A stretch of DNA of 25,175 bases from a virus (taxonomy: Duplodnaviria > Caudoviricetes), in the IMG/VR virus record IMGVR_UViG_3300037631_001279, positions 1 through 25,175 of that record; one strand, given 5' to 3'. The notes beneath the pieces are model-generated. The model was given only the letters and a program-made list of their open reading frames with translations, had not been told where the DNA came from and made no database searches. Below are positions 1 to 25,175 of the stretch, piece after piece; the first letter of the stretch is position 1, and the number at the start of each line of letters is the position of its first letter. A program made the translations under genes and the position numbers.

Positions 1-70
1 GTCTTCTTTACACGCAGTCGAAATGAAAAGGGTAAAAGTCGGGCAGTGTTCCCGAATAAAATGATAAAAT

Positions 71-682
71 ATGATTGATTTAAAAAACCAAGATTGCCTT
101 GAAGCAATGAAGAAGATGGACGACAACCAATTTGATTTGGCGATTGTTGACCCGCCCTACGGAATCAGCGTCAACAAGATGACACTTGGTTCCGGTAAGT
201 ATAAGAATAAAGGGAAGGCGTGGGATTCGGAAACACCAAGTCAAGAATACTATGACGAATTATTTCGTGTGTCAAGAAACCAAATCATTTGGGGTGCTAA
301 TTATATGATTGACAAAATCAAGCGTCCGTCTATGGGTTGGATTTACTGGGACAAACAAAACGGCGATTCTGATTTTTCGGATGGTGAGCTGGCATTCACG
401 TCATTCAACCGAGCGTTGCGTTCTTTCAAATATCATTTGTCAAAAGATAGGCACGCAAGATTTCATCCAACACAAAAGCCAGTTCAATTGTATGAATGGA
501 TTTTGGACAATTACGCAAAAGACTTTGATACGATTTTAGACACGCATTTAGGTTCGGGTTCAATAGCGTTGGCGTGTCACAATCGCGGCTACAATTTGAC
601 TGGTTTTGAAATTGATTTGGAATATTATGAAAAGGCTTGCGAACGATTACGCGTTCACCAATCTCAACTTACAATGTTTTAG
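71..682 (+). CDS. DNA methyltransferase, beta-class N6-adenine/N4-cytosine (N6_N4_Mtase family)
   Basis: Catalytic motif IV 'IVDPPY' near the N-terminus, 'HPTQKPVQL' and SAM-binding motif I 'LDTHLGSGS' near the C-terminus, which is the beta-class motif order. No cognate restriction enzyme nearby. Confidence 0.93.
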   Translation: MIDLKNQDCLEAMKKMDDNQFDLAIVDPPYGISVNKMTLGSGKYKNKGKAWDSETPSQEYYDELFRVSRNQIIWGANYMIDKIKRPSMGWIYWDKQNGDSDFSDGELAFTSFNRALRSFKYHLSKDRHARFHPTQKPVQLYEWILDNYAKDFDTILDTHLGSGSIALACHNRGYNLTGFEIDLEYYEKACERLRVHQSQLTMF

Positions 683-685
683 GAT

Positions 686-1135
686 ATGCCAGGAAGAAAA
701 CCAAAGCCAACAGCGATGCTGAAGGCAGCAGATACTTATAGAAAAGACCGTCACGAAGAGCGCCTTGAAGTGCAAGGCCGCCCAGTGCTCCCAACCTACC
801 AAAGTGCAGAGGAGACTTTTGACTGGTTGGTTAAGCACCTTGATGATCTTGGCGTTGTTGCAGAACTTGATGCCATCGCATTGCAAATGATAAGCGATGC
901 GTGGGAGGACTATTGCGCAAGCCGAGCAGTGATTAAAAGATTAGGCCCAACCTATGCGACCACCACAGCACAAGGTGATGAGATGCATCGACCAAGGCCC
1001 GAGCTTGCAATGATGAATGGTGCGTGGGATAGAATAAAAAAGATGCTCCCCGAGTTTGGACTCACCGCAGCGGCAAGAGCCAAGTTGAGCACACCCGAGA
1101 AGATTGATAGTTTAGAAGATTTATTAGGAGAATGA
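686..1135 (+). CDS. terS: terminase small subunit (P27 family)
   Basis: N-terminal 'GRKPKPTAMLK', 'HRPRPEL' and 'EFGLTAAARAKL' resemble the P27-family TerS signature (FGLTPxxR). Located upstream of terL. Confidence 0.9.
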   Translation: MPGRKPKPTAMLKAADTYRKDRHEERLEVQGRPVLPTYQSAEETFDWLVKHLDDLGVVAELDAIALQMISDAWEDYCASRAVIKRLGPTYATTTAQGDEMHRPRPELAMMNGAWDRIKKMLPEFGLTAAARAKLSTPEKIDSLEDLLGE

Positions 1136-1136
1136 T

Positions 1137-2009
1137 ATGGAGAAGAGATGTCACAAATGCAAAGAGATAAAGTCGTTCAATGATTTTCACAAAGACAATC
1201 GTTCAAAAGACGGGCATCAGTCAAAATGCAAGGATTGTAAGAAGCAATATCATTTGCAGAACAAGAAGCTAAAAAGCAAAAAGGATAAAGAACGCTATCA
1301 AGAAAAAAAAGAGGAGATAAAAAAAAGAACAAATCAATATTATCACGAAAACATTGAGGTCATCCGAGAAAGAAGAAAAAGGTATTACCATAAGAATGCC
1401 GACGACATCAAAAAGAAGGTAAAGGAATGGCGAGAAGAAAATATTGATTACGTAAAAAATCGAAATCGTAAGAAATACGAAGAAAACAAAAAAGAGATTT
1501 CACAAAAGCATAAGGAATACTATAACAACAACCGGAACAAGATATTACAAAGAGGTTCGGAGTACAGAAAAAACAACGCTGACAAGATAAAAGAGAACAA
1601 GTCAAATTATCACCAAAGAAAAAAGAATGACCCAGTTTATAAATACTCAAGATTGCTGAGGAATAACATACGGTCATCTTACAAAAGGAACGGATTCAAG
1701 AAATCAAAGAACACCGAAAAAATACTTGGATGCACGTTAACTTGGTTTTTTAAAGAATGGTTAAACAACCAGTACAATCCACCAAAAACACACATTGACC
1801 ACATTGTTCCAGTGTCATTGGCAAAAAGCAAAGATGAGGTTTTTGCATTGAACCACTTTAGCAATATGCAAATATTAAACGCTAATGATAATTTGTCTAA
1901 AAACAACAAATATGTTTCCCTTACTGGATTAACGAAAGTGTTGTCTAACCATCCCAGTCCCAATACAATAAAAAGGATTGTGTCAAGAAGTCAAATAAAA
2001 ATCAAATAA
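1137..2009 (+). CDS. HNH endonuclease (putative homing endonuclease) with N-terminal CxxC...CxxC zinc ribbon and long Lys/Arg-rich helical region
   Basis: 'CHKCKEIK...CKDCK' at the N-terminus and 'HIDHIVP...NHFSNMQIL...DNLSKNNK' HNH motif at the C-terminus. Visibly more A-rich than terS/terL. Its stop overlaps the terL start (TAATG). Confidence 0.85.
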   Translation: MEKRCHKCKEIKSFNDFHKDNRSKDGHQSKCKDCKKQYHLQNKKLKSKKDKERYQEKKEEIKKRTNQYYHENIEVIRERRKRYYHKNADDIKKKVKEWREENIDYVKNRNRKKYEENKKEISQKHKEYYNNNRNKILQRGSEYRKNNADKIKENKSNYHQRKKNDPVYKYSRLLRNNIRSSYKRNGFKKSKNTEKILGCTLTWFFKEWLNNQYNPPKTHIDHIVPVSLAKSKDEVFALNHFSNMQILNANDNLSKNNKYVSLTGLTKVLSNHPSPNTIKRIVSRSQIKIK

Positions 2010-3556
2010 TGTACGACAGCAACAAAGCAGATAGGGTCATCAGATTTATAGAAAAGGTCTGCACCCACGTTAAAGGTGACTTAGCCAATAAGCCATTCAT
2101 ATTAGAGGAGTGGCAGATAGAATACATACGCCAACTCTTTGGTACGGTAAACGAAGATGGTACTCGGCAGTACCGCACCTCGTTTGTGTTCATCCCGCGT
2201 AAGAATGGAAAGAGTAACCTACTCGCTGCTATTGGTTTGGCTTTGCTATTCGTAGAGAAAGAGCCAGGAGCGGAGATATATGTATGCGCCTCATCACGCG
2301 ACCAAGCAAACGCTATCTATGACGTATGTAAGCAAATGGTTCGGAATCAACCTGTACTCGAGCGCGCTTGTAAGGTGTACCGCAACTCGATTGTGCTCAA
2401 CGGCACCAACTCATTCCTTAAAGCGGTAGCTGCGGATGCTGGTGTTTTGCACGGGAGCAATGCGAGTGCGGTATTGTATGATGAGGTGCATACTGCTAAA
2501 AACCGTGAGCTTTGGGATGTAATGGCTACCTCTATGGGTGCACGTTCCCAGCCGCTTATGTTCGGCATCTCTACTGCGGGCCTCTTCGATCCTAACAGCG
2601 TTTGCTATGAGCTTTATGATTATGGGAAGAAGGTGCGCAGCGGAATCATTGAGGACAGCACTTTCTTGCCACTTATATATGAGGCCTCTCTTGATGATGA
2701 TATCCATAGTGAGGATACGTGGCGCAAAGCAAACCCCAACTTTGATGTGAGCATCAAGCCCGAGTATTTTAAAAAGATGAGCCAAGAGGCAAAGAGCCTA
2801 CCGTCCAGTGAGATTGCGTTTAGGCAGTTGCACTTGAACCAATGGGTGAATAGCTTAAGTGGCTGGATATCTGATGATGAGTGGATGAAAAGCTCGGGCA
2901 GTGTACACTTAGAAGAGTTAAAAGGGAGGCCTTGTTATGGCGGTTTAGATTTAGCAGCCGTTGAGGATGTCACTGCTTTTGTTTTGGTATTCCCTTGGGA
3001 TGATGGCAGTATCAAGGTGTTGCCTTATCTATTTGTAAGTGAGGCCGCCGTGGAGCGCAGAAGGGTGCAAACGGGTGGATCGTACGACAGCTTTGTTTCT
3101 AAAGGTGAGCTTATCGTTACCGATGGGAACAGCACCGACTATAGCGTTATCAAGCAGAAGATATTGGAGGCCGCTGATGTGTTTGATGTGCAGAGCATCG
3201 CTTTTGATAGATGGAACTCTAACTCTTTAGTGCAGCAGCTCGTAGATGAGGGCCTTGATTTAGACCCGTTCGGCCAAGGGTTTGTATCTATGAGTGGCCC
3301 AATCAAGAATGCTGAGGTATTGATTAAGAAAGCGGCATTGCACCACGGCGGTCACTCTATGCTTCGCTGGATGGTAGGGAATGTTGTAGTGAAGAAAGAT
3401 GATGCTGAGAACGTGAAGTTCTCTAAAGCAAAAGCTGGCGATAAGATTGATGGCGTTGTTGCTATGATAATGGCGCTGGGTGAAAAGATGACGGTTGAGA
3501 ATTCTGATGTATCGAAAGTCAGCACTTATGAAAGTCAAGAAATCCGATTCTTATGA
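2009..3556 (+). CDS. terL: terminase large subunit (HK97/Terminase_1-like)
   Basis: Walker A 'IPRKNGKS', Walker B 'VLYDEVH', motif III 'ISTAG', nuclease 'YGGLDLA' and C-terminal 'KIDGVVAMIMA'. Confidence 0.97.
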   Translation: MYDSNKADRVIRFIEKVCTHVKGDLANKPFILEEWQIEYIRQLFGTVNEDGTRQYRTSFVFIPRKNGKSNLLAAIGLALLFVEKEPGAEIYVCASSRDQANAIYDVCKQMVRNQPVLERACKVYRNSIVLNGTNSFLKAVAADAGVLHGSNASAVLYDEVHTAKNRELWDVMATSMGARSQPLMFGISTAGLFDPNSVCYELYDYGKKVRSGIIEDSTFLPLIYEASLDDDIHSEDTWRKANPNFDVSIKPEYFKKMSQEAKSLPSSEIAFRQLHLNQWVNSLSGWISDDEWMKSSGSVHLEELKGRPCYGGLDLAAVEDVTAFVLVFPWDDGSIKVLPYLFVSEAAVERRRVQTGGSYDSFVSKGELIVTDGNSTDYSVIKQKILEAADVFDVQSIAFDRWNSNSLVQQLVDEGLDLDPFGQGFVSMSGPIKNAEVLIKKAALHHGGHSMLRWMVGNVVVKKDDAENVKFSKAKAGDKIDGVVAMIMALGEKMTVENSDVSKVSTYESQEIRFL

Positions 3557-3702
3557 CCATAGATGAAGCAAAAAAGGTTGGGTTGCTGCTCTTCGATGTT
3601 CCAGGATTGTCTCCTTTTTTAAGACACGAGGGAGGGAATAACTACTCCGTTGAACTCATTTTTGAGGGTAAAAGCTACACGATACAAAAAGAGCGTTATT
3701 AA
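3553..3702 (+). CDS. hypothetical 49-aa protein (not in ORF track)
   Basis: ATG at 3553 overlaps the terL stop (ATGA). Translation MTIDEAKKVGLLLFDVPGLSPFLRHEGGNNYSVELIFEGKSYTIQKERY*. Confidence 0.6.
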   Translation: MTIDEAKKVGLLLFDVPGLSPFLRHEGGNNYSVELIFEGKSYTIQKERY

Positions 3703-3843
3703 CATTTAGGTGTTAATTTTCTTTTTGTTCCTCCTATATATAGAGAAAAAAAATAAAAAATAAAGGTATTTGTCTTTGTATTTATTTCCCTACGGAGGCA
3801 TAGCCTCCTCCGTAGGTAAATAGATACTTGCATCTTTGACAAA
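3694..3843 (+). repeat. ~150-bp structured non-coding element, copy 1 (copy 2 at 22380-22532)
   Basis: Shares long identical blocks with 22380-22532: CGTTATTAACA, TGTTAATTTTCTTTTTG, CTATATATAGAGAAAAAAAATAAAAAATAAAG, TTTGTATTTATTTCCCTA and TAGGTAAATAGATACTTGCAT. Contains a rod-like hairpin at 3769-3843. Confidence 0.9.
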
Positions 3844-3854
3844 CGCTGGGGCAC

Positions 3855-3884
3855 TTGTTTCGTGTTTGTTTTTTTGTATATTTA
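3855..3884 (+). promoter_or_regulatory. putative Bacteroidota-type housekeeping promoter for the moron gene
   Basis: TTG (3855-3857), 19-nt spacer, TATATTTA (3877-3884). One mismatch to the TTG-N19-TAnnTTTG consensus; 25 nt upstream of ATG 3910. Confidence 0.55.
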
Positions 3885-3909
3885 GAGGACAACAACAAAA
3901 CTCTTGATT

Positions 3910-4110
3910 ATGAAAGAAACGAAATTAGTTATTGGCGATTACTTGCTATCGAAAAGATTCGGGTGGCAGTACAAGATCATCAGCATCAGAAATGGTGTTG
4001 CTGTTTTGCAAGATATCGTGCGTGAGAATGTACGAATGAGATTTACCCTTCGCGCCTTGCGTAATAGGATTGAAATAGATAGCTTTGCTCACTCACCGCA
4101 TCCATTTTAG
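3910..4110 (+). CDS. hypothetical 66-aa basic protein (moron between terL and portal)
   Basis: ORF track gives 3904..4110 with a TTG start; ATG at 3910 is preferred. Flanked by its own promoter-like motif and an intrinsic terminator. Confidence 0.7.
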   Translation: MKETKLVIGDYLLSKRFGWQYKIISIRNGVAVLQDIVRENVRMRFTLRALRNRIEIDSFAHSPHPF

Positions 4111-4154
4111 TGTTGGTTTTGGTTTATTAATTTCTATTAGGTTCTTAGCGGTGC

Positions 4155-4188
4155 AAACCTCCTCATTGATTTGAGGGGGTTTTTTTAT
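4155..4188 (+). terminator. rho-independent terminator
   Basis: Stem AAACCTCCTCA / TGAGGGGGTTT (one G-U pair), 6-nt loop, followed by a T-tract. Confidence 0.85.
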
Positions 4189-4197
4189 TCCCATTTA

Positions 4198-4213
4198 GCG
4201 ATACTTATATTTG
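4198..4213 (+). promoter_or_regulatory. putative late promoter motif GCGATACTTATATTT(G) upstream of portal
   Basis: Contains TATATTTG, which matches the Bacteroidota -7 box. The identical 15-mer recurs at 15062-15076 in another intergenic gap. Confidence 0.65.
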
Positions 4214-4243
4214 GTGATGTAATTACAAAGTACACACTACTTT

Positions 4244-5452
4244 ATGGCCGAGAATCAAAATCTATTTGGGCGTATCATTGGAGCATTCCGCTCTTCGCCT
4301 AATAACCCTTCAACATCATTAGCGAATCCCGCTTCTTGGATGTTTGACGGCGCGGCCTCAAAAACGGGTATTGCAATCACTGAGGATAGCGCTATGCGCC
4401 TTTCTGCGGTATTTGGTGCCGTTCGTGTTATCTCCGAGACTATAGCATCATTGCCGTGGGCAGTGAAGCAAGATGTAGGCGATAGCACCCGCAACGCATC
4501 AGCACACCCAATCAATAAGCTAATACATCACCCGAACGGGATGATGACGGACTTTAACTTTAGAGAGGTTTGTCAGGCGCACCTTTGTTTGCACGGGAAT
4601 GCATTTATTGCGATCCGTAGAAACGAAGCGGGCCAGCCCGTTAAACTTATTCCAGTACACCCCGACCGCGTTGAGGTTAAGGTCTACAAGGATGAGAAGT
4701 TCTACAACATTGACCAAGGTAAAGAGACCTTTGATGATACTGAGATGATACACATTTTAGGGTTATCGTTTGACGGTATCATTGGTAAGAGTGTAATAGA
4801 GGCAGCACGAGAAAGCATTGGCCTTGGTTTGGCTGCTGACCAGTTCGGTGGTTCATTCTTTGGTAATGGCGCAAACGTAAGTGCGGTGCTCACGCATCCT
4901 GGCCGCCTATCAGATGAAGCCTATAAGCGTTTAATGGCTTCTTGGCAACGTAGGTACAGCGGTCTCGACAACGCACATAAGACAGCCATATTGGAAGAAG
5001 GAATGAACTTGCAAAAGGTCAGCATCTCACCACAAGAATCGCAGTTCTTAGAAACGCGTAAGTTTGGAGTAGAAGACATTGCAAGGTTTTTCCGTATCCC
5101 ATTGGCTTATCTTGGATCGTTAGAGAACTCAAGTACGAGAGCCAACATCGAGGAGCAAGGCATTCAGTTCCAGCGCAACACGATACTACCGTGGGTAAAG
5201 CGTTGGGAGGCAGAGTTTAACCGCAAGCTATTTCCTGGTCAAGAGGACTATTTTATCCGTATCAATATGGATGGGCTTCTTCGCGGTGATATCTCAAGCA
5301 GATACTCAAGCTATGCAACGGCAAGACAATGGGGATGGTTGAGCGTTAATGACATACGCAAACACGAGAGCCTTGACCCAATTGATGGAGGAGATATTTA
5401 CTTACAACCTATGAATATGGTTGAGGCGGGAACTGATAACGCTGCTGAGTAA
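4244..5452 (+). CDS. portal protein, HK97 family
   Basis: 'LSAVFGAVRVISETIASLP', 'LCLHGNAF', 'FFGNGANVSAVL', 'ILEEGM', 'QFLETRKF...IARFFRIP' and 'GWLSVNDIRKHESLDPIDGGD'. Confidence 0.97.
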   Translation: MAENQNLFGRIIGAFRSSPNNPSTSLANPASWMFDGAASKTGIAITEDSAMRLSAVFGAVRVISETIASLPWAVKQDVGDSTRNASAHPINKLIHHPNGMMTDFNFREVCQAHLCLHGNAFIAIRRNEAGQPVKLIPVHPDRVEVKVYKDEKFYNIDQGKETFDDTEMIHILGLSFDGIIGKSVIEAARESIGLGLAADQFGGSFFGNGANVSAVLTHPGRLSDEAYKRLMASWQRRYSGLDNAHKTAILEEGMNLQKVSISPQESQFLETRKFGVEDIARFFRIPLAYLGSLENSSTRANIEEQGIQFQRNTILPWVKRWEAEFNRKLFPGQEDYFIRINMDGLLRGDISSRYSSYATARQWGWLSVNDIRKHESLDPIDGGDIYLQPMNMVEAGTDNAAE

Positions 5453-6735
5453 TGCCATACAATGACTATCCACAAGCAGCAGTAAACAACGCACAACGTG
5501 CTTTAGACTTCCGTGAGAAGAATGGTACGGATTGTGGTACACCTGTAGGGTGGGCAAGAGCAAACCAAATCGCGGGTAAAGAAAACCTCAGCGATGAAAC
5601 GCTTGTAAGAACTTACAGCTTTTTGAGTAGAGCGAAGACCTACGACCAAGGTAAGTTCACTGATGAGGACGGCAAGGAGATTTGCGGTTCTATTATGTAT
5701 GCAGCTTGGGGCGGTGATGAGATGCTGCGCTGGGCAAAAAGAACGATAGAAGGAATGGAAGAAAATAAAAACGAGCGCCACATCAAGTCCGTTGTTGAGA
5801 CTGATGAGGAAATTGTCATCACATTCGGTAAGGGTGAGATGGAAGAGGCTGGCTATAAAGATGAGGAGCGTGCAGCACCCGATGCGTTGAGCGTAGGTGA
5901 TTTTGTACGTTGGAACACAAGCGGCGGAAACGCTTACGGTGTTATCATTCAAATCGAAAGAGATGGAGAACTCGAGGCAGATAGCGGCTTTAAAGTCAAC
6001 GGCACTGCTGATGATCCAGCGGCTCTCATTAGAATATACCGCTACTCCTCGGAAGAGGAAGCCTACATCGAGCGCAAGCCAGCGCTTAATGTCGCGCACC
6101 GCTTCTCGACTTTAGAGAAGTTTGATGCTGAGGTGCGTAGCCACAAGGCCATCATTGAGAAGCGTGAGTTCCGTATGGAGAACGCTGAGTATGAAGGCAA
6201 CACCATTAGAGGATACGCTGCTGTTTACAACAGCGACAGCGAATGGATGGGAGGCTTCTACGAGCAGATTGCTACTGGAGCCTTTGATGAGGTAATGGAT
6301 AACGACACACGCGCTTACTTTAATCACGATGAGAATTTATTACTTGGTAGAGTGTCCAGCGGAACCCTACGCCTTGGTAGTGATGAGCGAGGACTCTACT
6401 ACGAAGTTGACCTACCGAATACTTCATACGCAAATGATTTGGTTGAATTGATGAAGAGAGGTGATGTGAACCAAAGTTCATTCGCCTTCTTGATTGACCG
6501 CGACCGCTGGGAAGAGCGTGATGGAAAGACTTATAGAATAATAGAAAAAGTATCAAGGCTTCTTGATGTATCGCCAGTTGCGCAACCTGCGTACCCCGAT
6601 GCTACAAGTGAGCTAATGATGAGAAAAGATACACCCGAATCAGAGGGTGCTGAAGTTGAGGTGAAAGCCGAGGCGGAAGAAATGTCTGATATTGAAATCT
6701 TTGAATATAAACTCAAACTTTTAAAACTCGATTAA
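5452..6735 (+). CDS. prohead maturation protease (HK97 family) with ~235-aa N-terminal accessory domains
   Basis: C-terminal half has 'IRGYAAVYNS', 'FNHDENLLLGR', 'DERGLYYEVDLPNT', 'RGDVNQSSFAF' and 'LLDVSPVAQPAYPDA'. Located between portal and capsid genes. Confidence 0.92.
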   Translation: MPYNDYPQAAVNNAQRALDFREKNGTDCGTPVGWARANQIAGKENLSDETLVRTYSFLSRAKTYDQGKFTDEDGKEICGSIMYAAWGGDEMLRWAKRTIEGMEENKNERHIKSVVETDEEIVITFGKGEMEEAGYKDEERAAPDALSVGDFVRWNTSGGNAYGVIIQIERDGELEADSGFKVNGTADDPAALIRIYRYSSEEEAYIERKPALNVAHRFSTLEKFDAEVRSHKAIIEKREFRMENAEYEGNTIRGYAAVYNSDSEWMGGFYEQIATGAFDEVMDNDTRAYFNHDENLLLGRVSSGTLRLGSDERGLYYEVDLPNTSYANDLVELMKRGDVNQSSFAFLIDRDRWEERDGKTYRIIEKVSRLLDVSPVAQPAYPDATSELMMRKDTPESEGAEVEVKAEAEEMSDIEIFEYKLKLLKLD

Positions 6736-6736
6736 G

Positions 6737-7936
6737 ATGAAAAACATCGAATTAAGAGGACGTCGTGCGCAGCTCATCAAAGATGCTGATGCAATTGTAG
6801 CTGGTGCACACGCTGAAAATCGCTCAATGACGGGCGAAGAAAAAACAAAGTTTGAAGCTATCGAAGCAGATGCTCGTGGCCTCAAGCAAGAAATTGAAAT
6901 CATCGAGCGTAACGCTGAGATGAAGAAAGAGATCGCTTCAATGGAAGGCGAAGCTCGTGCTGCTGCTCCTAAAGCAAACGCATCTGCTGCATTCTCTAAA
7001 TACCTACGTCACGGCTTTGGTTCATTGTCTGCTGAAGAGCGCTCAATGGTACAAAAGCGTGGTACTGCGACTCAAATCGCTGGTACTGATAGCTTAGGTG
7101 GTTTCTTAGTACCTCAAGAGTTCAGCAATGAGCTTGATGTTGCTACTGCCTTCACAGGTGAAGTAGAGCGTTTGGCTAAGAAGTTGAACACTGCTTCAGG
7201 TGGCTTGTTAGATTACCCAACAATCAACGATACTGCAACTGATGCTAACCTAATTGGTGAGGCTTCTGCGGTAACGGTACAAGATATGACCTTTGGCAAC
7301 AAGCAGCTTTCTGCTTACAACTACAGCTCATTAGTAAAAGTATCTCAGCAATTGTTGCAAGACTCTGCTTTCGACTTGAACTCGTTCTTGGTTGAAGCTA
7401 TGGGTGAGCGTATCGCTCGTGCAACCAATGCGGCTTTTACTACTGGTACTGGTTCTTCTCAACCTCAAGGTTTGGTAACTGGTTCAGCTTTAGGTAACAC
7501 TGCTGCTGGTGCAACTGCAATCACTGCGGATGATATCCTTGACCTTATCTACAGCGTAGATGCTTCTTATCGCAACAAGCCTGGCTTCGGTCTTATGGCT
7601 CACGATAACATCGTTTCTGCTGTTCGTGCTTTAGGCCTTGGTTCTGCTAATGACTTCCCAATCTTCATCCCATCGATGGAAGCTGGGCAGCCTGACCGCA
7701 TCTTCGGTATTCCAGTTTATGTGAATAACGATATGCAGTCAAGCATCGCAACTGGTACTAAGACAATGATTGCTGCTGACTTCAGCAAGTTTGTTGTTCG
7801 TAATGCTGGTGGTGTTCAAATGCTACGCTTAAACGAGCGTTTCGCTGACGAACTCGAAGTAGGCTTTGTAAGCTACAAGAGAAGCGATTCTGCTGTATTG
7901 GATAGCCGTGCAGTTAAGCACTTGATCCAAGCATAA
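6737..7936 (+). CDS. major capsid protein, HK97 fold, with N-terminal coiled-coil scaffold (delta) domain
   Basis: Helical first ~105 aa, then 'GGFLVPQEF', 'VSQQLLQDSAFDL', 'GTGSSQPQGL', 'RIFGIPVYVN' and 'ADFSKF'. Confidence 0.97.
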   Translation: MKNIELRGRRAQLIKDADAIVAGAHAENRSMTGEEKTKFEAIEADARGLKQEIEIIERNAEMKKEIASMEGEARAAAPKANASAAFSKYLRHGFGSLSAEERSMVQKRGTATQIAGTDSLGGFLVPQEFSNELDVATAFTGEVERLAKKLNTASGGLLDYPTINDTATDANLIGEASAVTVQDMTFGNKQLSAYNYSSLVKVSQQLLQDSAFDLNSFLVEAMGERIARATNAAFTTGTGSSQPQGLVTGSALGNTAAGATAITADDILDLIYSVDASYRNKPGFGLMAHDNIVSAVRALGLGSANDFPIFIPSMEAGQPDRIFGIPVYVNNDMQSSIATGTKTMIAADFSKFVVRNAGGVQMLRLNERFADELEVGFVSYKRSDSAVLDSRAVKHLIQA

Positions 7937-7938
7937 GG

Positions 7939-8127
7939 ATGAAAGTAGTCTTTAAAAAGACTGTTGCTGGCAATGGGTTCCGCTTCCGCAAAGGTGCGGA
8001 GGTGGAACTCCCCAGCGATAGAGCAATGGAGTTCTTGAACGCTGGTTTTTGCGATGCAGTTGCAGAGCCACCTAAAAAGCGTGCCAAGAAGACCGTGTCA
8101 AAACCAAAAAGTAAGGAGAAAAGGTAA
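7939..8127 (+). CDS. small basic capsid-region protein, function unknown
   Basis: 62 aa immediately after the MCP; 'FRKGAEVELPSDRAMEFLNAGF' followed by a Lys-rich tail, typical of small post-MCP genes. Confidence 0.75.
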   Translation: MKVVFKKTVAGNGFRFRKGAEVELPSDRAMEFLNAGFCDAVAEPPKKRAKKTVSKPKSKEKR

Positions 8128-8696
8128 TGGCTTATTCAGTAGTAACACCAGCGGCCAGCGAGCCGATTACATTAGAAGAGGCGAAGAACTTCTTGCGTGT
8201 TGATGGTAGTGATGATGATGCGCTTATAGGCGCATTGATTTCTGCTGCGCGTGAGATGTGTGAGCAGTATACTCGCAGAATCTTGGTTACTACTACCATT
8301 GATGAGTATTTTGATGGCTTCCCGAACTATAAGAATGCGGTAAGCAAAGACATCATCTACCTATCAAGAGGCCCAGTGCAATCAATCACAAGCCTTAAGT
8401 ATGTTGATGAGATTGGCTCGGAAGAGACCGTCGCATCATCTTACTACGTTTCTGATACTATAAGTGAACCAGCAAGAGTAGCTTCTACTGCTGGATGGTT
8501 TGCGACTAACGGAATCATCAATCAAGTCATTGTCCGCTATGTAGTGGGTGCTGATGTGAGTAGTATACCCACGCCATTAAAGCAAGGGATGCTCCTAATC
8601 ATCAGCGACTTATATGATAAGAGAGATGACCGAGTGAGAAAAATGCCAACAGCATCGGAGTACCTGTTTAACCCATTCCGCATCTTTACATTCTAA
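8127..8696 (+). CDS. head-tail connector (HK97 gp6 / phiE125 gp8-like)
   Basis: 'EPITLEEAKNFLRVD..DDDALIGALISAAREMCEQYTRR' and 'LKQGMLLIISDLYDKR'. Confidence 0.92.
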   Translation: MAYSVVTPAASEPITLEEAKNFLRVDGSDDDALIGALISAAREMCEQYTRRILVTTTIDEYFDGFPNYKNAVSKDIIYLSRGPVQSITSLKYVDEIGSEETVASSYYVSDTISEPARVASTAGWFATNGIINQVIVRYVVGADVSSIPTPLKQGMLLIISDLYDKRDDRVRKMPTASEYLFNPFRIFTF

Positions 8697-9025
8697 TGAT
8701 AGACCAAGCTGGACAACTGGATCGTAGAATCACTATTCAAACCTTTAGTGAAACTACGGATAACTTTGGGCAAGAAGTGAAGAGCTTCTCTACCCTTGCT
8801 TCAGTATGGGCCAACGTGGTTGAGAGAGTAGGGCGCGAGGGTGAAGACGGTGAGATGATAGCAGCCACTAAAAAGGTGGAGTTTATTATTCGCTACCGCA
8901 CTGATGTTGATGAGGAGATGCGTATTTTATACAACAACAATACATATAAGATTCAAGCGATACAATCCGCAGATGCCCGCAAGGCATTCCTTAAGATTGT
9001 ATGCTTATGGTCAGATGCGCAGTAA
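8696..9025 (+). CDS. head closure / head-tail adaptor (SPP1 gp16-like)
   Basis: 'AGQLDRRITIQ', 'VWANV' and 'FIIRYRTDVDEEMRILYNNNTYKI'. Confidence 0.9.
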   Translation: MIDQAGQLDRRITIQTFSETTDNFGQEVKSFSTLASVWANVVERVGREGEDGEMIAATKKVEFIIRYRTDVDEEMRILYNNNTYKIQAIQSADARKAFLKIVCLWSDAQ

Positions 9026-9561
9026 TGGAAAACGTAAAAGTAAGAGTTGAGGGTGTCGCTGAGGTGATGAGAAAGCTCCGCAAACTTGATGATAGACTCA
9101 AGAAGAGAATACTCAAGAAAGTAGGGAAGAAATCACTGCCGCCTATGGTTGACTCTTATAAGCGCAACATCACTGATGCAGATGAGGTGTTTAAAGTATA
9201 TCGAAACGGCAAGATAGCCTACGAGATAAAGCCTGGACAACTGCGCAGAAGTGTTGGTATAAAGACACCCAAGCACCTACAAAAGAAAGATGTAGTAGGT
9301 ATGAGTGTTGGGCCACGCAGAAGCGGTAGGTATAAAGATGCAGAGAAAGGCGGTTGGTACGCTGGGATGATAAACTTTGGCTGGTTAAGAGTTGGAGGCA
9401 ATCAAGGAAAGCGATACCAAGGTCAAAACTTAAACTTTGCGCAAAAGGCAATGGCTGCTGCAAAGACAAGGGTGAATGTGAGGTTTGTCCGTGTATTTAG
9501 AACGGAAACCACAAGAGAGATAAACAAGCTCAAGTTTGGGCAGAGATTTGGTTTGCGATGA
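9025..9561 (+). CDS. HK97 gp10-like neck/tail completion protein
   Basis: Basic protein beginning 'VRVEGVAEVMRKLRKL', with 'GQLRRSV' and 'GWYAGMINFG'. ATG 9025 overlaps the upstream TAA and is preferred over 9001. Confidence 0.8.
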   Translation: MENVKVRVEGVAEVMRKLRKLDDRLKKRILKKVGKKSLPPMVDSYKRNITDADEVFKVYRNGKIAYEIKPGQLRRSVGIKTPKHLQKKDVVGMSVGPRRSGRYKDAEKGGWYAGMINFGWLRVGGNQGKRYQGQNLNFAQKAMAAAKTRVNVRFVRVFRTETTREINKLKFGQRFGLR

Positions 9562-9947
9562 TTGGTAAAGTAATAAAGTACAAGTTCGATAACACCAGCA
9601 GTTTAAACAACGTTTTCGCTGGCCGTGTTTATCCTTTGGTTGGAGCGCAAACGAGTGCCCGACCTTTTTGCATTTACGATACTACAAGCATCCGCCCTGA
9701 AGGATCGAAAGATGCCGACAGCCATATTGATATAGTCAACATTGAGCTGACTTTAATAGGAGATAACTACGGCACGCTACAAACTGCCGTTGAAAATATA
9801 CGCACGACTTTTGTGCGAATGAAGGAAACAATTGAGGGCGTGAATGTTCAATCGTGTGGCTTTGATACTCAAAGTGAGGTATTCAATGTTGATGAGGAGA
9901 CTTTTGCGGTATCAGTTGATTTAGTGTTTAGAATAGTCAAATCATAA
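9558..9947 (+). CDS. tail terminator/completion protein (DUF3168-like)
   Basis: 'GRVYPLVGAQTSARPFCIY' motif; sits directly before the tail tube gene. Confidence 0.8.
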   Translation: MIGKVIKYKFDNTSSLNNVFAGRVYPLVGAQTSARPFCIYDTTSIRPEGSKDADSHIDIVNIELTLIGDNYGTLQTAVENIRTTFVRMKETIEGVNVQSCGFDTQSEVFNVDEETFAVSVDLVFRIVKS

Positions 9948-9959
9948 AATTAAAAAAAG

Positions 9960-10394
9960 ATGGCAGCAAGTACATCAGTAATGAATAGCACCGATGTTGT
10001 AGTACGCATCGGTACTGACGGTGCAACATATGAAACCGTTGGTAAAATGACAAGCGCTTCCTTAAGCGTTACAATGGCAACTCGTGATATTTCCACGAAA
10101 GACAGCGCGGGCTGGATGGAAGTATTGGAAGGCCAAAAATCTTGGACTCTATCGGGCGAAGGCTTGGTAGTGTACAATAATAGCGGAAAGGCAACGCCTG
10201 ATGATATCTACGGACATCTAAGCAGCCGCACCGTTATTTACATTGAGTTTGGTTCAGAAGCAACTGATGAGAAATACTACAGCGGTACTGGGTACTTCAC
10301 TGAGTTCTCAACTGATGCTGGAGTAGAAGACAACGCAACGTTCTCTTTCTCATTCCAAGGAACAAGCACCTTAACTCAAGGTACTCAATCATAA
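9960..10394 (+). CDS. major tail (tube) protein, TP901-1/Phage_tube_2-like
   Basis: 'ATRDISTKDSAGWMEVLEGQKSWTLSGEG' and 'YSGTGYFTEFS...EDNATFSFSFQGT'. Confidence 0.92.
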   Translation: MAASTSVMNSTDVVVRIGTDGATYETVGKMTSASLSVTMATRDISTKDSAGWMEVLEGQKSWTLSGEGLVVYNNSGKATPDDIYGHLSSRTVIYIEFGSEATDEKYYSGTGYFTEFSTDAGVEDNATFSFSFQGTSTLTQGTQS

Positions 10395-10400
10395 TATCAG

Positions 10401-10426
10401 TAGGGGGGCTTCGGCCTCCCTATTTT
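10401..10426 (+). terminator. intrinsic terminator/attenuator after tail tube gene
   Basis: TAGGGGGG-C(TTCG)G-CCTCCCTA stem with a cUUCGg tetraloop, followed by TTTT. Confidence 0.8.
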
Positions 10427-10442
10427 AACATCACACACAACA

Positions 10443-10760
10443 ATGGAAACAAACTTGATAAAAGTAGGCGAAAAGACATACCCTGTAAAGTACGGGTTCA
10501 ATGCATTAAGATTGTTTTGCAATGCCAGCGGCATTGGATTGCAAGAGCTTGAAAAGATAGGAGAAAACATAAGTATAGACCACGCCATCAATTTGGTATG
10601 GGCGGGAATGAAAGACGGTGCACGAGCAGAGAAGCAAGCCTTCGATCTTGACACTGATGACATTGCCGACTTGCTTGATGAGGATATGAGTATCATTCAG
10701 CAGTGTATGGAATTGTTTGTTGCCTCCTTTGTGAAGCCAGGAGCTGAAGAAAAAAAGTAA
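10443..10760 (+). CDS. tail assembly chaperone (gpG-like)
   Basis: Lies between tail tube and tape measure; 'TYPVKYGFNALRLF'; ends in the slippery sequence A-AAA-AAG. Confidence 0.85.
   Translation: METNLIKVGEKTYPVKYGFNALRLFCNASGIGLQELEKIGENISIDHAINLVWAGMKDGARAEKQAFDLDTDDIADLLDEDMSIIQQCMELFVASFVKPGAEEKK
10751..10757 (+). other. programmed -1 ribosomal frameshift slippery site (A AAA AAG)
   Basis: Heptamer immediately before TAA 10758-10760. The -1 frame is open (VNAQASESLDWDALEAVGLGEMGMS...) and is the same frame as ORF 10811..11089. Confidence 0.85.
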
Positions 10761-11089
10761 ACGCCCAAGCCTCGGAATCCCTTGATTGGGATGCACTGGA
10801 AGCGGTAGGTTTGGGTGAGATGGGAATGAGTGTTGAGGAGTTCTACAATATGACTCCGCGACAATTCCAAAACAAAAGAGAGGGCTTCCAAAATCGTATT
10901 CAGTATGAGACTGAATTGGTATGGGAGACCACGAGGTGGCAAGCAGCGGTAAACATTGCGCCACATACGAAGAAAAGATTAGGCCCTAAAGACTTGGCTG
11001 TTTTCCCTTGGGATAGCAAGAAGCGAGTACATAAGGCTGCAACATACGAAGAGGTGCAAGAGGCAATTAAAAAGGTGTTTGGTAAATGA
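10757..11089 (+). CDS. C-terminal extension of tail chaperone (gpGT-like, expressed via -1 frameshift)
   Basis: 'GMSVEEFYNMTPRQF' is typical of gpT regions. The frame is continuous from the slippery site. Confidence 0.8.
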   Translation, partial: VNAQASESLDWDALEAVGLGEMGMSVEEFYNMTPRQFQNKREGFQNRIQYETELVWETTRWQAAVNIAPHTKKRLGPKDLAVFPWDSKKRVHKAATYEEVQEAIKKVFGK

Positions 11090-12702
11090 GCCGTACGGAT
11101 ATAGATTTTAAGATTGGCGCGGACTTAAAGCAGTTCCGCGGTGCAATGGGCAACATCGACCACAGCTTAAAGAAGTTAAGCGGTGGTTTTGGTGCTTTAG
11201 GTGGAGTGATTGGCGCTTCCTTTGCTATTGATATTATCCAGCAGTTTGCTGCTGAATCTATAGAGCTTGCATCTAAGATGGAAGGCGTTGAGGCGGCTTT
11301 TAATCGTTTAAACGATCCTACACTTCTTGACAACCTTAGAAAAGCCACAGCGGGCACCGTTGATGACTTAAAGCTGATGCAGACGGCTGTAAAGGCTGAA
11401 AACTTCCGTATCCCTATGGATACACTTGCGAAGGGTTTAGAGTTTGCACAACGTAGAGCACAAGCTACGGGTGAGAGCGTTGACTATATGGTTGACTCTT
11501 TTGTTACTGGTCTAGGTAGAGAATCGGTTAAGATTCTTGATAACCTTGGTATATCTACCATTGAGCTGCAAGCAAAAACCAAAGAGCTTGGCTCTATGGC
11601 TGCCGCTGTTGGTGCAATAATGGACGAGGAGTTCGAGAAGGTTGGCGAGCGCGTTACAACTACCTCAATGAAGGTAGACCAGCAGCGTGCTTCAATCACC
11701 AACCTAAAGACTGAAGTAGGTGAGAAGCTCCTACCTGTATACTCTGCTTTCCTTGACAAAACCATTAGCGGTCTTGACACCGTCAACTTTATTCTTGATG
11801 ACCAGGAGAAAGGCTACAAGCGATTATTCACTGCTGTACAATCTTACTTTAATATCACTAAGTTTGGTTTAGATTTAGTGACCAACCCTACCAAAGCACT
11901 TCTCTCTTTGCTTGGTGAAACTGAAGAAGAGGTTAAAGAGATGAACGCTGAGTTCACCAATGGCCTCCCAAAAATTGAGGACTGGAAGAACAAGGTACAG
12001 CAATGGGTTCCTTTACAAAAAGACCTAAATAAAGCTACTGATGAATCAACTGATGCAACTGATGATTTAGGCGAGGCTATAGAAAGAACGCGAAACGAAG
12101 CGCACTTCTATACTGAAACAATCCACAGGCTTAAGCAGGCTCACTCAATGCTGGGTAAAGCGCAAGAGGCAGCTTTCCAGCCAATGATGATGACCTTACA
12201 GCAATATAGAGAGTTCTCTAATGAGCTACTAAGATCACAAGCCTTAGAGAAGGGCTTGAACTTAACTTATGATTTAGAATCGGCAACCTTTGATGCGGTC
12301 ACGGCGTTCAATGAATTAGGCAGCACTATTGGAAATGTATTGACTGCATCCTTTAATGCCGCTTTAACAAGTGGCGAGAGCTTCTTTAAGGTATTCGCTG
12401 ACGGTTTAAAAGCGATGCTCGCACAGCTTGCCGCAACTATTGCAGCGGCCTTGGTTCTTAGTATTGTTATGGCTGCGGTATTAGGCGGTGGCGTAGGTGC
12501 GTTATCTATGCAATCTATTGGTACAGCATTCAAGCATTTTGGCGGCCCTTCAATGGGAGTGCCAAGTTTTGGAATAAACGGAGGACTCGGTGGCGCGATG
12601 CAAGGCATTGAGATATTTGGAAGATTAAGTGGATCCGATATATTGCTATCGGGTGAGCGTGCTGGAAGAAATAGAAATCGTTTAAGCGGAATAGGCGGAT
12701 AA
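11086..12702 (+). CDS. tail tape measure protein
   Basis: 538 aa, Ala/Gly/Leu-rich and helical, with a hydrophobic segment near the C-terminus. Follows the chaperone genes (ATGA overlap). Confidence 0.88.
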   Translation: MSRTDIDFKIGADLKQFRGAMGNIDHSLKKLSGGFGALGGVIGASFAIDIIQQFAAESIELASKMEGVEAAFNRLNDPTLLDNLRKATAGTVDDLKLMQTAVKAENFRIPMDTLAKGLEFAQRRAQATGESVDYMVDSFVTGLGRESVKILDNLGISTIELQAKTKELGSMAAAVGAIMDEEFEKVGERVTTTSMKVDQQRASITNLKTEVGEKLLPVYSAFLDKTISGLDTVNFILDDQEKGYKRLFTAVQSYFNITKFGLDLVTNPTKALLSLLGETEEEVKEMNAEFTNGLPKIEDWKNKVQQWVPLQKDLNKATDESTDATDDLGEAIERTRNEAHFYTETIHRLKQAHSMLGKAQEAAFQPMMMTLQQYREFSNELLRSQALEKGLNLTYDLESATFDAVTAFNELGSTIGNVLTASFNAALTSGESFFKVFADGLKAMLAQLAATIAAALVLSIVMAAVLGGGVGALSMQSIGTAFKHFGGPSMGVPSFGINGGLGGAMQGIEIFGRLSGSDILLSGERAGRNRNRLSGIGG

Positions 12703-12705
12703 TAT

Positions 12706-15051
12706 ATGGCAGCAGTAAAACTATACTCGGAGTTCTTAAGCTCACGAGGAACCTACTACAAGGTAGAGATATGGGATGAGGACTATACTGGTAGTTCTCC
12801 CGATGAATTTAAAGTAGATGGTAATGGTTTTGAGCTGAACTACACGGGACAAACTGACAACATCTACAGCCCAATCATTGGCTCAAGCATATCTATGGGT
12901 ATGTACATCCGTGATACTGCAACAGCGGCCTTTGAAACGAGCTTAAAGAACTACCAAGAGAATCGCTACTACATCAAAATATATAGAGGCCCCGATGATA
13001 CGAGCACTACATTCTTTTGGGGTGGCTACATCCTTCAAGATGTTGTCGCTGTAGAGGATATATCACAGCCTTATATTTTGCAGATAAGCGCAAACGATGG
13101 TATTGCAAGGCTCAAGGATGAGGACGGCCCTACTTCATTATCTGAAATTGTAACCACGGTGAGAGGTGCCATCGCTGCCATCAATACCTTCAACATCTAT
13201 GAAACCGATGACACGCTTTTAAAAGTGATAAGCAATTGGTGGAGTAATGCACATACTTACAACGCAGCACAGCAAGCCCTTGAAACAACGGAGGTCGATT
13301 GTGATGTGTTCCATTCTTTTAGTGCTGATGGATCGGTAGATAAAGCCTCATATTACGATGTGCTTACGGGAATATGCAGAATCTTTGGATTGCGCTTTTA
13401 TTTCTCTGATGGAAGCTACCGCCTTGAGCAGTTGTTTGAAAGGGACAACAACAACATCACTGAATTTAGCTACAATAAGAATGGGGTGCTGCAAGGCTCT
13501 GCAAGTGTATCACGCAATAAGACCATTGACCAAACAAGCAACAAGGCTCGCCTTGCTGGTAATATCTTCAACTTTCTCCCAGCGGTAAATGATGTGCGCA
13601 TCCAAACCTTAGAGAATGACTTGGACTATGCGGGTATTGTATCTACGCAGAACACAAGCCCGTTGATGGATTTAGGGTTTACTCCTGGCACAAACGTCAA
13701 CAACTTCCTTGAGATAACCTTTACTTATAAGGTAACATTGACCGCAAATGTGACGGACAACGCGCAGTTCTTGTGGTATATGTTTGATGTTGATGTCATC
13801 CAAGATGATGGCACGACGGTCTACTACTTGGAGCGTGACCATAACAAGCTCACACCATTAAGCCAAACGTGGACAACAACGCAAGCAGATGGCGGGTATC
13901 AAGTGCTGGCGGGTAGACTTGTTGAACGCAGTGATTTTGGATTCCAATTTACTACGGGCACCGTTACCATAGTAACGCCGTACTTGCAAACGGATGGCGA
14001 TATCACCGTGCAGTTCAATAGCAATAGATTCATCAAAGCAGACGGCACTACAAAGGTGATAAACGCTGGAAACACAGCAACGTGGAAAACGGAGGTAGTG
14101 TCAATCAGAAAGTCCATAGGTGTGAATGGCGTAGATATACGCTCTACAACTACGAACCCCGATATTGATAGCGGTATTGTTTACGATCTTGGCCAAACAA
14201 AAATCTTTGACGGGCCAGGAGTAAGAGGGAGCTTGTACAAGCGTAACTCACCAACATCAAGAACATTGACAACGGGATGGCGTGAAGGAAATAGCGGCAG
14301 TTATGTATCCGCACAACGCCTTGTGTGTAATGAGTTTTTAAGGTTGATGAATACACCCGTGAAGAAATACGAGGGGCAGTTCTTTAGTAACAATCACTTT
14401 ATGACTCGCTTAGTATTTGAAGGCACCAACTGGTTACAGCTTGGCGGTAGATACAATGCCAACAATGACGAGTGGGATGGCGAATGGTTTGGAATCTCAA
14501 GGGAGAGCATTACCATCAGCAACACCGATACAGGTGTACCCGCTGACCCAGTCTTTAGCATTGGAGGAAACAACGGCACGGGAGAGATAAACATTGCCGC
14601 TTTAGATGTCAATGATTTCAACGCACAAGATGCAAGTGTAGATAATGATGTGACGGTAGGCAATGATTTGGACGTTACAGGATCATCAACACTGGCGGCC
14701 ACATCGGTTGGTTCATTCACAACAACAAAACAAGTGAGTGTTACAATCAACAACGTCACGGGAACGGCTGGCGGTTCGGAAACATTGACATTGAATGACC
14801 ATTTCAATCACGTGTCGTATTCGGGTGGAAATGGAAACTACACTTTGAATTTACCTAATCCCGACAATGGCGTGGTGATGATATTTAAAACGGATGATTC
14901 AGTGGTGGCAAATAAAACCATCACATTGCAACCGCAATCGGGCCAGCGCATTGATGGCGAATCGACATATGTGATGAATAGAAGTTACGACGGAATCACA
15001 TTGGTCGGAAATAGCAACAACTGGTTCATCATTCAGAAAAAGGAGAAATAA
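12706..15051 (+). CDS. tail tip/baseplate protein with C-terminal fibre-like beta domain
   Basis: 781 aa, beta-rich, directly after the TMP. The C-terminus 'YTLNLP...IFK...TITLQP..GQRIDG...ITLVGNSNNWFII' resembles a recurrent phage baseplate/fibre terminal module. Confidence 0.7.
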   Translation: MAAVKLYSEFLSSRGTYYKVEIWDEDYTGSSPDEFKVDGNGFELNYTGQTDNIYSPIIGSSISMGMYIRDTATAAFETSLKNYQENRYYIKIYRGPDDTSTTFFWGGYILQDVVAVEDISQPYILQISANDGIARLKDEDGPTSLSEIVTTVRGAIAAINTFNIYETDDTLLKVISNWWSNAHTYNAAQQALETTEVDCDVFHSFSADGSVDKASYYDVLTGICRIFGLRFYFSDGSYRLEQLFERDNNNITEFSYNKNGVLQGSASVSRNKTIDQTSNKARLAGNIFNFLPAVNDVRIQTLENDLDYAGIVSTQNTSPLMDLGFTPGTNVNNFLEITFTYKVTLTANVTDNAQFLWYMFDVDVIQDDGTTVYYLERDHNKLTPLSQTWTTTQADGGYQVLAGRLVERSDFGFQFTTGTVTIVTPYLQTDGDITVQFNSNRFIKADGTTKVINAGNTATWKTEVVSIRKSIGVNGVDIRSTTTNPDIDSGIVYDLGQTKIFDGPGVRGSLYKRNSPTSRTLTTGWREGNSGSYVSAQRLVCNEFLRLMNTPVKKYEGQFFSNNHFMTRLVFEGTNWLQLGGRYNANNDEWDGEWFGISRESITISNTDTGVPADPVFSIGGNNGTGEINIAALDVNDFNAQDASVDNDVTVGNDLDVTGSSTLAATSVGSFTTTKQVSVTINNVTGTAGGSETLTLNDHFNHVSYSGGNGNYTLNLPNPDNGVVMIFKTDDSVVANKTITLQPQSGQRIDGESTYVMNRSYDGITLVGNSNNWFIIQKKEK

Positions 15052-15061
15052 AAGCCGTAAG

Positions 15062-15076
15062 GCGATACTTATATTT
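15062..15076 (+). promoter_or_regulatory. putative late promoter motif GCGATACTTATATTT, second copy
   Basis: Identical to 4198-4212; located in the 48-bp gap upstream of the 1021-aa gene. Confidence 0.65.
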
Positions 15077-15099
15077 ACAAAACATAAAACATTCACGAA

Positions 15100-18000
15100 A
15101 TGAATAGTGCTCAATTTTATTACCTACTTCGTAGAGGCATTATTGGTGGCGGCGGTGGCAAAGGCCCACTAAATGAAGTCGCTCCCGTAATCAGCGGAAC
15201 AGCCGAAAGAGGTGAAACGCTAACCTTAACAAGCAACGGTACCTGGTCAGGTACTGGTACAATATCTTTTGTTTACCAATGGAGAAGAAACGGTGCTGCT
15301 ATAAGCGGTGAAACTTCCACTACCTATGTTTTGGTAGAAGCAGATGATGATGCTTTTATCACTTGTTTTGTAACAGCAACCGATGATGAAGGCTCAAGAA
15401 ATAAATCTTCAAATTCACTTGGCCCAATATTAGGCGCGCCATCTATAGTATCCGATCCAGTTATAAGCGGAACGGCAGCAATCGGTGAAACATTAACAAG
15501 CACTGAAGGTACTTGGCAAGGTATTGCAACCATCACTTTCGCATATCAATGGAGAAGAGACGAAGTAAACATAAGCGGAGCAACCTTATCTACCTACACA
15601 CTTGTGAATGATGATTACTATGCTTTAGTTGATTGTGTAGTAACTGCTACCAACTCATTAGGTAGTGATTCTGCTGATTCAAATGATTTAGGCCCAATCG
15701 CTGGAAGCATTCCAGTTATCGCATCAGTACCTACAATATCGGGTACTGAAGAGATAGGTCAAACATTAACAGCAACACTTGCTTCGGTTACAGGCTTCCC
15801 AGTACCTACAAGCACAAGACAATGGCAACGCAGCGCAAACGGCACAACGGGCTGGTCAAATATCAGCGGTGCTACAAATGCAACTTATGATTTAGTAGTA
15901 GCAGATGATGACCAATACATCAGAGTTGTACATACGGCTACCAACACAGCAGGTTCGGATGTTGAGAATAGTGCAGCAACGGGGCAGATTTTAGGTGAAG
16001 CTCCAAGCATAAGCGGAGTGCCAACATTTAGCGGTACGGCAAGTGTAGGCTCTACTTTAACTGCATCAGCCGCATCAGTAAGCGGAACACCAACGCCAAC
16101 CACCTCCTATCAATGGCAGATTAGCGATAATGGTTCTACGGGTTGGTCAAACATCAGTGGTGCAACATCCATTGCCTATACTTTGGTTGATGATGACAAT
16201 ACTAAATATGTAAGAGTTCAGCAGACTTCTACTAATATATTAGGTACGGATAGCGCAGATAGTGCAGCAAGTTCGCAAGTAGCAGAAGGTGGTCCAATCA
16301 ATAGCGTTGCTCCAGCAATTAGTGGTACGGCAGAGCGCACTGAAACACTAACATCAACCACTGGAACTTGGACGGGAACGGGAACAATCACCTACGCATA
16401 TCAATGGAAGCGTGATGGTTCAAATATCAGTGGAGCAACAAGTTCTACCTATGTCCTTGTTACTGCTGATGACAATACGAATATCACTTGCCTTGTTACT
16501 GCAACGGATGATACTGGAAGCAGCTCACAACTATCAAATAGTTTAGGGCCAGTATTAGGATTACCATACTTACTTGCTGCACCAGTAGCAAGTGGAACGG
16601 CTCAAGTAGGGCAGACACTATCTACAACGGATGGAACTTGGCAAGGTATCGCAACGATTACATTTGCCTATCAATGGCGTAGAGATGCGGTTAATATCAG
16701 CGGTGCTACATCAAGCACCTATACTTTAGTAGCGGCGGATTATTCAACGGATGTTGATTGTGTTGTAACGGCAACAAATAGTTTAGGAAGTGCAAATGCT
16801 GATTCTAATGATATATCAAACATCGCAGGAAATGTTCCAGTAATTAGTGGCGTTCCTACAATAAGTGGTACGGCTCAAGTATTAGAAACCTTGACTGCTT
16901 CACTTGCTTCAGTGAGTGGTGTACCAACACCAACAAGCACACTGCAATGGCAGATTAGCGATGATGGCGTAAGCGGATGGAGTAACATTGTAGGAGAAAC
17001 TTCTACGACTTACACCATAGCTCTAGCGGATGATGATAAATACATTAGAGTTTCACAAACGGCTACAAATGCTGAAGGTAGTGACACTGCAAATAGTGCT
17101 TCTACTTCTGAAGTGGCTGGTAGTGTTCCAGTGATTAGCGGAGTTCCTACATTGAGTGGAGATGCAAAAGTCAATTCTACTTTAACTGCTACGGCAGCAA
17201 GTGCAACGGGTGTACCTACACCGACAACTACATTCCAATGGCAGCGGAGTGATAACGGGACAAGTGGATGGGCTAACATTAGTGGAGCGACTTCAAGCAC
17301 CTATACTGCGGTGTCAGCAGATGAAGATAAATACTTGAGAGCGGTACAAACCGAGACCAACGCATTAGGAAGTGATTCGGCCAATAGTGCATCAAGCGCA
17401 CAAGTATCTCCAGAATATGACTACATATTAGATACTTATAGCGGTGCAGAACTTGCCGTATCTTTACGCGCGTTAAGTTCTACTTATACGGGTGATGCAA
17501 TCCGTGTTCGTAGAGCATCGGACAATGCCGAGCAAGATATTGGTTTTGTTGATTTTGTACTTGACACATCATCTCTTGAAACTTTTTGTAGCGGTACGGA
17601 TGGTTTTGTAACGACTTGGTATGACCAAAGTGGTAATAGCTCTGATATGACTGAAACTACAGCATCAAAACAGCCGAAAATCGTATCAAGTGGGTCTACT
17701 ATTTTAGAGAATAGCAAACCAAGTATAGAGCCCGTAAGTGGTCAAAACTTAAGTGCAAGTTTAAGTTCAACCATAACAAGTGTGTTCCAAGTAGACACAA
17801 GAGGAAATACTACAAGCGGATACTACATACCCGCTAGAGGAGGGTCTAATGGATTGTATTACTGGTATCAAGTACGCAATTCAAGTGGAACATCATTAGG
17901 TGCTGGTATGGGTACTCCTGATTTCTATGTAAATGATAGCTTATTTACTGGAACGACACAAGGCGCAGCTTGGACATTTGATACGGGGTCGCAAAGAATA

Positions 18001-18165
18001 CTCACTTTATTAGATGCTTCTCTTGCTTGGGGTTCATACGATTTAAATTATGGGCCAGCGAATACTCCTTTAGCATTCCAAGAAAGAATACTATATGCAA
18101 GTGATCAGACAAGTGACCGCACTGGAATTAACGATAATATCAACGCTTTTTATAGCATTTACTAA
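15100..18165 (+). CDS. virion adhesin-like protein: 8 tandem ~90-97-aa Ig-like repeats plus C-terminal ConA/LamG-like (GH54 arabinofuranosidase-like N-terminus) domain
   Basis: Repeat consensus 'P.ISGTA..G.TLT...YQW.R....ISGATS.TY.LV..D....V..TATN..GS'. The C-terminal 'SLRALSSTYTGDAIRVRRASDNAEQDIGF...FCSGTDGFVTTWYDQSGN' resembles the start of the GH54/AbfB catalytic-domain family. Confidence 0.78.
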   Translation: MNSAQFYYLLRRGIIGGGGGKGPLNEVAPVISGTAERGETLTLTSNGTWSGTGTISFVYQWRRNGAAISGETSTTYVLVEADDDAFITCFVTATDDEGSRNKSSNSLGPILGAPSIVSDPVISGTAAIGETLTSTEGTWQGIATITFAYQWRRDEVNISGATLSTYTLVNDDYYALVDCVVTATNSLGSDSADSNDLGPIAGSIPVIASVPTISGTEEIGQTLTATLASVTGFPVPTSTRQWQRSANGTTGWSNISGATNATYDLVVADDDQYIRVVHTATNTAGSDVENSAATGQILGEAPSISGVPTFSGTASVGSTLTASAASVSGTPTPTTSYQWQISDNGSTGWSNISGATSIAYTLVDDDNTKYVRVQQTSTNILGTDSADSAASSQVAEGGPINSVAPAISGTAERTETLTSTTGTWTGTGTITYAYQWKRDGSNISGATSSTYVLVTADDNTNITCLVTATDDTGSSSQLSNSLGPVLGLPYLLAAPVASGTAQVGQTLSTTDGTWQGIATITFAYQWRRDAVNISGATSSTYTLVAADYSTDVDCVVTATNSLGSANADSNDISNIAGNVPVISGVPTISGTAQVLETLTASLASVSGVPTPTSTLQWQISDDGVSGWSNIVGETSTTYTIALADDDKYIRVSQTATNAEGSDTANSASTSEVAGSVPVISGVPTLSGDAKVNSTLTATAASATGVPTPTTTFQWQRSDNGTSGWANISGATSSTYTAVSADEDKYLRAVQTETNALGSDSANSASSAQVSPEYDYILDTYSGAELAVSLRALSSTYTGDAIRVRRASDNAEQDIGFVDFVLDTSSLETFCSGTDGFVTTWYDQSGNSSDMTETTASKQPKIVSSGSTILENSKPSIEPVSGQNLSASLSSTITSVFQVDTRGNTTSGYYIPARGGSNGLYYWYQVRNSSGTSLGAGMGTPDFYVNDSLFTGTTQGAAWTFDTGSQRILTLLDASLAWGSYDLNYGPANTPLAFQERILYASDQTSDRTGINDNINAFYSIY
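15166..17415 (+). repeat. intragenic tandem duplication of a four-domain block (15166-16293 and 16294-17415)
   Basis: Repeat 1 matches 5 (SGTAER.ETLT, TATDD.GS, SNSLGP.LG), repeat 2 matches 6 (GTWQGIATITFAYQWRRD.VNISGAT), and repeats 3/4 match 7/8 (QWQ.S..G..GW.NI). Confidence 0.85.
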
Positions 18166-18383
18166 TGGCATACTATACAAGCACAACAAAGGCAGATTTA
18201 GAAGCCTACAACACTTCGGTAACAACGGGAGAGGGTTATAGCGGAACGACTACGCAGTGGGCAAGTATCGTAGAGCATCCCAACGGGGAAGATTTTGCAA
18301 TACTAAAGCACGATAGTTACACGGCTGAATTAACGGAAGAAGAAACATTGGGTGCTGAATGGTTCCCCGAGGAATTGATATAG
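18165..18383 (+). CDS. hypothetical acidic protein (possible fibre chaperone/accessory)
   Basis: 72 aa, TAATG-coupled to the upstream gene. Confidence 0.65.
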   Translation: MAYYTSTTKADLEAYNTSVTTGEGYSGTTTQWASIVEHPNGEDFAILKHDSYTAELTEEETLGAEWFPEELI

Positions 18384-18385
18384 GT

Positions 18386-18838
18386 ATGAAACTTAAAGTA
18401 ATCAGATACCACAGCGCTCAGGATCACACCTTGGGGATGTTATTAAACGTCACCAAAGGTGTGGAGTTCCTCTCTTATACTTTAGAGGATGAGCACCGTG
18501 ATGTTAAGGTAAAAGGAGAGACAAGGATACCAGCGGGGCGCTATCAGATAACACTGCGCACCGAGGGCGGCTTCCACAGCAAGTACAGCGAGAAGTACAA
18601 ATCAATGCACAAAGGAATGCTATGGGTAAGAGATGTTCCAGGCTTTGAGTACATCCTCATCCACACAGGTAACACTGATGAGCATACTGCGGGCTGCCTA
18701 TTGGTTGGGAATACTTCCGACCTTAAAGGATTTGTTGGAAGCTCAAGCAACGCTTACAAAAGAATATATCCAGCCATCGCCAAAGCATTGGAGAGCGGTA
18801 AGGAAGTAACCATTGAATATATAGATTGGAACAAATGA
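18386..18838 (+). CDS. endolysin, DUF5675 family (L,D-transpeptidase-like His/Cys motif)
   Basis: 'YTLED...GETRIPAGRY' and 'VPGFEYILIHTGNTDEHTAGCLLVG'. ATG 18386 is preferred over 18359. Followed by small TM genes. Confidence 0.82.
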   Translation: MKLKVIRYHSAQDHTLGMLLNVTKGVEFLSYTLEDEHRDVKVKGETRIPAGRYQITLRTEGGFHSKYSEKYKSMHKGMLWVRDVPGFEYILIHTGNTDEHTAGCLLVGNTSDLKGFVGSSSNAYKRIYPAIAKALESGKEVTIEYIDWNK

Positions 18839-19065
18839 AAAAGTTTATAAAAATTTTCAAGGACAATAATGAGTGGAATGAAAAGACCATCATCGGCTTC
18901 TTATCCTTCGCGGTAATGGTATTGGTAATGCTCGCAGATGTCATCACTGGCGCTTGCGGCAAAGACCTCCCCATCAATGAGTTTACCTACAACAGCTTTG
19001 TTATTGTAACGCTTGGATCGTTCGGCATCGCTGGTTTAGAGAAATTTGCTAAGAAAGGGGAGTAA
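18835..19065 (+). CDS. holin candidate (2 TM)
   Basis: TM1 'IIGFLSFAVMVLVMLADVIT', TM2 'FVIVTLGSFGIAGL', basic C-terminus. ATGA overlap with the endolysin stop. Confidence 0.7.
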   Translation: MKKFIKIFKDNNEWNEKTIIGFLSFAVMVLVMLADVITGACGKDLPINEFTYNSFVIVTLGSFGIAGLEKFAKKGE

Positions 19066-19217
19066 TGGATACCACTGACATCAAAGTGCTGATTCTAAAC
19101 TCCGCAACGATGGCGGTATCATTCGCCAATGTTGAGGACACTTTAAAGATATTGTTGCTTATCGCTTCAATAGGATACACAGCACAGCGCTGGTATCTAA
19201 TGAATAAGGAAAAGTGA
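19065..19217 (+). CDS. small membrane protein, holin/antiholin candidate (50 aa, not in ORF track)
   Basis: MDTTDIKVLILNSATMAVSFANVEDTLKILLLIASIGYTAQRWYLMNKEK*. TAATG-coupled upstream and GTGA-coupled to the kinase downstream. Confidence 0.7.
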   Translation: MDTTDIKVLILNSATMAVSFANVEDTLKILLLIASIGYTAQRWYLMNKEK

Positions 19218-20443
19218 AACTTTCCTTTATAGCTAAAATATCATTAGCAGTGAGCGTTCTTATAATGCTCACTTTTTTTGCTGTGCAAACGGCGCTGGTC
19301 ATCGGCTACTTTGATGTCAGCTACAACACTGCGCTCTTTGGGTGGCTGTGCGTGGTTTCTTTTATGCCCTTCTTCTTTTATGTTATCATTGAGTTTGTAC
19401 GTCGCGTGCGCTACAAATTCCAAAGCATTGACGATACACTCGGAGCGATAAACGAGAGCAATGCATTGGTAGAGCTTGATCTTGACGGTACATTTATCTC
19501 GTGCAACGATATCTTCTGCAAGGTGTCGGGCTACAGCCAGGAAGAGCTTATAGGTAAGAAGCACAAGATGCTACTACCTACAGGTATCGATGAGCGCAGC
19601 TATCAATCTTTTTGGTACGACCTTAAAAAAGGAAAGGTAAAGAGCGGTGAGTTCCTCCGCATCGCCAAGGACGGTTCAGATTTTTGGATATACGGAAACT
19701 ACAATCCCATCAAGAACCCATACGGAGAAACTTATCGCATACTAAAGATTGCCTCCGACATCACCGAGAAGAAGCTCATTGAGATGGAGGTAGGTAAGAA
19801 GAACAGCTACCTTGAGCACGCTGCAAAGATTCTGCGCCACGATATGCACAGCGGTATCAATACATACATCCCAAGAGGATTGAGTTCTTTAAAGCGCAGA
19901 TTGAGTGATGAGGATATTAAGAGCCTCAAGATCGCTGCACCCTTGAAGATGATAAGCGAGGGACTCATACATACGCAAAAGGTATACAGCGGTGTTAAGG
20001 AGTTCACCAACCTCGTGAAGAAAGATGCCCAGCTCGATAAAACACACAACAACTTAAAAGATATTCTCAGCACCTACCTATCCTCAACATCCTACTACAA
20101 GCAAGTAGTGATTGAAGACCTTGGTGCTGCTATAGTAAATGAAGCCTTGTTCTGCACCGCTGTGGATAACCTTATCCGCAACGGGCTAAAATACAATGAC
20201 AGCCCTACCAAGAAGGTATCTCTATTTAGAGAGGGCAATAGTTTATACATACAAGATAATGGTAGAGGGATGAGCCACGAGCAGTTCCTTGAGTTATCAC
20301 AGCCTTACACAAGAGGCAAAGACAAAGAGCAAGGCACAGGCCTTGGTTTGAATATATGTATTGCAATAATGGAGGAGCACAGCTTTACCGTTAGGGCAGA
20401 GAAATTAGAACAAGGAACAAACATAATAATAGAATTAAAATGA
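19214..20443 (+). CDS. membrane-anchored PAS-domain sensor histidine kinase
   Basis: Two N-terminal TMs; PAS/PAC 'NDIFCKVSGYSQEELIGKKH...FWYDLKKG...KDGSDFWI...DITEKK'; H-box 'ILRHDMHSG'; N-box 'VDNLIRNGLKYN'; G1 'IQDNGRGM'; G2 'GTGLGL'. Confidence 0.95.
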   Translation: MKLSFIAKISLAVSVLIMLTFFAVQTALVIGYFDVSYNTALFGWLCVVSFMPFFFYVIIEFVRRVRYKFQSIDDTLGAINESNALVELDLDGTFISCNDIFCKVSGYSQEELIGKKHKMLLPTGIDERSYQSFWYDLKKGKVKSGEFLRIAKDGSDFWIYGNYNPIKNPYGETYRILKIASDITEKKLIEMEVGKKNSYLEHAAKILRHDMHSGINTYIPRGLSSLKRRLSDEDIKSLKIAAPLKMISEGLIHTQKVYSGVKEFTNLVKKDAQLDKTHNNLKDILSTYLSSTSYYKQVVIEDLGAAIVNEALFCTAVDNLIRNGLKYNDSPTKKVSLFREGNSLYIQDNGRGMSHEQFLELSQPYTRGKDKEQGTGLGLNICIAIMEEHSFTVRAEKLEQGTNIIIELK

Positions 20444-20877
20444 TAGACAGCATACTACTGGTGGATGATGAAGACCTCTTCCACTTGGTATTTGAAGATG
20501 CGTGCAGCCTCTTGGATATGACTTTAAGCCTTGAGGCACTCAACTCCTCCGATGAGGCAGATAAACTCTTCAAGCAGTGGTTTGAAGAAGGCCCTATAGA
20601 TGAACGCCCCGAGTGTGTGTTCGTAGATTTAAATATCATAGGTTCTTCTTTTGACGGCATTGAGCTTATCAGAAAAATCAATAACGACTACGGCAATGGT
20701 GTGGTCATTGGTATCATCTCATCATCAGATGACAACCAAGAGATTGAGAAAGCTAAAGCAGTTGGTGCGCAGTTTTGGATCATCAAGAGCGATGAGATTG
20801 AGCCGCGCCTTGAGGACTTCTTAAATGACTACAGCGGGTATGAGAAGAAGACCGCACCATTTAAAGTATATAAATGA
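20440..20877 (+). CDS. single-domain response regulator (CheY/Rcp-like receiver)
   Basis: 'ILLVDDED' acidic pocket, phosphoacceptor 'VFVDLN', 'DGIELI', 'IISSS' and conserved Lys in 'WIIKS'. No output domain. ATGA-coupled to the kinase. Confidence 0.95.
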   Translation: MIDSILLVDDEDLFHLVFEDACSLLDMTLSLEALNSSDEADKLFKQWFEEGPIDERPECVFVDLNIIGSSFDGIELIRKINNDYGNGVVIGIISSSDDNQEIEKAKAVGAQFWIIKSDEIEPRLEDFLNDYSGYEKKTAPFKVYK

Positions 20878-21422
20878 TAAATGGCAAAGACACGGTAGAG
20901 GAGGCCTTGCGTAAAGCAAAAGCCAAAAAGGTTTACTTAGAGGGAAACTTTGTAAAGCTATTGGCGAAGTCTTTACCTACTGATGTCAAAGCCTATACTG
21001 AAGAATGTAAGGAGCGTGATACGAAAGCCAGGAAGAAAAGGCTGGAGGTCAACAAGAGGGTGCAGAGCCAAAACAAGGAACTTGAGGAGGCTGCTGTTGT
21101 AAAGGAAGCCTTAGTGCTTGAGCTGCAAAATGCTTTAGATGATGCTGAGAAGTTAAGAGATGAGGCCGTTGAGGATTTGGATTTGATGCAGAAGCGCACC
21201 CAGTTCGAGCTTATTGGTTTGATTGTAAGGGTAGCGCTTATCATCATTGTAGGTGTTGGTGTAACTACAACGCTGCTCTATACTACGGCAATGCTTGCAG
21301 ATAAGGATACCACGATCTTGGGAAATGCGTGGAGTAATCTCTTTGGGATACTCCTTACCAATAGCTTCAGTATTATAGGAACTATAATGGGTGTGAAATA
21401 TGCAACCGAAAAAAACGGCTAA
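20874..21422 (+). CDS. coiled-coil protein with two C-terminal TM helices (holin-like/effector candidate)
   Basis: About 110 aa of charged helical sequence, then 'LIGLIVRVALIIIVGVGVTTTLLYTTAML' and 'AWSNLFGILLTNSFSIIGTIMGVKY'. ATGA-coupled to the RR. Confidence 0.75.
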   Translation: MINGKDTVEEALRKAKAKKVYLEGNFVKLLAKSLPTDVKAYTEECKERDTKARKKRLEVNKRVQSQNKELEEAAVVKEALVLELQNALDDAEKLRDEAVEDLDLMQKRTQFELIGLIVRVALIIIVGVGVTTTLLYTTAMLADKDTTILGNAWSNLFGILLTNSFSIIGTIMGVKYATEKNG

Positions 21423-21780
21423 ATACGAATGTCATTATCCTTTACTTGCAGAGGATAGCGCATACCACTACACCAATTGCAATTGGCAGTATGCGGATAG
21501 CTTGCGCACTCATTATGCTAAATATAAGGACAGCGTTGCCTACGATTGGGTTTGGAGTGAAGATGAGCAGGCGTATAAAACACTGTACACATCGATAGAC
21601 GGTGAAGTAGTTGTTGAGAATACCTCATACATCGCATTGCAAGATTATGTAGTGCCCGCTTTCTTTGCTATCATCATCACCTTCTTCATCTTTGGTGCTT
21701 TAGTTATGCGTGACAATTCAGCGGCACAGCGCAGCAAGGATGATGAGACTATTTTAGGATTTATAAATAAAAGGAAATAA
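21400..21780 (+). CDS. hypothetical single-pass membrane protein
   Basis: Tyr/Trp-rich N-terminal region; TM 'VVPAFFAIIITFFIFGALVM'. Confidence 0.65.
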   Translation: MQPKKTAKYECHYPLLAEDSAYHYTNCNWQYADSLRTHYAKYKDSVAYDWVWSEDEQAYKTLYTSIDGEVVVENTSYIALQDYVVPAFFAIIITFFIFGALVMRDNSAAQRSKDDETILGFINKRK

Positions 21781-21891
21781 ATGGAAGATTGGGAAGATAG
21801 CTTCAACAGCTTTATTGAGGAATTAGAAAACCAGGAGCAACCACAATGCTCTATAGAAAACCCTGAGGAATGCGACTCTTGTGGAAGTTAG
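21781..21891 (+). CDS. acidic 36-aa micro-protein with C-terminal C-x7-C-x2-C (not in ORF track)
   Basis: MEDWEDSFNSFIEELENQEQPQCSIENPEECDSCGS*. The ATG directly abuts the upstream stop and follows an A-rich leader; the ORF fills the gap before the spanin. Confidence 0.65.
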   Translation: MEDWEDSFNSFIEELENQEQPQCSIENPEECDSCGS

Positions 21892-22286
21892 GGGCCGTAA
21901 GTATAGCATTAATGCTAACAAGCTGTGGTGCATCGTGGCACCTAAAGCGTGCGATTGCAAAAAACCCAGCGCTTGCTCGGGATACGGTTCTAAGGATCGA
22001 CACCACCATAATAAAGGAAAGCGTTGAGCTTAGAGACACCATACTTATTAAAGAGGTCGATACCATTAGGGTAGTAAAGAATGGAGTGGTTGTTGATATT
22101 AGACGGAGCTTTGACACTATTGAGGTTGATGTGGAATGCCCTCCCGATACGATTCGGATACTTAAAGAGGTACCGATGGTTCAGATTGTTCCTGAAAAGA
22201 AAGAGCGCAATTTAGCCCTTGGTGGCGTTATTGGTTTTATCTTAGCGCTTGTACTTATCCGTGTCGCTGGTCGATTAATAAAATAG
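21870..22286 (+). CDS. unimolecular spanin (u-spanin) candidate
   Basis: N-terminal lipoprotein signal with lipobox 'LTSC', beta-rich 'DT' repeat middle, and C-terminal TM 'LALGGVIGFILALVLI' with a basic tail. This is the T1 gp11 architecture. Last gene before a terminator. Confidence 0.8.
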   Translation: MRLLWKLGAVSIALMLTSCGASWHLKRAIAKNPALARDTVLRIDTTIIKESVELRDTILIKEVDTIRVVKNGVVVDIRRSFDTIEVDVECPPDTIRILKEVPMVQIVPEKKERNLALGGVIGFILALVLIRVAGRLIK

Positions 22287-22327
22287 AATACATTCGGCAG
22301 CTTTAGCTGTTGTTTTGTTGTTGTGTG

Positions 22328-22365
22328 AAGAGGGAGTTGATGTTAAAATCGGCTCCCTTTTCTAT
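22328..22365 (+). terminator. rho-independent terminator ending the late/lysis operon
   Basis: Stem AAGAGGGAGTTGAT / ATCGGCTCCCTTTT (with G-U pairs), 6-nt loop, T-rich tail. Confidence 0.78.
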
Positions 22366-22379
22366 TGCTCTAAACCTCA

Positions 22380-22532
22380 CGTTATTAACAAAAACCTGTT
22401 AATTTTCTTTTTGCTGCTGCTATATATAGAGAAAAAAAATAAAAAATAAAGAAATATCTGCATTTGTATTTATTTCCCTATCGGGCCTTGTGGCCCCGAG
22501 TAGGTAAATAGATACTTGCATTTAAGGCAGAT
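22380..22532 (+). repeat. ~150-bp structured non-coding element, copy 2 (copy 1 at 3694-3843)
   Basis: Same conserved blocks as copy 1. Hairpin at 22456-22532 has outer and inner stems that differ in sequence but still pair. Confidence 0.9.
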
Positions 22533-22544
22533 GAAAAAGGTAGC

Positions 22545-22568
22545 GCAAAGCATCTTGCAAAGCATCTT
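22545..22568 (+). repeat. 12-bp tandem direct repeat GCAAAGCATCTT x2
   Basis: Exact tandem copies at 22545-22556 and 22557-22568. Confidence 0.8.
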
Positions 22569-22616
22569 GATCCTGGCTGTGTACAATGGTGTGGATAATT
22601 AATTCTTTGTTGATTG

Positions 22617-22646
22617 TTGTGAATTAAATTTTATTATGTAAGTTTG
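22617..22646 (+). promoter_or_regulatory. Bacteroidota-type housekeeping (early) promoter
   Basis: TTG (22617-22619), 19-nt spacer, TAAGTTTG (22639-22646): a full match to TTG-N19-TAnnTTTG. Confidence 0.8.
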
Positions 22647-22668
22647 GGTATAACCAAAAACAACTAAA

Positions 22669-22794
22669 ATGAAAAAGTACAACACATTCGAGAACATCGG
22701 CTACATCACTACGCTCTACATTCTATTAGGTATAGGCACATTCGCATTCTTATGCGTTTACAAGGCACTTCTATGGGCCTTTGGTGTATTGTAA
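22669..22794 (+). CDS. small membrane protein, 41 aa (not in ORF track)
   Basis: MKKYNTFENIGYITTLYILLGIGTFAFLCVYKALLWAFGVL*. A-rich leader, 22 nt after the promoter. Confidence 0.65.
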   Translation: MKKYNTFENIGYITTLYILLGIGTFAFLCVYKALLWAFGVL

Positions 22795-22820
22795 CCATAT
22801 AAAGACTAAAGCATTCACAT

Positions 22821-22865
22821 AGCGCTGAAAATGCCTCACAGCGTTACTAATTAACAACTGAGGCA
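22821..22865 (+). promoter_or_regulatory. predicted H-type RNA pseudoknot in SSB 5' leader
   Basis: S1 AGCGCTG (22821-22827) / CAGCGTT (22839-22845); S2 TGCCTCA (22832-22838) / TGAGGCA (22859-22865). Loops of 4, 0 and 13 nt; ends 14 nt before the ATG. Confidence 0.65.
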
Positions 22866-22879
22866 ACACTACAACAATT

Positions 22880-23431
22880 ATGGCAAAGTTTGATTTTGCA
22901 AAGGGCGTGTCCGCGGTATTAACGGGCACAACCAATTGGGCACAACTCACTGAGAAAAGTGGCCCTAACAAGATGAGCGGTAAGTATCAAGTAGAACTTA
23001 CCCTTGATGCGGAGAGCATCAAAACGCTTGAATCGATGAAGATTCTTGACCACGTTAACATAAAGCGCCAAGATGGTACACTCAAGTATGAGCATCCGAC
23101 GGTGCGCTTAAAGACTAACAACCCGCCACAACTTTGGGACACCTCAAAGATGCCGTTTGATGACCTCATCGGCAATGGCACAACGCTACGCGCCAAAGCC
23201 TTTATTAAGAGCTGGGAGATGGCGGGAAAGAAAGGCCTTACGGCATACATCAACAAGGGCATCATCCTTTCCTTGAATGATGTGAACGGCGCTGATGATG
23301 ATGACCTTTGGGAAGATGTAAAGGTTGAGCCATTGGTAGCGGGCCAAGAACAAGTGCCTACATCAAAGCCCGATGTAGCTACAGCCTCGGAAGCATTCGC
23401 TACTGAGGAAGATGATGATTTGCCTTTCTAA
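22880..23431 (+). CDS. ssb: single-stranded DNA-binding protein (T7 gp2.5-like OB fold)
   Basis: 'NWAQL...GKYQVELTLD', 'PQLWD..KMPFDDLIGNGT' and acidic tail ending 'EEDDDLPF'. Confidence 0.85.
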   Translation: MAKFDFAKGVSAVLTGTTNWAQLTEKSGPNKMSGKYQVELTLDAESIKTLESMKILDHVNIKRQDGTLKYEHPTVRLKTNNPPQLWDTSKMPFDDLIGNGTTLRAKAFIKSWEMAGKKGLTAYINKGIILSLNDVNGADDDDLWEDVKVEPLVAGQEQVPTSKPDVATASEAFATEEDDDLPF

Positions 23432-24009
23432 TGATTGCAAATGATATGATAAAAGAGGTGCGTAAGCATTTCGGTATTGACCCATCTCTCCGCACACGGC
23501 GGAGGGATGTGGTTGATGCTCGGAACGCTATTATGGTATCTCTACGTTCCATTCATACGATGAATGAGATCGCTCGCTTCTTTCCGTACAAGGTGCGCAG
23601 AGATGGTGAGGTATTCTATAAGGGTATGAGCCATTGCTCAGTCATTCACGCCGTGAAGCAGCATCAAATACGCTACCACAGCGACCCATCAGAACGCCAA
23701 GCATCTTACTACCTGTACTGCGAGATTTATGACTATTGCAAGAACTACCTCGGTGATAACACCTACAAGCCGATGTCTCAATTAGAGATGCGTGAGGAGA
23801 TAGGTAAGGCACGTTATGAGGCAAAGGAAAAAAAGAAAGAGATGGCAGAGCTGCAACGCGCATTTAAGGATGAAATCAAGCAGATGAAAAGAGAGATGCG
23901 TATGCTGCAAACGGCAGTGCGCAAGGTGACCTCCGAGCGCGACCATTACAAAACGGCCTTTACTCAAATGTATAAGGAGAAAAAAGCAAGAGATGAAAAA
24001 GCTATTTAG
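23431..24009 (+). CDS. DnaA domain IV (Bac_DnaA_C)-like DNA-binding protein with C-terminal coiled coil
   Basis: 'RTRRRDVVDARNAIM...TMNEIARFF...SHCSVIHAVKQ' parallels DnaA 'R.R.IV..RQIAM...L.EIG..F..RDHTTV.HA'. No AAA+ domain. Confidence 0.7.
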   Translation: MIANDMIKEVRKHFGIDPSLRTRRRDVVDARNAIMVSLRSIHTMNEIARFFPYKVRRDGEVFYKGMSHCSVIHAVKQHQIRYHSDPSERQASYYLYCEIYDYCKNYLGDNTYKPMSQLEMREEIGKARYEAKEKKKEMAELQRAFKDEIKQMKREMRMLQTAVRKVTSERDHYKTAFTQMYKEKKARDEKAI

Positions 24010-24187
24010 AAAGGTGGCGCATAAGCGCTACATTGAAAAGTACATCACTGAGCTACGCTGGGAAACACTGAACACGGTGATAACGGCGAGCAGAACGCAG
24101 TGGAATGATGATGTTGTGAAGCTGTTGGATAACAACGCGCAGCTTATCCGTAAATACGAAAGGAGAAGAAGATGGGTGAAGTTTTAA
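23993..24187 (+). CDS. hypothetical basic protein
   Basis: 64-aa ORF overlapping both neighbours on the same strand. Confidence 0.6.
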   Translation: MKKLFRKVAHKRYIEKYITELRWETLNTVITASRTQWNDDVVKLLDNNAQLIRKYERRRRWVKF

Positions 24188-24489
24188 ATAAGTACAACGT
24201 ATTCAAAGAGGCCGTTAAACTTGTGGCGCTGCTACAGGCATCTCTTGAGCAGATGGATGAGTTAAAGGGCACCAAGTTCTACAAGCAAAAGGTCAAGAGC
24301 CTAATGAGCCAGCTCGAGAGAGAGTTGGAGAAGCACCTGGCCAACCCATTGAACGCCCTGGATCAACAAGACCCCGAACTACTAACCAAGATTCAGTACA
24401 ATGTAGAGCTTGTTCTTGGTATGGACTTGGAAGAGCTGGCAATGCTCCGCCAAGAGATTGATGAGTATAGAGCTGGGAAAGACGGGTAA
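24172..24489 (+). CDS. hypothetical helical protein
   Basis: 105-aa ORF, amphipathic helices, in tandem with upstream genes. Confidence 0.65.
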   Translation: MGEVLNKYNVFKEAVKLVALLQASLEQMDELKGTKFYKQKVKSLMSQLERELEKHLANPLNALDQQDPELLTKIQYNVELVLGMDLEELAMLRQEIDEYRAGKDG

Positions 24490-24687
24490 TGCTTATCCCT
24501 ATGTACAAAACAAGGCTAAAATCCTCACAATAAAAAGACTGAAATATTCACAATGTATGTTTAAACAGACTGAATGTCGCTTATTTGCATCATTAATGAG
24601 CGTTTAAGCATATAATGATGGGTTTATCAGTCAAATTATAGGCGCACACATATAAAAATGGGCGCAAACCTTTAACACCAAAGAGAA

Positions 24688-24900
24688 ATGAACTACATAA
24701 AAATAGCAAAATGGTTTTATCAGCAAGGGCGTGATGACCAAGTATACGATAAGAGTAGAACTTTTGAAGAGGCTTTGAATCATTACATAGAAACCCAAAA
24801 CGCCAAAGAGGAGTTCAAAAGAACTTACCAAAAGCGTACTAAAAAACTTGGAATGTTTCTTTGCCCTTATTTTGAAACCTTTAACACCAAAGAGAAATGA
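24688..24900 (+). CDS. hypothetical protein (ends FNTKEK)
   Basis: 70-aa ORF bounded by junction repeats. Confidence 0.65.
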   Translation: MNYIKIAKWFYQQGRDDQVYDKSRTFEEALNHYIETQNAKEEFKRTYQKRTKKLGMFLCPYFETFNTKEK

Positions 24901-25061
24901 AAATATCTGTTGAATATTGGGACTACACTTGTGGAGATGGGTGTTGTTATGATTGGGGGTATGATGTTTTTGTAGACGGAGAAAAGATTGGACAGATTAA
25001 CGACACCCCTGAAGAGTTAGCAGATTTATTAAATGAATACTTTAACAGCAAAGAGAAATGA
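24897..25061 (+). CDS. hypothetical 54-aa protein with CGDGCC motif (not in ORF track)
   Basis: MKISVEYWDYTCGDGCCYDWGYDVFVDGEKIGQINDTPEELADLLNEYFNSKEK*, bounded by junction repeats. Confidence 0.7.
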   Translation: MKISVEYWDYTCGDGCCYDWGYDVFVDGEKIGQINDTPEELADLLNEYFNSKEK

Positions 25062-25175
25062 AAACACCAATGCAAGAACTGATTGAGCAAATGTGGGAAA
25101 TAGCCAAGTACGGCGACTCTTACGAGGTTGCTCCGTGTATTGAGGCAGCAGAGGCGATGCTTGAGAAAGAGAAAG
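25058..25175 (+). CDS. hypothetical protein, truncated by window end
   Basis: MKTPMQELIEQMWEIAKYGDSYEVAPCIEAAEAMLEKEK..., starting inside the third junction repeat. Confidence 0.6.
   Translation, partial: MKTPMQELIEQMWEIAKYGDSYEVAPCIEAAEAMLEKEK

Follow-up and report, generated by a model that had tools for sequence, protein, structure and literature searches.

A three-gene histidine kinase, receiver and membrane-hairpin module inserted in the predicted lysis cassette of an uncultured marine phage

Environment-responsive control of phage lysis is represented, in the accessible literature, by the lysis inhibition of T-even phages, ICP1 (PMC7182436), N4 (PMC12642591) and a few others. In T4, as described in the available part of PMC11413866, the antiholin RI is periplasmic and binds the holin T directly. 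In phiCDHM1, agr genes lie right behind the genes for lysis, on the antisense strand and with a lower GC content; the accessible part of the report gives 61% identity to the host AgrC and no phage response regulator (PMC3901668). The cRec proteins of jumbo phages are never found with histidine kinases and are tied to NAD+/ADP-ribose enzymes, according to the available text of PMC7824862. Among bacterial proteins, the intramembrane-sensing kinases SaeS, LiaS and BceS have two helices and a linker of less than 25 residues, and need partner membrane proteins (PMC4388633, accessible sections). No description of the three-gene module presented here was found in the literature on phage kinases or receivers tied to lysis, mostly outside subscription journals. 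The chemistry of its kinase and receiver is textbook; the novelty lies in the third protein, in the occurrence in viruses and in the role proposed here.

The window, a 25,175-nucleotide stretch of phage DNA, contains a predicted lysis cassette (18386-22286) of nine ORFs, all on the + strand (Table 1), with successive gaps of -4, -1, -4, -4, -4, -23, 0 and -22 nt. A first-pass annotation had read this order and its junctions correctly (ATGA, TAATG, GTGA, ATGA, ATGA, 23-nt overlap, abutting, 22-nt overlap), as well as the full set of catalytic boxes (kinase H, N, G1, G2; receiver DD, D, S, K). Its claim of a cassette without internal terminators needs qualifying, since hairpin/T-run sites were flagged on the + strand at 19249-19273 and 21634-21655 by a consensus scan, which counted eight such sites in the region versus 4.0 +/- 2.1 in shuffled sequences. 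The first of these two recurs in L001, L003 and L004 but is not general; its retention in only a few close relatives led us to reject it as a conserved attenuator. Sigma-70-like promoter sites did not exceed the chance expectation in the region, and the TAnnTTTG box was absent from the + strand within 18165-22286. No Rfam or tRNA match was found in the window, and no tyrosine integrase or resolvase in five incomplete related records (38-78% complete).

Table 1. Predicted features of the lysis cassette and of the inserted module.
Feature	Position	Strand	Basis
DUF5675 protein, probable endolysin	18386..18838	+	PF18925, E 4.7e-28
Holin candidate, 76 aa, one to two membrane helices	18835..19065	+	Topology, position
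50-aa hydrophobic protein, base-cassette member	19065..19217	+	Present also without module
Histidine kinase: two membrane helices, PAS, DHp (H209), HATPase_c	19214..20443	+	Pfam, AlphaFold model
Stand-alone receiver (D9, D10, D63, S94, W113, K116)	20440..20877	+	PF00072
Probable effector: N-domain (~1-85), variable-length coiled coil, C-terminal two-helix membrane hairpin	20874..21422	+	
126-aa single-helix membrane protein, variable fourth module gene	21400..21780	+	
36-aa acidic CxxC micro-protein, base-cassette member	21781..21891	+	Conservation
Probable unimolecular spanin	21870..22286	+	Lipobox LTSC, C-terminal membrane helix
Terminator-like hairpin and T-run closing the cassette	22295..22320	+	Consensus scan

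The region is not an assembly chimera, since a single contig from an independent 2023 run spans 18386-20580, bridging junctions, and the endolysin-to-spanin order is repeated in L001 and L060. The GC and GC3 of the module are those of the flanking phage genes (0.41-0.45). A contig from metatranscriptome X15 matches 19039-21332 at about 94% identity; the same run also covers intergenic DNA, so this contig is no proof of transcription (DNA carry-over is possible). Three further RNA runs yielded short pieces of the region.

The DUF5675 protein is probably an L,D-transpeptidase/C82-like endolysin. In close relatives the same slot holds a Peptidase_M15_3 or an amidase gene, and DUF5675 was grouped structurally with C82 peptidases in a preprint whose accessible part gives its function as unknown (10.64898/2026.04.11.717860). 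The holin candidate has 497 viral relatives, and a detected endolysin or spanin-like gene adjoins it in most of 79 newly fetched loci. The 50-aa gene was found in loci without the kinase (L249, L260, L275 and others) and is divergent along with the module in L060; the CxxC gene is conserved 5' of the spanin gene, whether the module is present or absent. The last gene has the lipobox and C-terminal membrane helix that we take to define a unimolecular spanin. The holin, 50-aa, 126-aa, CxxC and spanin genes gave no meaningful Pfam, PHROG or NCBIfam match, and their labels therefore rest on topology and position.

As judged from their sequences, the kinase and the receiver are a conserved class I-type two-component pair, in which His-to-Asp transfer is predicted. 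They share with Thermotoga HK853-RR468 the PAS-DHp-HATPase_c fold, the REC catalytic set and the translational coupling of the pair, but they belong to a virus-dominated family, have an atypical H-box, and presumably act on a membrane hairpin protein that belongs to no known family. Pfam matched the PAS and HATPase_c (PF02518, E 1.4e-13) domains of the kinase; HisKA did not match, and the phosphorylated histidine was therefore assigned to H209 by alignment position. The H-box reads RHDMHSG, with a second invariant histidine at +3. Among distinct kinases of at least 290 aa, the H, N and G1 motifs were present in 114/114 and G2 in 113/114; R208-H209-D210, D318-N319, N323, D348-N349-G350 and G374/G376/G378 are invariant, and F358 is nearly so in the family alignment. 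In the AlphaFold model (pLDDT 88), membrane helices 5-29 and 37-82 are joined by a 7-residue loop (30-36), and long DHp helices span 184-229 and 241-266; Foldseek matched this model to LOV-kinase chimeras, HK853 and the PAS domains of MmoS and NifL.

Sensing of oxygen or energy state through the PAS domain is one way to read the first-pass annotation, which proposed tuning to the host's physiological state. The best PDB sequence matches of this domain are 3ewk and Aer, and its fold superposes on MmoS and NifL with rmsd values of 1.4 and 1.6. In sequence alignments with FAD sensors, at positions that presumably contact FAD, the Trp is kept and the N-R pair of the sensors is R-I. Across the family alignment the PAS domain has no invariant position, and it is missing from 10 of 46 kinase representatives, in which the membrane helices join the kinase core directly. 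These ten form one clade of the kinase tree, and a small two-helix membrane gene lies just upstream of each (10/10), one being YgaP-like at 24.9 bits, below the 25.3 cut-off; in the window this slot is occupied by the 50-aa gene, which is different. The PAS domain is dispensable, and therefore membrane sensing is favoured over oxygen sensing. With its two helices, 7-residue loop and lack of an extracytoplasmic domain, the kinase resembles SaeS, LiaS and BceS, and the upstream membrane gene of the PAS-less members may encode a counterpart of their partner proteins; unlike these kinases, which are encoded by Firmicutes chromosomes and act on DNA-binding regulators, the phage family is virus-borne, often carries a PAS domain and has no transcriptional output.

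Single-domain receivers of the CheY type exert their output by protein contact, and the phage receiver probably does so too. It matched Response_reg (PF00072) with 33.3 bits (cut-off 30.2); DD, D63, S94 and K116 were kept in 93/93 distinct receivers, identity was 68-93% across 45 relatives, and dN/dS was 0-0.047. Like cRec it is a receiver-fold protein in a phage, but it follows a kinase. Prediction of a complex with residues 1-100 of the hairpin protein, its N-domain, scored 0.06 (mark 0.32) and was weighed neither way.

The true unit is made of three genes, kinase, receiver and hairpin gene. All three were present in 45 of 48 lineages, and contig ends truncate the other three; the earlier reading missed that the third gene (20874-21422) is an obligate member. 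Anchoring the search on the hairpin gave 80 viral loci, with the receiver upstream in 79 and the kinase in 76; the four loci with no kinase upstream begin less than 1.1 kb from a contig end. In metagenome loci, the receiver was upstream in 78/78 and the hairpin present in 75/75 testable cases, and the N-domain stood behind the module's receiver wherever the contig was long enough to check. In many lineages the gene 3' of the hairpin gene is the 126-aa one; in others its place is taken by an unrelated gene of 180 aa.

The hairpin protein had no match in Pfam, PHROG or NCBIfam and resembled no described holin or antiholin family; the only significant match in a structure-based BFVD search was an uncharacterised phage homologue, and a comparison with the Atlas returned viral clusters without Pfam assignment, the named clusters giving no usable match. 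AlphaFold modelled the protein largely as a single long helix (pTM 0.35). In the second helix of the hairpin, W153, N155, G158, T162, N163, S166, G169, T170 and G173 are invariant small or polar residues. Two domain swaps were observed. Six sequence clusters have the N-domain joined to a second kinase in place of the hairpin (among 42 long N-domain proteins, 31 have the hairpin and 6 a kinase); L223, a chromosomal-looking Bacteroidetes contig, has the same kinase-receiver pair followed by an N-domain-second kinase fusion, and L335 is another case. In P0121-P0127, the hairpin is fused to GAF (GAF-coiled coil-hairpin, 63-64% identical in the hairpin). The receiver was not found in two complete phages with this fusion by a search that detected it in G468. 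In 3/3 GAF-fusion loci there is, no more than 520 bp away, a holin candidate of the same family as that of the window (L217, L218), encoded directly 3' of the fusion gene, or else a GH19 endolysin (L217, L219). These fusions are 79-95% identical to each other and may reflect one event. Because the domain swaps point to it, the hairpin protein is likely the output of the module. Should the phosphorelay reading be true, the N-domain would be a new receiver-docking domain that the module shares with cellular relays.

The kinase is encoded by 629 viral stretches, and the module family was present in only 5 of 185,579 GTDB genomes, the receiver being absent from 60/60 relatives of one cellular carrier. 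Among 50,697 INPHARED records of cultured phages, none matched at least 80% of the kinase and six matched partially. The kinase family scored 355 bits on its own member versus at most 66 on any other kinase from the 300 genomes sampled in the phylum. The rarity in cells argues against recent host capture. In unsaturated close pairs dN/dS was 0.016-0.13, leaving aside two receiver values of zero and a single near-identical pair; being far below 1, these ratios indicate that the module is under purifying selection. In the kinase tree, where lysis-enzyme associations are scattered, outgroup kinases are on very long branches and the root gives no direction of transfer between cells and phages. The module was recovered from hundreds of viral contigs, and its location within or next to lysis genes recurs across lineages.

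A cell-wall lysis enzyme was detected within 1 kb of the module in 16/31 lineages and within 2 kb in 17/31, co-oriented in all 17 and drawn from seven enzyme families; none was detected in the flanks of 10/31 lineages, and in four more it was over 3 kb away. Considering the 21 lineages with any flanking enzyme, 16 had it within 1 kb versus 4.2 expected (P 5e-8, calculated on lineages that are not independent). Seven of these 16 close cases depend on DUF5675 being an endolysin, two on a weak PHROG label, and the other seven have amidase or other PHROG 'lysis' labels. In a more distant metagenome set, the enzyme was within 2 kb in 8 of 11 informative loci, six of them co-oriented. The ends of late operons are a known place for accessory genes; linkage alone consequently shows no function.

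The module is an optional, exchangeable insert in the predicted lysis cassette. Of 36 loci anchored on the holin and extending 3 kb to each side, 3 carried it, and one complete genome has the same cassette without it; a cassette that functions in its absence weighs against a role in lysis. G465, 95% identical over 6.2 kb and 97% over 2.7 kb (head/tail and spanin regions), carries different genes in the module slot, and relatives carry other small membrane genes there. In L060/L233 (holin 99%, SSB 92%) the slot holds a divergent allele, with the kinase at 58% and synonymous sites near saturation. The view of the pair as integral late-operon genes is therefore not supported as first worded. The same holds for oxygen or energy sensing by the PAS domain; the description of a complete phage-borne pair, not recently taken from a host and lying by lysis genes, stands. 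Whether it is a moron has a mixed answer: it is absent at the same site in a close relative, and it is matched in GC and has overlapping starts and stops at both ends, unlike a self-contained moron.

We favour, with slightly better than even confidence, the reading of the module as a phosphorylation-gated regulator of host lysis timing. The kinase would sense, through its two helices and short loop, the condition of the inner membrane or of a small membrane protein acting as its partner, the PAS domain being at most a modulator, and would pass phosphate to D63 of the receiver. The receiver would then bind the third protein at its N-domain, apparently as with the same domain in cellular kinase-receiver-kinase relays, and the coiled coil would relay the change to the hairpin, which would either restrain the holin, as an antiholin does, or release it. 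A conditional delay, resembling lysis inhibition, is modestly preferred to early triggering. In this proposed role the module would be, like T4 RI, an optional, signal-dependent and post-translational control of holin timing; it would differ by the involvement of phosphorylation, of which the available part of PMC11413866 makes no mention for RI. No sequence or fold match linked the hairpin to the RI/RIII antiholins (Pfam, PHROG, NCBIfam, BFVD), which lowers the case for membership of these families and not the claim that it works like them.

The relay might instead gate another membrane function, for instance the exclusion of superinfecting phages or a signal-triggered depolarisation aimed at a competitor phage, the slot being chosen for late, high expression. 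Sensor-gated two-helix membrane effectors are a common anti-phage design, and this reading accommodates an optional and swappable module, the 10/31 lineages with no lysis enzyme nearby and the other small membrane genes in the slot of relatives. We nevertheless hold it unlikely: PADLOC gave no match for kinase or hairpin and one weak match for the receiver (E 0.002), late expression would be ill-suited to exclusion, and tight co-oriented linkage recurs, both for the GAF fusion and with enzymes from seven families unrelated to one another. The invariant small and polar residues of the second helix, and the position of the hairpin gene directly before an endolysin in some loci (such as L373 and L380), would also suit a hairpin protein that is itself a phosphorylation-gated holin or pinholin making the lethal lesion; a separate holin candidate or Pfam Phage_holin_4_1 gene in most lysis-linked loci, and the lack of any holin family match, make this rather improbable.

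Kinase and receiver could also rewire host signalling, through host regulators or as a phosphate sink, with the hairpin as anchor or passenger. The phiCDHM1 AgrC, a phage histidine kinase likewise encoded immediately after lysis genes, has been proposed to signal to host regulators (PMC3901668, accessible part), and the cellular relay ends in a second kinase. The genes studied here are, unlike those of phiCDHM1, co-oriented, coupled, GC-matched and accompanied by a receiver and a candidate effector; moreover the low scores on other kinases of the phylum, the absence of the receiver from relatives of the cellular carrier and the third gene, never lost in testable loci, leave host rewiring with a small probability. 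Chimeric assembly is refuted, as is a host gene pair captured recently and now in decay, by the 629 viral stretches, the junctions bridged by independent contigs, the low dN/dS and the rarity in cells; this reading deserves practically no weight.

Lysis timing sets burst size and the viral turnover of marine bacteria. Our broader proposal, held tentatively and with a little less than even confidence, is that aquatic phages took a bacterial kinase-receiver-kinase relay and replaced its last kinase by a membrane hairpin, so that it now serves as a phosphorylation-controlled lysis timer, a signal-transduction means of inhibiting lysis that has no relation to RI, can take membrane helices, PAS or GAF as exchangeable inputs, and occurs in phages from small siphoviruses to jumbo phages. 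Natural pairs, namely backbones with the module, with another allele or with none, and the PAS-less and GAF-fusion forms, make the proposal directly testable. If it is true, such a phosphorelay, encoded by the phage and with a membrane effector at its end, would be a new post-translational means of deciding when to kill.

Re-derivation from the sequence returned all ORFs, overlaps and motifs that the first-pass annotation had reported for the lysis-cassette region (Table), and its calls of a PAS histidine kinase and a receiver were upheld: PAS and HATPase_c domains were found, and the receiver scored above the Pfam cut-off. No match to Pfam HisKA was obtained in the kinase. Its AlphaFold model (pLDDT 88), which comprises two N-terminal helices with a 7-residue link, then PAS, DHp and catalytic domains, resembles solved sensor kinases in structure comparison. 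In the family alignment the phospho-His position, H209, is invariant and sits in an unusual RHDMHSG box, and the catalytic boxes noted in the window hold family-wide (93 of 93 receivers, 113-114 of 114 kinases). By these sequence tests, the kinase and receiver qualify as a two-component system. An assembly chimera was ruled out, because one contig of an independent run spans the endolysin through the receiver and two relative loci, L001 and L060, repeat the gene order of the window. The DUF5675 gene was taken as an endolysin since relatives hold an M15 peptidase or amidase at that position; one preprint groups DUF5675 with C82 peptidases and states its function to be unknown (10.64898/2026.04.11.717860). 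The holin and spanin are candidates, labelled by topology and position.

Coordinates of the features discussed (L numbers are loci or contigs of relatives)
Feature	Locus	Position	Strand	Remarks
Prohead protease	Window	5452-6735		Long N-terminal extension including a Hva1 TUDOR-like domain (E 4e-6)
143-base intergenic element, two copies	Window	3694-3833; 22380-22521		82.5% identical; between terminase and portal, and 3' of the lysis cassette; each with an A-rich tract and a GC-rich inverted repeat; also matched at a second site in relative genomes G464 and G465; could act as promoter, origin or packaging signal
Tail-region protein, 1021 aa	Window	15100-18165		Repeated Ig-like domains, C-terminal arabinofuranosidase-B-like domain; differs between relatives; probable receptor-binding protein
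Probable endolysin (DUF5675)	Window	18386-18838		
Kinase	Window	19214-20443	+	
10-pair hairpin and seven T	Window	19249-19273		At start of kinase gene; kept in L001, L003 and L004 with a paired synonymous change, absent in most relatives
Receiver	Window	20440-20877	+	
Hairpin gene (third gene)	Window	20874-21422	+	
Acidic CxxC micro-protein, 36 aa	Window	21781-21891		Three cysteines; no family match; directly 5' of the spanin gene in many cassettes
Spanin candidate	Window	21870-22286		
PrkA, SpoVR, DUF444 trio (YeaG/YcgB/YeaH-like)	L220	7805-12240		Adjoins the module; contig looks like a large phage
Two family kinases (one two-PAS, one with another N-terminus), then a single receiver and hairpin gene	L221	2417-6004		Suggests two inputs into one output
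Bacteriorhodopsin-like gene, 193 aa	L058 (297-kb viral contig)	8177-8758		PF01036, E 3.7e-14; between receiver and hairpin gene; possibly a light-related input or a passenger
One-helix coiled-coil gene and secreted thioredoxin-like gene (PF00085, E 0.002)	L260; also L305, L317, L231	1158-1750 (L260)		Fill the slot where the module is absent; could be another holin/antiholin-like regulator pair
Three-helix membrane gene	L227	4075-4458		In module-less cassettes; by eye like the receiver-hairpin insert of L057, L058, L059 and L061
N-domain proteins with a different hydrophobic helix pair at the end	P0253, P0274 (relative proteins)			Possible second, independent membrane output

The unit consists of three genes: kinase, receiver and hairpin gene. 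In viral scans, a kinase relative was present in at least 629 of 636 stretches, the receiver in 406 of 418 and the third gene in 165 of 172. The best 80 stretches were fetched for each gene, and clustering at 90% identity left 48 lineages, not counting the window and three fusion loci; the trio was complete in 45 of them, and the remaining three end less than 150 bases from the module. A separate metagenome scan was anchored on the N-domain of the hairpin protein (142 of 242 stretches, 80 kept), and here every testable locus had the receiver upstream (78 of 78) and the hairpin (75 of 75). The proposed dN/dS check gave 0.016-0.13 in pairwise comparison of close pairs, the exceptions being two zero receiver values, four saturated values and one near-identical pair that reached 0.24 on very few changes.

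This family is viral. When 185,579 GTDB genomes were searched with two exact receiver patterns, five loci were recovered, all in metagenome bins and from five phyla. Judged by their neighbours, three would be binned phage DNA; a fourth is too short for assignment, and the fifth, L223, is flanked by T9SS cargo, CreD and metabolic genes and looks chromosomal. In the phylum of L223, the N-domain was found in the seed genome only (among 401 genomes), as was the receiver (among 61 relatives), and the kinase core scored 355 bits in the seed, whereas none of the other 300 sampled genomes exceeded 66. None of the cultured phage records covers the kinase. The window, which is the full virus record of 25,175 bases, runs from terminase, portal, prohead protease, major capsid and tail-region genes to the lysis cassette and an SSB-like gene. 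Eleven marine sequencing runs contain at least 0.97 of its sampled words, and 10 of the 11 were flagged as a possible source. A Bacteroidota host is weakly suggested, because the single chromosomal-looking relative is in a Bacteroidetes bin and position 22639 carries what we take to be a Bacteroidota-type promoter box; this box is under-represented in the window (12 observed vs 22 by chance).

Within the cassette, the module behaves like an exchangeable accessory block dependent on the late transcript. The latter part of this statement follows from the coupling at both ends and from its own promoter not being detected. The module is optional: when loci were anchored on the holin candidate, it was present in just 3 of the 36 that were informative (not deduplicated). 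The complete genome G466 (locus L249) has the base cassette, made up of endolysin, holin, 50-aa gene, CxxC gene and spanin, with an empty slot, and other small membrane genes occupy the slot in other relatives. Genome G465 matches the window at 95% across a 6.2-kb stretch of head and tail genes, and at 97% across 2.7 kb starting with the CxxC gene, but has a different endolysin and three other membrane genes at the module slot. Loci L060 and L233 have a 99% identical holin and, in the same slot, a divergent module allele.

The product of the third gene has an N-domain that is conserved, then a coiled coil whose length varies, and a two-helix hairpin that is strongly conserved. L223 has the same kinase-receiver pair (its receiver is 68% identical), and behind it lies the gene for an N-domain protein ending in HisKA-HATPase_c, whose N-domain is 36% identical to that of the window over 70 residues (pairwise E 1e-9); L335 has this gene order within the extent of its short contig. 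An N-domain profile search gave 190 proteins, and among the best 150 of these, 42 had at least 170 residues. The hairpin was present in 31 of these 42, a few of them seemingly frameshifted or chimeric; 6 had a second kinase, 2 had another hydrophobic C-terminus and 3 were unclear. Seven proteins have a GAF domain and coiled coil fused to the hairpin and lack the N-domain, and the receiver is absent from two complete phages carrying this fusion. These fusion and swap patterns indicate that N-domain and receiver travel together and that the hairpin takes different inputs; we infer that the receiver would dock on the N-domain and that the hairpin would be the effector. The third gene is likely the output of the relay.

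Among solved structures, the PAS domain is nearest to FAD sensors. Oxygen sensing was unsupported as a general rule: in the family alignment the PAS domain is without any invariant position, and it is missing in 10 of 46 kinase representatives, where the helices run directly into DHp. A small two-helix gene lies upstream of each of these 10 kinases, which show that the relay persists without PAS; all belong to one clade, so PAS loss may be a single event. The short-loop two-helix layout fits intramembrane-sensing kinases, which depend on partner membrane proteins (PMC4388633). Some deeper family members are cytoplasmic or multi-PAS kinases, so the inputs differ across the family. The likelier common signal is the state of the membrane or envelope.

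Synteny of the homologs with lysis genes was found in part of the family. Of 284 candidate clusters of neighbour families, 150 were annotated, followed by a further 150 out of 188; very short proteins were omitted, so that counts of cell-wall enzymes are lower bounds. Among the 31 lineages with 3 kb of flank on either side, an enzyme was located within 1 kb in at least 16 and within 2 kb in at least 17 (all co-oriented, 7 families), and at 3.1-4.8 kb in 4, but none was detected in 10. For the 21 lineages with an enzyme, 4.2 would be expected within 1 kb by position, compared with the 16 observed (P 5e-8; lineages related), of which DUF5675 underlies 7. Lysis associations turn up in several clades of the kinase tree. 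Of the 11 informative loci in the metagenome set, 8 had an enzyme no more than 2 kb away (co-oriented in 6; the other 2 are near-duplicates with it on the opposite strand), and all three GAF-fusion loci (L217, L218 and L219) had a holin candidate or GH19 endolysin at most 520 bases away.

On balance we lean, by a little, towards a membrane-sensing phosphorelay that alters holin timing through the hairpin protein: the kinase would sense the inner membrane and phosphorylate the receiver, which would switch the hairpin protein, which in turn would alter holin timing, delay being somewhat favoured. The relay could also gate some other membrane function such as exclusion, which we consider unlikely though well worth keeping in view, or the hairpin protein could itself be a gated holin, which appears improbable. 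That kinase and receiver rewire host signalling is very improbable. The module did not pass the sequence tests for RI-type antiholins, holin families or cRec.

T4 RI/T (PMC11413866), AgrC of phiCDHM1 (PMC3901668), which comes without a regulator, and cRec (PMC7824862) are the closest precedents, and all three are clearly different. The literature searched gave no description of a kinase-receiver-hairpin module. In conclusion, this module is real and widespread, its function in holin timing is what we infer, and it is new relative to that literature.
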